NCBI GenBank assembly: GCA_041663585.1 | Contig: JBAYMN010000003.1 | Coordinates: 2,438 to 66,437 of the forward strand | Source of the DNA: Clostridia bacterium | GTDB lineage: Bacteria > Bacillota > Clostridia > Christensenellales > UBA1242 | DNA length: 64,000 nucleotides | Direction: 5' to 3' | Shown here: in pieces, positions 1 to 64,000 of the stretch | Layout: each line of letters opens with the position of its first letter | Position numbering within the stretch: the first letter of the stretch is position 1 | Notes under the pieces: generated by a model | Seen by the model: only the letters and a program-made list of their open reading frames with translations | Told to the model about the DNA's origin: nothing | Database searches by the model: none | Position numbers and translations under genes: made by a program

Positions 1-608
1 TAATCAAATGTTAGCGCAATTTTTCCATCTTGTTTTAATATTTTGTGTAGATTTCTAATTATTCTTTTTCGCTTCTCAAGTTCTATATGTTCAAATACAC
101 AAATTGAAGTAATAACATTAAATTTGTCATTACAACTATTAACGAAATCTTCCGCATCACAGTTTATCGCTTTATAGTTTAAATTTAATTTTTTTGCTAC
201 TCGGTTAGCTTCTTCAACCAAAACTGGATTTTTATCAATAGTAATTACATTCACACCTTTAGATTCTAAATAGAAAGAAAATAAAGAACAAGCGCCTCCA
301 ATGTCTAATACAGTATCTCCTTTTTTAAATTCTATAGTATTTATTACCGTATAAATTTCCCAAATTAAAAACGAAGGATATTTTATGTCATATATTTTTG
401 GTAAAATATTTTTATAAGCATAACCCCTATTTAACTTTTCCAGCTTGTCATAAAATTTGATTTTTTCAAAATTTCCATACCATGAGCTAATATTACAATT
501 ATTTTTTGAAAATTCATCTTCAAGATTCATTATTTCTTGTAGTAAACTATTTAATTTATCTTTGTCAAAATTTTCAAGATCCATTGATTTATTTATAATT
601 TCATTCAT
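1..608 (-). CDS. Class I SAM-dependent methyltransferase, 3' end cut by the window edge
   Basis: Not in ORF track; translated by hand. ATG at 608 with AAGGA RBS, open to position 3: MNEIINKSMDLENF...VLDIGGACSLFSFYL...VITIDKN...SICVFEHIE...DGKIALTFD, typical of Methyltransf_11/23-type enzymes. Confidence 0.85.
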   Translation of the reverse strand, partial: MNEIINKSMDLENFDKDKLNSLLQEIMNLEDEFSKNNCNISSWYGNFEKIKFYDKLEKLNRGYAYKNILPKIYDIKYPSFLIWEIYTVINTIEFKKGDTVLDIGGACSLFSFYLESKGVNVITIDKNPVLVEEANRVAKKLNLNYKAINCDAEDFVNSCNDKFNVITSICVFEHIELEKRKRIIRNLHKILKQDGKIALTFD

Positions 609-809
609 TTTAAACATCCTTTTTTCAATATGACTAAAAGCACTTTTTTTAACAAAAAAACGACATTTGTAAGAGTCTCTAATAAACTTTATGTTCAAAA
701 ACTTCAATTCGAATGTCATTATCTCATAATAATATTTGTTTATTAAAGTATTAAACATAATTGTTTTTTTAAAAAATATATCATATTGTTTAGTTTATTT
801 TATAACCAT

Positions 810-838
810 ATGATATAATATATAGAATTTATTGTCAA
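810..838 (-). promoter_or_regulatory. SigmaA-type promoter for the methyltransferase gene
   Basis: TTGACA-17nt-TATCAT on the minus strand. Confidence 0.55.
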
Positions 839-1146
839 TTAAAAAATAGATTCGCATAAGTTTGGTGATAGCTATTATTAAGGCTTATATAAACGCTACT
901 CATAATACAGAATTAATTCTAATTGAAAAAAATATAAGCGTGTTGAAATATAAAATTCTTATTTTTATCAATTAATTATAATATGCAATTATAGGAGTAT
1001 TTCTTATTAATTTAATACAAATATAGAATTTGCATGCTACAATAATATGATAAAGTTAAAATTTAAGGCAGCTAAAAGTAAAGTTTATAATAATTTTGGA
1101 AGAACATTCAGACTTGCTTTAGTATAATTAAAATAACGGAGGAAAA

Positions 1147-2205
1147 ATGATCATAAGGAGCAGAGCACCTCTTCGGATTGGGTTTGCCGGCGGTGGAACA
1201 GACTTGCCGTCGTACAGTAATCAATTTGGCGGAACAGTATTTAATGCAACAATAGGAATGTATGCCTATTGTACAATTATTCCAACTGACGATAATAGAA
1301 TTAAGATTTATGCCTATGACAACGAAAATGATTTAGATACAGAAAGTGTACCTTACCTAAGAATAGATAATGATTATACACTTATCTTGCACAAAGGTAT
1401 TTATAATAGAATTGTAAAAGACTATAATAATGGTAAGCCTTTGTCTTTTGTTATGAGTACTAGTAATGATGCTCCAATAGGTTCGGGACTTGGGACTTCA
1501 TCAACTATGGTTGTCGCTATTTTGGAATGTTATAATAGATGGTTAGGGCTTGGGTTAAACGACTACCAAAAAGCCAAGCTTGCATATGAAATTGAAAGAG
1601 AAGATTTACAATTAGCAGGTGGAAAACAAGATCACTATGCTGCAGTGTTTGGCGGGTTTAATCTTATGGAGTTTAAAACCGACGGCTCTGTTATTGTTAA
1701 TTCTCTAAGGTTAGACAAAAGCAGAGTTAATGAACTTGAGTGCTCAATTTTATTATACTATTGTGGAACAAGTAGAAAATCTGCAGATATTCAAAAAAAA
1801 CTAGCAAACAATATAATTAAAGATCAAGTAACCAATACTTCAGATAAAACATTAATCACAATAAATGCAATGAAAAACCTGAAACAATTTGCGTATGATA
1901 TGAAAGATTATGTGCTTGTTGGTGATTTTGAAGGATTTTCAAATTGCCTAAAAGAAGGTTGGGAAAATAAGAAAAAAACTTCTAGCATAGTGTCAAATAA
2001 TGAATTAGAGGAAATAATAAATTATGCTTTGGAGAATGGTGCGGAATCTGTAAAGGTTTCTGGTGCTGGTGGTGGTGGCTTTTTGATTCTCTATTGTAAA
2101 CCTATTAATAGACAAAAATTAATTTATGCTATGGAAAAATTATCGGGTAAAATTTATACTGCTAAATTTTCTAAAACTGGTGTAGAAAGCTGGGTTATTA
2201 ATTAA
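1147..2205 (+). CDS. hddA: D-glycero-alpha-D-manno-heptose-7-phosphate kinase (GHMP kinase)
   Basis: RAPLRIGFAGGGTD N-terminus, APIGSGLGTSS GHMP motif, GGKQDHYAA, KVSGAGGGG; adjacent to gmhA, gmhB and hddC homologs. Confidence 0.9.
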   Translation: MIIRSRAPLRIGFAGGGTDLPSYSNQFGGTVFNATIGMYAYCTIIPTDDNRIKIYAYDNENDLDTESVPYLRIDNDYTLILHKGIYNRIVKDYNNGKPLSFVMSTSNDAPIGSGLGTSSTMVVAILECYNRWLGLGLNDYQKAKLAYEIEREDLQLAGGKQDHYAAVFGGFNLMEFKTDGSVIVNSLRLDKSRVNELECSILLYYCGTSRKSADIQKKLANNIIKDQVTNTSDKTLITINAMKNLKQFAYDMKDYVLVGDFEGFSNCLKEGWENKKKTSSIVSNNELEEIINYALENGAESVKVSGAGGGGFLILYCKPINRQKLIYAMEKLSGKIYTAKFSKTGVESWVIN

Positions 2206-2214
2206 AGGAGACTT

Positions 2215-3525
2215 ATGAAAGCATTAATAATGGCTGGCGGAAAAGGCACAAGGTTAATAGAAATAACCAAAAACTTACTGCCAAAACCAATGGTTCAACT
2301 GAATAAAAAAACATTGCTAGAGTATGCAATAGAAAATTTAATGGATTATGGTATTGATGAAATCTTTATTTCAATTGGGTATATGCATGAGATAATAGAA
2401 AACTATTTTAAAAATAAAGATTATGGAATAAAGATAACATTTATAGTTGAAAATGAAACTCTTGGTTCAGGTGGAGCACTTTATTATTTAAAGAATAAAA
2501 TTGATGGTAATTTTATTGTCTGTATGGGTGATGCCCTTTTTAACATAAACATTGATAAAATGCTAAAATTTCACGAATCGAATAATTCCTTAGCAACTAT
2601 GTTAACTCATCCCAATTCTCATCCCTATGATAGTGATTTGATTATTAGTAATAATAACTACAAAGTTTTAAGAATAGATAATAAAAATAACTCACGCACA
2701 TTTTATTATAAAAACAATGTTAATGCTGGATTTTTTATAATCAATTCAAAAGCACTTAATTACTTTGACAAATTAAAAAAGGTTTCAATGGAAGGCGATT
2801 TTATAAACAGTCTTTTATATAATGGAGAAAATGTGTTTGCATATAAATCCACAGAATACATTAAAGACTTAGGCACTCCAGAAAGATATTATCAAGCGCT
2901 TGACGACATTAAGTACAATTTGCCTAAAAAAAGGAATTTGAAAAATAAACAAAAAGCAATTTTTTTAGATAGAGATGGCACATTAAATGTATATAAAGGG
3001 TTCTTGAAAGATAAGAAAGATTTAGAATTAATTGATGGCGTTATTGATGCCATAAGGCTTATAAATCAAAGCGAGTATTTGGCGATTATTGTCTCCAATC
3101 AACCTGTTATTGCTAGAGGTGAATGCACTTTTGAAGAGCAGGAAGAAATTTTTAGTAAACTAGAAACGTTATTGGGTGAAAGTGGTGTGTACATAGACGG
3201 ATTCTATTATTGTCCCCATCACCCGCATAACGGTTATGACAGAGAAGTAAAGGTTCTTAAATGTGATTGTGAATGTAGAAAACCTAAAATTGGAATGCTA
3301 ATGAAAGCAGTTGAAGATTTTAATTTAGATCTTGACAAATGTGTAATTATTGGAGATACTGATGTTGATATTAAAACCGGTAAAAATGCAAATATACAGA
3401 CATTTAGGGTGTTATCTGGAAAATGTGAAGAATCAAAAGAAAAAGAGGATTACAAATTTAACAATCTCTATGATGCAATTAAATTTATTTTAGAAAGGGG
3501 GACTTATGAAAACTACAACAAGTGA
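2215..3525 (+). CDS. Fused heptose-1-phosphate guanylyltransferase (HddC-like) and heptose-1,7-bisphosphate phosphatase (GmhB)
   Basis: N-terminal IMAGGKGTRL...KPM nucleotidyltransferase domain; C-terminal HAD domain FLDRDGT, SNQ, CPHHP...CECRKP, IGD. Confidence 0.9.
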   Translation: MKALIMAGGKGTRLIEITKNLLPKPMVQLNKKTLLEYAIENLMDYGIDEIFISIGYMHEIIENYFKNKDYGIKITFIVENETLGSGGALYYLKNKIDGNFIVCMGDALFNINIDKMLKFHESNNSLATMLTHPNSHPYDSDLIISNNNYKVLRIDNKNNSRTFYYKNNVNAGFFIINSKALNYFDKLKKVSMEGDFINSLLYNGENVFAYKSTEYIKDLGTPERYYQALDDIKYNLPKKRNLKNKQKAIFLDRDGTLNVYKGFLKDKKDLELIDGVIDAIRLINQSEYLAIIVSNQPVIARGECTFEEQEEIFSKLETLLGESGVYIDGFYYCPHHPHNGYDREVKVLKCDCECRKPKIGMLMKAVEDFNLDLDKCVIIGDTDVDIKTGKNANIQTFRVLSGKCEESKEKEDYKFNNLYDAIKFILERGTYENYNK

Positions 3526-4150
3526 AATAATTGAAAAATTTATTGAAAGAATACCGCAATTAGATTATTTAAAAGAGAAGATTATTAACGTAGTTAATGA
3601 AATATGTTTACTAAAAACAAATTCTAATAAAATAATGCTTTGTGGGAATGGTGGAAGTGCTGCCGATTGTGAACATATGGCGGGAGAATTGAACAAAAGT
3701 TTTATGTTAAAAAGACGTATTACTGATGATCTTTTTCAAAAACTATTAAGATTGTTTCCAAATGATTCAGAAAAATTTGTCAATAATTTACAACAATCTA
3801 TCCCTTGCATTCCTTTTACCTCCTTCATTTCAACGAATACTGCATATATTAATGACTGTGACCCTGATTTGTTGTTTGCCCAACTTTTGTACTCACTTGG
3901 ACAAAAGAACGATATTTTAATATGCTTTACCACATCGGGAAATAGCAAAAATGTCCTTTATTCTGCAAAACTTGCAAAGGTTCTTGGAATTAAAATCATT
4001 TCGTTTACAGGAGAAAATGGAGGGAAAATTAAAACACTTTCTGATATTAATTTAAATGTTCCATCTGAATGTGTATATCTTATTCAAGAATTGCATATAC
4101 CTTTATACCATTTAATTTGTTTGGCAGTTGAAAATGAATTGTTTAGCTAA
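3506..4150 (+). CDS. gmhA: Phosphoheptose isomerase (SIS domain)
   Basis: CGNGGSAADCEH, TTSGNSKNV, IQELH motifs; overlaps the previous gene by 20 nt. Confidence 0.88.
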   Translation: MKTTTSEIIEKFIERIPQLDYLKEKIINVVNEICLLKTNSNKIMLCGNGGSAADCEHMAGELNKSFMLKRRITDDLFQKLLRLFPNDSEKFVNNLQQSIPCIPFTSFISTNTAYINDCDPDLLFAQLLYSLGQKNDILICFTTSGNSKNVLYSAKLAKVLGIKIISFTGENGGKIKTLSDINLNVPSECVYLIQELHIPLYHLICLAVENELFS

Positions 4151-4155
4151 TAAAA

Positions 4156-4176
4156 ACACCACTTTACTGGTGTATT
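4156..4176 (+). terminator. Probable intrinsic terminator after gmhA
   Basis: ACACCA-ctttac-TGGTGT hairpin right after the stop codon. Confidence 0.5.
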
Positions 4177-4233
4177 GTGAACGCTGTGTGGTTAATTTCA
4201 TTTATTAGTGTTTTTACTTCTGTTTCCAAACTT

Positions 4234-4285
4234 CTTAAAATCCCTCGAGGGCAACTTCATGCCGGTTCGAGTCCGGCCCTCGCCA
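4234..4285 (+). pseudogene. 3' half of tRNA-Leu(TAA), attR-like fragment
   Basis: Anticodon loop CTTAAAA, 3' anticodon stem TCCCT, variable arm GAGG-GCAA-CTTC, T-arm GCCGG-TTCGAGT-CCGGC, acceptor 3' strand CCTCGCC plus A. Upstream DNA has no matching acceptor 5' strand or D-arm. Confidence 0.85.
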
Positions 4286-4314
4286 TGTAAAATTAATTTA
4301 CAACTAATTTTACA
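4286..4314. terminator. Hairpin after the tRNA fragment, also convergent with the P-type ATPase gene
   Basis: TGTAAAATTA-9nt-TAATTTTACA inverted repeat. Confidence 0.5.
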
Positions 4315-4347
4315 CACTTTTATAACTAATTTAATAATAAACTTTGT

Positions 4348-6915
4348 TTATTTCTTATTAAACACGCTCACAATGCCCGTATAAACAGGATAAGATGCTT
4401 GGACTAATACAATTACAAATAATGTGTTTTGAAGACTTAACGAAACATATTCAAAGAATGTAGATGGTACAAATATTAGTAGCATTGCACTTAATAATAA
4501 CATCGCACAATACAAAATGCTTCTAAACAAATCAAATGGTTTACATAATTTTAATAAAATTAATAATCCAGTAAAAGTAACCGAAAGTGATGCCATAGTT
4601 TCAAACTGCCCGCCTACTCCAATAAACAAGTCAAACACATAGCACGCAACTACATTAAGTGTCAAAATTAACGCACCAGGAAATGATTTAACTAGTAAAT
4701 TAGACAAGAACTTTCCTTTAATTCTTTCGGTGTTAGCCTGCATAGCAAGGAAGAATGAAGGAATACCTATAACAATAGATTCTAGCATTAATATTTGATT
4801 GGTATTAAACGGGTATTCCTTAGCAAATATTAGGCAAAGCACAGAAATTAAAATTGTAAATATTGTTTTCATTAAAAACAGCGAACTGCTTTTTTGTATA
4901 TTGTTAACTACTCGCCTTCCTTCTGCTACTACGCTTGGCATACTAGCAAAACTGCTGTCAAGTAATACTAAATTGCTTATATTTCGTGTTGCCTCGCTAC
5001 CGCTTGCCATTGCAATAGAACAATCTGCCTCTTTAAGGGCCAAAATATCATTTACACCATCGCCAGTCATAGCAACTTTATGTCCTTTGCTTTTTAGTGC
5101 TTTTATTAAAATATATTTTTGTTCGGGCGAAACTCTTCCAAACACTGTATATTTATCTGCCGCTGCAATAACTTCTTGTTCATTTAGCCCGTATAAACTT
5201 ATAAAATGTTCGGCTCCGGCAACGCCTACGCGTTTGCTTACTTCACTAACGGTTATAGGATTATCACCTGAAATTATTTTAATTTTTACATCATTATTTC
5301 TAAACCATTTTATAGTTTCGGTTGCATCTTCTCTAATGTGGTCTTCAATTACAATTATTGCAATAGGCTTGCGTTTTGTTGGTAAAGCATCTGCCGAAAT
5401 TGTACCTTCACATTTAACAAGTAAAAGTGTTCTAAACCCCTTAGAAGTATACTGTTTAATTAATTGTTCAAGTGAGCCATCTTTTGCTTTATAAACAAAC
5501 TCCGGAGCACCAAAAGCATATGTTTGCCCATTGCTAAATGTTACAGCGCTTAATTTACGACTACTGCTAAATGGCAAGACTGTTTTTGCGGTTAATTCGC
5601 GACTCACTCCAAAATAATTAAGCATTGCAACCGAAGTTTGATTATTGTCATCTAAGGCGGCTAACATTGAACCCATGATTTCGCCTACTGTATTAGGTAA
5701 ACTATGTTCCAACTGTAAAACTACATTAACTTTCATTGTCCCATCAGTTATTGTTCCAGTTTTATCTAAACAAAGCATATCGGCACGAGCAAGCATTTCT
5801 ATGCTGTATAAATCCTGAACGAGCGTACGCTTTTTTGCAAGTTTTACAACACCAACAGCAAGAGTTAAACTTGTTAACAAAAACATTCCAGCTGGAATCA
5901 TACCAATTACCGAACCAGCAGTTTTTTTGACTGTTTCGGGCAAATTTTCTAATACAGAATAATTATTGTTGAACATTAATATTGCAAGTGGAATAATTAT
6001 AACCGCAATCAATTTTATTACTAATCTTAAACTGCCAAGAAGTTCACTTTTGGGCTTTTTATATTGTTTTGCTTGCGCGGCAAGAATTGAAGAATAGTTA
6101 AAATCGCCAACTTTGTCAACTTGGGCAACGCATTTTCCACTAACTACAAAACTTCCACTTAGTAATGTATCGCCTTTCTTTTTCTTTATAGCAACGCTTT
6201 CACCCGTAAGTAGACTTTCGTTAACTTCTAGTTCGCCTTCAAGTATTATACTATCGGCGCAAATCTGTTTACCAGAAACATAACTAACAACATCATCTAG
6301 CACAATCTCTTTAATAGGAAGTGTAACAAATTTGCCATTTCTTAGCACTTCGGCGGTAGGTGCGGTTATTAGTGAAATTTTCTCTATTGTAACTTTTGCT
6401 TTAATTTCTTGAATAATTCCTATTGCCATATTAGCGATAATGGTAATCATAAATACTAAATTAGTAAATGCCCCTACCCCAATCAAAGCAGCAGAAACCA
6501 AAAAGCATAACAAATTGAAAAAAGTAAAAATATTACTAAAAAATATATTGCGGTATGTCTTTATATTTTTATTTTCAATAGTATTAACATAACCGCTAAT
6601 TTTTCGCTCTTCAACTTGTTCATTTGTTAAACCAAGTTTTGCAGTAACACTATATCTAACTGCATCTTCAATTCTTAAATTTTTAGGTTTTTTATACTTT
6701 ACTACAATAGGCTTACCGTTTTTATCGGTTAGTTTTTTATCTTTATTTTCTGTGGTTATAGTTGTTTCATTACTAACGTTAGTAATTTCTGCGGGTAAAA
6801 CCTCATTAACTATATTATTTTTTTCACTGCGTGATTTTTTAATTAAGGTCGTACTTTCACTAGATAAGGTATTGATAATTTCAGTTTTATTTTGTGCAGA
6901 TACATTTTTAGCCAT
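4348..6915 (-). CDS. Cation-transporting P-type ATPase (HAD-IC, CtpE-like)
   Basis: TGES, DKTGT phosphorylation motif, GDN, TGDGVND; membrane motif IPAGM. Confidence 0.92.
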   Translation of the reverse strand: MAKNVSAQNKTEIINTLSSESTTLIKKSRSEKNNIVNEVLPAEITNVSNETTITTENKDKKLTDKNGKPIVVKYKKPKNLRIEDAVRYSVTAKLGLTNEQVEERKISGYVNTIENKNIKTYRNIFFSNIFTFFNLLCFLVSAALIGVGAFTNLVFMITIIANMAIGIIQEIKAKVTIEKISLITAPTAEVLRNGKFVTLPIKEIVLDDVVSYVSGKQICADSIILEGELEVNESLLTGESVAIKKKKGDTLLSGSFVVSGKCVAQVDKVGDFNYSSILAAQAKQYKKPKSELLGSLRLVIKLIAVIIIPLAILMFNNNYSVLENLPETVKKTAGSVIGMIPAGMFLLTSLTLAVGVVKLAKKRTLVQDLYSIEMLARADMLCLDKTGTITDGTMKVNVVLQLEHSLPNTVGEIMGSMLAALDDNNQTSVAMLNYFGVSRELTAKTVLPFSSSRKLSAVTFSNGQTYAFGAPEFVYKAKDGSLEQLIKQYTSKGFRTLLLVKCEGTISADALPTKRKPIAIIVIEDHIREDATETIKWFRNNDVKIKIISGDNPITVSEVSKRVGVAGAEHFISLYGLNEQEVIAAADKYTVFGRVSPEQKYILIKALKSKGHKVAMTGDGVNDILALKEADCSIAMASGSEATRNISNLVLLDSSFASMPSVVAEGRRVVNNIQKSSSLFLMKTIFTILISVLCLIFAKEYPFNTNQILMLESIVIGIPSFFLAMQANTERIKGKFLSNLLVKSFPGALILTLNVVACYVFDLFIGVGGQFETMASLSVTFTGLLILLKLCKPFDLFRSILYCAMLLLSAMLLIFVPSTFFEYVSLSLQNTLFVIVLVQASYPVYTGIVSVFNKK

Positions 6916-7018
6916 TTTTTATATATTCCTTTGATTTATTTAATATTTTAATTATTATAGTGTCTTATTGTAACATAAAAAATAAATTTTCTCAATCAAA
7001 CAATTAGATTTAAATAAA

Positions 7019-7044
7019 AATACCGCTAAATTTTAAGCGGTATT
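7019..7044 (-). terminator. Intrinsic terminator of the ECF sigma / anti-sigma transcript
   Basis: AATACCGCT-8nt-AGCGGTATT followed by a T-run on the minus strand. Confidence 0.75.
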
Positions 7045-7065
7045 AATGATTTATAATAGGTTTTC

Positions 7066-8151
7066 TTATTGCCCGTTTCGCTCCTTATTATATTCATAAG
7101 AATTATGACCATTAGTTCTTACAGTATATTTATACCTATAATTACAATAAACCTCATCATATTCTGCTTCAATCTCAATATTTCCAATTTCATTATCGGC
7201 ACCATTATTAATAGAATACGAAATTTTAATGCAAGATTTCTCGTTTACTGTTTCGCTCTTAATAGTATAGTCATATGTTGAACCTTCTGAATTTTGTATT
7301 TTTAATTTTGTAATTAATTTATTATTTTCAGTGTGTAACGAGATTTCACTAGATGTATAAAGTTCAGATGCAACATAAACTTTGTAAGCAAATTTTTGTT
7401 CTTCATTTTCTACTTTATAAGTTACAGTAACATAATTATCTATATCAAGTGGCGAACTATATATTGTAAAGGTAATTTTTTGCTCTTCTAATATATTTTC
7501 TTGTTTGCCGTTAAAAGGATACTCTATATCATTTAAAATAGCAATTCCGCTTAATTCAAGTACTTCTTCATTGATAATATTATAATAAATTGTGTACAAT
7601 TTTTCCGCATTAATCATATCATTAGCCGAAAATACAATTTTATAACTATATTCTAGCCTATCTGATATTAAGTTTTCATAATTAATTGTGCTTTTATCGC
7701 CCATAAAATCTTCTAAAACATTTATATGGCTATTTAAATCATCTAAACCAGCATCTATAAGTATATTGTCATCATTATTATTGCCATTTCCACTTCCTTT
7801 CCCACTTAAATTCAACTCGTATAAATCCATATTTATATCTAACATTTTAGCAGCGGAAAGTGTAGAAAAAGTATAAACTTGTTCACTTGTTTCAAATCCT
7901 ACTTCTAAATTGGTAGTACTCGGTTTAACCAAAGTGTAAATTAATAAACTTGCACTAATTACTAGTAGTATAGCAAGCGAAAATTTGAAAATAAGTGGCA
8001 AACTAAATTTTAATTTTATAGGTTTTTTAACTATTGCTTTTTCTTTATTTTCAATAATATTAATATTATTTAAGTCAATACGACTAGAAATGTCGGGGGT
8101 ATTATCAATAATGTAATCTTTGCATAAATTTTTAAATTTATTCTTATTCAT
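7066..8151 (-). CDS. Putative anti-sigma factor: short cytoplasmic N-terminus, one TM helix, about 280 aa extracellular domain
   Basis: Overlaps the ECF sigma stop codon; TM segment FKFSLAILLVISASLLIYTLV. The extracellular part aligns along its length with the lipoprotein at 8749-9777. Confidence 0.75.
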   Translation of the reverse strand: MNKNKFKNLCKDYIIDNTPDISSRIDLNNINIIENKEKAIVKKPIKLKFSLPLIFKFSLAILLVISASLLIYTLVKPSTTNLEVGFETSEQVYTFSTLSAAKMLDINMDLYELNLSGKGSGNGNNNDDNILIDAGLDDLNSHINVLEDFMGDKSTINYENLISDRLEYSYKIVFSANDMINAEKLYTIYYNIINEEVLELSGIAILNDIEYPFNGKQENILEEQKITFTIYSSPLDIDNYVTVTYKVENEEQKFAYKVYVASELYTSSEISLHTENNKLITKLKIQNSEGSTYDYTIKSETVNEKSCIKISYSINNGADNEIGNIEIEAEYDEVYCNYRYKYTVRTNGHNSYEYNKERNGQ

Positions 8152-8674
8152 TAATGCTTACCTCCTTCAAATTTTTAACACGTTTAATTGCCCTATTATA
8201 GTTTGTAAGAACTGTACCTAGTGGCATATTAAGAACGCTTGCAATATCTTTAAATTTCATACCTTCTGTTAAATGTAATAGCAAGATTTGTCGTTCGCTA
8301 ACACTAAATTTTTCTAATATCTGTTTTGCAAAAAGTTTATTATCATTATTGTCCTCGGTTGCCGGCAATAGATATTCTTGTTCTTCGGTATCTATTACAA
8401 CATAATGTTGTCGTTTTCTATAATAATCAATAGCACAATTTTTTGCTATTGTAAGTAACCAATTTTTAAAATTTTTATTTTTATCATAATAATTAATATA
8501 AGAAAGCATTTTTATATATGTATCTTGCATAACATCTTCTGCTAAACTTTTATCTTTGACAACCGCAATAATTATCGCAAAGACAGATTGTTTTGTTTCT
8601 TGATACACATATTGAAATGCTTCCCTGTTTTTTTGAACTAATAATTCTATATAACAGCCAAAGTCAATTTTCAA
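8144..8674 (-). CDS. ECF family RNA polymerase sigma factor
   Basis: 176 aa; region 2 AEDVMQDTYIK...FKNWLLTIAKNCAIDYYRK and region 4 ERQILLL...KDIASVLNMPLGTV; TTG start with AGGAG RBS. Confidence 0.92.
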   Translation of the reverse strand: MKIDFGCYIELLVQKNREAFQYVYQETKQSVFAIIIAVVKDKSLAEDVMQDTYIKMLSYINYYDKNKNFKNWLLTIAKNCAIDYYRKRQHYVVIDTEEQEYLLPATEDNNDNKLFAKQILEKFSVSERQILLLHLTEGMKFKDIASVLNMPLGTVLTNYNRAIKRVKNLKEVSINE

Positions 8675-8700
8675 AAATGATTCTCCTTTTGTATGTGGCT

Positions 8701-8709
8701 ATTATACCA
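8701..8709 (-). promoter_or_regulatory. Extended -10 sigmaA-type promoter upstream of the ECF sigma gene
   Basis: TGGTATAAT (TGnTATAAT) on the minus strand, 26 nt before the TTG start. Confidence 0.5.
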
Positions 8710-8748
8710 TAAATTTTGTAATGTAAAAACTATTTATTCTGATATATA

Positions 8749-9777
8749 TTAATCATTATTGTGTTCTTCATTTTGTTCTTGATTTCTATGCTGATGGCGT
8801 TCTTGATTCATTGTTAATTCGCCTTCTTTATTTTCAGCCTTAACATAATATTCATAAGTATTTTCGCCAGTTTCTTCATTGATAATTACTTTAACTTTAA
8901 TGTTACCTTTTTCTATAAGACTAGTTTCATCGGCAACCTTATATTTAATTTTAATTATTGTTTCGCCATCTTCTATTTCTTTTTTAAATGTGTATTCGCC
9001 TTTGTTTCCGCCTTCAATAAACTGTAATCTAATTTTTACACCATCTTCTTCTTGTTCAAGTTTAATTTGAGTTTTAGTTTGGATAGTGCCATTAGCAACT
9101 ACTTCATACATAAATTTTTTTTCCAAACTATCAATTTCGTATTTAACTTTTACATAATTGTCTTTGTCAATTTTACTAAACATAATAATTTCTTGTTCGT
9201 CGCCTTCATTTCTAATCAAGCCTTCAAGTGCATATTCATTTTCACCTACAACAATAAGACCGTTTAGCATAACTTCATACTGTGCTTGCACTGTTTCATC
9301 AGATATGTCATCTTGATGGACTGCATCAGTTTCGTCAATTTCTGCTGTAACTTCTTCATTATAATATAAAGTATAAACTAAACTATTGCCTAAAATGTCC
9401 CTTGTGGTATAGACTAATTTAACAGTATATTCCACTCGGTTGGAAACTTGCGATTCGACTGTTAATGCAGAATCATCGCCTAAATACTGTTCCATAACAT
9501 TTAAGTACTTGTTAATTTCGTCCATCTGGTCTTCTACGGCAAGATTAAAACCAGAACCCGCCATGCTTAAACTTGGTGCGTATGAGAGCGGTAAAGTGGT
9601 GTTTGTTAATAAATCTGCATCAAGCAATTCAGCAGATGAAAGTGCCGAAAAAGCATACACTTCTTGTGCGCTATTAAAAGAAATATATCCTGCTATGTCT
9701 TCGCCTTCACAGCCTATAAAAGCAAGACTGCTTGCAAGCATTACACCTGCTAATAGTATTTTTGGTAATTTTTTCAT
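8749..9777 (-). CDS. Acidic lipoprotein, paralog of the anti-sigma extracellular domain
   Basis: Signal peptide MKKLPKILLAGVMLASSLAFIG-C (lipobox). Blocks such as FNSAQEVYAFSALSSAELLD match FETSEQVYTFSTLSAAKMLD in 7066-8151. Confidence 0.85.
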   Translation of the reverse strand: MKKLPKILLAGVMLASSLAFIGCEGEDIAGYISFNSAQEVYAFSALSSAELLDADLLTNTTLPLSYAPSLSMAGSGFNLAVEDQMDEINKYLNVMEQYLGDDSALTVESQVSNRVEYTVKLVYTTRDILGNSLVYTLYYNEEVTAEIDETDAVHQDDISDETVQAQYEVMLNGLIVVGENEYALEGLIRNEGDEQEIIMFSKIDKDNYVKVKYEIDSLEKKFMYEVVANGTIQTKTQIKLEQEEDGVKIRLQFIEGGNKGEYTFKKEIEDGETIIKIKYKVADETSLIEKGNIKVKVIINEETGENTYEYYVKAENKEGELTMNQERHQHRNQEQNEEHNND

Positions 9778-9808
9778 AATTAAAAACCTCCTTCGTTTTA
9801 TAATATAG

Positions 9809-9836
9809 ATACGAAGGAGATTTATTTTTTATTTCA
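9809..9836 (-). promoter_or_regulatory. ECF-type promoter upstream of the lipoprotein gene
   Basis: TGAAAT-17nt-CGTAT, close to the sigW/sigX/sigM-type consensus TGAAAC-N16/17-CGT. Confidence 0.6.
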
Positions 9837-9873
9837 TCTTTTAAATTAAATGTCTATACGAACAAGATTTAGT

Positions 9874-9896
9874 GCTTGACCGTTAGACAAGCGGAA
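9874..9896 (-). repeat. REP-like palindromic unit, copy 1
   Basis: TTCCGCTTGTCTAACGGTCAAGC, 21/23 identical to 59317-59339 on the plus strand. Confidence 0.7.
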
Positions 9897-9900
9897 GACA

Positions 9901-12111
9901 TTAATTAAATCCAATTACAACGCCCATTCTGCAAGATGCATTGTCTGCGTTTGCGTAAACATACATATAGTCGCCAGCAAAGAATGATTGAATTGCCTCA
10001 ATATCAGTCTGTGTTAATGCTGATAATATTGCTAGGTGATCAGCAGCATTTATTGAAGCAAATTTTATAAAATCAGTCCCGTTAAATATATAAAAGTAAG
10101 TACCATCAGTAAATACAATTCCACCATTTGAACTTTGGAAAATAGGAACAGCGGCTTCATATGCAGAAGAATCGTAAAGTGCTGTCAACATTGTTGCTAA
10201 TTCTTGATTTCTTGCTACATAAGATTCGCCTTCTTTATCTAATGCAGTAGTATTTTTATCAATAATACTGTCTGCAATATTAATAGATATTGCTCCTTTT
10301 ACATCATAGGTATCTCCTAAATCATCTGACATAACTACACCAATAAGATTGATATAACCATTATCACCTATTATAGTTAATAATTGAGTTGAATCAAATA
10401 CAAGACTTAAATTAGCCTCATATACTCCTGCTATTTGATTTAAACCCGATAAAACTGCTTTAAGATCAGTAGCGATATTGCTTGCACCGTTCAATTTAAA
10501 CCAATTTTCAAGTCCTGTTACTGGATTTTCAAGTATAGTATTTGAAGTTGTAAGTGTAGAATAATTTCTATCTTCATCATTACCATAATCTGCATTAATA
10601 ATTAATGGGCCACCTGCGCGTTTATATTCACAGTTTTCCATTGTTACATCTGCACCCCAAAGGTAAAACATACAACTAAACGAGTCATAACCTTTGCTAT
10701 TTAAAAGTGTTACTTCGTTAATTACTTCATAGTTTGTAACTTCTACACTTTCATCTGTATCCACCCACTGTCCAAACGGGCAAAGAATTGTGCAAACTGC
10801 TTTTACAATTGTATTATTCATTGTAAAACTTTTTGAACTTGTTCTAAATAATGTAAATCCACCGGAAGCGGCAAGCGTTTCGGTACGACTTGCATTACCA
10901 ATAATATTTATATTTTTGACGGTAACAGGACAAATATAAGGAGTATTAGCGGGAATATTATAATCATCACCTGCAAAACCAAATAAGGTTGAGTGACTTA
11001 TAACACCTTCGCCACCGACACCCATTGTATTTCCTTTAACAATTAAAGGAATTTGTGAGGCATTAAGCGTAAAGTAATTTCCAATAAAGTTGAATTCTGT
11101 ATCTGAATCGGTAATTAAAGAATAGATTGAGCGCCTATCTTTAAGGCTACCCGCAACTTGTTCGGAGTCTTGCTCTTCTTCGGCAGGGGTATAAATAAAG
11201 TCAGCAGGAATATCATTTGCTGTAATCGCAATGTCATTGTGCATAATAATTGCATTGATTGCTTCATAACTTACATTATGATCAGTTTTATAATCTTCCC
11301 AAGCATTATTTGTATTATTATCAATTTTGCTTAAATCTTCGGCAGAATATGCATTCCAGCCATCTATAACTTTAAAAGAAAAACTAATTGGGCCATCTGA
11401 AAATTCATTAAGTTCTTCAAGCGTTAAATAATATGGCCTAACAGTAATTCTAAACTCTTTACCAATTGCACTTTCAGTAAAATCAAATGTGGACCATTCA
11501 TCATCAACAGTTACCATTTCGGTAAGTGCAGTGTCAGTTAGTTCTGTCCAAACATCATCTTGTAATATATCAACACTAGAAATGCTTTTATATTTGTTTA
11601 GTGTGCTAATTTCGCTGTTTAATACAACTGTAATTTCGGGTAAAAATTTAAAAGCATTATCATCGCCTACAAAATAGCCATCATCTAAAATTAAAAATTC
11701 CGTTTCTTTATTATCTATTTTTGTAGCGATATTACTTCTGTATGTTACAATAAAGTTTGGCTTTCCAAAACCTACGAATTGATACGCTTCATCAATATTG
11801 TTGTAAACATTAATTGTAACATTAACCGTGTTTTCTTTATATGTAATTGTTAATGTTTTTTCGCCTGATGTTTCGGTAGAAACTTCACCTAATGTTAAAT
11901 CAGGATAAGCGATTTCTTTTACACTGCCATCTAAATACTCCATAACAAGTACAGTATCAGTAAAATCTAATGTATCTCCAACGACACAAGCAACTGGAAC
12001 AGTGCCTTGTTTTACATACAGTCTATAAAGACCAACTTTACAAGCCGAAAAAAGAATTGGGGCTAATAAAATTAATATTATTGCAAGTAACGCACTAATT
12101 TTCTTATTCAT
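9901..12111 (-). CDS. Large surface lipoprotein with a bacterial Ig-like domain and a probable parallel beta-helix region
   Basis: Start moved to ATG 12111 (GGAG RBS). Lipobox LFSA-C; Ig-like VGDTLDFTDTVLVMEYLDGS...STETSGEKTLTITY; repeated VKNINI / TMNNTIV / VTLLNS / VTMENCEY strands. Confidence 0.65.
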   Translation of the reverse strand: MNKKISALLAIILILLAPILFSACKVGLYRLYVKQGTVPVACVVGDTLDFTDTVLVMEYLDGSVKEIAYPDLTLGEVSTETSGEKTLTITYKENTVNVTINVYNNIDEAYQFVGFGKPNFIVTYRSNIATKIDNKETEFLILDDGYFVGDDNAFKFLPEITVVLNSEISTLNKYKSISSVDILQDDVWTELTDTALTEMVTVDDEWSTFDFTESAIGKEFRITVRPYYLTLEELNEFSDGPISFSFKVIDGWNAYSAEDLSKIDNNTNNAWEDYKTDHNVSYEAINAIIMHNDIAITANDIPADFIYTPAEEEQDSEQVAGSLKDRRSIYSLITDSDTEFNFIGNYFTLNASQIPLIVKGNTMGVGGEGVISHSTLFGFAGDDYNIPANTPYICPVTVKNINIIGNASRTETLAASGGFTLFRTSSKSFTMNNTIVKAVCTILCPFGQWVDTDESVEVTNYEVINEVTLLNSKGYDSFSCMFYLWGADVTMENCEYKRAGGPLIINADYGNDEDRNYSTLTTSNTILENPVTGLENWFKLNGASNIATDLKAVLSGLNQIAGVYEANLSLVFDSTQLLTIIGDNGYINLIGVVMSDDLGDTYDVKGAISINIADSIIDKNTTALDKEGESYVARNQELATMLTALYDSSAYEAAVPIFQSSNGGIVFTDGTYFYIFNGTDFIKFASINAADHLAILSALTQTDIEAIQSFFAGDYMYVYANADNASCRMGVVIGFN

Positions 12112-12254
12112 AATATCTCCTTTAATATTTATTATTGTTTTACATTTGTACAAAATTTATTATTATTTTGGTTAAACTGGTTAGTTGTTTTGAACAAAAT
12201 GAAAAAGACATTTGTATTGTACTATAAGAAAAAATAATTAGCAATTATTTTACA

Positions 12255-12665
12255 TTACATTGCTACAATTCTTATAGTCTCGCGAATGTTTTGACCATCA
12301 GTTGAAGTAATGTTTACAACAATAGTACCTTTTCTGTTAAAAACAACAGTACCTACATCAGTAACATACCCACAGGTAGTTGTTTCATCATAAACAAAAA
12401 TAACATTTCTATATGTGGCATTTTCGGGATAAACTTTCCATTCTAATTGGACAACATTTGTATTCATTTCACCTTCTACAACAGGCGCAAAATATAAACT
12501 TAATATTTTTTCATTTGGTCTTACCTCCGCTTCTACATTAATACATTCTATGCGTTCAACATATAGCGTTTCATTATATGAAGCAATTTTCATACCAAAA
12601 AAACCAATAAATACAATAGAGGCAACATAAATTATTAAAATCATTATAATAACGGATTTTTTCAT
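12255..12665 (-). CDS. Small membrane-anchored protein with an Ig-like (Big_2-type) domain
   Basis: N-terminal TM helix, then VQLEWKVYPENATYRNVIF...VTDVGTVVF...IVVNITSTDG. Confidence 0.7.
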   Translation of the reverse strand: MKKSVIIMILIIYVASIVFIGFFGMKIASYNETLYVERIECINVEAEVRPNEKILSLYFAPVVEGEMNTNVVQLEWKVYPENATYRNVIFVYDETTTCGYVTDVGTVVFNRKGTIVVNITSTDGQNIRETIRIVAM

Positions 12666-12674
12666 ATGTTTCTC

Positions 12675-14327
12675 CTACACTTCTTTATAGTATACTTGCA
12701 CTTTTGCAAAGAACAGATAAATTCTTGCAATCATAAACGCAAGCGCTATACACATAACTTTAATCCAAGCAACCGTAATTCCTTCGGTAAATAGTAGCAA
12801 TGAAACAATAAAGAATAAAAATGCTAATAAAAATGCAAACAAGTTTGATTTGTTTTCATTTGGGTTGTTAGAGTGTCCACCTGTGGTTGCATACTGTTCG
12901 GTTTGCGGATTCATAATGTCCATTTCGGCGCTCCAAAACAAATGACCAACATAAATAAACAGCATTGCAAAAAAGAATAGTATTATGTCACCTATTGGTA
13001 AATTATTTGTAATTTTAAATATTACCATTGTCATAACAAGAGATAAAGTCATTAAACATAAATTAAAAATAAGTTTTGCAAGTAGCGAAATATGATATGT
13101 GGCGGGTTTTGTTTTAATAAGATAAGAGGAACCGCCCTCTTTGCTATAAGCAGAAGCAACTATTGAATTAGTAGATAGTAATATAAGCAGTATAATTAGT
13201 ACATTAAAAGAAAGGGTCATATATTGCCCTAATAGTCCGGTATTCATTGCCGAATAAATTTTGTTAAGCAAAAATATAGCAATCGGAAGCATTGCAAATA
13301 CAGAAAAGTTGCTAAACAATAAATCGGGAGTTCTTAAATTTATTATAAATTCTTTGCGTAAAGAAGATATAAATTTTGAACGAACTTTATTATTTTTTGG
13401 TATAAGCACAGCGTTTTTTTTGTATTCAAAAGGTGTACTTGCCATTTTAAAAAATAGTGGTCTTGTAAGCAAAAAACTTAATCCTAAAATAGAGATAATT
13501 GTAAACACTAAAATACCAAAAGTAATAAATGTTTGCTGAGAAAAACTTGTAAATATAAAGCCCGAACGCGTGCCAGTAATCATTATTACTAAATCATAAA
13601 ATACTTTAAAATTTACAATGAATGCATTTAAAAAATCTTGTATTTGCCAAAACAGAGTTCCCCAAGTGCCTATAATATTAATATTAGCGGGGATAAGTGC
13701 TATTATTTTAATTAACAAATAGAAAACGCCAACCATTATGCCGGCAAACAAAACTACTTGCAAATATTTTCTTTGTTTTAAAAACTGAGCCACAACCATA
13801 AATGGAATTGATAATAATGCCCCTATACTAACAGATAGTGCCGATATAAAAACAAATGCAACTAGTAACCATAAATAATATAAAATCGGAAATCCGGTTA
13901 TAAGTCCATAGCCTATAAACATAGGCACCAAGAATGTAATGTTCTTTTTTAATTCGTAAATATAAAACACAATCAGTTTAGACAAAAAAACTTGATTTGG
14001 TGTAACCGGAAAAGTAAGCAAGATCGCATTATCTTTTGCAAAATATAAATTTTGCATAAGTGAAAATGTGCAAGTAATTGTAGAAAGTGTGAACATAACC
14101 GCAAATATAACAGTTACAACACTAACAGGAACATATCTAATTAGCGAAAATACATTATAATCTCTTGAAAAAGAAAATAATAAGTATGCAAAAACTACAA
14201 CCATTATAAATTTTAAAATACCAAAAACAACATTTGCTATGGTCTGTTTTTTACTTTTTAAATATGATAGGTCAATTTTTTCTTTGAGTTGCATCATAAC
14301 AATAGGTTTAAAAAGTTTTAAATTCAT
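12675..14327 (-). CDS. ABC exporter permease with two internal halves (about 12 TM)
   Basis: Highly hydrophobic 550 aa protein; LLTFPVTPNQVFLSKL and LIKTKPATYHISLLAKL repeats typical of ABC-2-like permeases; TAATG coupling to the upstream ATPase gene. Confidence 0.8.
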   Translation of the reverse strand: MNLKLFKPIVMMQLKEKIDLSYLKSKKQTIANVVFGILKFIMVVVFAYLLFSFSRDYNVFSLIRYVPVSVVTVIFAVMFTLSTITCTFSLMQNLYFAKDNAILLTFPVTPNQVFLSKLIVFYIYELKKNITFLVPMFIGYGLITGFPILYYLWLLVAFVFISALSVSIGALLSIPFMVVAQFLKQRKYLQVVLFAGIMVGVFYLLIKIIALIPANINIIGTWGTLFWQIQDFLNAFIVNFKVFYDLVIMITGTRSGFIFTSFSQQTFITFGILVFTIISILGLSFLLTRPLFFKMASTPFEYKKNAVLIPKNNKVRSKFISSLRKEFIINLRTPDLLFSNFSVFAMLPIAIFLLNKIYSAMNTGLLGQYMTLSFNVLIILLILLSTNSIVASAYSKEGGSSYLIKTKPATYHISLLAKLIFNLCLMTLSLVMTMVIFKITNNLPIGDIILFFFAMLFIYVGHLFWSAEMDIMNPQTEQYATTGGHSNNPNENKSNLFAFLLAFLFFIVSLLLFTEGITVAWIKVMCIALAFMIARIYLFFAKVQVYYKEV

Positions 14328-16507
14328 TATTTACTACCTATTACCTTTAAATAATAATCTTCAAGTATTACATTTTGTTTTTCTAGTTTTTTAACATCAG
14401 CAGTGTCTATGATTTTGCCTTGTTTTATAATAGCAATTTTATCGCAAATTCTTTCTACGACATCAATAATATGACTTGAAAAGAAAACAATGTTGCCTTT
14501 TTTTGCATGTTCTTTCATACACTCTTTAACCTCAAAAATGCTATTTGGGTCTAATCCGGTTAATGGTTCATCAAGTATCCATAATTTTGGCTCGTGTATA
14601 AGTGCCGACATTATTGCAATTTTTTGTTTCATACCGTGGCTGTAAGTTTTCATTTGATTATCAAATGCTTGTTCAAGTGCAAAAATTTTTAAATACTTTT
14701 CCATTCGTGTATTGCGGTCTTTTAAATTAACTTGATACAAATCTGCAATATAGTTAATGTATTCCCTACCCGTAAGTTTTTCATATAATGCATAATGGTC
14801 AGGTACATAGCCAACAAGTTGTTTTGCTTGTACTGACTGTTTATCTACATCATAACCACAAACTGAAATGGTACCGCTTGTAATAGGCTGTATTCCTACA
14901 ATACTTTTAATAATAGTACTTTTACCAGAACCATTTGGTCCTAAAAAACCAAAAATTTCACCGCCGTTAACTTCTAAATTAGCATCTTCTACCGCAAAAA
15001 CTTTGCTACTTGAATACTTTTTTGAAAAGTTATTAAGCACTAATTTATTTATTTCTTCTTTATTCATAGGTGCATTTGCCCCCCTTTCGCCCAATGTTTT
15101 TAATAATAAAAATTTATCCATTTTAAGTTGTGCTTTTCGTTTAAATATATCGCCAAGTTGGTCAAAAAACACATATGACTGCTCATATATAAACCACATA
15201 CCAAATGATGTTGCTACATAAACAAGAAAGAATAAAAACTGATACAACGGATAAAAAGTAAAATTTAAATTACCAATATTAAATGAAACTACAACAAGCC
15301 TTATATCCTCCGCCCATCTTCCAAGTTTTTCTGCCACAAAGTCGCTATTAACAAAGAAAAAGTCGCTTGTTCCGTAGTTAGTGAACCACGCATTTATAAA
15401 AATTATAAAAACAAAATATATTGTAAATGCAGTGAGCGAATAAATAAATTGTTTAAGTTTTGGCCTTGGATATATTTTTAATGCGACTATTACAATAGGT
15501 AAGAAAAATGCAGTAAAATGATTTACCCAGAATACAACTAAATTTGTGCTTGTAATATTTAAAGCACCATAGTTAGGCATAAGCATTGCTAAAAAAGCGC
15601 CTAGTACATTTATAAAGAAAGAAAAATAAAACAGTTTTTCCCAGTGGAATATAAGACAAATTACCACGATATACATTGCGGTATTACATAAGTGCAGTGG
15701 CCAATTCATTGGGGTAAATAATGTATCAGCCTTAAAATTAATCATAAATATTAAAAGTACCCCTAAACTATAATAAAGAATTGCAAATTTAATTGCATCT
15801 TTGTTTAGTTTATGCAATACAAAAAACATTCCTAGCGGTATTAAAATACCCGCATAAATAAATATACGATGATAAATTGTAAAATCAAGCACTTCTATGG
15901 TCGGATTTCCGTTTCCAAATAAAGCGCGCAAAGCGTATGCGGGCATTGTGCAAATTATTACTGGCAAAATTGAAAGCAATAAATTTTTTACTTCTGTTTT
16001 TGTTATTTTAAAATAACCTGTTTTTATAAGTACTAGCACAGAATAAAAAAGAATAATTGCAATTTCAATACTCATCAAAATTGCTCTAAAATTTAAATTT
16101 ACAAAAGATGTACCAGTAATTGCAGTAATGTTTGGAAGTAAAAATACTAAATTTATTAATGCAATCGGTAGCACAAAAAACTTAATAAGATTGGTCAAAT
16201 TTTTTACATTAAAAAATGGATACAAAATAATTAATAAAACAGTGGCATAAGTTAACCAAGTTAAAATAATTGTAACAGCAGTAATTTCTATACTTATGTC
16301 AGGACCACCTGTAAGCATAAATACAGTTTCAATAGTGGCATCGCCTAATAAATACCTAGCATAAAAAACGAGTGCAAGCGTTAAAGAGAACACTTTATAT
16401 ATATTGCTTTTTGTATCATTTAATTTTTGCTTAAACACAAATTTTGAAAGCAATACAAATACTACAATTAAAATCGCAATTATAAAATAATAAGATGCTT
16501 TTACCAC
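14327..16507 (-). CDS. YwaF/TMEM164-like multi-pass membrane domain fused to an ABC transporter ATPase
   Basis: GTG start 16507 has a GGAG RBS (track start 16519). About 450 aa membrane region with WPLHLCN and FWVNHF; C-terminal NBD with GPNGSGKST, YSHGMKQK, WILDEP, SSH. Confidence 0.85.
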   Translation of the reverse strand: MVKASYYFIIAILIVVFVLLSKFVFKQKLNDTKSNIYKVFSLTLALVFYARYLLGDATIETVFMLTGGPDISIEITAVTIILTWLTYATVLLIILYPFFNVKNLTNLIKFFVLPIALINLVFLLPNITAITGTSFVNLNFRAILMSIEIAIILFYSVLVLIKTGYFKITKTEVKNLLLSILPVIICTMPAYALRALFGNGNPTIEVLDFTIYHRIFIYAGILIPLGMFFVLHKLNKDAIKFAILYYSLGVLLIFMINFKADTLFTPMNWPLHLCNTAMYIVVICLIFHWEKLFYFSFFINVLGAFLAMLMPNYGALNITSTNLVVFWVNHFTAFFLPIVIVALKIYPRPKLKQFIYSLTAFTIYFVFIIFINAWFTNYGTSDFFFVNSDFVAEKLGRWAEDIRLVVVSFNIGNLNFTFYPLYQFLFFLVYVATSFGMWFIYEQSYVFFDQLGDIFKRKAQLKMDKFLLLKTLGERGANAPMNKEEINKLVLNNFSKKYSSSKVFAVEDANLEVNGGEIFGFLGPNGSGKSTIIKSIVGIQPITSGTISVCGYDVDKQSVQAKQLVGYVPDHYALYEKLTGREYINYIADLYQVNLKDRNTRMEKYLKIFALEQAFDNQMKTYSHGMKQKIAIMSALIHEPKLWILDEPLTGLDPNSIFEVKECMKEHAKKGNIVFFSSHIIDVVERICDKIAIIKQGKIIDTADVKKLEKQNVILEDYYLKVIGSK

Positions 16508-16586
16508 TATATTCTCCAAACTTTTGTAATGTATTTTGTTACGTATGTATTATATGCATAATTCATTATTTCATAAATACCAAAAA

Positions 16587-16615
16587 ATTATATCAAATTA
16601 AATTGTAATTAGCAA
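16587..16615 (-). promoter_or_regulatory. SigmaA-type promoter of the ABC operon
   Basis: TTGCTA-17nt-TATAAT with TG extension. Confidence 0.65.
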
Positions 16616-16620
16616 ACATA

Positions 16621-16667
16621 TTTTACATAAAATCCCACTACTCTTTATAGTGGGATTTTATGTAAAA
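16621..16667. terminator. Long perfect hairpin, terminator of yqeY
   Basis: 20-bp perfect stem TTTTACATAAAATCCCACTA / TAGTGGGATTTTATGTAAAA with a 7-nt loop, just downstream of the yqeY stop. Confidence 0.75.
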
Positions 16668-16698
16668 TTAAAAATAATAAGAAATGCTAAATTTGTGG

Positions 16699-17121
16699 TT
16701 ATATTGTTTTTAAAACATCGCTAACTAAGCGCATTTCGCATTTACCGTTATAGTTTTGTTTAAAATATTTCATAACAGCGGGCACGCTCTTATCAGTTAA
16801 TCCTATTATTACCGCTTTAATTTCTTCGGCAGTCATCATTATTGGTAAATATTTTTCTATTGTTGCTTTTTGAGTCATTATTGCATTAAATTCTTCGATA
16901 TTAGAAATCTTTTTATAGTTTTCGGCCTCTTCGGTAAGTTCTTTGCTGAATTTTTGTATTATATTAATTAAATCTTCATCAGAAAGGACTTCACCTTTTG
17001 CCTTTTTTTCTATATTTGCAAGCATGTATTTATTCATAAGAACCGAAAGAGCGGCTCTTGCTACTGAATCTCTGCTTTTAATTGCTTCTACATTTGCTTT
17101 TTTTATTTCATCTATTATCAT
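16699..17121 (-). CDS. yqeY: GatB/YqeY domain protein
   Basis: IDEIKKANVEAIKSRDSV...YLPIMMTAEEIKAVI...GKCEMRLVS pattern of YqeY. Confidence 0.85.
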   Translation of the reverse strand: MIIDEIKKANVEAIKSRDSVARAALSVLMNKYMLANIEKKAKGEVLSDEDLINIIQKFSKELTEEAENYKKISNIEEFNAIMTQKATIEKYLPIMMTAEEIKAVIIGLTDKSVPAVMKYFKQNYNGKCEMRLVSDVLKTI

Positions 17122-17188
17122 AATAATATCTCCTTAAAATAAAATGTGAAAATTATAACGCTAATTAAAAATTTAAAAAATTTTTATT

Positions 17189-18208
17189 TTATCTTTCACA
17201 AATTTGTTCGCTATCTTTAATTTCTACTGTTCTTGGCTTAATATATATCCATTGTTCTTCATAATCTCTTAATAATGATATTACTTTTCTATCGGTTGCA
17301 TAATCACCAGGTACACACTCAGCAGTATCAACAATAGATGGATCTGCCTGCAAATCAATTAAACATTTCACTTGATTTATTTTGTCATAGTAAGCACAAT
17401 TTGTTAACGGAACTTGATTAATATAATTGGTTATATTAAGATTTGCTCCATATTTATGCATTAATTCAATACAACTAGTATTGTCATCTTTTGAATCAGT
17501 TATGTTATGTAATGCGGAAGTACCATCTATATCCTGAGCATTTGGATTTGCTTTATTTTCAAGTAAAATTCTTAAAATTCCCCCATCTGCATCAAACTCA
17601 AAATTTTCAGTTACTCTATGAATTGGATATTCATTATTATTATTATGAACATTCGTATCTGCTCCAAAAATACACAATAAATCAACTTCACTAGATAGCC
17701 CAAGACTGCACGCTTCCATGATTATGTATTCGCCAGTACATTTATCATACGAATTAGGATTTGCTCCGCCAATTAAAAATAATTCAAATAAATTTGATGC
17801 CAAAGCAAGCCTTAAAGGGTAAATAAGTACACCATTATTTTTAATCGCTACATTTAAATTTGCACCTGAAAGAAGTTTTATGTAAATTTCATTAGATATG
17901 CTATCAAATCTTGCTAAATTTATATCAGCCTCTACAACATCATTAAAATAAGTTTCTACTTCTTTTCCGCATTGATTTATGCGTTCTTCCCCTGCATCAT
18001 CAGGCGTAAATACAAGATCAAACAATTCATTTGCTTTTTCAGTTGCAAGTATTGATTTAGGCTGAATTTCTCGCATTAAGCCAAGAATTTCCAATCCTAA
18101 TTTTTTTGCTTTATAATTGCCTATTTTTTTACGATTGCCTTCAATAGTATCCATAAGACTTAGTACTTCTTCTTTTGTCTTTGGTAATTTAAAGTTATTA
18201 GTTTGCAT
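17189..18208 (-). CDS. Ankyrin-repeat protein with an N-terminal region of unknown function
   Basis: About six repeats ending GANLN, GANPN, GADTN, KANPN, GANLN, QADPS, with YPIH / SALH / VPLT helix starts; own promoter TTGACT-17-TAAAAT. Confidence 0.85.
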   Translation of the reverse strand: MQTNNFKLPKTKEEVLSLMDTIEGNRKKIGNYKAKKLGLEILGLMREIQPKSILATEKANELFDLVFTPDDAGEERINQCGKEVETYFNDVVEADINLARFDSISNEIYIKLLSGANLNVAIKNNGVLIYPLRLALASNLFELFLIGGANPNSYDKCTGEYIIMEACSLGLSSEVDLLCIFGADTNVHNNNNEYPIHRVTENFEFDADGGILRILLENKANPNAQDIDGTSALHNITDSKDDNTSCIELMHKYGANLNITNYINQVPLTNCAYYDKINQVKCLIDLQADPSIVDTAECVPGDYATDRKVISLLRDYEEQWIYIKPRTVEIKDSEQICER

Positions 18209-18389
18209 AATTAATACCTCAATATTTTAAGTGATTAATTTTATCATATATAAATATGCAAGTCAATAGCAAAACCTATAAATGCAGTAACAATTTATAA
18301 CTTCTACAATTAATTTTTTACCCCACAATTTTACTTAAAGTAAATTGTTTTTACTCTCCACTCTTCACCCTATTACATTATCTCATTTT

Positions 18390-20027
18390 TTACGAAAATG
18401 AGATAATGTAATAGTACACCGGTTGTCCTCCATAAAGTGCATTAAATTCAACTTTTGGATATTTTTTTGTTAAAAGTTCTTGTAAACTTTTTGCATCTTC
18501 TTCTATTACATTTTCACCATAGAATAGTGTTACATTTATAATTTTTTCATTAAGCATTTTGCTTATTAAATCTTCTGTGGTTTTGTTTACAGTATGTCCT
18601 TTTGCTATTATTGCTTTATCATCTAATCCTATTATATCGCCCTCATTTAGTTTAAATTTATTAACTGCTGTTGTTCGGACAGCGTAAGTTACTGCACCTG
18701 AACATACTTTTTCTATTGCATCGTCCATACCTTGCAAATTTTCGGCGACTGTGCTTTCCGAATTAAAACAAAGCACTGCTGATATACCTTCGGGTATGGT
18801 TTTTGTAGGAACAACATTAATAGATTTATCTGTTAGGCTTTGTGCTTGTTGTGCCGCTAATATTATGTTTTTGTTATTTGGAAAAATAAATACTTTTGTT
18901 GCATTTATTTCATTAACAGCATTTGCAATATCTAGCGCACTTGGATTCATAGTCTGTCCACCGCTTAAAACATTATCAACGCCTAAATCTTTAAAAATGT
19001 CAATAAGCCCATCGCCCATAGCAATTGCAAGAAGACCAAAAGGCTTTTGTTCAGATACAAATTCGGCTTTTTCTTTTATCATTCGGTTTTGTTCAAGCAT
19101 ATTTTCTATTTTTACACCACTTATTTCGCCCAAATTTAATGCATAATTTAAAGCCTTATTCGGTTTATTAGTGTGTAAATGCACTTTAATTAACTTTAAG
19201 TCGCCAACGCAAATTACAGAATCGCCTATTTCCATAAGTTTTTTTCGCAAAATACTAATATTTGATTTTCGAATATTTTTATTCAAATTAATCACAAAAA
19301 ATTCCGTACAGTATGCAAATTGAATTTTTGACAAATCTTCATAATTAATTATATGGTCAGCAGTTTCATTAGTATTTTTTATTTTATCATTATTTAAATT
19401 AAGCACTAAATCGTTGTTAGAGATTATGTTATAAAGGCCCACAAAAAATATGACCAATCCGCGCCCACCAGCATCTACTACTCCTGCTTTTTTAAGTATA
19501 GGCAACATTTCGGGTGTTAGTTTTAAAACTTTTTCTCCCTTTTTTAACATTGCTTTTAAGCAAGTTTCAAAATCGCTGTGTTTTTTTGACACTGATAATG
19601 TCCGTTTAGCCATTGCCTTTATAACAGTTAAAATAGTCCCCTCTTTTGGCTTGGTTACAATTTTATATGCAATAGACGCACCCTGCTGTAATGCATAAGC
19701 AAAATTTTTGGTATTAATTTCATTGTAACCTTTAAGTACTTCACAAATTCCTTTTAAAATTTGTGAAAGAATAACGCCCGAATTACCGCGAGCACCTTTT
19801 AATGCACCTTTAATAACTGCTTCACAAATATTAGGCATATCATTAGTTGTACATAAATTTATTTCATCAACAACAGATTTTAGTGTAAGCGACATATTTG
19901 TCCCAGTGTCTCCATCTGGTACGGGAAAAACATTTAACTCATTAATGTGTTCTTTATTTAAATCAACTTGTTCTGCACCTTCAATTATCATTTTTTTGAA
20001 TAATGCACCATTAATTAACTCCTGCAC
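18390..20027 (-). CDS. fakA: DAK2-domain fatty acid kinase subunit A (YloV)
   Basis: INELNVFPVPDGDTGTNM, GARGNSGVILSQ, YCTEF, GGQTMNPS, GGQPVYYYIIS. Confidence 0.93.
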   Translation of the reverse strand: MQELINGALFKKMIIEGAEQVDLNKEHINELNVFPVPDGDTGTNMSLTLKSVVDEINLCTTNDMPNICEAVIKGALKGARGNSGVILSQILKGICEVLKGYNEINTKNFAYALQQGASIAYKIVTKPKEGTILTVIKAMAKRTLSVSKKHSDFETCLKAMLKKGEKVLKLTPEMLPILKKAGVVDAGGRGLVIFFVGLYNIISNNDLVLNLNNDKIKNTNETADHIINYEDLSKIQFAYCTEFFVINLNKNIRKSNISILRKKLMEIGDSVICVGDLKLIKVHLHTNKPNKALNYALNLGEISGVKIENMLEQNRMIKEKAEFVSEQKPFGLLAIAMGDGLIDIFKDLGVDNVLSGGQTMNPSALDIANAVNEINATKVFIFPNNKNIILAAQQAQSLTDKSINVVPTKTIPEGISAVLCFNSESTVAENLQGMDDAIEKVCSGAVTYAVRTTAVNKFKLNEGDIIGLDDKAIIAKGHTVNKTTEDLISKMLNEKIINVTLFYGENVIEEDAKSLQELLTKKYPKVEFNALYGGQPVYYYIISFS

Positions 20028-20141
20028 TTATAATTCCCCCATTGTAGAAAAAAAGTCCGTATATAAGTTTTGTCATATTATTAGTTAACTAAACAAAAAA
20101 TCTTAATTAAGAATATAAAACAAACAATTTTTAAATATCCC

Positions 20142-20170
20142 TTGCCAAAACGAAAGTATAATGGTAGAAT
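20142..20170 (+). promoter_or_regulatory. SigmaA promoter of rpmB
   Basis: TTGCCA-17nt-TAGAAT with TG extension. Confidence 0.7.
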
Positions 20171-20215
20171 ATTAACCGAATCATAATACATAGAAATTTT
20201 TTAGGAGGTGTTATT

Positions 20216-20401
20216 ATGTCAAGAGTATGCGGTATTTGTGGAAAAGGCAAAATGAGCGGATATCAAGTCAGCCACTCAAATAAAAAAGCAAACAAAGTGT
20301 GGGGTCCTAATGTACAAAAAGTTAAATTAGAGATTGATGGCACACCTAAAACTGAATATGTTTGTACAAAATGCTTAAAAACAGTAAAAGATAAAAAATA
20401 A
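20216..20401 (+). CDS. rpmB: 50S ribosomal protein L28 (zinc-binding form)
   Basis: MSRVCGICGK...VSHSNKK...PNVQ...VCTKCLK; strong AGGAGGTG RBS. Confidence 0.97.
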   Translation: MSRVCGICGKGKMSGYQVSHSNKKANKVWGPNVQKVKLEIDGTPKTEYVCTKCLKTVKDKK

Positions 20402-20430
20402 AATGCCTACAAAAAATTAAACAATAGATT

Positions 20431-20457
20431 AAACAGGTGAAATTCTCCTGTTTTTTT
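20431..20457 (+). terminator. Terminator of rpmB
   Basis: AAACAGG...CCTGTTT hairpin followed by a T-run. Confidence 0.7.
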
Positions 20458-20511
20458 GTATTAAATACTATTTATAAGACACAACAAAAAGCGGATTAAT
20501 TATTTACAAAA

Positions 20512-20540
20512 ATTACGCCAACTAAAAAAGTGGGCGTAAT
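20512..20540 (-). terminator. Probable terminator of spoVM
   Basis: ATTACGCC...GGCGTAAT inverted repeat downstream of the spoVM stop. Confidence 0.55.
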
Positions 20541-20572
20541 ATTAAAATTTTAAATTAAGTAAATTAAATAAA

Positions 20573-20698
20573 TTATTTTATGTGAGCGCTGATATCGTTT
20601 GCAGAATTGGTGCAAGCGAGAATCGTTCTTTTTTTACCCATAAAAAAATTTATTATTCTGGCAATAAATCTAGGTGCCTTAATGCAAATTATTTTCAC
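20573..20698 (-). CDS. spoVM: Stage V sporulation protein M (41 aa, not in ORF track)
   Basis: GTG start with GGAGG 6 nt upstream; MKIICIKAPRFIARIINFFMGKK... has Pro9 and an amphipathic helix like SpoVM; lies between rpe and rpmB as in B. subtilis. Confidence 0.85.
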   Translation of the reverse strand: MKIICIKAPRFIARIINFFMGKKRTILACTNSANDISAHIK

Positions 20699-20735
20699 TT
20701 GTTACCTCCGCTATAACTATAATTACCGCTATAAG

Positions 20736-20763
20736 AGTATATGCAAAGTTTTAACTATTTGTT
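20736..20763 (-). promoter_or_regulatory. Mother-cell sigmaE/sigmaK-type promoter of spoVM
   Basis: AACA-16nt-CATATACT on the minus strand. Confidence 0.45.
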
Positions 20764-20906
20764 AAATTTAAAAAGAATAAATAATTAAATAACGTTTAAA
20801 GATACTTATTACAATTTATTAACTTTACTTAATTATAATAATTTTAATATTATATGTTATATAGTACACATTTTATAGTGTATTATAATAATATAATACA
20901 CAAAAT

Positions 20907-21617
20907 CTATTGTTGCCTAATTTTACCACGTAAAACTTCTAATGCTTGTTTTTTATTAGCAGAATTATATATATATGAACCAGAAACTAAAATGTCGGCA
21001 CCCTGTTCAATTATTATATTAGAATTAAATCTATTAATACCTCCATCTACTTCAATTAAATATTTAAGTGAGTTATTTTCTCTATACTTGTTAGCCTGCG
21101 ATATTTTGTTCAAAGTACTAGTAATAAATTTCTGCCCACTTAAACCGGGCTTAACACTCATTATAACAAGTAAATCAATTTGACCTACTATATTTTTAAT
21201 AGCACTAAAACGAGTTTCAGGGTTAATGGCAATCCCTGCTTTAATACCATATTTCTTAATAGTCTGTAACGCATATATAAGTTGTTTTTCACTTTTATAT
21301 GCTTCATAGTGCAATGTAATAATATTAGCACCTGCTTTTTTATATTTGTACAATAAATATGTAGGATTCTTTACCATTAAATGCACATCTAGCGGTAAAG
21401 AAGTCATCTTATCATAAAGTTTAACGCGTACATAATCCATATCAGTTATATTTTTAAACCCAAATAAACCTTTAAATAAGCCTTTTTCGGTAGATATAAA
21501 CTTTTTTTGCATAACATCGCAGTGTATAAAATTAACATTAAGTTTTTCTAGTTCTTTAATGTATTGTAAATCATTTTCAGCAGGATTTGTAGATACTGAT
21601 ATTTGTATTTCTTTCAT
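20907..21617 (-). CDS. rpe: Ribulose-phosphate 3-epimerase
   Basis: HCDVM, DVHLMV, MSVKPGLSGQKF, EVDGGI, VSGS. Confidence 0.92.
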   Translation of the reverse strand: MKEIQISVSTNPAENDLQYIKELEKLNVNFIHCDVMQKKFISTEKGLFKGLFGFKNITDMDYVRVKLYDKMTSLPLDVHLMVKNPTYLLYKYKKAGANIITLHYEAYKSEKQLIYALQTIKKYGIKAGIAINPETRFSAIKNIVGQIDLLVIMSVKPGLSGQKFITSTLNKISQANKYRENNSLKYLIEVDGGINRFNSNIIIEQGADILVSGSYIYNSANKKQALEVLRGKIRQQ

Positions 21618-21635
21618 AACTTTCCCTTCCTTATA

Positions 21636-22520
21636 TTATAACCATTTATTTTTCCATACTTCTTTTTGCGCTAGATACAATTTTTTATATCTTTCATATC
21701 TATTGGTATTAATTTTACCACATTCTACCGCTTTAATTACTTCACAGCCAGCCTCTACCGTATGAGTACAACTCCTAAATCGGCATTTGTGACTATAATC
21801 CTCAAAATCAGCATAATACAATCTTATATCTTCTGGTTTTAACTCTTTATTCAAATCTAATAGACTAAACCCAGGAGTATCAACTATACAAGCACCACTA
21901 GACAGCACAAAAATTTCTGAATGTCTTGTAGTGTGTTTTCCGCGCTGACTTTTTTCACTTAAACTACCGACAGTTGCTATATCAAAGCCCAGTAAAGCAT
22001 TTAAAATTGAGGATTTGCCCACCGCAGACTGTCCCGTTAAAATGGTAACAGAACCAAATTCTAATAATTTGTTAATTTGAATAATTCCTCTATCAAATTT
22101 GCTTAAAGCATTCGTTATAATTATTTTATTAACAGACAAAGTATATTCATCTTTAATAACTTCAACAAGTTTTTCAGGAAGAATATCCGATTTATTTATG
22201 CAAATATAAGGAGTAATTTTATTTTCTATGCAATTAATTATTATTTTATCTATAAGTAAAAAATCAACTTGCGGAGTAGCCGCTATCACTATAATAACAT
22301 TATCAATATTAGAAATTAAAGGTCTGATTAAAATATTTTTTCTATTATTTACAGAATTAATTATATATTTATCTTCATTTTCAATTTGACTAAATTCAAC
22401 ATAATCGCCAACGCAAATTCCACGATGTTTCAAATTGCCACGCGCAACAGCAAAAAATAATTTGTTATTATTTATTATTGTAAATATTCCATTTTCGGTC
22501 TTAATTATTTGACCTTTCAT
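21636..22520 (-). CDS. rsgA: Ribosome small subunit-dependent GTPase
   Basis: NKSD, GQSAVGKSS, RGKHTTR, DTPGFS, CRFRSCTH...GC. Confidence 0.96.
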   Translation of the reverse strand: MKGQIIKTENGIFTIINNNKLFFAVARGNLKHRGICVGDYVEFSQIENEDKYIINSVNNRKNILIRPLISNIDNVIIVIAATPQVDFLLIDKIIINCIENKITPYICINKSDILPEKLVEVIKDEYTLSVNKIIITNALSKFDRGIIQINKLLEFGSVTILTGQSAVGKSSILNALLGFDIATVGSLSEKSQRGKHTTRHSEIFVLSSGACIVDTPGFSLLDLNKELKPEDIRLYYADFEDYSHKCRFRSCTHTVEAGCEVIKAVECGKINTNRYERYKKLYLAQKEVWKNKWL

Positions 22521-22595
22521 TAGTACTCCTTGTTTTGTATATTGTGTATTATATTAATCAAATACACTTTGTAATGTATTATATGTGGTATAATA

Positions 22596-23633
22596 CTATA
22601 AGTTATCGGAAATTACTCGCTTGCGTAATTGACCGCACGCACCTTCTATGTCGGCGCCCATAGTTCTGCGTAAAGTTGCCGATACTCCCAATTTTATAAG
22701 TCCTTTTACAAATTTATATGCTTCGCCTTTCGTTACACTTTCTAAATTGTTTTCTTTTACAGAATTTAATCTAATCACATTAATATGACAAATCAAATGT
22801 TTACAAATTAAAGCCAATTTACGCATATCTGCAATACTATCATTAATATTTTTAATTAGTACATATTCTAGTATAACACGCCTGCCTGTTTTATTTAAAT
22901 AATATTTTACACTATCCATTAAATCTTTTAAATTGTGTTTGTTTGCTATTGGCATAATTTTTTTGCGTATTTCATCATCTGCTGCGTGTAACGATATTGT
23001 TAGCGTTATGCTAAAACCATCGTCTGCTAACTGTTTTATTTTGTTAGGTAATCCGCAAGTTGATACCGAAATGTTACGCTGACTTATATTTAATCCATCA
23101 GGACTATTAATCAATTTTAAAAATTTAATTGTATTATCATAATTATAAAGTGGCTCGCCACTACCCATCATAACAACATTTGTTATTACGCGTTCAAAAT
23201 TTTGTCCTGCATCGCGGTTTATTGCTATAACTTCACCTAAAATTTCACCTGCGGTTAAATTTCGTATAAGTCCGTTTAATCCTGATGCACAAAATACACA
23301 GCCCATAGGACAACCTACTTGTGAGGATACACAGAGCGTTTTACCATATTTGTATTGCATTAAAACCGCTTCTATAATATTTTTGTCCTGTAATTCAAGT
23401 ATATATTTAACAGTGCCATCTGCTGATACGTATTTTTTATAAATTTTAACTGGTTGTGCAATGCATTCTTTGGCTAATTTTTTTTTAAGATCATTAGAAA
23501 TATCCGTTATTTCTGCAAACTCTTTGCCTTTATACAGCGAATCAAATACTTGTTTAGCCCTAAACTTTTGATCTGTAAAGCGGACAAGCAATTCGGAAAG
23601 TTCATTTAAACTCAAATCTAATAAATTTATCAT
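22596..23633 (-). CDS. rlmN: 23S rRNA m2A2503 radical SAM methyltransferase
   Basis: CVSSQVGCPMGCVFCAS, MGSGEP, SLH, GACGQL. Confidence 0.97.
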   Translation of the reverse strand: MINLLDLSLNELSELLVRFTDQKFRAKQVFDSLYKGKEFAEITDISNDLKKKLAKECIAQPVKIYKKYVSADGTVKYILELQDKNIIEAVLMQYKYGKTLCVSSQVGCPMGCVFCASGLNGLIRNLTAGEILGEVIAINRDAGQNFERVITNVVMMGSGEPLYNYDNTIKFLKLINSPDGLNISQRNISVSTCGLPNKIKQLADDGFSITLTISLHAADDEIRKKIMPIANKHNLKDLMDSVKYYLNKTGRRVILEYVLIKNINDSIADMRKLALICKHLICHINVIRLNSVKENNLESVTKGEAYKFVKGLIKLGVSATLRRTMGADIEGACGQLRKRVISDNL

Positions 23634-24955
23634 AGTTTTCTCAGCCTCGCCATAAAAAAGCCTTCATCACTATCAATATTAGCAAAAAGTTGTAAATAAG
23701 GTTCGCCTCGTATTTCTTTTTTTAAAGATAAATCTTTCACATATAATACCTTTTTAAAAACACTAATGTTTTCTGCTTTAAAATCTAAATGCCGGCTTAA
23801 AAATGTATCAACAATATCTTCGTTTTCCTGTGGCAAGATTGTACAAGTTGAATACAATAAGCAACCACCAGTTTTTACATATTTTGACGCAGTATTCATG
23901 ATGCTAGCCTGTAAAGCCGTAAGTTCGTCAATACTTTCAGCGTTTCTATTCAATAAAATGTCTGCTTTTTTGCCTGCGACACCAAGCCCACTACAAGGAA
24001 CATCAGTTAGAACACAATCAAATTTTTCTTTATAATTTTCATCATATTTAGTAGCATCTTTAACCACCGCGAAAACATTTGCGTTCATTCGTTTACAATA
24101 TGAGTTAATAAGATTTACCCTATGTTCGTAAATATCCCACGCTGTAACGACAGCACCTAATTCGCTTAAATACACGCTTTTACCACCCGGAGCAGCACAA
24201 ACATCTAAAACCTTTTCTCCGCTTTTAATGTTAAGCGTATGACACACTGTCATAGAGCCTGCTGATTGTACTGTATAAAGCGGATTAAAATCTTGATGCT
24301 CTTTAATTTGTCGGTAATTAACATAATAACCATTTACATTAGATTTTTCAAAAGGAATATGATTAGAATTTAATAACTTTTCAAATTCTAATGCTGTAAT
24401 TTTAAATTTATTAACGCGTATGTGAGTTTTATGTTCTCCTCTTTCCAAAATTTTTTCTAAAAAATCGGTTGGATATGCTTTTAATAATTTTTCTATAATC
24501 CATTCGGGATAACTATACTTTGTGCTTAAATGCGTTTGCACGGTTGTGTTTTCATCTTCGGTCGGAAATAAATATGCGTTTTTATTAGAGCATACTTTTT
24601 TCAGTACCGCATTAATAAAGCCTGACATACCTTGTTTGCCAAGTGTTTTTGTTAGTTCGGTAATTTCATTGCATACAGCATAATCTGGCACTGAATTTAA
24701 AAATAATAAGCAATAAATACCGATTTTAAGCATAATATCCGCTGACAGTTTAGGTTTTTTAAGTGCTAAAATACTAATAATATTATCAAGTTCAAGATTA
24801 TGCTGTACAACGCCATAAACAATTTTTGTTATAATTTTACTTTCTTCATCGTTAATATTAAGAGCATTATTAAGTTCTATTTGCAAATAAGCGCCATCTT
24901 TAAGCACTTTAAATAAAATATTATATGCGGTATGAAAATAATTACACTTTTGCAT
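23630..24955 (-). CDS. rsmB: 16S rRNA m5C967 methyltransferase
   Basis: NusB-like N-terminus; DVCAAPGGKS, DVPCSGLG, YSTCT. Confidence 0.95.
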   Translation of the reverse strand: MQKCNYFHTAYNILFKVLKDGAYLQIELNNALNINDEESKIITKIVYGVVQHNLELDNIISILALKKPKLSADIMLKIGIYCLLFLNSVPDYAVCNEITELTKTLGKQGMSGFINAVLKKVCSNKNAYLFPTEDENTTVQTHLSTKYSYPEWIIEKLLKAYPTDFLEKILERGEHKTHIRVNKFKITALEFEKLLNSNHIPFEKSNVNGYYVNYRQIKEHQDFNPLYTVQSAGSMTVCHTLNIKSGEKVLDVCAAPGGKSVYLSELGAVVTAWDIYEHRVNLINSYCKRMNANVFAVVKDATKYDENYKEKFDCVLTDVPCSGLGVAGKKADILLNRNAESIDELTALQASIMNTASKYVKTGGCLLYSTCTILPQENEDIVDTFLSRHLDFKAENISVFKKVLYVKDLSLKKEIRGEPYLQLFANIDSDEGFFMARLRKL

Positions 24956-25904
24956 TTACTGCACCCAACATTTCACCAGCATTTATTTTATGCCCAAGTA
25001 AATATTGTTCCGAAAGCATTTTCTTACCGTTTTGCACTTGAATTTGTTTAAGTTTTACTATCTTACCATCTCCGCACTTAACAAAAAGCCCTTGTTTAAA
25101 ATTAGCAAGTATAATCTGCCCGTTTAAAGCGGTAACAAACTTGTCAAAATTTAAATTAGCACATTCTGCTTTAAATACTTTAAGTATACCGCCATTTAAA
25201 ATTGTAAATGCAGTAGGAAAAGGATTCATTCCGCGCACAAAGTTTACAACATCTACTGCACTCAAATTAAAGTCAATTTGAGCATCTTCTTTTTTAATCA
25301 TAGGAAAATAAGACATTTCTTCATGATTTTGCGAAACATATTTTACTGTGCAATTTTCAATTTGTGACAGTGCGTTTAAAAGTAGTTCCGGGGCAAAATT
25401 GCTAAGTTTATTATAAAGTTCGCCTGCGGTTTCGATATCACCGACTGGCAGTTCTTTTTGCAGTATTATGTCGCCAGTATCTACACCAAGTTCGGTTTTC
25501 ATAATTGTAATCCCACTAACTTTTTCGCCTTTAATAACCGCCCATTGAATTGGTGCAGCACCCCTAAACTTTGGCAGTAGCGAAGCATGTACATTAATAA
25601 TACCAAATTTTGCAATATCTAAAATACACTGTCTTAAAATTTGTCCATAAGCGGCAGTTATCATAATATCTGGCTGTAAATTAGTTAAATCTTGCGTGCC
25701 TTCTTTTGATATTCTAGCATATTGTAGTACCGGAATATTATTTTCTAACGCTACTTTTTTTATAGGAGAAAATTCTATTTTTTTATTGCGTCCAGATGGC
25801 TTGTCCGGCTGTGTTACAACCGCTACTACTTTATGTTTAGAATTTATAAGTGCTTTAAGGCAAGGTACACCAAAATCCGGAGTTCCTAAAAATACTATTT
25901 TCAT
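24942..25904 (-). CDS. fmt: Methionyl-tRNA formyltransferase
   Basis: VFLGTPDF, TQPDKPSGR, NVHASLLPKFRGAAPI, DTGD. Confidence 0.97.
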   Translation of the reverse strand: MKIVFLGTPDFGVPCLKALINSKHKVVAVVTQPDKPSGRNKKIEFSPIKKVALENNIPVLQYARISKEGTQDLTNLQPDIMITAAYGQILRQCILDIAKFGIINVHASLLPKFRGAAPIQWAVIKGEKVSGITIMKTELGVDTGDIILQKELPVGDIETAGELYNKLSNFAPELLLNALSQIENCTVKYVSQNHEEMSYFPMIKKEDAQIDFNLSAVDVVNFVRGMNPFPTAFTILNGGILKVFKAECANLNFDKFVTALNGQIILANFKQGLFVKCGDGKIVKLKQIQVQNGKKMLSEQYLLGHKINAGEMLGAVNAKV

Positions 25905-26353
25905 TCTTTCGCCTCTTTCGTCATTTTATCAACAAACAATATACCGTTAAGATGGTCAATTTCATGACATATGGCACGAGCAAGCATTTCGTATGCAGTT
26001 AACTCATAAAAAATACCATTGCGGTCTTGCGCTCTAACAACAACCTTTTTAGGTCTATCAACATATCCATATTTGCCGGGAAAACTCAAACAACCTTCTA
26101 CACCATTAATATTGCCCGATGTTTTTAAAATTTCGGGATTAACTAATTCCAAATATTGCCCGTCTGCCTCTACAATAGCCACTCTTTTATTAATTCCAAC
26201 TTGCGGAGCAGCAAGACCTGCACCATCATTATGTTGCATAGTATCTTTCATATCATCTATAAGTTGTTTAAGCCCATCATCAAATATTGTAGCAGGTCTG
26301 CAAACTATTCTTAAAATTGGATCATTAGATAGCAAAATTTTACGAGTTGCCAA
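25901..26353 (-). CDS. def: Peptide deformylase
   Basis: GAGLAAPQVG, EGCLS, HEIDHLNG. Confidence 0.97.
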   Translation of the reverse strand: MATRKILLSNDPILRIVCRPATIFDDGLKQLIDDMKDTMQHNDGAGLAAPQVGINKRVAIVEADGQYLELVNPEILKTSGNINGVEGCLSFPGKYGYVDRPKKVVVRAQDRNGIFYELTAYEMLARAICHEIDHLNGILFVDKMTKEAKE

Positions 26354-26436
26354 TTCATATCTCCTTTAATTAATATCTAAATAATTGTATAATAAATTTT
26401 TAATTTTGTCTATTTTAATTATTGTTTATTTTATTA

Positions 26437-28653
26437 TTAAGACAAACTTTGTGGATTTATTTCCACAAAAATATTCATATCTGATACTTTTACTCTATTC
26501 GCAATTTTATAAACCAAATCTGTAACTTCAATTTGTCGTTCAGGTTTTATTCGCATAAGTATTTGATATCTATATTTTTTTTCTATACGAGTAAGTGGCG
26601 ATTTCATTGCTTCCATATAAATAAATTCTTTTTCATAATCCTTTTTAACTTGATTTAGCATATTTTTTGCTTCCATAGTTTTTTGTCTTGCCAAATCTTC
26701 GTTTTCAGAAGAAATTAATACTCTTATTATGCGTGAAAAAGGCGGAAACGCGGTAACTTCACGCATATTTATTTCCTTATCAAAGAAATGCTTGTAGTCA
26801 TAATTCGCCACAAATTTATACACATAATGTCTTGGCGAATAAGTTTGTAGAATAACCTTTCCCACCTTTTCATCACGACCTGCGCGTCCAGAAACCTGTG
26901 TAATAAGTTGAAAGGTGCGTTCTGTGCTTCTATAATCGGTAAAATGCAGGCTTAAATCCGCATCAATAATACCAACAACTGTTACATTTTTAAAATCGTG
27001 TCCTTTTGCAATCATTTGTGTACCAACGAGTATTGCGGGCTTAGTATTAGCAAATGCCGACAAAATTTGAAAATGTGCATTTTTGCTTTGCGTAGTGTCG
27101 TTATCCATTCTAAATATTTTAACATTAGGAAAAAGTTCTTTAAGTTCCTTTGCTACTCTTTGTGTGCCTATTGCACCTTGCCTGATATGACTACTGCCAC
27201 ACTGTGGACAAATATCTAGCATTTTATATCGGCGACTGCAATAATGGCACTTTAATTGTTCTTCGGATTTATGGTAAACAAGCGACACATCGCAATCTTC
27301 ACATTTTGCAACATAACCACATTCAATGCAACGTACAAATGATGCAAAACCACGTCTATTTATAAATATCATTGCTTGGTTATTATTTTTAATGCACTCA
27401 GTTAATTCTTTAATTAGTGCAACAGAAAAAATGCCGTTGTTACCCGCACGCATTTCGGACATCATATCAACAATTTGAATTGCGGGCATACTATGCTTAT
27501 TAATCCTTAATGGCAATTCAAGCAAATTATATTGACCATTTTTTGTCTTATAATAACTGTCAACCGATGGTGTAGCACTGCCTAAAAGAATCGGACAGGC
27601 GTTGTATTTAGCCCTAAAAGTTGCAATATCATGCGTAAAATAACGCGGATTGCTTTCGCTAGCATATGTAGATTCGTGTTCTTCATCAATAATAATTAAA
27701 CCAATATTATTTAGCGGTGCAAAAACTGCCGAGCGAGCCCCGATTGCAATTTTGGCCTGCCCATTTAAAAGTCTATTCCATTCATCGTAGCGTTCGCCAT
27801 CTGATAGCCCACTATGAAGTATTGCCACGGAATCACCAAACCTAGTTTTAAATCTATTAAATAATAGCGGGGTGAGTGAAATTTCGGGAACAAGCATAAT
27901 TGCAGTCTTTCCACATTCAATAAAATGCTGTATACATCTTATGTATATTTCGGTTTTACCACTACCTGTAACCCCGTGCAATAAATATGTATTATGCTCA
28001 GTATCATTTGTTATTTTATCAACAACCGCTTGTTGCATATCGGTAAGTTTTATATTTTGCTTTTCCGCTTCTATTTCTGATGAATACGGAGTGCGATTAA
28101 CACAAATTTCACGGGATATAAGTACTTTCATATTTAAAAATTTTTTAACAGCGGACAGCGAAAAATTAGCATTTAAATATGTGATATCAGATTCGCAATT
28201 TGGCTGAATTAATAAGTATTTTAACAAACTTATTTGAGAAATTGCATTTTTGCGTAAAGAATTAACCACTTCATCAATATTTATACCTGAATTAATGGTT
28301 ACAATTGTTTTTTTCAATTGTTTTACTTGTCCGCCACGCATTTTTGCGGGAATAAATAGCCTAAGAACATCTACTTTTCGTAAATTATACTCATTTGTCA
28401 TAAATTCCATAAGTGCAAGCATTTCTTCGGAAATGACTGCGGTATTATCTAATATTTTGATTATAGATTTGAGTTTTTCTTTTTTAACTTCACTTGTATC
28501 AGTAATGTTTATGACATAGCCTTCAATGGTTCGAGGACCAAAACTTACAAGTACTCGCATGCCCTTTTGCACAAAAAATCCATCTTCAATTTTGTAATCA
28601 AAGATTTTATCAACCTCACTATTAGCAATATCTACAATGACTTGTGCAATCAT
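26437..28653 (-). CDS. priA: Primosomal protein N'
   Basis: GVTGSGKT, DEEH, zinc CxxC motifs, GTQMIAKGHDF, QVSGRAGR. Confidence 0.97.
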   Translation of the reverse strand: MIAQVIVDIANSEVDKIFDYKIEDGFFVQKGMRVLVSFGPRTIEGYVINITDTSEVKKEKLKSIIKILDNTAVISEEMLALMEFMTNEYNLRKVDVLRLFIPAKMRGGQVKQLKKTIVTINSGINIDEVVNSLRKNAISQISLLKYLLIQPNCESDITYLNANFSLSAVKKFLNMKVLISREICVNRTPYSSEIEAEKQNIKLTDMQQAVVDKITNDTEHNTYLLHGVTGSGKTEIYIRCIQHFIECGKTAIMLVPEISLTPLLFNRFKTRFGDSVAILHSGLSDGERYDEWNRLLNGQAKIAIGARSAVFAPLNNIGLIIIDEEHESTYASESNPRYFTHDIATFRAKYNACPILLGSATPSVDSYYKTKNGQYNLLELPLRINKHSMPAIQIVDMMSEMRAGNNGIFSVALIKELTECIKNNNQAMIFINRRGFASFVRCIECGYVAKCEDCDVSLVYHKSEEQLKCHYCSRRYKMLDICPQCGSSHIRQGAIGTQRVAKELKELFPNVKIFRMDNDTTQSKNAHFQILSAFANTKPAILVGTQMIAKGHDFKNVTVVGIIDADLSLHFTDYRSTERTFQLITQVSGRAGRDEKVGKVILQTYSPRHYVYKFVANYDYKHFFDKEINMREVTAFPPFSRIIRVLISSENEDLARQKTMEAKNMLNQVKKDYEKEFIYMEAMKSPLTRIEKKYRYQILMRIKPERQIEVTDLVYKIANRVKVSDMNIFVEINPQSLS

Positions 28654-28730
28654 AACCCCTCTTAATAAAAAAATCTATTACTGTAAGGTCACCACCTGTT
28701 TGTAATAGAATTTTTGGTTATTTAAATAAA

Positions 28731-28925
28731 TTATTCCTCAACAATTACAACTTTATCTTTATAAACTTCATCGGCGGCAATAGATATTTCTTTTAATTCG
28801 GAATTTAAAAGCATTTCAGGCATATTTTTTTGAATTTCTTTTGCCCTTTTTGCCACAATACATACAAGTTTATAACGGTTTCCTAGTTTGTCGATCAGTT
28901 TATCAATGGGCGGATATATCATCAT
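28731..28925 (-). CDS. rpoZ: RNA polymerase omega subunit
   Basis: MIYPPIDKLIDKLGNRYKLVCIVAKRAKE; own promoter TTGCAA-17-TATACT at 28962-28990. Confidence 0.93.
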   Translation of the reverse strand: MMIYPPIDKLIDKLGNRYKLVCIVAKRAKEIQKNMPEMLLNSELKEISIAADEVYKDKVVIVEE

Positions 28926-29023
28926 AAAAATTATACCTTCTTTTATTCTATAAACTAAACAAGTATACTACACACAAATACAATTTGCAAGAGTTTTGTA
29001 GCCCTTTAAGCGCTTTAACTAAA

Positions 29024-30451
29024 TTAAATATTTATAAGTTTAATAACAAGTTCATTTACTATTTGTGGATTAGCCTTTCCTTTGGTTGCTTTCATAATTT
29101 GTCCTACAAAAAATGCAAGTGCTTTTGATTTACCCGCTTTAAACTCCTCTACTGCTTGCGGATTTTGTGCTATAATTTCTCTTACAATTTTTTCAATTTC
29201 GGCCATGTCATTTACTTGCATAAGTCCCATACGGACAACTGCTTTCTCTGGGTCTTCATCTGTTTTCCAAATTTCTTCAAGTACAGTTTTAGCGACTGTA
29301 ACATTAACTTTTCCATCAGAAACCATTTTTAATAGGTCGGTGAGTTTCTTTGGATTAACGGGAATGTTTTTAAGCGATTGATTTTGACCTTTTATAAGTC
29401 TTAAAATGTCGCTCATAATAAAATTGCTTATTTCTTTTGGCTTGTTATATAATGCCAAACAATCTTCAAAATATTCGGCAGTTTCACGTTCGGAAGCAAT
29501 TAGTGTTGCATCATAAATCGGCAAATTGTATTCTGTTACATATTGCTTAATACGCTGTTCGGGTAATCTTGGCAATTTGGCCATAATGCTTTGCACATAT
29601 TCTGGCGTGACGGTAATTGGCAACAAATCAGGGTCCGGAAAATACCGGTAACTTTGTGATTCCTCTTTGTTACGCATAGCAAAACTTTGCATTTTTTCAT
29701 CACTCCAACGACGCGTTTCTTGAATAACTTTTCCGCCTTTTTCAAGTATATCAGTTTGTCTTTTAACTTCATATTCTATTCCGGCAAACACTGATCTAAA
29801 CGAACTTATATTTTTTAGTTCTGTACGAGTACCATAAACGCTAGAACCTTCGGGCATTAACGATACATTAACATCGCAACGCATTGCCCCTTGTTCCATT
29901 TTGCCAGTAGATATGCCTAAATAAACTAGTATTTGTCTAATTTTTTCTAACAGTGCAACTGCTTCTTGCGCCGAACGCAAATCCGGCTCGGTAACCATTT
30001 CTATAAGTGGAACACTGCAACGGTTAAAATCAATTAAACTTCCTTTGTTTTCGCTGTGTATAAGTTTACCGGCATCTTCCTCAACATGAATTCTATTAAG
30101 ACGAATAATTTTTGTAACACCATTTAATTCTAATTCAATATGTCCGCCTATGCAAAGTGGATACTCTAATTGTGAAATCTGATAAGCCTTAGGTAAATCA
30201 GGATAAAAATAATTTTTGCGCTCAAAAACCGAATATTTTGAAATTTTTGAGCCCATAGAAAGCCCTGCTTTGATTGCATATTCATAAACTTTACTGTTAA
30301 GAACTGGTAAAGCACCTGGAAGTCCAGTGCATACTGGACAGCAATTTGTATTAGGTGAAAAGCCAAAACCATTTTTGCACGAACAAAACACTTTTGATTC
30401 TGTACATAATTCAGCGTGTATTTCTAGTCCTATAACGGTTTGGTATTTCAT
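29024..30451 (-). CDS. gatB: Asp/Glu-tRNA amidotransferase subunit B
   Basis: VIGLEIHAEL, RKNYFYPDLPKAYQISQ, HVEEDAGK, YRYFPDPDL; start moved to ATG 30451. Confidence 0.97.
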   Translation of the reverse strand: MKYQTVIGLEIHAELCTESKVFCSCKNGFGFSPNTNCCPVCTGLPGALPVLNSKVYEYAIKAGLSMGSKISKYSVFERKNYFYPDLPKAYQISQLEYPLCIGGHIELELNGVTKIIRLNRIHVEEDAGKLIHSENKGSLIDFNRCSVPLIEMVTEPDLRSAQEAVALLEKIRQILVYLGISTGKMEQGAMRCDVNVSLMPEGSSVYGTRTELKNISSFRSVFAGIEYEVKRQTDILEKGGKVIQETRRWSDEKMQSFAMRNKEESQSYRYFPDPDLLPITVTPEYVQSIMAKLPRLPEQRIKQYVTEYNLPIYDATLIASERETAEYFEDCLALYNKPKEISNFIMSDILRLIKGQNQSLKNIPVNPKKLTDLLKMVSDGKVNVTVAKTVLEEIWKTDEDPEKAVVRMGLMQVNDMAEIEKIVREIIAQNPQAVEEFKAGKSKALAFFVGQIMKATKGKANPQIVNELVIKLINI

Positions 30452-30452
30452 A

Positions 30453-31898
30453 TTATTTGCCCTCCCAAGAATAATGCTTTTCAATATAATCAGCGGTATT
30501 AAGTAATGTGCATTCAGAGAATTTTTTACCTATTAACTGTATACCTATTGGCATATTGTTTTGTCCTTTTCCACAAGGAATAGATATCGCAGGCAATTCT
30601 GCAATATTAACTGGTACGGTATAAACATCGGCCGCATACATTTCTACTGGATTATCAGTTTTTTCGCCAAATTTGAAAGCGGTAGATGGTGTTGTCGGCG
30701 AAATAATGACATCACAAATGTTAAATGCTTTTTCAAATTCGCATTTAATAGCCTGCTGTGCTTTTTTTGCTCGCTTATAATACGCATCAAAGTATCCACT
30801 GCTTAAAACAAAATTGCCAAGCATAATCCTGCGTTTTACTTCTTCACCAAAGCCTTGTGTACGAGATTTAAAGTAAAGTTCACTTAGATTTTTATAATCT
30901 TTTGCACGCACGCCGTATTTAACGCCATCAAATCTTGATAAATTTGATGCCGCTTCGGCACACGCTACAACATAATAAACAGAAAGTGATAAATCTATGT
31001 TTTTTAAATTTATATCTACAAGTGTGGCACCATGTTGTTTTAAAAACTCTATAACACTATTTACACTTACTTTTGTTTCATCACTCATAAATAAATTAAG
31101 ATATTCTTTTGAAATACCAACTTTTAAGCCTCTAATGGAATCTGTAAAACACTTGTTATAATCAGGTAATTTAAATTTTTCAGAGGTAGAATCTTTTTCA
31201 TCACTACCTGCAATAACGCTTAGTAATAATGCGGAATCTTTAACTGTTTTTGTAAGCGGTCCTATTTGGTCAAGCGAAGATGCAAATGCAACAAGTCCAA
31301 ACCTTGATACTAAGCCATAAGTAGGTTTAAGTCCTATTAATCCACAATATGCGGCAGGCTGTCTTATAGAGCCACCCGTATCAGAGCCTAGGGACGCTAA
31401 ACATAAATTAGCGCCAACAGCAGAAGCACTACCGCCACTGCTACCACCGGGTACATACTCGTTATTAAGTGGATTTAAAACATTGCCGTATGCCGAATGT
31501 TCATTTGAACCACCCATTGCAAACTCGTCCATATTTGCTTTACCAAGTAAAACAGCATTTTGCGCATTAAGTTTTTCTACAACTGTTGCGTTATAGGGCG
31601 GAATATAATTTTTTAAAAATTTGCTTCCGCATGTTGTGCGAACACCTTTTGTTGAAATATTATCTTTAATTATGATTGGAAGTCCAGTAAGAGCAGGATA
31701 AGCGACACCACTTTGAATAATTTTGTCGGCTTTTTCGGCTGTCGCCAAAGCATCGGCTTTACAGATTGTAATAAGGGTGTTTAATTTTTTAGTCTGCTCA
31801 ATTTTTTGTAAAAATGATTTTGTTAATTCTACGCTTGTAACCTTTCGGTCTTTTAAAAGTTTTGACGCTTCTAAAAGCGTTAATAAAGTATAATCCAC
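30453..31898 (-). CDS. gatA: Asp/Glu-tRNA amidotransferase subunit A
   Basis: KDNI, GGSSGGSA, SDTGGSIRQPA amidase signature. Confidence 0.97.
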   Translation of the reverse strand: MDYTLLTLLEASKLLKDRKVTSVELTKSFLQKIEQTKKLNTLITICKADALATAEKADKIIQSGVAYPALTGLPIIIKDNISTKGVRTTCGSKFLKNYIPPYNATVVEKLNAQNAVLLGKANMDEFAMGGSNEHSAYGNVLNPLNNEYVPGGSSGGSASAVGANLCLASLGSDTGGSIRQPAAYCGLIGLKPTYGLVSRFGLVAFASSLDQIGPLTKTVKDSALLLSVIAGSDEKDSTSEKFKLPDYNKCFTDSIRGLKVGISKEYLNLFMSDETKVSVNSVIEFLKQHGATLVDINLKNIDLSLSVYYVVACAEAASNLSRFDGVKYGVRAKDYKNLSELYFKSRTQGFGEEVKRRIMLGNFVLSSGYFDAYYKRAKKAQQAIKCEFEKAFNICDVIISPTTPSTAFKFGEKTDNPVEMYAADVYTVPVNIAELPAISIPCGKGQNNMPIGIQLIGKKFSECTLLNTADYIEKHYSWEGK

Positions 31899-31909
31899 TG
31901 TATGCCCCC

Positions 31910-32197
31910 TTATTCTACCACGGCAGGAACGACTATGGCACCGGCAAAAAATTCGGGTGCATTAAGTTCTATATCCTGTACAGAAATACTTTTTTTAGGC
32001 TCATCGGCTCGTAAATCTAAACTTGCATTTAAACTACGCCCGCTTGTACAAGTACTTTCTTCTTTAAAATTTTTAACCGCATTTACGCACGATAATATAT
32101 TATCAAAATCTTTTTGCAATTTTTGCATTTCAGCATCACTAAATTTTAATGCCGATAGTTTTGCAATTTTTTCTAGTTCAAGTTTACTAACGCTCAT
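31910..32197 (-). CDS. gatC: Asp/Glu-tRNA amidotransferase subunit C
   Basis: LEKIAKLSALKF...LRADEP...NAPE...VVPAVVE; start 32197 with GGAG RBS. Confidence 0.9.
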   Translation of the reverse strand: MSVSKLELEKIAKLSALKFSDAEMQKLQKDFDNILSCVNAVKNFKEESTCTSGRSLNASLDLRADEPKKSISVQDIELNAPEFFAGAIVVPAVVE

Positions 32198-32283
32198 AAA
32201 AACTCCTTTAAGTGCTTTAAGTTTATCACAACTAATTTTTATAATCAATAAATTTTTTACATACAAAAAATATAATAATACTA

Positions 32284-36562
<4,279 letters not shown>

Positions 36563-36704
36563 AATAACACCTTTTAATTTAAGTCTATAACAGTTTAACA
36601 TTTTTAAAGACTTTTCGCAACAAAAAGGACAGAACAAAATGTTACTGCCCTATTTTTGTTAAATTAATAAAATTTTATGAAATTAATTTATTAATAATTA
36701 CAAA

Positions 36705-37121
36705 TTATTTACTACACATTTGCTTTTCTATATAATATCTTTCTTTAAGTGTTCTATATTTATCTGCTAATTTGAATACATAACGTTGTTTTGCATTACT
36801 ATCTAATTTATCATAAATTTCTCGATCAACAAGTTGTCCTATTGGATTTGTAATGTCAACACAATCATCAAGTATTTTGCATACTTTTTTATAAAGCATA
36901 TCATCTTCACATTGAATTTTACTTTTGCCATAAAGTTCTGCGTTAAGTTTGTTTATGTAATAGTTTTGAGCAACTGTTACACTTTTTCCCATTGCACGCA
37001 TATTTTCCATTGCATTGATTCGCTGAACATTTGTCTTTTGCCAATATCCATCTTTCATCCTTCGTTTTGCATTAAGAGCAAGAAGCCTTAATTCGCTTTT
37101 CTGGTTTTCCTTCATAAACAT
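36705..37121 (-). CDS. Hypothetical protein, monocistronic
   Basis: 138 aa basic ORF with AGGGG RBS; no recognisable domain. Confidence 0.75.
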   Translation of the reverse strand: MFMKENQKSELRLLALNAKRRMKDGYWQKTNVQRINAMENMRAMGKSVTVAQNYYINKLNAELYGKSKIQCEDDMLYKKVCKILDDCVDITNPIGQLVDREIYDKLDSNAKQRYVFKLADKYRTLKERYYIEKQMCSK

Positions 37122-37399
37122 TAATCCCCTAAATGTTATTTTTCCTGTATTACCCAGGTGCATATATTGTATAACAATTCATAGTAATAAGTCTTAGTGT
37201 TTACAAAAATAGACATATAATATTGTAAATAGCATTATAGTTAAATAAATTGGCATTTTTCCACAAACAAATTAGACAAATTTAAAAAAATGTATAGTAT
37301 ATTTATGCATTCAATCTACTGTTAGCGATAGTTATTGCATAAATACTTTTTCTTATCTTTTTAAAGGACTGTTATATTTAAAAATTATTTACTTGGCAT

Positions 37400-38188
37400 T
37401 TATTTGGATTTTTCACTTATGTTTTTGCACCGATTATAAATAATTTTATTCATAAATCGAACTGGAATTAGTTTACCAAAAAAATCGGCTAACTTATTTA
37501 TAAAACCAGGAATATAAACTGCTTGCCCCTTATCTGCTTTTAAAAGCGTTTTGTATGCAATAATGCCTACATTTTTAACTGAAAGCAGACTACTAAATCC
37601 GACCGCTTCAATGTTCTTAGTCCATTGCGGATTTGTAGGAATTGTTGCCGGAGTAAGTAGTGTTATACTAATATTTTGATCTTTAACTTCATAAGCAAAT
37701 GCCCTAAAAAAATTTGTTAGCATTCGCTTACTAGATGAATAAAGTGCTTTATATGGCATAGGAAATTCACCCGCCAAACTAGATACTGTAATTATTGTAA
37801 ATTTCTGACTTGTGCGTAAATTTAAAATACTGTAAGTAATATCAATCACGGATTCTACATTAACACGAATTAAATTTCTTATAATATCATTGTTTAGTGT
37901 TAAAAATTCGCCTTCATGGTCAAATCCAACAGTATTTATTAGTTTATTAAAAGTAAATCCATCTTGCTTTAAATATATAATCAAATCATTTCTTTCAGTA
38001 TCTATTGCCATATCACATACGGCATATTTTACATCAATTTTATAAGCATGCGTTAAACTCTCAGCGAGTAGTGCAAGTTTATCTTGTTTTGTGCTTGTTA
38101 GAAATAAGTTTTCGCCTCGCATTGCACAAGCCACGGCAAACGCTTTGCCTAGTCCGCCAGTTGCTCCACTTATAAATGTATATGGCAT
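37400..38188 (-). CDS. Short-chain dehydrogenase/reductase
   Basis: SGATGGLG, YSSSK catalytic motif; start 38188 with GGAGG RBS. Confidence 0.9.
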   Translation of the reverse strand: MPYTFISGATGGLGKAFAVACAMRGENLFLTSTKQDKLALLAESLTHAYKIDVKYAVCDMAIDTERNDLIIYLKQDGFTFNKLINTVGFDHEGEFLTLNNDIIRNLIRVNVESVIDITYSILNLRTSQKFTIITVSSLAGEFPMPYKALYSSSKRMLTNFFRAFAYEVKDQNISITLLTPATIPTNPQWTKNIEAVGFSSLLSVKNVGIIAYKTLLKADKGQAVYIPGFINKLADFFGKLIPVRFMNKIIYNRCKNISEKSK

Positions 38189-38313
38189 AAAAGCCTCCAA
38201 AAAATATTTATATATAATTAATACCATTTTTATTAGTTTAAGTCAAACATAATTTAAAATTTGACTATTACAATAAAGTAGGTATATAATAAAGTTTGTA
38301 AGGCGGTTGTTTT

Positions 38314-39162
38314 ATGGATAATTATAAAAACAAAATGGTATTACTTACTGGCTTTTCTGGTTCAATAGGCTATAATCTTGCACTTGAAATTTGTCGTAGT
38401 GGCGCAAAACTGATTGCCACCGATAAAAGTATAGAATTAGTAGAAAGGGCAAAAAATAGACTATTAAAAGAATTTGATTTTGCACAAATAGAAACTTTTG
38501 TATGCGATTATACAAATATTAATGGTGTTAAAGAACTTGCACAAAATGTAAAACAGTATTTAGGCGAAACCCCATTAGATTTTATATTTCATTGTGCTGG
38601 TGTATTTAATAAATGGCAAAAATTAAGCGACCAGGGCTTAGAAATGCAATTTCAAATTAATTATCTTGCACCATATATGCTAACTGAACTATTAAAAAAA
38701 AATCTACTAAAATCTGAATATTCACGAATAGTATTTTTAAGAACAAAGTTTATGTCTGCACAATTTAGCGAAAAATATTTTGAGTTGCAAAATTATAAAT
38801 CAATAAATGCCTATGCGTTTAGCAAAAATTGTGCAACTTTATATGCTTTATATTTAAACCAAAATAATCCCGAAAATATACGTGCAATAGTTATTACACC
38901 AAAAATCACAAACAGTAACTTTTTTATAAAAAACAATTTTGGTTTTTCAAAATATTTTTTTGAAAAAATCAAAGAAATGTTTGTGTTACCCTCACGATGT
39001 GCTATGGATATTTCCGAAGCAGTTAAAATTTCTGTAAATACAGGTGCGGTTAAATTAAGTGGTCGCAATCCTAAAAGAAATAGATTTTCCGAACAAGATC
39101 TTGATAACTCAAAAATTTTAATTGATTATTCAAATAAGTTTGTTGACATATATAAAAAGTAA
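38314..39162 (+). CDS. Short-chain dehydrogenase/reductase (retinol dehydrogenase / WWOX-like)
   Basis: TGFSGSIG, HCAGV, FQINYLAPYMLT, YAFSK. Confidence 0.85.
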   Translation: MDNYKNKMVLLTGFSGSIGYNLALEICRSGAKLIATDKSIELVERAKNRLLKEFDFAQIETFVCDYTNINGVKELAQNVKQYLGETPLDFIFHCAGVFNKWQKLSDQGLEMQFQINYLAPYMLTELLKKNLLKSEYSRIVFLRTKFMSAQFSEKYFELQNYKSINAYAFSKNCATLYALYLNQNNPENIRAIVITPKITNSNFFIKNNFGFSKYFFEKIKEMFVLPSRCAMDISEAVKISVNTGAVKLSGRNPKRNRFSEQDLDNSKILIDYSNKFVDIYKK

Positions 39163-39205
39163 AATCATTGTTTACTTACTCACTCTTATTTTTAAATAAA
39201 AGTAC

Positions 39206-39233
39206 AAAAAAACTGTCCGATGGACAGTTTTTT
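39206..39233. terminator. Bidirectional terminator between the SDR gene and rpsU
   Basis: A-run CTGTCC-gat-GGACAG T-run. Confidence 0.8.
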
Positions 39234-39240
39234 AAATTAA

Positions 39241-39420
39241 TTATTTTTTTAAATTTCTTTTTCTTGCCGCTTCGGCTTTATGCTTACGCTTAACACTAGG
39301 CTTTTCATATTCTTGGCGTTTACGGAGTTCGCCGATAATACCATCTTTTTGGCATTTACGCTTAAATCGTTTTAACGCACTGTCAAGAGATTCATTTTCT
39401 CCTACTTTAACAGTTGACAC
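39241..39420 (-). CDS. rpsU: 30S ribosomal protein S21 (not in ORF track)
   Basis: GTG start; [55 protein letters not shown]; promoter TTGACA-17-TAAACT at 39474-39502. Confidence 0.97.
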
Positions 39421-39558
39421 CCTTACTCACCTTCCTTGGGAAGTCGCCCATAGCGACCTTAATTTACTTGTATAGTTTAATAGTTAAAAGGCAATATGTC
39501 AAGCCTTTTTTTAAATATTTATTTCAGGTAAAAATGATTAAAGCAGGCGGAAAAAATG

Positions 39559-39900
39559 TTAAACAATAAAATTCATTTTTTGTCCGGATAAAATATGAAT
39601 ATGCAAGTGCATAACTCCTTGTCCGGCATCTTCACCTTGATTAACAATTAAGCGATACCCATTTTCTAAATGCAACTTCTTTGAAAGTGTGGGTATTAAT
39701 GCAATGCATTTGCCAACTACTTCGGCTTGCCCTTTTGGCATATCCTTTATAGTAGCGTAATGCATTTTTGGTATCATTAAATAATGGTATTTGCAAATTG
39801 GATTTATATCTTTAATAATAAAGCAATTCTCGTCTTCATACAGTTTTTCAGATTTAATTTTATTTTCACCTATTGCACAAAAAATACAATCATTTTTCAT
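39559..39900 (-). CDS. HIT family protein
   Basis: DCIFC N-terminus and HLHIHI histidine triad. Confidence 0.93.
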   Translation of the reverse strand: MKNDCIFCAIGENKIKSEKLYEDENCFIIKDINPICKYHYLMIPKMHYATIKDMPKGQAEVVGKCIALIPTLSKKLHLENGYRLIVNQGEDAGQGVMHLHIHILSGQKMNFIV

Positions 39901-39933
39901 TTTTTTTAATAACCTCCTAATCATCTTTTTGGT

Positions 39934-41181
39934 TTAAATTAATTCGGCTTTTAAACCATTTTTATAAAAATCGTTTAGCCTTACATTAACTACTGTATCT
40001 TCTTTTAAATTATTACCTAAAATATAAGTCATAATGTAGTTTTTTGTATAGCCTTTTGCTTCGCCATTTTCCACAGTTTCAATCAAAACGCTTTCTGTTT
40101 TTCCGATATTTTGTTGTAAAAACTCTCGTTCTAAATCTTTTGCAATTACTTTAAGTCGTGCTTCACGCTGACTTTTAATCGCAAAACTTACTTGTTTAAA
40201 TTTTTCCGCCGGAGTACCAGTTCTCAAAGAATACGGGAAAATATGAATAGTTGTAAACTTTGCTTTGCTTACCACTTCCAAGGTTTCTTCAAATTCTTGG
40301 TCTGTTTCGGTCGGAAAACCAACTATAACATCAGTAGCGATTGTAGCGTTAGGAAAATGCTTTCTAATTAGTTCCACTTTTTCTAAGTATGTAATAGAAG
40401 TATATTTACGATTCATCTTTTTTAATATTGTATCACTTCCGCTTTGCATTGATAAATGAAAATGTTCACAAAAATATGGCAAAGTTTTAAGCGCGTCTAA
40501 AAATTCTTCGGTAATTATATTTTGTTCAAGTGAACCTAATCTAATTCTAATTTTTAAATTACTTAATGCTTTAACTAACTCAATAAGGTTAGTGTTAATG
40601 TTTGAACCATAATCCGAAATATTTATACCAGTTAACACAATCTCTTTCACATTTTTCGGAAGATTACTACATTCATCAAAAATAGACTTAATATCACGCG
40701 ATCGACTACACCCTCTTAAATGTGGAATAATACAATAAGTACAATAACTATTACAACCGTCTTGTATTTTTATATATGTTCGTGTGCGTGTCGGCATTGG
40801 GTTTGATATATTCTCATAATCAATAGGTAGTGTATTTAATTTATATGATACACTATCTATAAGGTTTGCAATATTATTTCTATTTGCTGTTCCCATTACA
40901 ACCGTAACATTATCTCGCTCAATAAATTGGTTAGGATTATTTTGTGAAGCACAACCACAAACAATAATTTTAGCATTCGGCGAGTATTTACTTAGTTTAG
41001 TAATAGTTTGTCTTGATTTTTTTTCCGCCTCACTTGTAACCGCACAAGTGTTAATAATAAAAGCATCAGCCAATGAATAATCGGCTACAATTTTATGTCC
41101 TCTTTTTTTTAACACTGTGGCAAGCGAATCGCTTTCATATTGATTGACTTTACAGCCTAATGTATATATTGATATGTTCAT
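39934..41181 (-). CDS. mtaB: tRNA t6A37 methylthiotransferase
   Basis: TLGCKVNQYES, NTCAVT, QDGCNSYCTYC, TRAM-like C-terminus. Confidence 0.95.
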   Translation of the reverse strand: MNISIYTLGCKVNQYESDSLATVLKKRGHKIVADYSLADAFIINTCAVTSEAEKKSRQTITKLSKYSPNAKIIVCGCASQNNPNQFIERDNVTVVMGTANRNNIANLIDSVSYKLNTLPIDYENISNPMPTRTRTYIKIQDGCNSYCTYCIIPHLRGCSRSRDIKSIFDECSNLPKNVKEIVLTGINISDYGSNINTNLIELVKALSNLKIRIRLGSLEQNIITEEFLDALKTLPYFCEHFHLSMQSGSDTILKKMNRKYTSITYLEKVELIRKHFPNATIATDVIVGFPTETDQEFEETLEVVSKAKFTTIHIFPYSLRTGTPAEKFKQVSFAIKSQREARLKVIAKDLEREFLQQNIGKTESVLIETVENGEAKGYTKNYIMTYILGNNLKEDTVVNVRLNDFYKNGLKAELI

Positions 41182-41183
41182 AA

Positions 41184-41915
41184 TTACTCCCATTCATTTA
41201 GGTCAAACATAGTACACGCAAGTATGCTAATGGCTGCGGTTTCTGCTCGCAAAATGCGTTTACCCAGTTTAACCGACACTGCACCAACGCTCATTAATTC
41301 TTCTACTTCTTCTGTTGAAAAACCACCCTCAGAGCCTACAATTAAAGTAACAACTTTGGATTTTATATTAGTTAATGCTTGTTTTAAAGTATTTGCATTT
41401 TCATTTTCATACGCTAGTATAACATTTTTATTATTTTTGACAAATTTTAATAAATCATCAAAATTTTGCACTTCACTAATTTCTGGTATAATTGCCCGCC
41501 TGCTTTGCTTAGCCGCCGATAATGCAATTTTGTAAAATCGGTCATTTTTACTTAAACTATTTTCCGCAACCGTATATTTGCTTGTAAATGGTACAATTTT
41601 AGTAACGCCAAGTTCAGTAGCCTTTTGAATTATAAAGTCCATTTTTTCGCCTTTTACAAGCCCTTGATACAAGGTAACATTTAATCTTGGTTCAGAATTT
41701 GTATATTCTTCACTAACAATGTCTAACAAAGTTCTAGACTTTTCAATCTTGCTAACAACAGCATTATATTCTTTTCCCGTACCATCGCAGACTACTACAT
41801 TGTCACCTTGTCTTAATCTGAGCACAATAGATAAATGTCGATGTTCATCACCCATCAAAAAAACATGTCCGCCTATGATGTTACTCTTTTCGGTAAAAAA
41901 TCTTCTTTCACTCAT
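41184..41915 (-). CDS. rsmE: 16S rRNA m3U1498 methyltransferase
   Basis: HLSIVLR, QKATELG, GSEGGF, LGKRILRAETA. Confidence 0.96.
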   Translation of the reverse strand: MSERRFFTEKSNIIGGHVFLMGDEHRHLSIVLRLRQGDNVVVCDGTGKEYNAVVSKIEKSRTLLDIVSEEYTNSEPRLNVTLYQGLVKGEKMDFIIQKATELGVTKIVPFTSKYTVAENSLSKNDRFYKIALSAAKQSRRAIIPEISEVQNFDDLLKFVKNNKNVILAYENENANTLKQALTNIKSKVVTLIVGSEGGFSTEEVEELMSVGAVSVKLGKRILRAETAAISILACTMFDLNEWE

Positions 41916-41934
41916 ACTGCTCCAATTAAAATAC

Positions 41935-43089
41935 TTATTTAATACTATTTAGTTTATCTAGATACTGTTTATATTTAGTATAACTTACATCACTTGACCT
42001 TGCAAGTTTTTCAAGTTCAGATTTTGTTAATCTATCTAATGATTTTGGGAATTCTACATTTATTGTAATGTACATATCGCCCTTGGCGTTGCGTCTTAGA
42101 TTTTTTATTCCTTCACCATGGCGCTTAAATACAGTACCAGATTGTGTTAATTCAGGTACTGTAAAACTAATTTTACCATTTAATGTGGGTATTTGTATAG
42201 TTCCGCCCAAAATACTAAGTGTATAAGGAATATACACATTTAAATATAAATCATATTCTTTGCGTACAAGCAGTGCATGAGGCCTTACTTTTACTTCTAT
42301 AATTAGGTCGCCATTTATTGCGCCATCTTTACCATTGTCGCCTTCACCTCGCAATGTAATTGCTTGACCGTTATCAATTCCCGCTGGTACTTTTATTGTA
42401 ACATTTCTATTAACGCGAACTATTCCTTTGCCTAAACACTCAGTGCATTTTTGCTTTATAATTTTGCCTGTGCCACCACAAGTGCGACAAGTGCCTACAT
42501 TTACAACCCTACCAAATACAGTATCTTGTTGATAGCGTTTTTGCCCGCTACCGCCACAGTCTGAACAAGTTGCAAACTCTTTTCCATCTTTTGCACCAGT
42601 ACCATTACACTTTGTACAATTTTCCATACGAGACACTAGTACAGTTTTTTCAACACCAAAAGCCGCTTCTTCAAATGTTAAATCCAAACTTGCCGAAATA
42701 TCGGCACCCTTTGAAACACGATGCGCCGATCCGCTTGAAAAGCCACCGCCAAATATATTGCTAAAAATATCTTCAAAACCGCCAAAATTAGTTCCTCCTC
42801 CACCACCAAAGAAACTGCTAAACCCGCCACCGTTACTGGCTGACCCACCAAAGTTATTAAATGGGTTACCTTCGGCAGAACCGAAATTGTCATAATTAGA
42901 GCGTTTTTGTTCATCGCCTAATATTTCATACGCTTCATTAATATCTTTAAATTTTGCTGTGGCATCGGAGGCTTTATTTAAGTCGGGGTGATATTGTTTT
43001 GCAAGTTTGCGATATGCCGATTTAATTTCATCGGCACTCGCAGTTTTTGACACGCCCAGTATGTCATAATAGTTTTTATTTTGTGCCAT
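41935..43089 (-). CDS. dnaJ: Chaperone DnaJ
   Basis: J-domain HPD, G/F-rich linker, four CxxCxGxG repeats. Confidence 0.98.
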
Positions 43090-43126
43090 TTAATTCTCCT
43101 AAAAAGCAAAGTTGCTAGCAACAGAT

Positions 43127-44995
43127 TTATTTGTTACTATCACTATCCCCACCATCAGTTTTGTAATCATCTTTTCCTAAGTTAACATCTTCTCCATTGG
43201 TTTGCTGACTGTTATCACTGGCGTTTTGTTCCGGGTGCTCTTTTTGATATTCAGCACCAGCAGTTTGATACATTTTTGTAAATACATCATTAGACACTTT
43301 TTGAAGTTCATCAAGTGAAGATTTAATTACATTAATGTCATCGGATTCAAAATCCTTTTTAGATTTTTCAATTTGTTCGGTAAGTTTATTTTTGTCTTCC
43401 GCGGATAATTTATCGCCATTTTCTTTAAGCATTTTTTCTAGCGTGTAAACCATTTGATCAGCACTATTTTTTGTATCTACAAATTCACGGCGTTTTTTAT
43501 CTTCTTCGGCATTTGCCTCTGCCTCTTTAATTGCTTTATCAATTTCTTTATCATCTAAATTTGAAGAAGATGTTATGGTAATACTTTGAGATTTATTTGT
43601 TCCAAGGTCCTTTGCTGATACATGAACAATGCCATTAGCATCAATATCAAATGTAACTTCAATTTGTGGAATACCACGTGGTGCAGGTGGAATACCAACT
43701 AAACTAAATCTGCCAAGGGTTTTATTGTATGAAGCAAATTCGCGTTCGCCTTGTAATACATGAATATCAACCCCAGATTGGTTATCACTTGCAGTGGAGA
43801 ATATTTGTGATTTTTTTGCTGGTATTGTGGTATTGCGATTAATTAATTTTGTAAATACTCCGCCCATTGTTTCAATACCTAACGATAGCGGAGTTACATC
43901 TAGTAAAAGAACATCTTTAACTTCGCCAACAAGGACACCGGCTTGAATTGCGGCACCAATTGCAACACATTCATCTGGGTTAATTCCTTTAAATGGATCT
44001 TTGCCCATATATTTTTTAACTGCTTCATAAACTGCCGGAATACGAGTAGAACCGCCAACAAGTACAACTTTATCAATTTGACTTGTTGATAATCCTGCAT
44101 CTTTAAGTGCATTAGTTAAATATTTTAAACTTTTGTCAATAAAATCTGAAATTAAATTTTCAAATTTTGCTCTTGTTAAGTCATATTCAAGGTGTTTTGC
44201 ACCACTTGCATTTGCTGTAATAAAAGGTAAACTAATTGTAGTTTTTACAACACTTGATAGTTCAATTTTGGCTTTCTCAGATGCTTCTTTTAGTCTTTGC
44301 ATTGCACTTTTATCTTCTCTAAGTGAAATTCCGTATTTTGCTTTAAAATCATCAGCCAAAAGGTTCATAATGCGTAAGTCAAAATCATCACCACCAAGTA
44401 ATGTATCGCCATTTGTAGCCAATACTTCAAATACTCCATCACCAATTTCAAGCACAGACACATCAAATGTACCGCCACCTAAATCGTATACTAATATTTT
44501 TTGGTTTTTATTTTCGGCTTTATCAAGACCATAAGCAAGTGCTGCCGCTGTTGGTTCATTTATAATTCTTAACACTTCAAGTCCTGCAATTTTGCCGGCA
44601 TCTTTGGTAGCCTGTCTTTGTGAGTCCGAAAAATATGCGGGAACAGTAATAACTGCTTGCGTTACTTTTTCACCTAAATAACTTTCTGCATCTAATTTTA
44701 ATTTATTAAGTATCATTGCAGAAATTTCGGGCGGAGTATAAGATTTACCTTGTGCAGTAACCTTTTTATCTGAACCCATTATTCTTTTAATTGAAGTGAC
44801 AGTGTTTTCGGGGTTAGCGACAGCCTGTCTTTTTGCGACCTGTCCCACCAATCTTTCGCCATCTTTACTAAAACCAACTACCGAAGGTGTAGTTCTTGCC
44901 CCATCTGAATTTGGTATAACTGTTGGATTTCCTCCTTCCATAATGGCAACACATGAATTTGTAGTGCCTAAATCAATTCCTATTACTTTACTCAT
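43127..44995 (-). CDS. dnaK: Chaperone DnaK
   Basis: [23 protein letters not shown]. Confidence 0.99.
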
Positions 44996-45068
44996 TTTTT
45001 AATCTCCTTTTTTCTGAGTTTTATTTTTATATAAATAATTTCATTTTTGTATGAAAATTATTAGTTAA

Positions 45069-45662
45069 TTATTTTACCACTTTGACCATACTAAATCGAA
45101 TTATGCGGCCATTAAAGATATAACCTTTTTGATATTCTTCAACAATTGTTCCGCTTTTTTGTTTGTCATCTTCGGTGTTAGCAATTGCATTATGAAATTT
45201 CGGGTCAAATGCAAGTCCAGTTGAAGAATCAATAACTTTAACTCCCAAATTTTCTAAGTTTGACAACATTTGTTTTTTAATAAGATCTAATCCCTTTAAA
45301 CTTGACTCATCATCAACTAGTGTATTGGCTCTATCAAGAGCATCTATTGCAGGTAAAAATTTTTCTACTGCTAAAATAATCCCTTCTTCGCGCTCTTTAA
45401 TTGCTATTTCTACATTTCGTTTTTTATAATTTTCTAAATCTGCACCATAACGCTTTGCCAAGTTTAAATATTCATCACTCTTCTGCTTTTCGTTTAAATA
45501 TAAAATTTTGTAATTTTTGTTATCTTCGCAAGTGCAGTTTTCATCACATTCACAAGTGTCATCGCAAGTGCAATTTTCTTGTTCACAAGAACAATTTTCA
45601 CCGCAAGTGCAATCATTTTCATTTTTTTGCATAGTATCTTTTTCTTTTTTCTTATTTGTCAT
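45069..45662 (-). CDS. grpE: Nucleotide exchange factor GrpE with a Cys-rich N-terminal insert
   Basis: ADLENYKKR, FDPKFHNA, GYIFNGRIIRFSMVKV; start 45662 with GGAGG RBS. Confidence 0.95.
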   Translation of the reverse strand: MTNKKKEKDTMQKNENDCTCGENCSCEQENCTCDDTCECDENCTCEDNKNYKILYLNEKQKSDEYLNLAKRYGADLENYKKRNVEIAIKEREEGIILAVEKFLPAIDALDRANTLVDDESSLKGLDLIKKQMLSNLENLGVKVIDSSTGLAFDPKFHNAIANTEDDKQKSGTIVEEYQKGYIFNGRIIRFSMVKVVK

Positions 45663-45710
45663 AATTCCTCCGCATTTATTTTTTATAAACATAATTTAAT
45701 TATTAAATTA

Positions 45711-46760
45711 CTATTTACCTGTTGTTTTTTTATCCATTTTTTTAAGTTCGTCTACCACAAATTTTAATGCTGCGGCCGCCAAACCATAATCCATTCTTTG
45801 TGGTCCTATAACACCAATTGAGGCAATTTGCTCATTTCCCATAAGATAATTAGCCTTTACTAGTGAACAGCCTGCAAACTCTTGATTATCAATTTCTGAG
45901 CCAATAACATAACTAATTTCTTGATCACTTTCGGTATTTAGCATATTTTCTATTGCGGTTTTATCTTCCAAAAATTCTAATAAGTGTTTTGCCTTATCTA
46001 TGTCGTTATATTCGGGATTACTTAATAACTTACTCGCTCCGCCCTCAGAAAATATTGCTCTACTATCTACCGAGTCGGCATATTTAAGTAGTGAATTTAA
46101 AAGGTTGTTGAAAATAATTTGATAATGCTTAATTTCGCGTTCCATTGCATCTTCATAATTATTAATATTGTTAATTAAATCCAGTATAGTTTTACTAATA
46201 AACTTCCGAGTTAAATAATATGAAGCATCAATGCAGTTTTGTTCGGTTACTGGACTTTTTAACTCGATTGTATTATTTATTATTCCTGTATTTGTTTCTA
46301 TAAGCACAAGCGCCGAACCGTTTATTAAGGGTATAATTTTAATACTATTAATTAAAAGTTTATCAAATCCGCTTACCATAACAACCGTTGGATAATTTGT
46401 AGCACGACTTACTACTTTTGCAATATCGCGTATGATTTCCGATAAATATGCGGTGCGGTTGTTAAACACACTTTTTATATCGGCAAGCGTTTCTTTATTA
46501 AAAGAACTTTTTGGCATAATCGAATTTACAAAATATCGATATGCCTTTTCAGTGGGAATGCGTCCGCCCGAAGTATGCACTTGTTTTAAATAGCCCATAC
46601 TTTCTAGCGTAGAAAGTTCGTTTCGCAAAGTCGCAGTGCTGATTGACTGTAAAAACTTTTTTTGTATACCACCGCTTGTAATTGGTACGGCACATTTAAT
46701 ATAATCTTCTATTGCACCGCAAAGAATTTCTTGTTTGCGTTTACTAAGTTCTTCTATCAA
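45711..46760 (-). CDS. hrcA: Heat-inducible transcription repressor
   Basis: STATLRNEL, HTSGGRIPT, GVIGPQRMDY. Confidence 0.96.
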   Translation of the reverse strand: MIEELSKRKQEILCGAIEDYIKCAVPITSGGIQKKFLQSISTATLRNELSTLESMGYLKQVHTSGGRIPTEKAYRYFVNSIMPKSSFNKETLADIKSVFNNRTAYLSEIIRDIAKVVSRATNYPTVVMVSGFDKLLINSIKIIPLINGSALVLIETNTGIINNTIELKSPVTEQNCIDASYYLTRKFISKTILDLINNINNYEDAMEREIKHYQIIFNNLLNSLLKYADSVDSRAIFSEGGASKLLSNPEYNDIDKAKHLLEFLEDKTAIENMLNTESDQEISYVIGSEIDNQEFAGCSLVKANYLMGNEQIASIGVIGPQRMDYGLAAAALKFVVDELKKMDKKTTGK

Positions 46761-46774
46761 TTCGTGCCTCCTTT

Positions 46775-46824
46775 TTAGCAGTCAAAATATTCAAGTGTTA
46801 GCAGTCAGTTAATTAGAGTGCTAA
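46775..46824. promoter_or_regulatory. Tandem CIRCE operators
   Basis: 46798-46824 TTAGCAGTC-N9-GAGTGCTAA (1 mismatch to consensus) and an overlapping degenerate 46775-46801 TTAGCAGTC-N9-AAGTGTTAG. Confidence 0.9.
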
Positions 46825-46828
46825 CACA

Positions 46829-46857
46829 ATTCTATTTATTTATATCCTAATTGTCAA
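46829..46857 (-). promoter_or_regulatory. SigmaA promoter of the hrcA-dnaK operon
   Basis: TTGACA-17nt-TAGAAT immediately upstream of CIRCE. Confidence 0.85.
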
Positions 46858-46924
46858 CTATTTATGCCACAATTTTTATAATATTTTTTACTAACAAATA
46901 AAAAACTGTTGTTAGCGTAAATTT

Positions 46925-48232
46925 TTATATATTATGATTGTTTTTATATTCCTTAATTTGATTTAAAGCATAATTTGCCTGCAATTCTTTATTTTTTATT
47001 TTATCTTTTCCTATTAATTCTATTTCTTTAATTATGCCCCAGTTAGCATTCATAGGTTGAAAGTATTTATAGTCAGCGTGAGTTAAATAATTACTTAATG
47101 CCCCAATGCAAGTCGTACTAGGAAAAGCAATAAGATTTTCATTATTCAAATATTTTAACATATTTATTGCTGATACTAATCCGCTAGATACACTTTCTAT
47201 ATAGCCTTCTACACCACTAAGTTGCCCTGTAATAAAAATGTTAGGAAATGCTTTAACTTGGTAATGTTCGTTTAAAACAATGGGCGCATTTATAAAAATG
47301 TTTTTGTGCATTACACCATACTTAATAAATTCGGCATTATGAAGTGCTGGTATCATAGAAAACACTCTTGATTGTTCGCTATATAATAAGTTGGTTTGAA
47401 ATCCAACTAAATTGTACATTGTATTTTCTACATTTTCGCTTCTTAATTGAAGTACCGCATAAGATGCTTTGCCAGTTTTAGGGTCTTTTAAACCTACGGG
47501 TTTTAACGGTCCAAATAATAATGATTTAAATCCGCGTTTTGCCATAACCTCAACGGGCATACAACCTTCAAAAACTTTTTCATCTTCAAATTCTTTTAGT
47601 ATAACACGCTTAGCATTTACTAATTCATTATAAAATGCTTCATATTGTTCTTTATTCATAGGGCAGTTTAAATAATCCGCCTCGCCTTTATCATAGCGAG
47701 ATGCAAAGTATGCAAAATCCATATCTATACTTGCTCTATTTACAATAGGTGCAGAAGCATCAAAAAAATGTAAATAATCTTGTCCGATTTTTATTGCAAT
47801 ATTATTTGAAAGTTTTTCTGTTGTTAAAGGACCTGTGCAAATAATAGTAGGCTTACTTGTATCAATATCAGTTATTTCTTTACATATTATTTCTATATTT
47901 GACTGACTCTTAATTTTATTTGTAATATACTCAGCAAAATCATCACGGTTAACTGAAAGTGCGTTTCCAGATGGTACTTTTGTATAGTCTGCTGATTCCA
48001 TAATAAGCGAATTTAACTCTCTTAATTCCTGTTTTAATAATCCCGCTGCATTAGAAATTTGCAAGTTTTTAAGCGAATTACTACAAACAAGTTCTGCAAA
48101 ATTAATATTAGAATGAGCCACGGTAAACTTTTGCGGTTTAATATCATATAATTTTACTTTTATATTGCGTTTTGCTAAATAATAGCCCGCTTCACAACCT
48201 GCAAGCCCAGCACCTATTATATTAACTTCCAT
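46925..48232 (-). CDS. trmFO: Folate/FAD-dependent tRNA m5U54 methyltransferase
   Basis: IIGAGLAGCEA, ELVCSNSL, FEGCMP, GFQT, GQLSGVEGY. Confidence 0.96.
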   Translation of the reverse strand: MEVNIIGAGLAGCEAGYYLAKRNIKVKLYDIKPQKFTVAHSNINFAELVCSNSLKNLQISNAAGLLKQELRELNSLIMESADYTKVPSGNALSVNRDDFAEYITNKIKSQSNIEIICKEITDIDTSKPTIICTGPLTTEKLSNNIAIKIGQDYLHFFDASAPIVNRASIDMDFAYFASRYDKGEADYLNCPMNKEQYEAFYNELVNAKRVILKEFEDEKVFEGCMPVEVMAKRGFKSLLFGPLKPVGLKDPKTGKASYAVLQLRSENVENTMYNLVGFQTNLLYSEQSRVFSMIPALHNAEFIKYGVMHKNIFINAPIVLNEHYQVKAFPNIFITGQLSGVEGYIESVSSGLVSAINMLKYLNNENLIAFPSTTCIGALSNYLTHADYKYFQPMNANWGIIKEIELIGKDKIKNKELQANYALNQIKEYKNNHNI

Positions 48233-50334
48233 TATTCAGTTTCCTTCTCGGGCTTTTTATACTCTATATGCTTTGTATATTTACAATCGCCATTAGAACA
48301 AGCCACAAATAATGCACCATCTTTACTATGCTTTTCTACTAAATAAGAACCACAATCTGGGCATTTTTCTGTAATAGGTCTATCCCACGAAATATATTTG
48401 CATTCTGGATAACCCGAACAAGCATAAAATGTTTTACCCGCTTTTGATGTGCGTTTATAAACATCTTTTCCGCATTGTGGGCAAACAGCACAAGGTTTAT
48501 TAAATGGTTTTGTATTTTTGCATGTAGGAAAATTAGGACAAGCAAGGAATTTGCCATACTGCCCTTCTCTAATAACCATTCTTGCTCCGCATTTTTCACA
48601 AATTACATCAGACTCTTCGACGGCCATTTTTACTTTTTCGCGGTCTAAATCTGCTTTTTTTAAATTTTCGGCGAAATTATTATAAAATCTACCTATTAGG
48701 TTTTGCCATTCAATATTACCTTCTTCTATTTTATCAAGTTCATCTTCCATTTTGGCGGTAAATGTAACATTAATAATGTTATTAAAATGCTTTGTCAACC
48801 AATCGGATACTGTCATTCCAAGTTCGGTAGGAATAAGAATTTTGCCTTGTTTTTCGGTATAACCGCGAGAATCAAGTACTAAAATTGTAGGCGTATATGT
48901 TGCAGGTCGTCCTATGCCTTTTTCTTCCATAACTTTTATCAGTCCAGCTTCAGAATATCTTGGCGGGGCTTTTGTAAATTTTTGCTCAGAAATAATTTCA
49001 TTTAATCTAAGTATTTCATCTTCGTTAAGAACTGGAAGTTTTTTATTTTCATCTTTTTCTTCACCATCTTTGGTTTCTTCAATATAACTGTAAGCCGCTG
49101 TAAAACCAGTAAAAACAAGTGTTCTTCCTGTAACTTTAAAATCATATTTATTAGCATTAATATCTACTGCCACTGAGTTATAGGTTGCTTCTGACATTTG
49201 ACAAGCAATAAAACGGTCATAAATTAACTTGTAAAGTTTATAATTTTCTATACTCAAATATTGTTTTACAGATTCAGGAGTATGCGCTAAACTAATAGGT
49301 CTAATTGCCTCGTGAGCATCTTGTGCAGATTGCTTTGAGGCGTAAAAATTAGGCTTTTCCGGCAAATAATTGTTACCGTATTTATTAGAAATATATTCTC
49401 GCGCCATTTTTATAGCATCTTCGGATATACGAGTGGAATCTGTTCTTATATATGTTACTAATGCGGTTTTACCTTCGGGTAAATCAACGCCTTCATATAA
49501 ATTTTGTGCGCTCTGAGAAGTTTTTTTAAGTGAGAGCCCTATTTTGTTTAATGCATCTTGTTGTAATGTGCTGGTAATATAAGGCGCAGGTGCGTGCATT
49601 TTAGTAACGCTTTTTTTAACTTTTGTTACAGTAAAAGTTGCATTTTTAACTTCACTTGTTATTTTATCGGCTTGCTCTTTATTTTCTATTTTTGTATTCT
49701 TACCAGTGACAAGTTGTGCTTTAAAAGTACCCGTTTGTCCCTCTTTACTAAGTAGTGCATTAATATTCCAATATTCTTCTGGTTTAAATCCCGCAATTTC
49801 TAGTTCTCGTTCAACCAAAATTTTAAGTGCAACGGATTGTACTCTACCGGCACTTAAACGCGGTTTAATTTTTTTAGAAATAACCGGCGAAAGTTTGTAA
49901 CCAACTATTCTATCAAGCACGCGGCGGGCTTGCTGTGCGTTAACTAAATTTTGATTAATAATTCTAGGTTCAAGCATTGCTTTTTGTATTGCTTGCTTAG
50001 AAATTTCGTTAAATTCTATACGGCATTTGTCTTCTGGCTTAAAATTAAGTATATGTGCTAAATGCCACGATATTGCCTCACCTTCTCTATCAGGGTCGGT
50101 TGCTAAATATATTTGTTCGGCTTTTTGTGCCTTTGCTTTTAAATCTGTGATTATGCTTTTTTTATCTAGCATAATAGTATATTCGGGTTCAAAATTATTT
50201 TTTATATCAACACCAAAAGTTTTTTCGGGTAAATCTCTTACATGTCCTTTGGTTGCAAACACTTCATAGCCCGTCCCTAAATACTTTTTGATTGTGTCTA
50301 CTTTTCCTACGCCCTCAATAATAACTAAATTCAT
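48232..50334 (-). CDS. topA: DNA topoisomerase I
   Basis: TOPRIM ATDPDREGE, GRVQS, TYIRTDS, C-terminal zinc ribbons. Confidence 0.97.
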   Translation of the reverse strand: MNLVIIEGVGKVDTIKKYLGTGYEVFATKGHVRDLPEKTFGVDIKNNFEPEYTIMLDKKSIITDLKAKAQKAEQIYLATDPDREGEAISWHLAHILNFKPEDKCRIEFNEISKQAIQKAMLEPRIINQNLVNAQQARRVLDRIVGYKLSPVISKKIKPRLSAGRVQSVALKILVERELEIAGFKPEEYWNINALLSKEGQTGTFKAQLVTGKNTKIENKEQADKITSEVKNATFTVTKVKKSVTKMHAPAPYITSTLQQDALNKIGLSLKKTSQSAQNLYEGVDLPEGKTALVTYIRTDSTRISEDAIKMAREYISNKYGNNYLPEKPNFYASKQSAQDAHEAIRPISLAHTPESVKQYLSIENYKLYKLIYDRFIACQMSEATYNSVAVDINANKYDFKVTGRTLVFTGFTAAYSYIEETKDGEEKDENKKLPVLNEDEILRLNEIISEQKFTKAPPRYSEAGLIKVMEEKGIGRPATYTPTILVLDSRGYTEKQGKILIPTELGMTVSDWLTKHFNNIINVTFTAKMEDELDKIEEGNIEWQNLIGRFYNNFAENLKKADLDREKVKMAVEESDVICEKCGARMVIREGQYGKFLACPNFPTCKNTKPFNKPCAVCPQCGKDVYKRTSKAGKTFYACSGYPECKYISWDRPITEKCPDCGSYLVEKHSKDGALFVACSNGDCKYTKHIEYKKPEKETE

Positions 50335-50369
50335 TCTCTACTCCGTAAATTTTATTTGCCATTTTCAAA

Positions 50370-51455
50370 TTATTTTGCAAAAATATTTCCTTGCAACTTT
50401 TTAATTATTCCACGAATTTGCATAGTTGTCAACAAAGTATTAAGTTTTTTCGCTTCAAGCCCCGATTTATTTAAGAGTTCTTCGTAAGCCACTTCATCTT
50501 CGCCAATTATGTTTAGCACGATTTGTTCCATAAAATTTAACTGCATTATTTGCTCGGGTTTTAATTCTTTTTTTTGCTTTCCGTATAAGTTTAAAATATC
50601 ATCTGGGCTTGTTACAATGCTGGCTTGCAAAGTTTTTATAATACGATTAGTGCCTTTACTTGCACTGCTAAAAATGTTACCCGGTATAACAAAAATATCG
50701 CGTCCATATTCGTTTGCATACTCTTTTGTATGTAATGCCCCACTTGTTTCGCCCGCCTCTGTAATTAGCACGCCCTTACTTAGACCCGCAATAATTCGGT
50801 TGCGAAGTGGAAAGGTATAATTTGTGGGTTTTTCATTAGGAAGATATTCGCTTATTACTAGTCCTTTTTCAAAAATACGGTTTGCAAGTTGCGTGTTTAA
50901 AGCAGGATAAATTTCATTTAATCCACCACCTAATACAGCAATGGTTTTTCCATTTGCTGTAAGTGTGGTTTCGTGTGCAATCTCATCAATACCTAATGCA
51001 AGACCGCTTACAATAGTAAAGCCCGCGTGCGATAGTTCGTTTGCGAATAATGTAGTCGCTTCCCTGCCATAACGAGTACATTTACGAGTACCAACAATGG
51101 CAATGCATTCACTGTTAAGTAAATTTATGTCGCCTTTACAATATAATACATTTGGGGGCGAATCTGTGTTTTTCAATAAACTTGGGTATTCTTTGCTTAA
51201 AATAGTAACAGCAATAATTCCGTTTCGCTCTAATCCGGTAATATGCACTTTTAAATAACTATCTTCTAGTGCATAACTAATTTTATCATAAGTTTCCGCA
51301 CCAACAATTTCTGTTATTTTTGAACGATAATTATTAAAATTGATTTTTAGATCTTTTGGAGAACTAAAAAACGCCAATAAACTATTCTGTTTTTTTAAGC
51401 TTAATCCAAATGTATTTAGCCATATTAATGCTTTATCTTGCTCTGAATAAACCAT
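50370..51455 (-). CDS. dprA: DNA processing protein DprA
   Basis: AIVGTR, SGLALGID, FPLRNRIIAGLS, VIPGNI, C-terminal wHTH. Confidence 0.96.
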   Translation of the reverse strand: MVYSEQDKALIWLNTFGLSLKKQNSLLAFFSSPKDLKINFNNYRSKITEIVGAETYDKISYALEDSYLKVHITGLERNGIIAVTILSKEYPSLLKNTDSPPNVLYCKGDINLLNSECIAIVGTRKCTRYGREATTLFANELSHAGFTIVSGLALGIDEIAHETTLTANGKTIAVLGGGLNEIYPALNTQLANRIFEKGLVISEYLPNEKPTNYTFPLRNRIIAGLSKGVLITEAGETSGALHTKEYANEYGRDIFVIPGNIFSSASKGTNRIIKTLQASIVTSPDDILNLYGKQKKELKPEQIMQLNFMEQIVLNIIGEDEVAYEELLNKSGLEAKKLNTLLTTMQIRGIIKKLQGNIFAK

Positions 51456-51474
51456 ATTTTAATAATTAACTCCG

Positions 51475-53007
51475 TTAAATCCAATATTTTCTATCTAGCG
51501 AACGATATTGTATAGCCTCGGCAATGTGTTCCAGTTTAATATCTTGCGAATTTTCTAGATCAGCAATAGTACGAGCCACTTTTAAAATTCGGTTATGTGC
51601 TCTGGCACTTAACGACAGCCTACTAAATGCTCCTTTTAAAAGTTCTTCGGACTGGGCATCTAACTTACAATACTCTTTTATATGCTTTTCGGGCATTTTT
51701 GAATTACTGTATATTTTTGTACTTTTGTATCTTAATAATTGTATATCGCGAGCATTATCAACTCGTTGTTTAATAGAAAGTGAATTTTCGGCAAGCGTGC
51801 TATCAGTTAATTCATCATAAGATACATTATCAACTTCAACATGTAAATCTATTCTATCCATAAGCGGACCCGAAAGTTTGTTTAAATAGTTATGTATTTG
51901 TGAAGGACTGCATTTGCATTCTCTATCTTTACTGCCAAAATGTCCGCACGGACAAGGATTCATACTGGCGATTAAAGTAAAACAAGCTGGATATTCTACT
52001 GTTAAGGCTGCACGAGCCACCGTAATTACACCATCTTCTAGCGGTTGGCGTAAAGTTTCTATGGTATGCCTAGAATATTCTGGCATTTCGTCTAAAAATA
52101 ATACACCATTGTGAGCAAGACTGATTTCACCAGGTTTGCTATTTTTACCACCCCCTGTTAATGCCACGGTAGATGCGGTATGATGTGGCGAGCGGAACGG
52201 TCTTTCGGTTATTATACCATCGTTACTATCTAGCACACCAGCAATACTATGAATTTTGGTTACTTCTAACGCTTCTTCAAATGTCATATCGGGTAAAATA
52301 GAAGAAAAGCATCTTGCAAGCATAGTTTTGCCAGAACCGGGAGGACCAATCATAAGTACATTATGTCCACCTGCTGCGGCAATTTCTAACGCACGCTTGG
52401 CACTAGATTGCCCTTTAACGAGAGCAAAATCATTTGACTTGGAGCGACTGCTTTTAGCGTGTTCAAAGTTTAATGCTTTTACAGGTACACACTCTATACT
52501 TTTATTTAAAAAATGCACAACTTCTATTAAACTGTTTAGTGCATAAATTTCCATACCTTCTATGTAGCCCGCCTCATTAGCATTTGCACTTGGTATTATA
52601 ACCTTTTTATAGCCCATTTCGCGTGCGGCAATTAAAAGCGGTAACACGCCATTAATATGCTTAATTGCCCCATCAAGCGACAATTCGCCTAAAAATATAA
52701 TTTTTTCTAAATTTTGGTTTTTAATTTGCCCAGTTGCACTAAGCAGTGCAAGTGCAATAGGTAAATCGTAAATAGGACCTTCCTTTTTTGTATCGGCAGG
52801 CGCCATATTAACAATAATTTTAATCATAGGATAACTAAATCCGCTATTTTTTATTGCAGAATGCACACGTTCGCGTGATTCTTTAATTGAAGTATCAGGA
52901 AGCCCAACCATTTCAAACGATGGAAGTCCGTTATTAATATCAGCCTCAATTGTAAGCGCATAACCTTTAATGCCTGTAAGACCAAAACTTGAAATTTTTG
53001 ATAGCAT
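51475..53007 (-). CDS. comM: ComM / YifB Mg-chelatase-like AAA+ helicase
   Basis: GPPGSGKT, FRSPHHT, FLDE, LRQPLE, MNPCPCG, SARAH. Confidence 0.95.
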   Translation of the reverse strand: MLSKISSFGLTGIKGYALTIEADINNGLPSFEMVGLPDTSIKESRERVHSAIKNSGFSYPMIKIIVNMAPADTKKEGPIYDLPIALALLSATGQIKNQNLEKIIFLGELSLDGAIKHINGVLPLLIAAREMGYKKVIIPSANANEAGYIEGMEIYALNSLIEVVHFLNKSIECVPVKALNFEHAKSSRSKSNDFALVKGQSSAKRALEIAAAGGHNVLMIGPPGSGKTMLARCFSSILPDMTFEEALEVTKIHSIAGVLDSNDGIITERPFRSPHHTASTVALTGGGKNSKPGEISLAHNGVLFLDEMPEYSRHTIETLRQPLEDGVITVARAALTVEYPACFTLIASMNPCPCGHFGSKDRECKCSPSQIHNYLNKLSGPLMDRIDLHVEVDNVSYDELTDSTLAENSLSIKQRVDNARDIQLLRYKSTKIYSNSKMPEKHIKEYCKLDAQSEELLKGAFSRLSLSARAHNRILKVARTIADLENSQDIKLEHIAEAIQYRSLDRKYWI

Positions 53008-53145
53008 TTATAGTACTTCCTTGTTTTAATAAGGTCCGATAGTAAAACACAATGTGTAGTTTAAGTATAAGCCCAAATTACGTAAAATTGCAACTTAAAT
53101 TATATTTATTATACAAATTTATTTTTTAAAAATTATTTAATTATC

Positions 53146-53172
53146 AAAAAACCGGCTTAAAAGCCGGTTTTT
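53146..53172 (-). terminator. Terminator of rplS
   Basis: A-run CCGGCTT-aa-AAGCCGG T-run. Confidence 0.8.
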
Positions 53173-53177
53173 AAAAA

Positions 53178-53519
53178 TTAAATTTCAGTTTTGATTTTTG
53201 CGGCTTTTCCTGTCAATTCGCGAACATAGTAAAGTTTGGCACGCTTAACTAAGCCTTTTCTTACCACTTCTATGTGGTCAATACGTGGCGAATGAACTGG
53301 AAATATACGCTCAACACCTATACCATAGGATATTTTTCTAACAGTAAATGTTTCTCTAATACTGCCGTTTTTACGAGCAATAACAACGCCTTCAAAAACT
53401 TGAAGCCTTTCTTTGTCGCCTTCAACAACTTTTACAAATACTTTTACTGTGTCGCCAACATTGAAATTAGCAACATCTTTGCGTAAGCCTTCCTGCTCAA
53501 TAGTGTCTATAATATTCAT
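53178..53519 (-). CDS. rplS: 50S ribosomal protein L19
   Basis: FNVGDTVKV...[11 protein letters not shown]...RAKLYYVRE. Confidence 0.98.
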
Positions 53520-53542
53520 GACTCATACCTCCAATTTTATAA

Positions 53543-53607
53543 CCAGATGTTCATGTGGCGACTTAAAGCAAAATCTATAAGTGCAATAAAAAACAGCGGA
53601 CCATCCG
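53543..53607 (-). ncRNA. L19 ribosomal protein leader
   Basis: GATGGTCCGCTG ... ATGAACATC closing stem between the promoter TTGAAA-17-TATATT (53621-53649) and the rplS RBS; matches the recalled pattern of the Firmicutes L19 leader. Confidence 0.7.
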
Positions 53608-53738
53608 AAGTCATCGTATTAATATATCACATTAATATATTAATTTCAAGTCTTTTTTAAGTTTATATTTTATTATTCTCAACAATTTTTTAAAAAATAT
53701 AATTTGTGTTCAATATATAATTAACAGGGCTTTTTTTA

Positions 53739-54080
53739 CTAGTAAAATGCATTAATGATGTGGTTAGTTTCGCCATCAAATACTTCTATAACATCAAACC
53801 GAGCAGGACAATCTAATAAATTGTGATTTTTTAAATAATATTTTGCAAGATTTTTTAATTTTTGCTGTTTAAATCTTGTTACCGCTTCGCGTGGAAGACC
53901 ATATTTTTCGGTTAGTCTTGTTTTAACTTCTACAAAAACAATTACATTTTTATCATTGGCAATAATGTCAATCTCACCTATCGGGCAAACATAGTTTGTT
54001 GCAATTATCTTGTATTTTTTGGTTTTTAGTAGTTTCGCTGCTTGGCTCTCGCCGGAAAACCCCAGCACTTTATTATTCAT
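53739..54080 (-). CDS. yraN: YraN family nuclease
   Basis: LGFSGE...GEIDII...VFVEVKTR...RFDVIEV. Confidence 0.93.
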   Translation of the reverse strand: MNNKVLGFSGESQAAKLLKTKKYKIIATNYVCPIGEIDIIANDKNVIVFVEVKTRLTEKYGLPREAVTRFKQQKLKNLAKYYLKNHNLLDCPARFDVIEVFDGETNHIINAFY

Positions 54081-54113
54081 AATACTTTCCCCTATCTATA
54101 TGAAATTAAATGC

Positions 54114-54207
54114 TTAATTATTAATAAAATGTTTTATAAATATAGTTCTATGTATTTCACAAGCACCAAATTTTTTTAATAATTCAATATGCATTGCAGT
54201 GCCACAT
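54114..54207 (-). pseudogene. rnhB: Remnant of RNase HII (last 29 codons only)
   Basis: Frame from 54203 reads GTAMHIELLKKFGACEIHRTIFIKHFINN*, matching the RNase HII C-terminal (GY)GTxxH...G.c.iHR.sF motif, at the usual rbgA-rnhB-yraN position. Confidence 0.85.
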
Positions 54208-54219
54208 AACACACCTAAA

Positions 54220-55071
54220 TTAAAAATTAAAATCAGAAAACTTTTCAAGCATAATTTTGCCCATTCTACCTTTTCTAAAATCATCAATTATAGCATTTGA
54301 TCCACGAACAAAATCAGGCTCGTTGCCCTTTAATATAAATCCCCTAGCAAAGCAAATTTCACACAAAATTTCAAGTGGAGTTTTTTCTAATAGTTCTTTA
54401 ACACCATATCTATTTTGAAATACATTTTTACTTTTAAAATCTTCAATAAATGTAAGTGCCAATTCATAAATATCTAGCACTTCATCTTTAATACTGCCAA
54501 TGTATGCAAGATTTTTTGCTACATTTTTATTTTCAAACGATGGCCAAAGTGTACCGGGAGTATCAAGTACTTCAATCCCACTAGGTAATGTAATCCACTG
54601 TTTGCCTTTTGTAACGCCTGGGCGATTACCAGTAATTGCCTTGTATTTTCCACATAAATTGTTAATTAATGTGGACTTACCCGAATTAGGTACGCCAATG
54701 ATCATCAATCTAATCGGCATCGCAATATTTTTTCTAGCATAGCGCTCAATTTTTTCTTTAAGTAGCAACTTTGTGGCTTTTATAATTTCGGCACTAGAAT
54801 TTGTCATCGTACTGTTAATTATTACAGCACTAGAATTGCTAGTCGTAAAATGTTTAGCCCATGCTTTAACTTCTGTGGTTTCTACTAAATCAGCCTTGTT
54901 TAATGCATAAATAATTGGTTTGTTTTTAATAAGTTTTGCAAACTCAGGATTAATGCAGGACATAGGCGCACGAGAATCCAATACATACACAGCGGCATCT
55001 ATTACTTTTAACTCGTTTTCCATCATTCGTAATGCTTTGGTCATATGACCGGGAAACCATTGAATATCCAT
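54220..55071 (-). CDS. rbgA: Ribosome biogenesis GTPase RbgA (YlqF)
   Basis: IQWFPGHM, NKAD, GVPNSGKS, DTPG. Confidence 0.97.
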   Translation of the reverse strand: MDIQWFPGHMTKALRMMENELKVIDAAVYVLDSRAPMSCINPEFAKLIKNKPIIYALNKADLVETTEVKAWAKHFTTSNSSAVIINSTMTNSSAEIIKATKLLLKEKIERYARKNIAMPIRLMIIGVPNSGKSTLINNLCGKYKAITGNRPGVTKGKQWITLPSGIEVLDTPGTLWPSFENKNVAKNLAYIGSIKDEVLDIYELALTFIEDFKSKNVFQNRYGVKELLEKTPLEILCEICFARGFILKGNEPDFVRGSNAIIDDFRKGRMGKIMLEKFSDFNF

Positions 55072-55080
55072 AACTAATCC

Positions 55081-55806
55081 TTATTTTTTGCTTTTTAAAT
55101 CTTGCTCTTTCATTGATTTAATCTTTTCTTTTTTTAAATATTGTTTAAAAATATCTGGGCGATTTTTTTTAGTAATTTCTAAAATTTTTGTTTTTCGCCA
55201 CTTGTCAATTTCTTGATGATTACCACTTAATAATACACCAGGTACACTTTCGCCATTGAATATTTGCGGGCGTGTATACTGCGGATATTCAAGTAATCCA
55301 TTAGAAAAACTTTCTTCTTTTAAAGAGCCTTCACCAGTTAGCACATTAGGTACATAGCGTGCAACAGCATCTAATAGCACCATTGCTGGCAATTCGCCAC
55401 CTGTAAGCACATAATCACCTATGCAAATTTCTTCATCAATTTCTTGATCAAGTATTCGCTGGTCTACACCTTCATAATGCCCGCACAAAATAATTAAATG
55501 TTCGTACTTAGAAAGTTCTTCAACTTTTGTTTGATTTAATAAACTACCTTTTGCCGACATATAAACTATATGTGAATTTGGCGTTTTAACGCTTTTTAAA
55601 CAGTTATGGATAGGTTCTGGAATCATAACCATTCCAGCGCCACCACCATAAGGATAATCATCACATTGCTGATGCTTACCTTTTGCAAAGTTACGAATGT
55701 CAGTAATACTAATGTCTAATATCCCTGCTTTTTTAGCCCTTTCTATAATACTATAATTTAAAGGGCTAAACATTTCGGGAAATAAAGTTAAAACATCAAT
55801 TTTCAT
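55081..55806 (-). CDS. trmD: tRNA m1G37 methyltransferase
   Basis: DDYPYGGGAGM, CGHYEGVD, GDYVLTGGE, LEYPQYTRP. Confidence 0.98.
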   Translation of the reverse strand: MKIDVLTLFPEMFSPLNYSIIERAKKAGILDISITDIRNFAKGKHQQCDDYPYGGGAGMVMIPEPIHNCLKSVKTPNSHIVYMSAKGSLLNQTKVEELSKYEHLIILCGHYEGVDQRILDQEIDEEICIGDYVLTGGELPAMVLLDAVARYVPNVLTGEGSLKEESFSNGLLEYPQYTRPQIFNGESVPGVLLSGNHQEIDKWRKTKILEITKKNRPDIFKQYLKKEKIKSMKEQDLKSKK

Positions 55807-56314
55807 TAGTGCAAACCTCTTTAAATCGGTATTTATTAACCGTAATTTGCTTGTTTACAATATCAACTTTTAATACAACAGTATCTATAAACGGAAACAA
55901 ATTCTCACCTTTTCCAGTGTCTATTGTAATAATATCAGCAGAGCCAAACTGATCTAAGTCTGTAACCCTGCCCAAAACGTCGCCATTTTCAGTTATTACA
56001 GAGCAACCAATAATATCATTAATATAATAGTTATTTTTACCTATTACTTTTTCAGCGATTTGTTTTTTTTCAGCAAATAAGTTTATGCCACGAAGTTTGT
56101 CCGAAGTATTGCGATCAACAACATTTTCTAGCATTAAGTAAGCAAAATTCATCGCCACTCTAAGTGATAATATTTTTTTGCTTTCTTTATTACTACCTAA
56201 ATACACAACTCGTAAATTCTTAAAATTATCAGCAAAATCAGTTAAAGGCTTAACTTTAACTTCTCCTTTAATCCCATGGGAACTCACAATTTGTCCTATT
56301 TCTATAAATTCCAT
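55796..56314 (-). CDS. rimM: 16S rRNA processing protein
   Basis: IGQIVSSHGIKGEV, PRC-barrel YYINDIIGC. Confidence 0.95.
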   Translation of the reverse strand: MEFIEIGQIVSSHGIKGEVKVKPLTDFADNFKNLRVVYLGSNKESKKILSLRVAMNFAYLMLENVVDRNTSDKLRGINLFAEKKQIAEKVIGKNNYYINDIIGCSVITENGDVLGRVTDLDQFGSADIITIDTGKGENLFPFIDTVVLKVDIVNKQITVNKYRFKEVCTNEN

Positions 56315-56340
56315 ATACACTTCCAAATAAAGCAACAGAC

Positions 56341-56649
56341 TTACTCTGCATCTTCTCCGTTATCTACTTCATCTACCAAATTATCATCAAGTTCGGCATT
56401 TAAAACTGTGATTTTTTCTAGCGAATCAATTTGAACATTATAGCGTTTGCCACTTTTTATAGCGAGCGATTTAATTATAGTCCTAATTGAGCCTGCAACT
56501 CTGCCATGTTTACCAATAATTTTGCCCATATCCTCTTCGGCAACAAGTACTTTAATAATATTAGCACCGTTTTCTTCTACCGTAGATACTTGAACCTTAT
56601 CAGGAAATTCAGCAAGTTGTTTTACAATATACTCTACTACTTTTTCCAT
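56341..56649 (-). CDS. khpA: KH-domain RNA-binding protein with an acidic C-terminal tail
   Basis: DMGKIIGKHGRVAGSIRTI; position between rpsP and rimM. Confidence 0.9.
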   Translation of the reverse strand: MEKVVEYIVKQLAEFPDKVQVSTVEENGANIIKVLVAEEDMGKIIGKHGRVAGSIRTIIKSLAIKSGKRYNVQIDSLEKITVLNAELDDNLVDEVDNGEDAE

Positions 56650-56727
56650 ATTCATTCCTTTTTTGTTTAATGGTACACAAACATAAAATTTTTTATTTTT
56701 GCGTCCACACATTTTATCAATCTAAAA

Positions 56728-56994
56728 CTATTTAGTTGCTTTTTTTGATGGTTCCAAAACGCCAGCTTTAACTAAAATATTGCGAGCGGTTTCGGTTGGT
56801 TGAGCGCCTTTTGTAATCCATTCTTCCGCTTTTACCGTATCAACTTTAATTTGATTTTCTTTGATTAACGGATTATAAGTACCCAATTGTTCAATAAACT
56901 TGCCATCGCGTGGGGAGTGTGAATCCGCTACTACCAAACGATAAAATGGCGAATGCTTATCTCCTAATCTTGTTAATCTGATTTTTACTGCCAT
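56728..56994 (-). CDS. rpsP: 30S ribosomal protein S16
   Basis: [11 protein letters not shown]...[19 protein letters not shown]. Confidence 0.98.
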
Positions 56995-57090
56995 AAAATT
57001 TTCCTCCATATGAAAATATTTTTATATATTAATTTCTTAAAAACTTAAATATTAATTTTTAAAAAGATTAATTAATTTGTTTGCATTAAT

Positions 57091-58410
57091 TTAAAAGGGA
57101 AAACGCAAGCCCTTGCCACTAGAAAATTGTTTCATTAATTGTTTAGTTTGTTCAAATTGTTTTAATAACTGGTTTACTTCACTGATTGTTGTCCCGCTAC
57201 CATCGGCTATTCGCTTTTTTTGATTACCTTTTATAATGTCGGGATTAATGCGTTCTCTTTTAGTCATACTCAGTATTATTGCTTTATTTTTTTGTATGAT
57301 TTTTTCATCAACCTGTGGGTTAACACCTTTTAATTTATTGCCCATTCCGGGAATCATTGCCATAATATCGGTTAGACTGCCCATCTTTTTTAAGTTTTCA
57401 AATTGAACTAAGTAATCTTCAAGCGTAAAGTTGTTTTTTCTAAACGATTCTTCCATTTTTTTAGCGGTCTTTTCATCTATGGATTCCTGTGCTTTTTCTA
57501 TTAAAGTAAGCACATCTCCCATACCTAAAATTCGCGAAGCCATTCGGTCGGGGTAAAATGGCTCTAAATTTGCAAGTTTTTCGCCTACCGAACAGAACTT
57601 AATAGGTTTTCCAATTACCGCTCTAATAGATAATGCAGCACCGCCCCTAGTATCGCCATCAAGTTTTGTAAGTACAACTCCGGTAATATCTAATTTGTCA
57701 TTGAATGCTACCGCTGTGTTAACAGCATCTTGTCCTGTCATAGAATCTACAACCAATAAAATTTCAATAGGTTTTACAGCGTTTTTTATGTCAACTAATT
57801 CTTGCATTAATTCTTCATTAATCTGCATTCTGCCGGCTGTATCAAGTAGTATTGCATCATAACCTAATTTAGTAGCATATTCAACCGCTTGTTTGGCGAT
57901 TTTAACTGGATTTTGCTTGCCTTGTTCAAACACTTCTACATCAATAGACTTCGCCACAACTTGTAATTGAGTGATTGCCGCCGGTCTATAAATATCGCAA
58001 GCCACTAAAAGTGGTTTTTTGCCTTGTTTTTTAAGTGTTAATGCAAGTTTCCCCGCTAATGTAGTTTTGCCCGCACCTTGTAGTCCACACAACATTATAA
58101 CAGCAGGATTAATTGAGCCAAAGTTTAATTTAGAATTTATTCCACCCATTAAATTAGTAAGTTCTTCATTTACAACTTTAACAACTTGTTGAGCGGGGGT
58201 TAAACTTTCTAAAATAACTGTACTTTTTGCCTTTCCCGATATTTTGCTTATAAAATTTTTAACAACTAAAAAATTAACATCGGCTTCAAGCAATGCAAGT
58301 TTAACTTCACGCATTGCTTTGTCTATGTCATCAGAAGTTAAACGACCATGTCCGCTTAATTTAATAAAAATATCATTAAGTTTTGTGCTGAGTGAAGAAA
58401 ATAAACTCAT
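57091..58410 (-). CDS. ffh: Signal recognition particle protein
   Basis: GLQGAGKTT, DTAGR, TKLD, M-domain. Confidence 0.98.
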   Translation of the reverse strand: MSLFSSLSTKLNDIFIKLSGHGRLTSDDIDKAMREVKLALLEADVNFLVVKNFISKISGKAKSTVILESLTPAQQVVKVVNEELTNLMGGINSKLNFGSINPAVIMLCGLQGAGKTTLAGKLALTLKKQGKKPLLVACDIYRPAAITQLQVVAKSIDVEVFEQGKQNPVKIAKQAVEYATKLGYDAILLDTAGRMQINEELMQELVDIKNAVKPIEILLVVDSMTGQDAVNTAVAFNDKLDITGVVLTKLDGDTRGGAALSIRAVIGKPIKFCSVGEKLANLEPFYPDRMASRILGMGDVLTLIEKAQESIDEKTAKKMEESFRKNNFTLEDYLVQFENLKKMGSLTDIMAMIPGMGNKLKGVNPQVDEKIIQKNKAIILSMTKRERINPDIIKGNQKKRIADGSGTTISEVNQLLKQFEQTKQLMKQFSSGKGLRFPF

Positions 58411-58431
58411 TAATTTCTCCTAAACTAATTT

Positions 58432-58767
58432 TTATGGCACAATAGTATCTAAAATTTGCTTTATGCTGGTAATCAGTTGATTTTTTTCAATTTTTTCATC
58501 TTGTACTTTCTGTATAAGTGACTCAACTAAATCTTTTGCCAGCATATAACGCTCTAATAATTTAAAATTGGTTTCTAATTTATTTAAAGTGTTTACAGCC
58601 CGCCTAAGTAAGTCGCTTATTGCCTGCCTTGTTACGCCAAATTCTTCGGCAATTTCCTTTAAACTTTGATTTTGGTCATAGTATTTATTTACAATTTCGT
58701 TCTGCTTTTTGGTAAGATTATTGCCATAAAATTCCGCAAGCAGACTTATTTTTAAATTCTTATCCAT
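58432..58767 (-). CDS. ylxM: YlxM family regulator
   Basis: LAEFYGNNLTKKQ...SLKEIAEEFGVTRQA; directly upstream of ffh; promoter TTGACA-17-TATACT at 58813-58841. Confidence 0.92.
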   Translation of the reverse strand: MDKNLKISLLAEFYGNNLTKKQNEIVNKYYDQNQSLKEIAEEFGVTRQAISDLLRRAVNTLNKLETNFKLLERYMLAKDLVESLIQKVQDEKIEKNQLITSIKQILDTIVP

Positions 58768-58904
58768 AACAAATCACCCTTAAAGGTGTAAAGTATTTTT
58801 ACTTTACAGCAGAGTATACACTAGCATATAAATTTTGTCAATATTTTTATACAACTTTTTGAGAAGTTTCGTTTTTTTAAATTATTAATTTGTTTAAAAA
58901 ATGC

Positions 58905-58929
58905 AAAAAGAGGTAATTAGCCTCTTTTT
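58905..58929 (-). terminator. Terminator of rnpB
   Basis: AAAAAGAGG-7nt-CCTCTTTTT. Confidence 0.75.
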
Positions 58930-58939
58930 TTACACAAAT

Positions 58940-59273
58940 CAGAATAGTCTATAAGCCGAGTTCTGTATTAAACGACCATCTATCTAGACCTAATATTTCT
59001 AATAGGTTCCAGCGATTCTTTGAAAGCACGGCGGGCAGCCTTAACGCTTTCATTCGATCTTGCATCAAGTGGGGTTTACATAATCACCAAGTTACCATGG
59101 TGTTGGTGAGCTCTTACCTCGCCTTTCCATCCTTACATATTGCTATGCGGTATATCTCTGTTGCACTTTCCTTGGAGTCGCCTCCACCGGTAGTTAGCCG
59201 GCACCCTGCCCTATGATGCTCGGACTTTCCTCATTATATATTACTATATACTGCGGTCGTCTGGCTATCTGAC
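58940..59273 (-). ncRNA. rnpB: RNase P RNA, bacterial type A
   Basis: Conserved GAGGAAAGTCCG, GTGCAACAGA, GGTAAGAGCTCACC, AAACCCCAC...GCAAG and ACAGAACTCGGCTTA segments. Confidence 0.96.
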
Positions 59274-59279
59274 TTGTAG

Positions 59280-59308
59280 ATTATAACATTGCCAAATAAC
59301 TTTGTCAA
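59280..59308 (-). promoter_or_regulatory. Consensus sigmaA promoter of rnpB
   Basis: TTGACA-17nt-TATAAT. Confidence 0.9.
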
Positions 59309-59315
59309 TATTTTT

Positions 59316-59566
59316 ATTCCGCTTGCCTAACGGGCAAGCGGAATTTTTTGTTCCGCCGTCGCTACCGCTAGGCAGAAATCGGCACCGCACAAAAACAATC
59401 TATGCAAGTCTTAGGCTTTGCCTGACTTGCTTATTTTGAGTGATAACCTATGAAGGAAGGGATTAGCGGAATATAATTCCGCGGTTAAAAGGGAAACGCA
59501 CGAGCCCAGCGGTTAGCAAATTTTAATTTTCGTGTCCGCTACTTATCGGCTCGTGGTTTCCCTTTT
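59316..59566. repeat. GC-rich multi-hairpin element, including REP-like copy 2 at 59317-59339
   Basis: Four inverted repeats: 59316-59344, 59404-59430, 59466-59482, 59487-59566. Confidence 0.65.
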
Positions 59567-59640
59567 GAAGTTGTACATGCAAAATAAGACATAATGCGAC
59601 ATATATTATTAATGCAATTAAAAGGAGTGTGCCGCAAAAA

Positions 59641-60342
59641 ATGATAATTGAAAGCTTTGTAACCTTTATGAACAAGATAATGCTTTTTTCGGCGTACATC
59701 AATAATAACTCTTCTTTTCCAAAACCTTTGACACTTGAACAAGAAAAAGAATGCTTTGAAAGGTTGAAAAAAGGAGATATGGAGGCAAAGGAAACACTTA
59801 TTAATCATAATTTAAGATTGGTGGCACACATAGTAAAAAAATATAGCAATGCTGCAGAAGCCGATGATTTAATTTCGGTTGGATCAATTGGATTAATTAA
59901 AGCAATAAACACATTTGAATATGGTAAAGGCACACAGTTATCTACTTATGCCGCACGCTGTATAGAAAACGAAATTTTAATGTTAATACGCGTAAACAAA
60001 AAGCACAAATCGGTTTTTTCTTTAAGCGAAAAATTAGGCAATGATAAAGATGGAAACGAAATATGTTTAATGGATATTATAAGCACGGGCGAAGAAACTG
60101 TTATTGACCAAGTCGAATCAAACATTTTGACCGAAAAACTAATTGCAATTATTAAAAAAACGCTTTCGCCACGCGAATTCAGCATTATTTGTATGCGGTA
60201 TGGTGTTGGCGGAGTACCAGCATTAACCCAACGAGAAGTAGCAAAAAAACTAGGAATTTCCCGTTCTTATATTTCCCGTTTAGAAAAAAAATCGCTAGAA
60301 TTAATCCGCCTAAAAGTAAAACAAAACGACCTGTTTTTTTAA
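59641..60342 (+). CDS. sigK: Sporulation sigma factor K (pro-form, uninterrupted)
   Basis: Hydrophobic pro-sequence then Y-INNNSSFPKPL, HNLRLVAHIVKKY, TYAARCIENEILM, TQREVAKKLGISRSYISRLEK. Start may be GTG 59629 instead. Confidence 0.93.
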   Translation: MIIESFVTFMNKIMLFSAYINNNSSFPKPLTLEQEKECFERLKKGDMEAKETLINHNLRLVAHIVKKYSNAAEADDLISVGSIGLIKAINTFEYGKGTQLSTYAARCIENEILMLIRVNKKHKSVFSLSEKLGNDKDGNEICLMDIISTGEETVIDQVESNILTEKLIAIIKKTLSPREFSIICMRYGVGGVPALTQREVAKKLGISRSYISRLEKKSLELIRLKVKQNDLFF

Positions 60343-60370
60343 CACAAATCTAATTTTGATTTTATAAAAA

Positions 60371-61096
60371 TTACTTTTTAAATACAAATATATATTCATG
60401 AGCTAACAGTAAAAAATTGTATTTTTCACTATTAGTTTTCCAAAATCCGGTTGCTTTGCAGTTATGCTGCTCTTTTATAATTATTTCCTTTATTTTAAAT
60501 CCAGCCGAAATAAATTTTTGCATGGTTTCAAATCCAAGAGGATAAACCATACCATGACTTCTTGTATCACCCATAACAATTGCACAAAACTTACCATCTT
60601 TTAAAACTCTGTAACTTTCTTTCGCTACATCTTCAATTTTATTTAAGAATTCTTTTGTTTTAAGATGTGATAAATCTCCATCTATATTTTCGCTATATTT
60701 TATAATGTTTGCATATGGCGGATGCGTACATACAAGATCAATTGACTCATCATTAAGTTTATATAAATCACAAGCATTACCAACAAATGTTTGTATTTTT
60801 GGACTATTTATTGAATCAAAAATTAATTTTGAGTTTGTATTGTCAATAGCAACTGGGTTTATATCTATTCCAATGGCATTTCTATTATTTAATTTGCATT
60901 CAATTAAAGTAGTACCCCCACCAACAAACTGGTCTAGTACTGTGTCATTCTCTTTTGAGTATCTTAATATTAAATTTTTTGCAACAAACGGAGAAAAATT
61001 ACCACGATATTTTGCATCATGTGTCGCCCATTTTCCGCGTATTGGGAAGCTCCAAATAGTATTTGTTTCTAATTCAAAATTGCTTTTATCTTCCAT
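60371..61096 (-). CDS. Amino (m6A/m4C) DNA methyltransferase, second MTase of the DpnII-type cassette
   Basis: Motif I DQFVGGGTT, motif IV HPPY, C-terminal HEYIFVF. Confidence 0.85.
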   Translation of the reverse strand: MEDKSNFELETNTIWSFPIRGKWATHDAKYRGNFSPFVAKNLILRYSKENDTVLDQFVGGGTTLIECKLNNRNAIGIDINPVAIDNTNSKLIFDSINSPKIQTFVGNACDLYKLNDESIDLVCTHPPYANIIKYSENIDGDLSHLKTKEFLNKIEDVAKESYRVLKDGKFCAIVMGDTRSHGMVYPLGFETMQKFISAGFKIKEIIIKEQHNCKATGFWKTNSEKYNFLLLAHEYIFVFKK

Positions 61097-61105
61097 TAAA
61101 CACCA

Positions 61106-61963
61106 TTACACCAATAAGTCTTTTAATCTACCAATTTCTAAATCATTAATATTATATAAATTTTCTAGGATATCAAAGGTTTCTTCTAAATTATTTTTTG
61201 CATCTGCCCAACCGAGACCATCGGTTATCCAAATAAATTTAAAACCTTTTATATTTTTTGATTCTAGTGCAAGGGTTTTGTAACTTCTTGCAGTTTCATT
61301 AAGTTTTGAACCACCGCTTGAATAAAAATTTGTTTCAATTGCATATATTATATTTTTTGTTTTAACAACATAATCAAATCTTTTTGTTACTTTACCACTA
61401 TTAGAAAGGGCTGATAAATCAATATTCCATTTGCTTTCAATGTCTTTTAAATACATTTCTTTAAAATAATTTTTATTTTTTTCAAAGCCAACTTTTTCAA
61501 TATATCCCTCAACAACATTTTCCATCAAGTGTCCACCGCGATTTTTTCTTCCATTTGAGCCTAATCCAACTTCAATGCCCATAGCATAATCAACAAGATT
61601 GTTAATAAGATGATTTGAAATTAAATCAAACAAGCCAGTTTTTACCATAAACTGCTTTAAAAGTGAAATGTCATTTATTGTTGTAAAGTTGTATTTAAAT
61701 TTTTCGCCGTTATCGATTACTTTTATTTCTTTTTCCCTTACCGCAATAAGTAGTGGTAAACATTTTTTAATTTCAGGATATTTAGTAAATAGTTTATCAA
61801 AGTCATTTTCAATATTTTTTGAACCAATAAGAGAATTAAGTAAATTTAGTTCTACTTTAATTAAATCAATATTTGCATATACCTTTCCGAAGTCTACATA
61901 ATAACCATATGTAGAAATGCTGTCTGTAAATTTACTAAACCAATTTTTAAAATCTCTTTTCAT
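61106..61963 (-). CDS. DpnII/MboI-family type II restriction endonuclease (probably GATC)
   Basis: YYVDFGKVY...VELNLLNSLIG, GVEVG-like GIEVGLGSNGRKNRGG, KRFD, IETNFYSSGGSKLNETARSY, WITDG. Confidence 0.9.
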   Translation of the reverse strand: MKRDFKNWFSKFTDSISTYGYYVDFGKVYANIDLIKVELNLLNSLIGSKNIENDFDKLFTKYPEIKKCLPLLIAVREKEIKVIDNGEKFKYNFTTINDISLLKQFMVKTGLFDLISNHLINNLVDYAMGIEVGLGSNGRKNRGGHLMENVVEGYIEKVGFEKNKNYFKEMYLKDIESKWNIDLSALSNSGKVTKRFDYVVKTKNIIYAIETNFYSSGGSKLNETARSYKTLALESKNIKGFKFIWITDGLGWADAKNNLEETFDILENLYNINDLEIGRLKDLLV

Positions 61964-61972
61964 AAATTACTC

Positions 61973-62803
61973 CTATTTTATTTCCACAAAAATTTGATCT
62001 TTTGCATAATACCAAACTGAAGTTTTTGAGACAAATAAATTATCTTTCGTTATTAATTCCAAATCTTTATATAATTGTGTAACCCCACCTAAATATGTCC
62101 TATCCGCATTAATTGAAAGTGTTAAGGTTTTATTATTACTAAATGCAATAGTTAATGTTTTTTGTTCATTTGGAATTGCTTTTACAATTTCTGTAGGTAT
62201 TCTAAGAATTCTAGCACGGATATCATTTTGTGAAATTTTTCTACTTATTACTATTTCAAATTTCTTATCTACTTCAGTGTTTTTATAAATAGTATCTTTT
62301 TTATCTAATGTTAACTTTTCAAGAGTTTTTTCATCAAATACAGGTTTTAGATTAAAACCTAAGCCCAGTGATATGCACTGTTGAATTAAGGCTTTACCAT
62401 CTATTAGAATTATTTGTCGGGATGCATCTTTTTCTGCAAAATTTCTTGCGTCCTTTGGAAATCTACCAGTAGTAATGAATATACCCTTGTAGTTTAAAGG
62501 CATAATTCCTCTTAATTCTCGCAAATCTTTAATAGACACGGTTGTATTTGGCTTATAACATTTAGCTTGTACATAGTATTTTATTTCATCTAAATTAGAT
62601 AGCCCATCAATTCCGTTTTTAGAACAAGTTAAATCAATTCCCCCGTCTCTTGATTTTTGTGTAACAAAAACTTCTTCCAATCCGATTTTTTCTAAAAATA
62701 TTTTTAGGAATTCTTCAAACTCATATCCATTATTAAATGAATTATATAAAGATTCAACACTTTGATTTAATTCGGCATCATTTAATTCAATTATATTACT
62801 CAT
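61973..62803 (-). CDS. Mrr-like nuclease domain fused to a C-terminal B3/EcoRII-N-like domain
   Basis: GYEFEEF...DGGID...VQAK (D-QxK) Mrr catalytic core; C-terminus RKISQNDIRARILRIP...TYLGGVTQLYKDLEL; ATGA overlap with the dam gene. Confidence 0.75.
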   Translation of the reverse strand: MSNIIELNDAELNQSVESLYNSFNNGYEFEEFLKIFLEKIGLEEVFVTQKSRDGGIDLTCSKNGIDGLSNLDEIKYYVQAKCYKPNTTVSIKDLRELRGIMPLNYKGIFITTGRFPKDARNFAEKDASRQIILIDGKALIQQCISLGLGFNLKPVFDEKTLEKLTLDKKDTIYKNTEVDKKFEIVISRKISQNDIRARILRIPTEIVKAIPNEQKTLTIAFSNNKTLTLSINADRTYLGGVTQLYKDLELITKDNLFVSKTSVWYYAKDQIFVEIK

Positions 62804-63711
62804 TTATTTTCTCCTTTGTAATTTGTGATTACAATTTCAGTAACATTGCCTCTTTTTTCGGCTTGACAATTTATCATACGCTTAGCGGATATTCTTTGAA
62901 GGTTAAAATCCTTATACAATTCATCAAAAAAGTTATCATTTGAATTAATATTTTTCGGATCCGAATTACTAAGCATAAGTAAAGAACCTGTTTTATTGAC
63001 TTTTTTATAAAAATCTGCAAGTTTAATTTGTTCTTCATCATCAAACCCATTTTTTGAATAATTCACAAATGAGCCGAATTCCGCTAATGGTCTATATGGT
63101 GGGTCAAAATAAACAAAAGTATCTTTAATTAAATATTTTTCACACTCAGTATAATCGCCATATATGATATCTACATTTTGCAATAATTTTCCTACTAATG
63201 TTATATTTTTGGAGTCACAAATCATTGGACTTTTATATCTTCCGTGCGGAACATTAAACTCGCCTTTGCTATTAACTCTGTATAGCCCATTATAACAAGT
63301 TTTATTTAAAAAAATAAAATCTGCGGCTTTTTTAAAATCATATTTACCATTTAAATGAATTTCATTATACTCTTTGCGGGCATTGTAATATAATTCTGCT
63401 CTCATTTTTTCATCTAATATTAAATACTGATTTTGTAATTCGCTTAACTTCCTAATAACTTGGGCTGAATCAGCTTTAATACATCTATAACAATTAATTA
63501 ATTCTTTATTTATATCAATAATTACTGCTTTTTTTATGTTGTATTTTTGAATCACATCAAAAAACACTGCACCGCCACCAATAAACGGTTCAATATAAAT
63601 TTCAATATTTCCTTGTTTTAATTGTAATGGGTACAAACCTTCAAACTTGTTTAAAAGTTGTCCTTTACCGCCTGCCCATTTCAAAAATGGTTTAGCAACA
63701 TTTTCACACAT
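62800..63711 (-). CDS. Dam-family DNA adenine methyltransferase (DpnM-like)
   Basis: KPFLKWAGGK, EPFIGGGAV, LNKTCYNGLYRVN, YFDPPY, MLSNS. Confidence 0.95.
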   Translation of the reverse strand: MCENVAKPFLKWAGGKGQLLNKFEGLYPLQLKQGNIEIYIEPFIGGGAVFFDVIQKYNIKKAVIIDINKELINCYRCIKADSAQVIRKLSELQNQYLILDEKMRAELYYNARKEYNEIHLNGKYDFKKAADFIFLNKTCYNGLYRVNSKGEFNVPHGRYKSPMICDSKNITLVGKLLQNVDIIYGDYTECEKYLIKDTFVYFDPPYRPLAEFGSFVNYSKNGFDDEEQIKLADFYKKVNKTGSLLMLSNSDPKNINSNDNFFDELYKDFNLQRISAKRMINCQAEKRGNVTEIVITNYKGENK

Positions 63712-63808
63712 TAAACATTCTCCAAGTTGTAAGTTGTAAAAATAATATTATATAAATATATTATCATATTAAACAAAAAAAGTATATTAGATTTTTCCTT
63801 ACAACTAT

Positions 63809-63846
63809 AAAAATCCACTCCTAACAAATTAGAGAGTGGATTTTTT
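63809..63846. terminator. Terminator separating the upstream gene from the R-M cassette
   Basis: AAAATCCACTC...GAGTGGATTTT inverted repeat. Confidence 0.7.
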
Positions 63847-63870
63847 GTTTTACAACATTATTATAGTCAG

Positions 63871-64000
63871 TTATTCAAGCGGAACAATTATCTTTCTCAA
63901 AATATCGTTTTCGTGAAGCTTATAAGGAGTTTTAATTAAAATTTGTTGTTTTACTAAAAGTGCATCAGTTATTGGTTCGTTTTCTAGATTTTTCATATCT
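63871..64000 (-). CDS. 3' end of a gene, probably a U32-family peptidase (cut by window edge)
   Basis: Hand translation ...NEPITDALLVKQQILIKTPYKLHENDILRKIIVPLE* resembles the U32 C-terminal barrel; U32 genes often lie near sigK in Clostridia. Confidence 0.5.
   Translation of the reverse strand, partial: DMKNLENEPITDALLVKQQILIKTPYKLHENDILRKIIVPLE

Follow-up and report, generated by a model that had tools for sequence, protein, structure and literature searches.

Why should an ECF sigma factor be flanked on one side by a lipoprotein and on the other by a membrane protein whose outer part resembles that lipoprotein? The question is raised by a locus in a 64,000-nucleotide stretch of DNA from a Clostridia bacterium, which was analysed as a whole and is called here the window. 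On the minus strand, the gene for a lipoprotein, L, is followed by that for the sigma factor and then by that for a single-pass transmembrane protein, A (Table 1). A preliminary description of this DNA had proposed the same gene order, and the minus-strand reading frames, the lipobox of L and the transmembrane helix of A bear it out.

Table 1. Features of the lipoprotein, sigma and membrane protein module, with positions counted from the first letter of the window.
Feature	Position	Strand	Evidence
Candidate ECF-type L promoter, TGAAAT (9836-9831)-N17-CGTATC (9813-9808)	9808..9836	-	Sequence; homologous loci
13-bp hairpin, 9823-9811 pairing with 9796-9784	9784..9823	-	Fold -28.5 kcal/mol, z = -3.9
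Lipoprotein L, 342 aa	8749..9777	-	ORF and translation; BLASTP against A; family HMM 2e-103
SigmaA-type extended -10, TGgTATAAT, before the sigma/anti-sigma operon	8701..8709	-	Sequence
ECF sigma, 176 aa, TTG start	8144..8674	-	Sigma70_r2 1.4e-14, Sigma70_r4_2 3.2e-9 (Pfam)
Protein A, 361 aa, single-pass	7066..8151	-	ORF and translation
A cytoplasmic N-terminus, residues 1-48, presumed sigma-binding segment	8008..8151	-	Alignment of 31-43 TM forms
A single TM helix, ~residues 49-75	7927..8007	-	Hydropathy scan
A ectodomain, paralog of mature L	7069..7926	-	BLASTP and AlphaFold2 model
Intrinsic terminator after the anti-sigma gene, module end	7019..7044	-	Terminator scan, 9-bp stem then TTTATTTAAA

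L and A are true paralogs. BLASTP aligned the two with 93/311 identities (30%), 54% positives and an E value of 5e-35, and the alignment is collinear from just past the lipobox or transmembrane helix to near the C-termini. All of the matching blocks quoted in the preliminary description fall within it. L starts with a lipoprotein signal peptide (MKKLPKILLAGVMLASSLAFIG-C23, with the lipobox FIGC and Cys23), and the mature protein is the shared alpha2-beta15 domain of ~280 residues, which has an acidic insert and ends in a His/acidic tail, with a net charge of -35 for L. Some other family members also have His-rich or acidic tails. The A ectodomain, like the family, is very acidic and has a conserved Tyr-rich core; acidity may be common to the exported proteins of these lineages in general. 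When the L and A groups were aligned, 30 columns reached 60% conservation or more in both, the residue was identical in 30/30 of them, and overall conservation was equal in the two groups (0.417 vs 0.409).

The shared domain is a previously undescribed family without a solved fold. It had been said earlier to belong to no recognisable domain family, and searches of Pfam, NCBIfam, PADLOC and the PDB sequences indeed returned no match; PADLOC likewise gave no match for defence systems. AlphaFold2 modelled the A ectodomain with a pLDDT of 90.4 and a pTM of 0.88 from a 150-sequence alignment, compared with a pLDDT of 38 from only two sequences. In the predicted fold, two long helices (approximately residues 89-114 and 132-150) precede a sheet of 15 antiparallel strands. 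Foldseek identified no significant relative in the PDB (best E 0.07, TM at most 0.29), and the best E value against BFVD was also 0.07. No LolA/RseB-like, lipocalin/avidin, NEAT or other known beta-rich ectodomain was recognised by these comparisons. A NEAT match at E 0.003 was rejected, as it reached 18.3 bits against a cut-off of 32.8 and occurred in 1/43 members.

The sigma factor contains regions 2 and 4 only and matches the superfamily model TIGR02937 with 78.4 bits (cut-off 42.9), reaching no equivalog model, which places it in the ECF group (group 4). The text of the 2021 ECF classification paper mentions no lipoprotein-linked Firmicutes group (PMC7826278). The host genome encodes one ECF factor of this type, and L and A are its only two members of the domain family.

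Protein A was evaluated as the anti-sigma factor by its context. The sigma stop and the A start overlap by 8 nt (ATGAATAA), and the cytoplasmic part of A, only ~48 residues without a His/Cys motif, carries the family motif MKxxxIKxxIxxxxxxxxPDVxxKIDLxxIxI, in which Pro19 is invariant among the 31-43 TM forms. Translational coupling downstream of the sigma gene, the single-pass topology and the short, conserved cytoplasmic N-terminus are consistent with the anti-sigma role proposed earlier, and we infer that this segment would hold the sigma factor. No known anti-sigma domain (zf-HC2, RskA or RsgI_N) was found in the N-terminus, neither A nor its 43 TM-form relatives matched an ASDI/zf-HC2 domain in Pfam or NCBIfam, and a profile of the N-terminal motif had no match among the PDB sequences. 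The ectodomain of A did not match the RsiV type (DUF4163/DUF3298) in Pfam at E up to 1, in the PDB sequences or with Foldseek, and neither RsgI_N nor RsgI_M was found by Pfam in the A protein of the window.

The same three genes are found together far beyond the window. The domain family comprises 592 representative clusters, all of them lipoproteins or forms with a short N-terminus and a transmembrane helix. Among the best 150 relatives, ~95 are lipoprotein or signal-peptide forms and ~43 are TM forms, and 82 of these top 150 contain a lipobox. Members are annotated as 'hypothetical protein' wherever they are named; their hosts are gut and sediment Firmicutes, and they make up hundreds of 50%-identity clusters. 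Locus retrieval with a 12-sequence alignment yielded 8 genome loci and 4 metagenome loci. An ECF sigma gene lies directly upstream of the TM form in 13/13 loci with readable upstream DNA, the start and stop overlapping or adjacent; in 11 loci besides that of the window, this overlap or adjacency comes with a Shine-Dalgarno sequence inside the sigma gene. A lipoprotein paralog adjoins the TM form in 11/11 loci with enough flank, and the orders are L-S-A, S-A-L or a divergent L<>S-A. The triad recurs across many uncultured Firmicutes. The flanks differ in every locus and no transporter is conserved beside the module. DegV fatty-acid-binding genes adjoin L in loci L009 and L011-L013 and are absent in the window.

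Recovery of the family depended on the search. A word-indexed protein search found the query alone; run with a 43-sequence profile, it had its candidate list flooded by acidic low-complexity words and returned only 4 proteins. Searching 40 relatives with a single sequence gave no match, reflecting a sensitivity limit. Profile searching identified family members in 28/121 genomes of the same bacterial family, after which a recent horizontal import of the module was dropped as an explanation. Within that bacterial family solo lipoproteins are common, mostly with sigmaA-like promoters. The sigma/A pair has a far narrower distribution than L, which stands alone in most genomes of that family. The abundance of solo L genes with sigmaA-type promoters means that L has a function of its own.

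The promoters of the linked genes fall into two types across loci, as judged from their sequences: sigmaA-type before the sigma genes and ECF-like before L. Both of the elements previously named were located in the window, TGAAAT-N17-CGTATC before L, with the -10 placed 36 nt upstream of the ATG, and TGgTATAAT before the sigma gene. No sigma-70-type site was reported by the scan at the L promoter of the window, and in homologous loci CCAAT/CCAAG-N17-CGTATAA stands equally far from the gene. The linked L promoters stand 30-43 nt before the ATG and read CCAAT-N17-CGTATAA in eight Bacilli-type loci and GGCAAA/ACCAAC-N16-17-TTGTTGTATA in a second clade, with the general form xxAAx-N17-CGTATA. A conserved ECF-like promoter of its own precedes the linked L gene, and a terminator often follows it (in L010, L011 and L013); in the window, no terminator follows L. 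The extended -10 of the sigma gene is conserved as well, TGnTATAAT being kept in L008-L011, L013, L014, L025, L029 and L030. A position matrix built from the relatives did not rank the window's own L promoter high or recover it, because its -35, TGAAAT, differs from the CCAAT of the closest relatives. Scanning the whole genome with a regular expression and a position matrix gave no convincing regulon of such promoters. A sigmaA-like TATAAT is also present within 'CGTATAAT', and the evidence from the -10 is therefore not exclusive.

The history of the ectodomain was read from a tree of the L and A forms. The A protein of L031 groups with the L protein of the same locus (99*; 50% identity, E 1e-86), that of L029 groups with L029_L/L030_L (97*), and seven other A forms make up a clade of their own (97*). 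This topology forces at least three changes, and shows that re-copying of the anti-sigma ectodomain from the lipoprotein of its own locus took place three times or more. Exchange for an unrelated ectodomain is also seen. RsgI_M (PF23750) scored above cut-off in the partners of the orthologous sigmas of sister genomes L067, L068, L070 and L076, which are TM proteins with an N-terminus similar to that of A, and, with E values of 4e-10 in L073 and 0.003 in L071, the motif profile also matches the protein encoded after the orthologous sigma. A similar N-terminus joined to RsgI_M behind orthologous sigmas implies that the N-terminus and transmembrane helix form the anti-sigma module, with an exchangeable ectodomain. 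In genome G022 the sigma partner has an RsgI_M ectodomain and a family lipoprotein still follows, so the twin design is not obligatory.

We propose that L, the sigma factor and A form a self-contained, conserved envelope-signalling module in which a copy of the output protein was turned into the sensor and the two are connected by same-ligand feedback; we give this explanation as a whole an even chance of being right. The sigma factor and A would be made together from the housekeeping sigmaA extended -10 promoter. The N-terminus of A would hold the sigma factor, one helix would cross the membrane, and the outer part would present a copy of mature L. Recognition of an extracytoplasmic ligand or condition by the shared domain would destabilise A, and its cleavage would follow, presumably as regulated proteolysis (the host genome has a gene for an M50 site-2 protease). 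The freed sigma would transcribe L from its ECF-type promoter, and in the window this transcription probably reads through into the sigma/A operon because no terminator follows L. L would accumulate at the outer face of the membrane and, since it carries the same binding domain, would engage the ligand of A and lower the signal, a negative feedback by buffering or sequestration that makes a ligand decoy a plausible role for L. Other possible roles for L are those of an autonomous effector, of a capture protein and of a binding partner for A, the last two taken up below. Predictions of the model are that the N-terminus binds the sigma factor, that transcription of L depends on the sigma, that release is by proteolysis and that the feedback runs through one shared ligand, as well as the kind of ligand involved. 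The ligand may be cationic or amphipathic, as the family is extremely acidic. More speculatively, and with only a small chance of holding in full, the general design could be a sensor that is a copy of the surface protein it regulates, renewed by repeated duplication or gene conversion so that both stay alike in specificity, with acidic L serving as an inducible sink for a cationic envelope-active agent such as an antimicrobial peptide, lytic enzyme or phage protein.

The same architecture would also serve a capture function. L could be a surface binder of a useful lipid, metal cation or host or environmental polymer, with A sensing that substrate and inducing L in a feed-forward manner like that of SigI/RsgI rather than as a decoy. 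The small, auxotroph-like carrier genomes of ~1 Mb, the His-rich or acidic tails of some members and the DegV genes beside L in four loci are consistent with this, as is the nature of the weak Foldseek neighbours, lipid- or ligand-binding barrels (Osh4/ORP, avidins). Those neighbours all lie at E >0.05 and within the low TM limit given above, the DegV neighbourhood is missing in the window, and the variable flanks hold no conserved transporter, leaving this function unlikely.

L might instead act on A directly. In SigmaE-RseA-RseB of E. coli, CpxP-CpxA and Streptomyces sigE-cseA, an accessory envelope protein, co-encoded or induced, feeds back on the sensor from outside. By analogy with RseB on RseA or CpxP on CpxA, L could bind the A ectodomain as a pseudo-homodimer and shield or expose the site-1 cleavage, so that the circuit would gauge the amount or state of L. 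Paralogous domains often retain a homotypic interface, the genes of L and A are always neighbours, and repeated re-copying of A from the local L would keep such an interface matched. The many solo L genes with sigmaA-like promoters point to a function without A, and in G022 L stays linked to a sigma partner whose ectodomain is unrelated, and we consider direct binding distinctly improbable. RseB, CpxP and CseA are not known to be paralogs of the domain of their sensor, and RseB is co-transcribed rather than separately induced (context in PMC2215328 and PMC6767563).

Finally, A could be a membrane-anchored family member that is merely co-transcribed with a sigma factor controlled otherwise, with L independent, as the N-terminus without a match to a described anti-sigma domain and a window promoter assigned by analogy would allow, but this is very unlikely given the coupled translation and constant placement of sigma before the TM form across deep divergence and three gene orders, the conserved N-terminal motif that recurs on RsgI_M-type proteins behind orthologous sigmas, and the different promoter types of linked and solo L genes.

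The circuit of sensor and copied output is a variant on the known sigma/anti-sigma theme, and the module is undescribed in the libraries and literature searched, where we found no lipoprotein/anti-sigma paralog module. Elements of it have counterparts in other systems. The sensor domain of BlaR1/MecR1 belongs to the penicillin-binding superfamily, as do the induced BlaZ/PBP2a, and LanI immunity proteins, lipoproteins of the cell surface, sequester a peptide antibiotic. These systems differ in using a metalloprotease and repressor or two-component signalling, and are not known to be related in sequence or fold to the family in the window. In SigV/RsiV of Bacillus subtilis and relatives, the anti-sigma ectodomain is the lysozyme receptor, the sigma is released by signal peptidase and then site-2 protease, and its output has an envelope-protecting role (PMC4183432, PMC5014341, PMC6066255). 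The likeness lies in a single-pass anti-sigma that restrains an ECF sigma. RsiV, however, has a DUF4163/DUF3298 ectodomain, which A does not match, and the sigV operon is autoregulated with enzymes (OatA, dlt genes), not a copy of the sensor domain, as outputs. In the SigI/RsgI biomass sensors of Clostridium thermocellum, the outer module of the anti-sigma (CBM, PA14) is of the same kind as that on the induced proteins (PMC4711584, PMC6852018, PMC10328401). There, too, the sensor shares ligand specificity with the output, and the anti-sigma chassis stays constant while its sensor domains are exchanged. The differences are a SigI-type sigma where the window has a plain two-domain ECF, and an enzyme regulon where the presumed output of the window is the whole domain in a single lipid-anchored copy from an adjoining gene. 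A has no RsgI_N or RsgI_M, yet orthologous sigmas of sister genomes pair with RsgI_M proteins.

ECF sigma/anti-sigma pairs rank among the main routes of trans-membrane signalling, and for most of them the signal is obscure. Here the sensor and the presumed sole output share the same domain, so finding the ligand of L, an abundant protein that is easy to purify, would identify the signal too. The large, unannotated family, confidently modelled and with no solved relative, offers a clean target for structural and ligand work, and the repeated re-copying of the ectodomain is a testable case of sensor specificity kept matched to the effector. If L is a sink, the circuit of the window would be the single dedicated ECF circuit retained by 1-Mb Firmicutes.

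The host is a small, spore-forming, gut-type bacterium. Upstream of L, a distal CGTATAG at ~9858-9852 was rejected as a promoter, as it lies within a hairpin just past the upstream gene. Closer to L lies the 13-bp hairpin of Table 1, whose 5' arm overlaps the -10 and whose 3' arm holds the Shine-Dalgarno GGAGG (9791-9787). This predicted structure resembles a terminator of the upstream gene and would hide the ribosome-binding site only in transcripts started upstream.

The best-supported reading of the module formed by the lipoprotein L, the ECF sigma factor S and the single-pass transmembrane (TM) protein A, the presumed anti-sigma, is that the circuit's sensor was made by copying its output protein. 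The gene order and the L/A paralogy claimed in the preliminary description proved right throughout. From the open reading frames the order is L-S-A, and by BLASTP L and A are 30% identical (54% positives) across 311 residues (E 5e-35), in a collinear alignment that starts just past the lipobox or TM helix and ends in the C-terminal region. S scored 78.4 bits on the ECF superfamily model TIGR02937 (cut-off 42.9) and reached none of the named equivalog models in an NCBIfam scan; judged by its sequence, it is an ordinary ECF sigma family member. The S and A genes are coupled, sharing 8 nt (ATGAATAA) with a GGAGG within the 3' end of S. Upstream of L lies a gene for a second lipoprotein, which has no family match beyond one Big_3 domain. 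The P-type cation ATPase gene directly downstream is separated from the module by the terminator after A, and its place there is not conserved at other loci.

Features of the module and its surroundings in the window
Feature	Position	Strand	Details
Lipoprotein L	8749-9777	minus	342 aa, lipobox FIGC, Cys23
Sigma factor S	8144-8674	minus	176 aa, Sigma70_r2 + r4_2
Membrane protein A	7066-8151	minus	361 aa, single-pass
Terminator after A	7044-7019	minus	
Sigma-gene -10	8709-8701	minus	TGGTATAAT
Candidate L promoter	9836-9831, 9813-9808	minus	TGAAAT-N17-CGTATC, 36 nt before ATG, the distance seen in relatives
Hairpin, 13 bp	9784-9823	minus	fold -28.5 kcal/mol, z -3.9
Upstream lipoprotein gene	9901-12153	minus	750 aa, lipobox FSAC, one Big_3 domain
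Second hairpin	9889-9851		after stop codon of upstream lipoprotein gene
P-type cation ATPase	4348-6915	minus	
ATPase promoter	6967-6995		sigma-70-type, extended -10; TTGAGA-N17-TACAAT, TG before second hexamer
FakA	18390-20027		

Homologous loci (L008 and so on, with _L and _A for their lipoprotein and TM forms) were read in neighbourhoods from genome and metagenome collections and from sister genomes of the same bacterial family. HMM searching and neighbourhood reading showed that the lipoprotein-sigma-TM module recurs. An ECF sigma related to S directly precedes the TM form in 13 of 13 loci with readable upstream DNA, the sigma stop and TM-form start overlapping or lying a few bases apart and the Shine-Dalgarno (SD) sequence falling within the sigma gene, and a lipoprotein paralog adjoins the sigma/A pair in 11 of 11 loci with enough flank. 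The order is L-S-A in the window, L008-L011, L014, L025 and L029-L031, S-A-L in L018 and L028, and divergent (L<>S-A) in L054. No conserved flanking genes surround the module in the neighbourhoods read and, since the flanks vary, the three genes are the unit. The module is a real, conserved and unannotated three-gene unit, of a kind already known, the ECF sigma/anti-sigma system; no earlier account of it came up in the libraries and literature searched. Its closest relatives are labelled as uncultured Bacilli, including Izemoplasmatales. The module on a contig labelled 'uncultured Bacteroidales bacterium' (L008) is nearly identical to that of L010 ('Bacillales bacterium UBA2253'), and its assignment to Bacteroidales probably reflects a binning error. 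In four Bacilli-type loci (L009, L011, L012 and L013) the lipoprotein gene is immediately preceded by a DegV-family (fatty-acid-binding) gene, called from N-terminal sequence only; the window has no DegV gene at that place and encodes FakA (table). By profile search a family member occurs in 28 of 121 genomes and 22 of 58 genera of the window's own family, and of the 20 such genomes that were read, 18 have the lipoprotein alone within the stretch retrieved. Matches were present in 4 of 400 genomes of a class sample and 2 of 401 of a phylum sample.

The shared domain bore out the earlier statement that no domain family could be recognised. Searched up to E 1, Pfam and NCBIfam gave no match to L or A except a sub-threshold NEAT hit, seen in 1 of 43 relatives and rejected, and the shared domain had none in PADLOC or among PDB sequences. 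A two-ectodomain profile run against 1.84 billion representative proteins gave a family of 592 clusters at an E cut-off of 1e-3, with 58 still matching at 1e-30; where their sources name them, the name is 'hypothetical protein'. The best 150 of the 592 clusters fall into two architectures, ~95 with a signal peptide (82 of these with a clear lipobox) and ~43 with an N-terminus of roughly 45 residues followed by one TM helix. The A ectodomain was modelled with AlphaFold2 from a 150-sequence alignment (pLDDT 90.4, pTM 0.88) as two long helices and a meander of 15 antiparallel strands (the alpha2-beta15 domain). A Foldseek search of this model against the PDB and BFVD returned nothing below E 0.001 (top TM-score 0.29); the confidently predicted domain has no solved relative in the PDB. 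Thirty columns, many of them Tyr, are conserved at ≥60% in both the L and A groups, with the identical residue in 30 of 30, and mean conservation is equal in the two groups. The A ectodomain is thus no degenerating relic; structure or function constrains it in the same way as L. All members examined are strongly acidic (net charge -19 to -128), L usually more so than A of the same locus, with an acidic or Thr/Glu-rich insert after the YxLYYNE strand and acidic, in some members His-rich, tails.

We placed 31 ectodomains in a maximum-likelihood tree. Seven A forms, including that of the window, make one clade (support 97), while L031_A clusters with L031_L and L017_L (99) and L029_A with L029_L and L030_L (97), so that well-supported branches require three or more changes of state between L and A. 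The A and L of L031 are 50% identical (E 1e-86) compared with 24-30% for most pairs, which points to recent duplication or gene conversion at this locus. These switches and the L031 identity indicate that the local lipoprotein has served more than once as the template for a new sensor ectodomain. From the distribution of the family, L has its own function, and the sigma/A pair is an add-on that would have come to control it in some lineages. The L031 pair lies at 2429-5122 (GCA_950096665.1), followed by an MMPL transporter gene on the opposite strand.

L and the sigma gene have promoters of two kinds, and both elements in the preliminary description, an ECF-type promoter for L and a sigmaA extended -10 for the sigma gene, are present in the window. 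TGnTATAAT precedes the sigma gene in nine homologous loci, with L031 having instead a full TTGACA-N17-TAAGAT. Linked L genes in eight Bacilli-type loci carry CCAAT/CCAAG-N17-CGTATAA 29-43 nt before the ATG, and those of a second clade carry GGCAAA/ACCAAC-N16-17-(A)TTGTTGTATA. In the S-A-L and divergent arrangements, which belong to this second clade, the motif lies in L's own intergenic region. In L010, L011 and L013 a hairpin terminator stands between L and S. L is thus transcribed as a unit of its own from a specialised ECF-type promoter (AAC-like -35, CGT -10). The promoters of solo L genes in genomes of the family are mostly sigmaA-like. The candidate L promoter of the window closely resembles the sigmaW consensus of B. 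subtilis (TGAAAC-N16-CGTATA). Its -35 (TGAAAT) is unlike the relatives' CCAAT, and a position matrix from the relatives did not rank the site highly in its own genome. CGTATAAT also holds a sigmaA-like hexamer, so the -10 evidence is not exclusive. The window has no terminator between L and S, so read-through could give positive autoregulation. The 13-bp hairpin holds the SD of L in its 3' arm, and its 5' arm overlaps the candidate -10. Transcripts from the candidate promoter would be without this 5' arm, and read-through from the upstream gene would terminate at the hairpin or have the L ribosome-binding site masked.

The cytoplasmic part of A (48 residues) matched no known anti-sigma domain. 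A-type N-termini share the motif MKxxxIKxxIxxxxxxxxPDVxxKIDLxxIxI, in which the proline is invariant, and gene context provides a strong argument that A would be the anti-sigma. In sister genomes, a profile built from the module's sigmas detected orthologs of S at E 1e-32 to 1e-54, and the genes that come after these encode single-pass proteins with N-termini resembling that of A. A profile of the motif gave E 4e-10 on L073 and 0.003 on L071, and no match on the remaining sister-genome partners. The ectodomains of the partners are the Pfam 'anti-sigma factor RsgI-like central domain' (RsgI_M), above cut-off. The data are compatible with a constant sigma-binding N-terminus and TM chassis bearing exchangeable sensor domains. 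RsgI_M partners occur at L067, L068, L070, L071 and L076 (genomes G906, G870, G915, G841 and G022) and have an Asn-Pro motif (INPS/INPR) just outside the membrane; autoproteolysis of RsgI has been reported at the Asn-Pro site (PMC10328401). Pairing of an ECF-type sigma with an RsgI-type sensor possibly deserves separate study. The order in G022 is S, RsgI_M-type anti-sigma, L, and linkage of L to the S-type sigma clade therefore does not always need a twin ectodomain.

In the proposed mechanism, S and A would be produced constitutively, with A binding S. Recognition of an extracytoplasmic cue by the alpha2-beta15 domain would lead to loss of A, presumably by proteolysis, allowing S to transcribe L. 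L, which bears this domain on the same side of the membrane, would engage the same cue and damp the signal. Of these elements, paralogy, conserved linkage, translational coupling, the two promoter types and the re-copying are established from the sequences; binding of S by A, dependence of L on S, proteolysis and a common ligand are inferences. The decoy proposed earlier, an induced lipoprotein that soaks up the anti-sigma's ligand, is one unproven version of the sensor built from an output copy. The data are also compatible with an L that captures a useful substrate or one that pairs directly with A. Solo L genes speak against L as a mere modulator of A. Given the extreme acidity and the conserved glutamates specific to L in the comparison of L and A columns, a cationic ligand is a reasonable guess and no more. 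The sensor-from-output arrangement is closest in its working to SigV/RsiV, in which the anti-sigma itself acts as receptor (PMC4183432, PMC5014341), and is like the SigI/RsgI sensors of C. thermocellum, in which RsgI bears outer modules of a type that the induced proteins also have (PMC4711584, PMC6852018). Searches of A for the ectodomains and N-terminal domains that define RsiV and RsgI found none, placing the module outside both families.

The window's genome (1.03 Mb, about 96% complete) encodes Spo0A, penicillin-binding proteins and M50 site-2 proteases; it thus belongs to a Firmicute that forms spores, has a cell wall and keeps a very small genome. Its only family members are L and A, and phmmer with S found no second sigma of this type; one other small sigma is on contig C16. 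On contig C11 of the same genome, GCAAA-N17-CGTATT at about 22928 (minus strand) precedes an AAGGAGG and the 5' end of a gene encoding an ABC exporter of at least 482 aa. This site is one of only three motif-plus-SD matches in the genome, and the exporter gene is a weak candidate for a second sigma target.

Follow-up and report, generated by a model that had tools for sequence, protein, structure and literature searches.

A TMEM164/YwaF-type membrane domain fused to an ABC ATPase in a conserved four-gene module of Clostridia

The four genes of the locus

The window, meaning the whole stretch of 64,000 nucleotides that was analysed, comes from the 1.03 Mb genome (96.5% complete) of a small gut bacterium. 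A module of four genes lies on the minus strand of the window, as do the parts of the module given below, and is read in the order fusion, PF16949 permease, Big_2 anchor protein and Big_3 lipoprotein. Every coordinate and feature that the earlier note had reported for positions 12255-16615 is present, with the HLC motif (15694-15686) and the His of FWVNHF (15520-15518) placed exactly. The first gene encodes a membrane domain of 13 transmembrane (TM) helices joined to an ABC ATPase. Its open reading frame, with PF14808 and PF00005 matches, can be read from a TTG codon (14327..16519), but a GTG at 16507 is the likelier start (14327..16507), since it stands 5 nt past a GGAGA ribosome-binding site and gives a protein of 726 aa, the length of the database cluster representative P0002, to which the fusion protein is 100% identical. 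A promoter-like site at 16587..16615 (TTGCTA-17-TATAAT with an extended TG, recognised purely as a 10/12 consensus match) ranks first in the promoter scan and comes straight after the terminator hairpin (16667-16621) of yqeY, the gene upstream of the operon.

The start of the second gene (12675..14327) overlaps the stop of the fusion in the sequence TAATG, so the separate, coupled permease described in the earlier note is indeed there; the 12 TM helices that went with that description are a hydropathy estimate. The 550 aa product is placed in the PF16949/PF09847 family by its PF16949 match (28.1 bits against a cutoff of 25.7). PF16949 was also matched in 21 of 28 permease orthologues, with a best E value of 3.9e-13, and PF09847 is a precomputed assignment on orthologues. 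Two similar halves, both bearing a KDN/EG...LLT.P-like motif, appear to make up the protein, which has no large extracytoplasmic domain. A sequence search returned no solved structure for the family.

The third gene (12255..12665) starts 9 nt past the permease stop, after an AGGAGA ribosome-binding site, and encodes a small signal-anchored protein of 136 aa with an N-terminal TM helix and a C-terminal Ig-like domain of the Big_2 type. The membrane anchor and the 9-nt gap agree with what had been noted before, while the Ig-like character is seen at the level of the family: the protein's own sequence has no Pfam match, 5 of 29 orthologues match Big_2, and the family profile matches Big_2 Ig domains in the PDB. 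The family consensus is MKKS, a TM helix and then PxNAT...DGS. The fourth gene (9901..12111, with its ATG at 12111) encodes a surface lipoprotein of 736 aa with the lipobox LFSAC, whose Cys24 is invariant in 19/19 homologues, followed by a Big_3 domain (matched in 13 of the 19). The roughly 600 aa after Big_3 match no Pfam family, and in the PDB search the protein finds matches through its Big_3 part only. Its central region contains repeated GN motifs. No terminator separates this gene from that of the anchor protein, and a possible internal promoter lies before it (12216..12244; TTGCTA-17-TACAAT, a weak 9/12 consensus match).

The membrane domain of the fusion protein

The fusion protein can be divided into four parts. 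An N-terminal extension with six predicted TM helices (aa 1-205; 15893..16507) precedes a YwaF/TMEM164-type domain with seven (aa 206-445; 15173..15892). A K/R-rich linker (aa 446-487; 15047..15172) prolongs TM13 as a long cytoplasmic helix (helix 420-471 in the AF2 model), and the ABC nucleotide-binding domain closes the chain (aa 488-726; 14330..15046). AF2 modelled the membrane domain with confidence (pLDDT 86, pTM 0.87) as 13 helices, and with a cytoplasmic ATPase the loops between them fit the positive-inside rule. The family named in the earlier note was upheld by profile search: PF14808 (TMEM164) matches aa 219-419 with 50 bits, above the Pfam cutoff of 25 bits (E 9.5e-14 to 2.8e-13), and PF00005 matches aa 511-653, so that an ABC ATPase behind some 450 aa of membrane domain is what the gene encodes. 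TIGR02206 (NCBIfam) gives an E value of 2e-14 and 53 bits, under its trusted cutoff of 75 bits. The idea that the region is instead a conventional ABC transmembrane domain was examined and rejected, as Pfam, NCBIfam and the fold search gave it no match to an ABC transmembrane family or to any solved fold, ABC or other. The extension has no family match in Pfam or NCBIfam and is shared with unfused paralogues some 480 aa long; hhalign (probability 6.6%) gave no sign that it duplicates the YwaF domain.

The AIG1/TMEM164/GPC1/YwaF/YpjA ("ATGY") superfamily, to which TMEM164 and YwaF (TIGR02206) belong, offers the closest comparison. TMEM164 draws on a phospholipid donor to form an acyl-Cys123 thioester, and His181 lies in its catalytic pocket (bioRxiv 10.1101/2022.07.06.498872; PMC12830759); the catalytic dyad of the family has been described on the second and fourth core helices, TM2 and TM4 (Reed et al., bioRxiv 10.1101/2022.07.06.498872). 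The corresponding helices of the fusion carry C274, within H272-L273-C274 (15686..15694), where core TM2 begins and TM9 has its predicted outer end, and H330 (15518..15520) in TM11, which is core TM4. The two are 56 residues apart, compared with 58 in the human protein, and the TMEM164 cryo-EM structure has seven helices, as does this domain. Differences are equally plain, in that the domain has six extra TM helices before it and an ABC ATPase after it, the motif reads P-L-H-L-C-N rather than the P-C-H of human TMEM164, and nothing conserved in the domain clearly corresponds to Glu106, the metal ligand reported for TMEM164. Since the solved TMEM164 structure was retrieved neither by sequence profiles nor by Foldseek with the fusion's membrane domain, the family assignment rests on the Pfam and NCBIfam models and on the position of the motif.

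Conservation of the Cys and His, on which the earlier proposal depended, proved to be complete. H272, L273, C274 and H330 are identical in 81/81 fused orthologues, as are H213, R214, P270, N300, P349, N372 and G396, in proteins with an overall identity of 45-57%. The putative acyl-accepting Cys is retained by the unfused long and short YwaF forms, and H330 in all 18 aligned forms, whether fused, unfused or short. By family match and invariant residues, then, the last seven helices of the 13 are a putative Cys-His acyltransferase of the TMEM164/YwaF type. With the ATPase in the cytoplasm, the predicted topology places C274 where TM9 ends on the outer side and H330 nine residues in from the outer end of TM11, suggesting that the site opens toward the outer-leaflet side of the membrane.

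It is conceivable, if unlikely, that the YwaF-like domain is no working enzyme here, and that it anchors an otherwise ordinary ABC-2 exporter (of a drug, peptide or polymer, for instance) in the membrane, binds a lipid or substrate for it, or acts as its regulatory sensor. The TIGR02206 score would accord with such a role, as would the fact that the papers searched report no catalysis by a YwaF protein of bacteria; so would the named proteins closest to the ATPase, which include drug and peptide exporters such as DrrA, the gallidermin immunity ATPase and PmtA. However, the Cys, both His and about ten more pocket-region residues are fully invariant in the 81 orthologues, whose overall identity is roughly 50%, a pattern that resembles an active site and is not expected of a mere anchor. 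The six N-terminal helices could anchor the protein equally well, yet they are its least conserved part (mean column consensus 0.40 among the 81 fused orthologues, against 0.63 for the YwaF-type domain), and a constant synteny with two surface proteins is ill-suited to a drug pump.

Conservation of the module

The fusion is no oddity of one assembly, as the earlier note had allowed it might be, for the same fused open reading frame is found in at least 599 species-representative genomes, mostly of small-genome Christensenellales-like Clostridia, which is far beyond chance. The combination of fusion and operon is common among uncultured relatives. Wherever a locus is long enough, the order fusion, permease, Big_2, Big_3 is kept, and this synteny is a new result. 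The permease adjoins the fusion in 72/72 such loci, and it is also the neighbour in fused clades at only 37-40% identity; the Big_2 anchor protein is syntenic in 69, mostly a few nt after the permease stop; and a Big_3 lipoprotein homologue lies downstream in at least 55 of 80. Overall, the gene order is retained in 69-72 of 80 loci, the others ending too early to show it, and the suspected link to Ig-domain surface proteins is borne out by synteny in essentially every locus. The gaps among the first three genes are mostly -4 to +13 nt, these genes are mostly translationally coupled, and the genes flanking the module vary from genome to genome. Where the entire 13-TM domain occurs as an unfused paralogue, no ABC genes adjoin it, which indicates that the domain can work without a transporter and counts against the machine proposed below. 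No published study of this combination of an acyltransferase-like domain and an ABC ATPase was found.

The ATPase itself is, as judged from its sequence, complete and of the ABC-2/ABCA type. All 81 fused orthologues keep its Walker A Lys, Walker B Asp-Glu and H-loop His, and the Q-loop position is occupied by Asp. The best NCBIfam matches are DrrA and GldA; the best PDB profile matches are the nucleotide-binding domains of ABCA3/4/1/7, followed by TM0544, NosF, Rv1218c and LptB; and the best fold matches are EcsA, TM0544 and LptB. The types nearest to it (ABC-2/ABCA, NosF, EcsA and LptB) serve lipid transporters or extracytoplasmic partner proteins.

The closeness of NosF and EcsA raises the thought that nothing is transported, and that ATP hydrolysis, relayed by the permease and the Big_2 anchor, alters the conformation or activity of the surface lipoprotein, in the manner of NosDFY, FtsEX or MacB-type systems, with the acyltransferase acting on a local lipid or partner. 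A permease without a large extracytoplasmic domain of its own, beside two extracytoplasmic proteins that are strictly co-inherited with it, would suit this arrangement, and the GN repeats could fit a NosD-like beta-helix, an impression from the sequence only. In Pfam and the PDB, however, nothing ties the lipoprotein to NosD or to a beta-helix, and the fusion of an acyltransferase to the motor would be left unexplained; we regard this account as improbable.

A possible envelope machine

The reading that we favour, at a probability of roughly 0.45, is that the module encodes a conserved four-component envelope ABC machine, coupling ATP-driven lipid handling to acyl transfer in the outer leaflet with the help of two surface proteins. 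If it resembles ABC-2 systems, its ATPase dimer would come from two copies of the fusion and would dock on one 12-TM ABC-2-type permease, with the long helix tethering each ATPase to its 13-TM domain. Driven by ATP, the permease may move so as to deliver or remove a membrane lipid or a lipid-anchored molecule. The tethered enzyme domains would load a phospholipid acyl chain onto Cys274, forming a thioester, and then transfer the chain to an acceptor on the outer side. On the extracytoplasmic side, the machine would consist of the Big_2 anchor protein and the Big_3 lipoprotein.

Parts of such a machine have precedents. Rv1217c is a single 12-TM permease that works with an ATPase dimer, and Rv1217c-Rv1218c, like the DrrAB, NatAB and EcsAB types, has an ATPase of the same subfamily and a permease that is a separate, translationally coupled gene, apparently of two similar halves. 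In those systems the ATPase is soluble, whereas here every copy is covalently bound to a 13-TM enzyme-like domain. NosDFY-NosL, LptB2FGC and MlaFEDB likewise co-encode an ABC-2-like or LptB-like ATPase with a permease, an anchored extracytoplasmic partner and a lipoprotein, but none has a fused acyltransferase, and their partners (the NosD beta-helix, the LptC beta-jellyroll and MCE domains) have no detectable homology to the Big_2 and Big_3 proteins. The PCAT exporters also carry an enzyme domain at the N-terminus of the ABC ATPase polypeptide, tying chemistry to transport as in the fusion. Their enzyme, however, is a soluble C39 peptidase in a chain that includes the transmembrane domain, unlike the polytopic enzyme domain and separate transmembrane protein found here.

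The acyl-Cys thioester that Lnt forms from a phospholipid donor prompts comparison with lipoprotein maturation, in which the outer-leaflet Cys-His domain would N-acylate or re-acylate lipoproteins, the ABC part would extract or position them as Lol does, and the co-encoded lipoprotein would be the substrate. Lnt together with LolCDE follows the same logic: on the outer side of the membrane a Cys-thioester transacylase draws on a phospholipid donor, and it is paired with an ABC motor and a lipoprotein. The outward-facing predicted site, the invariant lipobox Cys of the adjacent large protein and the presence of Lgt in the genome agree with this, as does the parallel between Lnt chemistry and the acyl-Cys of TMEM164 (PMC12830759). 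Against it, the CN-hydrolase fold of Lnt is unrelated to the enzyme domain, and LolCDE is a MacB-like ABC system whose large periplasmic domains in LolC/E-type proteins have no equivalent in this permease. There, moreover, the two steps belong to separate proteins and the destination is the outer membrane, whereas no sign was seen here of an outer membrane to receive released lipoproteins. A general lipoprotein enzyme would also need no lasting synteny with one lipoprotein and an Ig-anchor protein, and the other nearby lipoprotein (342 aa, 8749-9777) is not syntenic with the module. No defining feature of Lnt/Lol-style release was found at the locus, and a role in maturation seems a long shot.

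For the four-component machine, the most plausible physiological role is perhaps the remodelling or scavenging of external lipids, as the window genome, at its 96.5% completeness, has no FabF/B-type ketoacyl synthase (PF00109). FabF occurs in 1/22 fusion-bearing genomes and in 7/22 neighbours without the fusion (Fisher p = 0.046, uncorrected for phylogeny). The link to scavenging is nevertheless weak, because most of the related genomes without the fusion (15/22) are also without FabF. PlsY is present in the window genome alongside Lgt.

The operon and its fused first gene

The operon is read from the minus strand and begins directly behind the hairpin (16667-16621) that would terminate a yqeY-like gene. 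The top promoter-like match in the scan, TTGCTA-17-TATAAT with an extended TG, is found here at 16615-16587 and is a match to consensus only. The open reading frame of gene 1, the fusion, was called at 14327-16519, and its likely start is a GTG at 16507 behind GGAGA, which gives a protein of 726 amino acids, the same length as the 100%-identical cluster representative P0002. The 550 amino acid long permease of gene 2 (12675-14327) starts within the stop codon of gene 1 (TAATG), and gene 3 (12255-12665; 136 amino acids) begins 9 nt past gene 2, behind AGGAGA. Gene 4 (9901-12111) encodes a lipoprotein, with an ATG preceding a signal peptide that contains LFSAC. The 143 nt that separate it from gene 3 hold one weak promoter-like site and no terminator-like site. 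The fused gene, the coupled permease and the Ig-like neighbour had been described at these positions in an earlier note, and all were confirmed; its codon positions for the HLC motif (H272-L273-C274, 15694-15686) and for the histidine of FWVNHF (H330, 15520-15518) were exact.

The two parts of the fusion are recognized separately by Pfam, PF14808 (TMEM164) from residue 215 or 219 to 419 with 50.3-51.9 bits (cutoff 25; E 2.8e-13 to about 1e-13), and PF00005 at residues 511-653 (E 1e-27). When the first 488 residues were searched alone, PF14808 was the sole Pfam match. In NCBIfam, TIGR02206, the "TMEM164-related integral membrane acyltransferase", was matched with 53.4 bits (E 2e-14), under its trusted cutoff of 75, which makes the domain a related but divergent branch. 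The YwaF/TMEM164 identity proposed for the N-terminal membrane domain was upheld by the Pfam family. The possibility, also raised in the earlier note, that residues 1-470 are a conventional ABC transmembrane domain was rejected, as no ABC membrane family was found there, even with the E limit relaxed to 10 in Pfam and to 1 in NCBIfam, and no ABC transmembrane fold was among the Foldseek matches.

The TMEM164-like membrane domain

Confident AlphaFold models of the full-length fusion (pLDDT 81.7) and of residues 1-474 alone (pLDDT 86.2, pTM 0.87) have 13 transmembrane helices, connected to the ATPase by a long helix (420-471). In 32 orthologues compared, loops facing the ATPase are short and rich in Lys/Arg and those on the opposite side are longer and acidic, a charge pattern that points to a topology with the N-terminus outside and the C-terminus inside. 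Helices 7-13 make up the TMEM164-like domain, and helices 1-6 (residues 1-205) match no family; the idea that this extension is a degenerate duplicate of the YwaF domain was set aside with an hhalign probability of 6.6%. Foldseek found no significantly similar solved fold for the membrane domain in the PDB (best E 0.45), and with the full-length model the only matches were ATPases. A TMEM164 chain in the PDB was reached neither by Foldseek nor by three profile searches, one of them dominated by the ATPase, so the mapping of Cys and His onto TMEM164 rests on helix position and spacing.

C274 is the second residue of helix 9 (273-287), at its predicted outer end, and H330 is within helix 11 (321-342), nine residues in from the predicted outer end. 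The two residues fall on the second and fourth of the last six helices, and the number of helices in the domain agrees with solved TMEM164. In the AIG1/TMEM164/GPC1/YwaF/YpjA superfamily, a nucleophile (Cys, Ser or Thr) is located on core TM2 and an invariant His on core TM4 (Reed et al., bioRxiv 10.1101/2022.07.06.498872), and the fusion has both, with C274 on TM2 and H330 on TM4 of the six-helix core. The spacing from Cys to His is 56 residues in the fusion and 58 in human TMEM164. The latter was recently shown to transfer acyl chains from phospholipids to lysolipids, its acyl-Cys intermediate has been solved, and its cryo-EM structure has an acyl-Cys123 thioester and a metal held by His181 and His124 (PMC12830759). 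The histidine near the cysteine is placed differently in the two proteins, as H272 stands two residues before Cys in the fusion, whereas that of TMEM164 stands one residue after it.

Cys and His are conserved throughout: the 81 fused orthologues show no variation at H213, R214, P270, H272, C274, N300, H330, P349, N372 and G396. Both a counterpart of C274 and H330 itself are also kept more widely, the histidine in 18/18 of the fused, unfused and short forms aligned. In the predicted topology, the membrane domain carries its conserved polar residues in the outer half or in loops on the outside, among them R51 and E148 of the extension and an NSDF...KLG.W segment. The mean column consensus over the 81 orthologues is lowest in helices 1-6 (0.40), rises to 0.63 in the YwaF domain and reaches 0.80 in the ATPase, and together with the invariant residues this indicates that an enzyme-like pocket and the motor are both under strong constraint. 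The domain could instead serve an ordinary exporter as an anchor or sensor without catalysis, a reading that appears unlikely beside so constrained a pocket.

The ATPase, the permease and the surface proteins

The ATPase has the motifs GPNGSGKST (Walker A), YSHGMKQ (signature), ILDEP (Walker B) and SSH (H-loop), and K529, S623, D646, E647 and H679 are invariant in 81/81 fused orthologues. The Q-loop position (residue 570, 14798-14800) is Asp, in VPDH, and not Gln, again in all 81; acidic residues are common here among ATPases of the DrrA/NatA-type subfamily. The nearest relatives of the ATPase by profile are the nucleotide-binding domains of the lipid transporters ABCA3/4/1/7, then TM0544, NosF, Rv1218c and LptB; by fold they are EcsA, TM0544 and LptB, and by NCBIfam DrrA and GldA. 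The ATPase is of the ABC-2 type. In many orthologues, among them P0008, P0043, P0052 and P0120, it is followed by 30-150 residues rich in Lys, Glu and Asn (alignment A1, columns 880-1029), a tail that the window protein lacks. The presence of NosF among the profile relatives brings to mind a NosDFY-like device for mechanotransmission alone, which is improbable. NosDFY-L, LptB2FGC and MlaFEDB all combine an ABC ATPase with outside partners; none of their defining features was found here, and the likeness is one of functional analogy only.

The permease of the window matches PF16949 just over threshold (28.1 bits; cutoff 25.7), and 21 of 28 orthologues match it as well (best E 3.9e-13); PF09847, "12TM_1", is a precomputed match in many orthologues. 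Hydropathy gives about 12 helices with short loops and no large outside domain. Two cytoplasmic loops carry similar motifs, YFAKDN-ILLTFPV...SKL and YSKEGGSSYLIKTKP...AKL, which suggests that the permease is built of two related halves; hhalign of the halves was not significant (probability 1%), and the KDN/EG...LLT.P...K-L motifs were nevertheless in register. By sequence, no relative was found in the PDB, and all matches listed in a search for distant relatives were close orthologues. Between the tenth and eleventh predicted helices, residues 462-495 (12843-12944) form a strongly conserved polar loop, HLxWSAExDIMNPQxEQYxTxGxxxNNPNExKS, of which H462, D470, N473 and N490 are invariant in 28 orthologues.

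In the gene 3 protein, an N-terminal transmembrane helix precedes a C-terminal domain whose consensus reads PxNAT...DGS. Alone, the window protein matches no Pfam family; Big_2 (PF02368) is matched by 5 of 29 orthologues (best E 3.3e-7), and the family profile matches the Big_2 domains of the phage T5 tail tube protein, a "BIG2 domain-containing protein" and intimin, so that its Big_2 membership holds at the level of the family. In the gene 4 protein, the lipobox LFSAC ends in Cys24, which is invariant in 19/19 orthologues, and with Lgt encoded in the same genome (E 2e-65) the protein can be classed as a lipoprotein. Big_3 was found in 13 of the 19. Among orthologues the length varies between about 670 and 1450 residues, and some have additional repeat domains. 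The remainder of about 600 residues matches no known family (Pfam at E up to 5, NCBIfam, PDB by profile), and an impression of a beta-helix found no support there. A 342 amino acid lipoprotein (8749-9777) is not a member of the module, as it shows no synteny in 80 loci.

The lipobox and Lgt bring up the alternative of a machine for lipoprotein acylation, which is also improbable. Membership in the Lnt/LolCDE pathway was rejected: neither the CN-hydrolase fold of Lnt nor a MacB-type permease with a large extracytoplasmic domain was matched, and the loops of the permease are short. The logic of Lnt followed by Lol, of which no defining feature was found, is a functional analogy only.

Distribution, lipid context and a possible mechanism

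A protein search returned 889 clusters, the best 120 of which all carry PF14808 and PF00005 (53-88% identity) and go by no more specific a name than "YwaF family protein" or "ATP-binding cassette domain-containing protein". Far from being unique to this assembly, the fusion is encoded at at least 599 loci among species-representative genomes, mostly MAGs labelled Clostridia or Christensenellales; no cultured carrier was found. In the 80 loci fetched, the order of fusion, permease, small protein and large protein was kept wherever the contig was long enough, with the permease in 72, the small protein in 69 and the large protein in at least 55, and the gaps among the first three genes were mostly -4 to +13 nt. 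Separate gene calls on two long contigs gave the four-gene set again, flanked by unrelated neighbours. The permease adjoins even the four fused genes at 37-40% identity (4/4), and the small and the large protein are each present in 2/4. The fused gene was present in 17 of 201 species in an even sample of the order and in 2 of 300 in a sample of the class. Of the interpretation in the earlier note, domain identity, conservation and partnership with the neighbouring genes were borne out; its coupled lipid-modify-and-export or lipoprotein-release machine, chemistry included, is putative.

The window genome (1.03 Mb; 96.5% estimated completeness) contains PlsY and Lgt and no FabF/B-type ketoacyl synthase (PF00109), and the organism probably lacks fatty-acid synthesis and must take fatty acids up. 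FabF was found in 1 of 22 fusion-bearing genomes and in 7 of 22 neighbours without the fusion (Fisher p = 0.046, kinship ignored), so most of the neighbours compared lack it too, and its absence fits a role for the fusion in handling external lipids only weakly. As 21 of 22 of the small-genome gut carriers are without FabF/B, the system may bear on how such bacteria build membranes from material found in their surroundings.

A mechanism can be built on what the sequences show, namely which domains are present, that the putative catalytic residues and those of the ATPase are invariant, that an ABC-2-clan permease is encoded separately and that the four genes keep strict synteny. Two fusion chains would form a dimer via their ATPases on a single pseudo-symmetric permease, with each Cys/His pocket, by the predicted topology, opening to the outer leaflet. 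An acyl chain would pass, as in TMEM164, from a phospholipid to the cysteine and on to an acceptor, and the Big_2 anchor and the lipoprotein would be partners on the outside. The module could be an undescribed envelope machine, an ABC motor hard-wired to two CoA-independent Cys-His transacylases at the outer leaflet, which fatty-acid-auxotrophic gut Clostridia use with an Ig-anchor and a surface lipoprotein to capture and re-tailor external lipids or lipid anchors; we put the probability of this at roughly one in four. If true, this would give bacterial YwaF proteins a first function.

Taken one by one, the TMEM164/YwaF domain, the ABC-2 ATPase, the 12-TM ABC-2-clan permease, the Ig-like surface proteins and the lipoprotein are parts of known kinds. 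In the literature searched, neither the fusion nor the combination was described, and no function was found for any bacterial YwaF protein, though these are widespread. In hundreds of species the fusion has stayed together with a permease and a pair of surface proteins, which provides a concrete, testable functional context for YwaF, one that points to ATP-coupled lipid chemistry on the outer side of the membrane. The fusion would also be a new ABC architecture, with a polytopic enzyme joined to the ATPase and not to the transmembrane domain.

Among 1.84 billion proteins, a profile of the YwaF-like domain recovered no more than 615 clusters (50% identity). These are fused forms of ~700-830 amino acids and unfused forms of ~450-500, the latter already with the six-helix extension and retaining Cys and His, with P-L-Q-L-C in place of P-L-H-L-C. 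No ABC genes were seen beside the unfused 13-TM paralogues, whose neighbours include a short YwaF gene, a PAP2 phosphatase and a signal peptidase. Unfused paralogues of ~480 amino acids cover the whole 13-TM domain (fetched loci L083:5261-7437, on contig G301:C4, and L084:5995-7428, on G371:C1); in one genome such a paralogue overlaps a 246 amino acid YwaF gene immediately upstream, and a second genome has a PAP2 lipid phosphatase and a signal peptidase close to the paralogue. The window genome has a second, free-standing YwaF/TMEM164-family gene of 248 amino acids (G000:C1:52527-53201, fetched as L082; 49 bits). The gene just after the module encodes a CDP-alcohol phosphatidyltransferase in one genome (locus L086:17141-17743) and a fatty-acid-binding DegV protein in another (L088:15540-16406), neighbours that are lipid-related but not conserved and may be there by chance. 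One further genome, G477, has two fused genes, of 845 and 782 amino acids (G477:C10:137456-138892 and G477:C9:204969-206357, locus L092), the second of which is divergent and yet adjoins a permease homologue.

Follow-up and report, generated by a model that had tools for sequence, protein, structure and literature searches.

Operon organization and the second methyltransferase

The question raised by this locus is why a restriction-modification operon that already possesses a DpnII endonuclease should hold another nuclease gene of a different build. The gene (61973..62803, minus strand; a 276-aa ORF) lies in the window, by which the whole analysed stretch of 64,000 nucleotides is meant, and its product, an Mrr-like nuclease domain followed by a predicted B3-like domain, is called Mrr-B3 below.

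As described in the first-pass annotation, four minus-strand ORFs were found in the order dam, Mrr-like gene, DpnII and second methyltransferase. The first gene of the operon (62800..63711, 303 aa) encodes a Dam-family (D12 class) N6-adenine DNA methyltransferase (PF02086, 2e-59; TIGR00571, 7e-85). Its stop overlaps the start of the Mrr-B3 gene at 62803-62800, in agreement with the ATGA coupling proposed earlier, and in the sequence this overlap is preceded by AAAGGAG. The DpnII-family Type IIP restriction endonuclease (61106..61963, 285 aa; PF04556, 1e-102; PADLOC REase_II, 1.5e-96) and the second methyltransferase, MT2 (60371..61096, 241 aa; PF01555, 2.8e-28, in two permuted stretches; PADLOC MTase_II, 1e-106), follow in turn, each after a 9-nt gap with RBS-like GGAG/GGTG inside. 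Endonucleases of the DpnII family cut unmethylated GATC. The 276-aa protein itself gave zero match to PF04556, and the DpnII homologue of the operon is its neighbour at 61106-61963.

An AT-rich operon leader (63712..63840, minus strand) was read from the sequence, preceded by a hairpin and T-run (tccactc...gagtgga ttttt, ~63840-63809) which probably marks the end of the upstream gene; the hairpin has a loop of 13 nt and was omitted by the promoter/terminator scan. When the operon promoter was sought by consensus scan, promoter-like sites were not more frequent than in shuffled sequence of this AT-rich DNA. A C-protein gene was absent from the window operon, and an HTH gene was seen at another Mrr-B3 locus (L001).

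MT2 is not a DpnA-type (beta-class) enzyme, as FxGxG precedes THPPY in it, which is the permuted order. It had been suggested that MT2 may protect a second site recognised by the additional nuclease. MT2 was, however, a regular component, with 55-67% identity, of some 20 DpnII cassettes that have no Mrr-B3, and no additional methyltransferase accompanied Mrr-B3 in window-type operons. MT2 as the cognate partner of the nuclease was thus rejected, MT2 belongs to DpnII, and the second-site idea is unsupported. Two methyltransferases (DpnM/DpnA) are already known from classical DpnII-type systems.

Domain architecture of Mrr-B3

Judged from its sequence, the N-terminal domain (residues 25-141; 62381..62731, minus strand) is a PD-QxK nuclease of the Mrr/MspJI kind whose catalytic residues are intact. 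Pfam assigned Mrr_cat (PF04471, 5.4e-25) to residues 25-141 only, and the D...(Q/E)xK motif of the Mrr family was found, the nuclease residues being E30, D53/D57 and Q79-A80-K81. In a comparison of 41 divergent members, 90% or more of them retained E30, D53, D57, Q79, A80 and K81. In the PDB sequence search the domain aligned with the MspJI catalytic domain (4f0p) with agreement of the GGxD and QAK columns, and Foldseek on the model returned MspJI (6.8e-8) and AspBHI (3e-6). A weak secondary Pfam match to NA-iREase1, an inactive REase family, scored far below Mrr_cat (1.3e-7). The description of an Mrr core without winged helix was borne out, as neither Mrr_N nor another winged helix was given by Pfam and the nuclease begins at about residue 25 after a single helix. 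Instead of an Mrr_N before the nuclease, the predicted DNA-binding domain is C-terminal and B3-like. In PADLOC, the nuclease domain alone was matched (PDC-S02 and the methyl-directed REase models), and a model spanning the whole 276-aa protein was not found.

The two domains are joined by a variable linker (residues 150-183; 62255..62356, minus strand) of low complexity and poor conservation, with a mean column identity of 0.31 and a length that differs among family members. Residues 167-180 had pLDDT below 50 in the model of the full-length protein. Both domains were modelled confidently, and the protein has the build of a modular nuclease, with two separately folded domains and a flexible linker.

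The C-terminal domain (residues 184-276; 61976..62254, minus strand) was modelled by AF2 on residues 178-276 with a pLDDT of 94.3, and is predicted to adopt the B3-like DNA-binding pseudobarrel fold. The view that the last ~90 aa are B3-like was upheld by structure comparison. In Foldseek against the PDB, the top seven matches, and the only significant ones, were plant B3 chains (1yel; VAL1 6j9a, 6fas and 5yzy; two chains of NGA1 5os9; TEM1 7et6) with a probability of 1.00 and TM of 0.52-0.66, after which the next match dropped to E 0.48. The full-length model also matched 1yel. The bacterial B3-like domains EcoRII-N and BfiI-C were not among the Foldseek PDB matches of the C-terminal domain. 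For the last ~93 residues, zero match was obtained in Pfam, NCBIfam and PDB phmmer, and the PDB profile search of the domain (alignment A2) gave only spurious matches to engineered proteins. With no sequence-level link to known families, the B3 assignment is made from the fold and not from sequence.

With the arms taken as defined for B3 domains (PMC3973309), the putative N-arm is SQNDIRARILRIP (residues 191-203) and the putative C-arm is NADRTYLGG (residues 232-240). In the models, a helix plus strand (192-201) and a hairpin (226-239) lie at the secondary-structure positions expected of these arms, and the two segments carry the invariant polar residues of the family among the 41 divergent members. 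The mean identity of the putative N-arm was 0.76, compared with 0.35 for the remaining B3 domain, and it was the best-conserved stretch of the entire protein in members down to about 30% identity. This uniformity argues for a single shared DNA target.

Linkage to GATC cassettes and copies outside them

About 500 homologues of Mrr-B3 were found, forming a large family without a name. At 32 of 39 species-level loci, Mrr-B3 was located in a cassette with Dam and/or the partners of Dam, and a large majority of 80 metagenome loci were likewise GATC cassettes. Homologues down to 37-45% identity were still held by such cassettes, and the tie to the DpnII operon that was noticed in the window is accordingly real and conserved. 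Among 399 genomes sampled evenly across the class, all four full-length Mrr-B3 copies abutted a Dam gene (Fisher tests: against DpnII, P = 0.003; against Dam, P = 0.01). Mrr-B3 was carried by about 8% of DpnII cassettes.

At least five gene orders and two unrelated endonuclease families were represented among the GATC cassettes with Mrr-B3. The order was Dam-MrrB3-DpnII-MT2 in the window, MT2-Dam-betaMT-MrrB3-DpnII in Lachnospiraceae, Dam-DpnII-MrrB3-MT2 in Fusobacterium vincentii SB055 and L180, Dam-[DUF6996/6997/7226 REase_II]-MT2-MrrB3 in Paramaledivibacter, and Dam-MrrB3-[PDDEXK_11 ORF]-MT2 in L012, and in L028 three methyltransferases were accompanied by Mrr-B3 as the sole nuclease. Some divergent members directly follow Dam and are themselves followed either by a DpnII gene or by a partial, unassigned ORF. 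A Dam-class methyltransferase adjoined Mrr-B3 in most loci, and methyltransferase neighbours, where present, always came from the GATC set. It is GATC methylation to which Mrr-B3 is linked, rather than one gene order or partner protein. Cultured carriers are Roseburia hominis An869, Paramaledivibacter caminithermalis DSM 15212 and Fusobacterium vincentii SB055.

In the DpnII tree, the Mrr-B3-linked DpnIIs were scattered and seven changes were needed, of which the starred branches force at least two, indicating repeated gain or loss of Mrr-B3 by DpnII cassettes. Both nucleases were broken and the methyltransferases persisted in Anaerovibrio (L036), and broken MrrB3 copies were also seen at three further loci (L038, L041 and L042), a pattern of decay that is typical of restriction-modification. 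The sole match in phage collections was an unverified 5-kb contig with betaMT-MrrB3-DpnII, which is probably bacterial, and the single full-length match in plasmid collections was a 2.1-Mb Fusobacterium replicon.

The other 7 of the 39 loci held intact solitary Mrr-B3 copies with no methyltransferase nearby. The genomes of these copies, which are MAGs, were surveyed for the D12, N6_N4, N6_Mtase and C5 families. A D12 methyltransferase was present elsewhere in 3 of the 7, which is not above the background of 32%, and neither D12 nor N6_N4 methyltransferases were detected in two of these MAGs (G001 and G003), for which mis-binning is possible. Other methyltransferase classes were present in the solitary-copy genomes, such as an EcoRI_methylase-C5 fusion in G001. 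This census is suggestive, not decisive, evidence against dependence on Dam. Fusions of the same B3 subtype were also found on a McrB-like GTPase accompanied by McrC and on a GmrSD enzyme located in a defence island, in both cases without a neighbouring Dam; one McrB-like protein (P0191) carries it in the form NDVRARI. At L064, the partial ORF that precedes the McrB-B3 fusion was considered as a Dam fragment and rejected, as no similarity was found. C5 methyltransferases were present in 8 of 12 Mrr-B3 carrier genomes.

Function of Mrr-B3 and comparison with known enzymes

The analysis shows for Mrr-B3 the two domain folds, intact catalytic residues, strong conservation of the putative arm for DNA reading and repeated placement within GATC cassettes. 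In our tentative reading, which falls a little short of being probable, it is a piggy-back methylation-sensitive restriction nuclease, in which B3 would recognise GATC, alone or as part of a longer site, and from which the host would be protected by Dam. That the gene recurs in GATC operons across many bacteria of the gut and mouth points to a second restriction enzyme that would depend on the Dam of the operon. The B3-like pseudobarrel would grip double-stranded DNA in the major groove through the N-arm (NDIRARI.R.P) and the C-arm (R.Y.GG), its target would be GATC, alone or within a slightly longer site, and binding would be restricted to unmethylated adenine. Cutting would be done by the Mrr/MspJI-type PD-QxK domain on its flexible tether of about 30 residues, probably beside the site or a short distance off and after pairing of two molecules, by analogy with Type IIS/IIE enzymes that have distinct reading and cutting domains. 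Host DNA would be shielded by the operon Dam and MT2, so the nuclease would require no methyltransferase of its own, and translational coupling to dam would let it be made only where Dam is made. Unmethylated GATC DNA would then be attacked by Mrr-B3 as well as by DpnII, and by another mechanism. Phages depleted of GATC, against which a backup role had been envisaged, would escape Mrr-B3 too if it reads GATC.

This reading is consistent with the characterised B3-like domains of restriction enzymes, among them those of EcoRII-N, BfiI-C, NgoAVII, UbaLAI and LlaJI.R1, all of which read unmodified sequence (PMC3973309, PMC5766183, PMC4267654, PMC7680126). Sharing of a methyltransferase is feasible, since GATC-containing sites such as GGATC of AlwI are protected by Dam-type methylation (PMC4081073). 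A wider version, which we regard as rather doubtful, is that B3 domains of the 'NDIRARI' subtype serve as portable readers that tell unmethylated GATC from G6mATC. On this view Mrr-B3, a restriction enzyme lacking a methyltransferase of its own, would act as a mobile 'second blade' that borrows the Dam of any host cassette and was repeatedly gained and lost by DpnII-type and other GATC systems, and the same reader would have been fitted to McrBC and GmrSD scaffolds. Were this so, the reader would be the first B3-like domain from bacteria shown to discriminate adenine methylation, and Mrr-B3 would represent a new GATC-directed cutter of Type IIS-like character.

The literature search returned no paper on the Mrr-B3 architecture, in keeping with its earlier description as unusual. 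Like Mrr-B3, EcoRII and UbaLAI (Type IIE, CCWGG) unite a B3-like pseudobarrel and a PD-(D/E)xK nuclease in one chain, and their reading is sequence-specific and methylation-sensitive, with a cognate methyltransferase protecting the host (PMC2770665, PMC5766183). Differently, their B3-like domain is N-terminal and acts as effector beside a sequence-specific catalytic domain (EcoRII-C, MvaI-like), whereas the domain order of Mrr-B3 is reversed and its Mrr_cat nuclease is without known sequence specificity; nor do their B3-like domains show sequence similarity to that of Mrr-B3 or appear among its Foldseek matches. The layout of a non-specific N-terminal nuclease, linker and C-terminal B3-like recognition domain is shared with BfiI and the R-proteins of NgoAVII and CglI, which cut away from their site (PMC3973309, PMC4267654). 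However, the nuclease of these proteins has the phospholipase-D fold instead of PD-(D/E)xK, dedicated methyltransferases of their own are present, and an ATPase partner is required by NgoAVII and CglI. In LlaJI.R1, an McrB-like motor from an operon with two methyltransferases, an N-terminal B3 domain enables a Type IV-like scaffold to bind unmodified DNA site-specifically (PMC7680126, PMC1459862), but the enzyme is a GTP-driven two-subunit machine and Mrr-B3 has no motor. The catalytic domain family with the D...QxK motif is common to Mrr-B3 and to Mrr, MspJI and AspBHI (Type IV and IIM). Those enzymes are methylation antagonists that recognise modified bases through N-terminal winged-helix or SRA-like domains, in contrast to Mrr-B3 with its C-terminal B3-like reader and its place in a methyltransferase operon. 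A precedent for two endonuclease genes in one cassette is reportedly provided by the GATC system SsuDAT1I of Streptococcus suis, said to have been described by Sekizaki et al. in 2001, with two methyltransferases and two restriction endonucleases. Both endonucleases of SsuDAT1I are said to be DpnII/MboI-type homologues, and the second nuclease of the Mrr-B3 operon is of unrelated fold.

The main rival, which we consider unlikely, is that a Type IV nuclease rides in the cassette, with B3 reading a hypermodified base or modified phage DNA that escapes DpnII and Mrr cutting it. Host m6A-GATC and ordinary m5C would be ignored, so that no methyltransferase partner is needed. What counts against our own reading speaks for this one: the closest relatives of the nuclease (Mrr, MspJI, AspBHI and the PADLOC methyl-directed REase models) suggest by analogy a modification-dependent enzyme, intact copies stand alone, some of them in genomes without detectable Dam, and the B3 subtype is used by McrB/McrC and GmrSD scaffolds with no adjacent Dam. 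A Type II and a Type IV enzyme would also give complementary cover. On the other hand, no B3-like domain is known as a reader of a modified base, and the B3-bearing McrB motors (LlaJI) are site-specific on unmodified DNA. A free-riding gene would be expected beside many kinds of restriction-modification system, not always the GATC set. Broad dependence on m5C or m6A is excluded by co-residence with Dam and by the C5 methyltransferases of the carrier genomes, and a possible modification-dependent role is narrowed to an enzyme that tolerates m6A-GATC and, in those 8 of 12 genomes, ordinary m5C as well.

It is improbable that Mrr-B3 is an accessory of the GATC endonuclease, harmless alone, which forms a complex with it or processes its products, for example by degrading religatable GATC ends. 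Such a role would fit the immediate adjacency to the endonuclease gene in most loci, the lack of an own methyltransferase and the viability of solitary copies, but the partners come from two unrelated endonuclease families and Mrr-B3 may stand before or after them, which argues against a specific protein complex. L028 retains Mrr-B3 without any other nuclease, what B3 domains bind is the major groove of a duplex and not a 4-nt overhang, and the presence of Mrr-B3 in so few DpnII cassettes means that DpnII has no need of it. Still less credit can be given to a Type II enzyme that reads a different site of its own, protected by MT2. Two methyltransferases and two nucleases per operon would suit it, as would the 5-6 bp asymmetric sites usually read by B3 domains, but this pairing of methyltransferases is normal in DpnII systems with and without Mrr-B3, and in some divergent members the gene simply follows Dam. 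That Mrr-B3 is a catalytically dead DNA-binding protein, such as an operon regulator, is barely conceivable: the NA-iREase1 match and the missing C-protein of the window operon, unlike L001, hint at it, but the score is dwarfed by that of Mrr_cat and the conserved residues align to the MspJI motif.

For Firmicutes and Fusobacteria of the gut and mouth, the GATC (DpnII/MboI-type) systems rank with the most common obstacles to DNA transfer. If roughly one such system in twelve holds a second, mechanistically different nuclease, removal of DpnII might leave a barrier to unmethylated DNA, and phage escape would be harder than assumed; if Dam methylation blocks Mrr-B3, Dam-methylated donor DNA would still pass. 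Should Mrr-B3 read GATC and cut outside the site, a non-specific Mrr-type cutter with a small B3-like reader would offer a new kind of reagent. The Mrr-B3 family is large, unnamed and tractable. If our reading is true, no earlier B3-like domain would have had such a tie to adenine methylation.

The four-gene cassette

Four tightly packed genes, all on the minus strand, occupied the last 3.4 kb of the window: a Dam-family methyltransferase of the D12 class (63711..62800; PF02086, 2e-59 in Pfam and TIGR00571, 7e-85 in NCBIfam), the open reading frame of the 276-aa MrrB3 (62803..61973; PF04471, 5e-25), the DpnII endonuclease (61963..61106; PF04556, 1e-102) and a second methyltransferase, MT2 (61096..60371; PF01555, 3e-28). 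The dam stop was joined to the MrrB3 start by an ATGA overlap with AAAGGAG in front, and the remaining two junctions were 9-nt gaps with RBS-like sequences inside. The coordinates and gene order proposed in the first-pass annotation were correct, as judged by the open reading frames and by the Pfam/NCBIfam identities of the three genes flanking MrrB3.

The G+C content of the cassette (60371-63711) was 27%, compared with 29-38% in nearby coding sequence, and the cassette was not found in any of the seven genomes of its host's family in the class-wide sample, all of about 0.8-1.1 Mb; it therefore looks like a recent horizontal acquisition. A sigK-like gene adjoined it. The host genome was about 1.03 Mb and 96.5% complete. 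The G+C-rich patch at 59000-59500 in the composition profile was due to a bacterial class A RNase P RNA (58936-59271, minus strand; RF00010, 259 bits).

Domain structure and conservation of MrrB3

Residues 25-141 of MrrB3 formed the Mrr_cat PD-(D/E)xK domain. The nearest solved structures by sequence were the catalytic domains of MspJI (4f0p) and AspBHI (4oc8), with which the GGxD and QAK columns aligned. The full-length AlphaFold model (28 homologues; pLDDT 81) showed two folded domains separated by a low-confidence linker (pLDDT <50 at residues 167-180), and Foldseek matched its N-domain to MspJI (6.8e-8) and AspBHI (3e-6) and its C-domain to the Arabidopsis B3 protein At1g16640 (1.3e-4). 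When residues 178-276 were modelled alone (18 divergent loci; pLDDT 94.3), the only significant PDB neighbours were seven plant B3 chains (1yel; VAL1 6j9a, 6fas and 5yzy; NGA1 5os9, two chains; TEM1 7et6) with probability 1.00 and TM 0.52-0.66, and the best match after them had an E of 0.48. The bacterial B3-like domains EcoRII-N and BfiI-C were not among these PDB matches, and no sequence-level link of the C-domain to any family was found in Pfam, NCBIfam and PDB sequence/profile searches. The B3-like C-domain suspected from the first reading was thus confirmed at the level of fold only.

MrrB3 differs from Mrr in its DNA-binding domain, its genomic context also speaks against membership, and it is not homologous to DpnII. 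Mrr and MspJI share its nuclease but carry other readers, for modified bases. EcoRII and UbaLAI likewise combine a B3-like domain with PD-(D/E)xK, but their domain order is reversed and their catalytic domains are themselves sequence-specific, whereas BfiI and NgoAVII have the same order with a PLD nuclease, and the B3 domain of LlaJI.R1 is carried by a McrB motor. The literature search found no description of an Mrr_cat plus B3 enzyme, nor of such an extra nuclease in DpnII operons.

The family comprised 498 matches at E <= 1e-3, nearly all of 270-295 aa with the same layout. In the alignment of 41 members (about 30-100% identity), the conserved residues of the B3 domain fell into two groups, the helix-plus-strand SQNDIRARILRIP (residues 191-203; mean identity 0.76) and the trio R235, Y237 and G240, compared with a mean identity of 0.35 elsewhere in the domain. 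Base contacts in EcoRII-N and BfiI-C are made by an N-arm and a C-arm (PMC3973309), and from their secondary-structure position these two groups are the putative N-arm and C-arm of MrrB3. The uniform reading surface suggests a single DNA target common to the family.

Two members, P0188 (403 aa) and P0158 (315 aa), had a further C-terminal domain of about 130-150 residues beyond B3, without a Pfam match. The 'NDIRARI' B3 subtype also lay N-terminal on a McrB-like GTPase of 810 aa, with McrC encoded next to it downstream (locus L064, 181-2613), and C-terminal on a 678-aa GmrSD enzyme (L065, 6001-8037), the latter within a defence island that also held ThsB-like TIR and Type I genes.

Genomic company of MrrB3

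Of the 39 species-level MrrB3 loci from GTDB genomes, 31 lay in a cassette together with Dam, its partners or both; one locus was a decayed remnant and seven were solitary, that is, intact without a methyltransferase nearby. The 80 metagenome loci, a redundant sample with many near-identical gut contigs, agreed, being mostly MT2-Dam-betaMT-MrrB3-DpnII of gut Lachnospiraceae with about six solitary copies; betaMT, the extra gene of the Lachnospiraceae operons, encodes a beta-class, CcrM/DpnA-like methyltransferase. Divergent members (37-39% identity) also followed directly after Dam. In an even class sample of 399 genomes, 38 had DpnII, 128 had a D12 methyltransferase and 4 had full-length MrrB3, with Dam adjoining all four copies and DpnII three of them (Fisher tests, p = 0.003 for MrrB3 vs DpnII and p = 0.01 for MrrB3 vs Dam); by these counts about 8% of DpnII cassettes carry MrrB3. 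MrrB3-linked DpnIIs were scattered among unlinked ones in a tree of 58 sequences, which required 7 changes of linkage, at least two of them forced by well-supported branches, and MrrB3 has therefore been gained or lost repeatedly.

Gene order varied among lineages, MrrB3 lying after DpnII in Fusobacterium vincentii SB055 and one termite-gut contig. Strain SB055, a cultured carrier with a complete genome, has Dam-DpnII-MrrB3-MT2 at 4177-7543 of a 2.1-Mb circular replicon (NZ_CP084075.1) filed under PLSDB as 'plasmid'. Transformation is governed by GATC methylation in another Fusobacterium strain (preprint 10.1101/2024.07.17.603877). In Paramaledivibacter caminithermalis DSM 15212, the usual slot of DpnII in the Dam/MT2 interval was taken by a 431-aa DUF6996-DUF6997-DUF7226 protein (2495-3790). 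A PADLOC model for Type II REases matched this protein at 1e-131, and it is probably a GATC endonuclease from a family unrelated to DpnII. It was also present in locus L042 and genome G353, and Pfam still labels its three domains 'unknown function'. In an uncultured Christensenella MAG, the DpnII slot lay between MrrB3 and MT2 and held a 197-aa ORF (5774-6367) with only a short PDDEXK_11 match; this ORF may encode a further small nuclease or be a remnant.

In Anaerovibrio lipolyticus An883 (5028-6612), both cassette nucleases were degraded, MrrB3 being truncated at its N-terminus and interrupted by a stop codon and DpnII lacking its first ~54 codons, and the methyltransferases looked intact, a decay pattern typical of R-M. 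Among 'phage' records, a homologue was found only in the unverified 5-kb entry MT838632.1 ('Bacteriophage sp.'), which carries the Lachnospiraceae cassette (betaMT-MrrB3-DpnII) and is therefore probably mislabelled bacterial DNA. Genome G001 encoded, at 3006-5135 of locus L107, a 709-aa protein in which an EcoRI-type adenine methyltransferase domain (PF13651) is fused to a C5 cytosine methyltransferase (PF00145); next came a 290-aa ORF without a family match, possibly its endonuclease.

Proposed role of MrrB3

Several observations stand against a MrrB3 that cuts unmethylated DNA. Seven copies were solitary and intact; a D12 methyltransferase was present elsewhere in only 3/7 of their genomes vs a background of 32%, and two genomes showed no D12 and no N6_N4 enzyme. 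This census is suggestive, the solitary-copy genomes being MAGs in which methyltransferases of other classes were present. The same B3 subtype occurs without adjacent Dam on a McrB/McrC pair and a GmrSD enzyme, and the relatives of the nuclease are modification-dependent. A Type IV enzyme was therefore retained as a rather unlikely but serious alternative, whose targets would be narrowed to hypermodified DNA because MrrB3 carriers have Dam, and 8/12 also C5 methyltransferases.

MrrB3 was the sole nuclease alongside three methyltransferases at one locus (L028), and its acting as an accessory beside the endonuclease is improbable. The first-pass annotation had suggested that MrrB3 may recognise a second site protected by MT2. 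This idea, now very doubtful, was unsupported, since about 20 of 27 sampled DpnII cassettes without MrrB3 had Dam, DpnII and an MT2 55-67% identical to that of the window (5/27 had the order Dam-betaMT-DpnII); MT2 is therefore a component of the DpnII system and marks no second specificity. MT2 as a DpnA-like enzyme was ruled out by its FxGxG motif, which comes before THPPY. E30, D53, D57, Q79, A80 and K81 were kept in at least 90% of the 41 aligned members, so the nuclease should be active, and an inactive regulator is scarcely credible.

The link of MrrB3 is specifically to GATC methyltransferases, and it persists through gene-order changes and the swap of the endonuclease family. No methyltransferase of its own accompanies the gene, and all characterised B3-like domains of restriction systems read unmodified sequence (PMC3973309, PMC5766183, PMC4267654, PMC7680126), that of LlaJI.R1 on its McrB-like motor included (PMC7680126). 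Dam protects longer GATC-containing sites, such as AlwI GGATC (PMC4081073). The simplest account, which we favour tentatively, is that MrrB3 may be a methylation-sensitive nuclease: the predicted target of its B3 domain would be GATC or some longer site that includes it, and the Mrr domain, held by its tether, would cleave close by, probably once two MrrB3 molecules pair.
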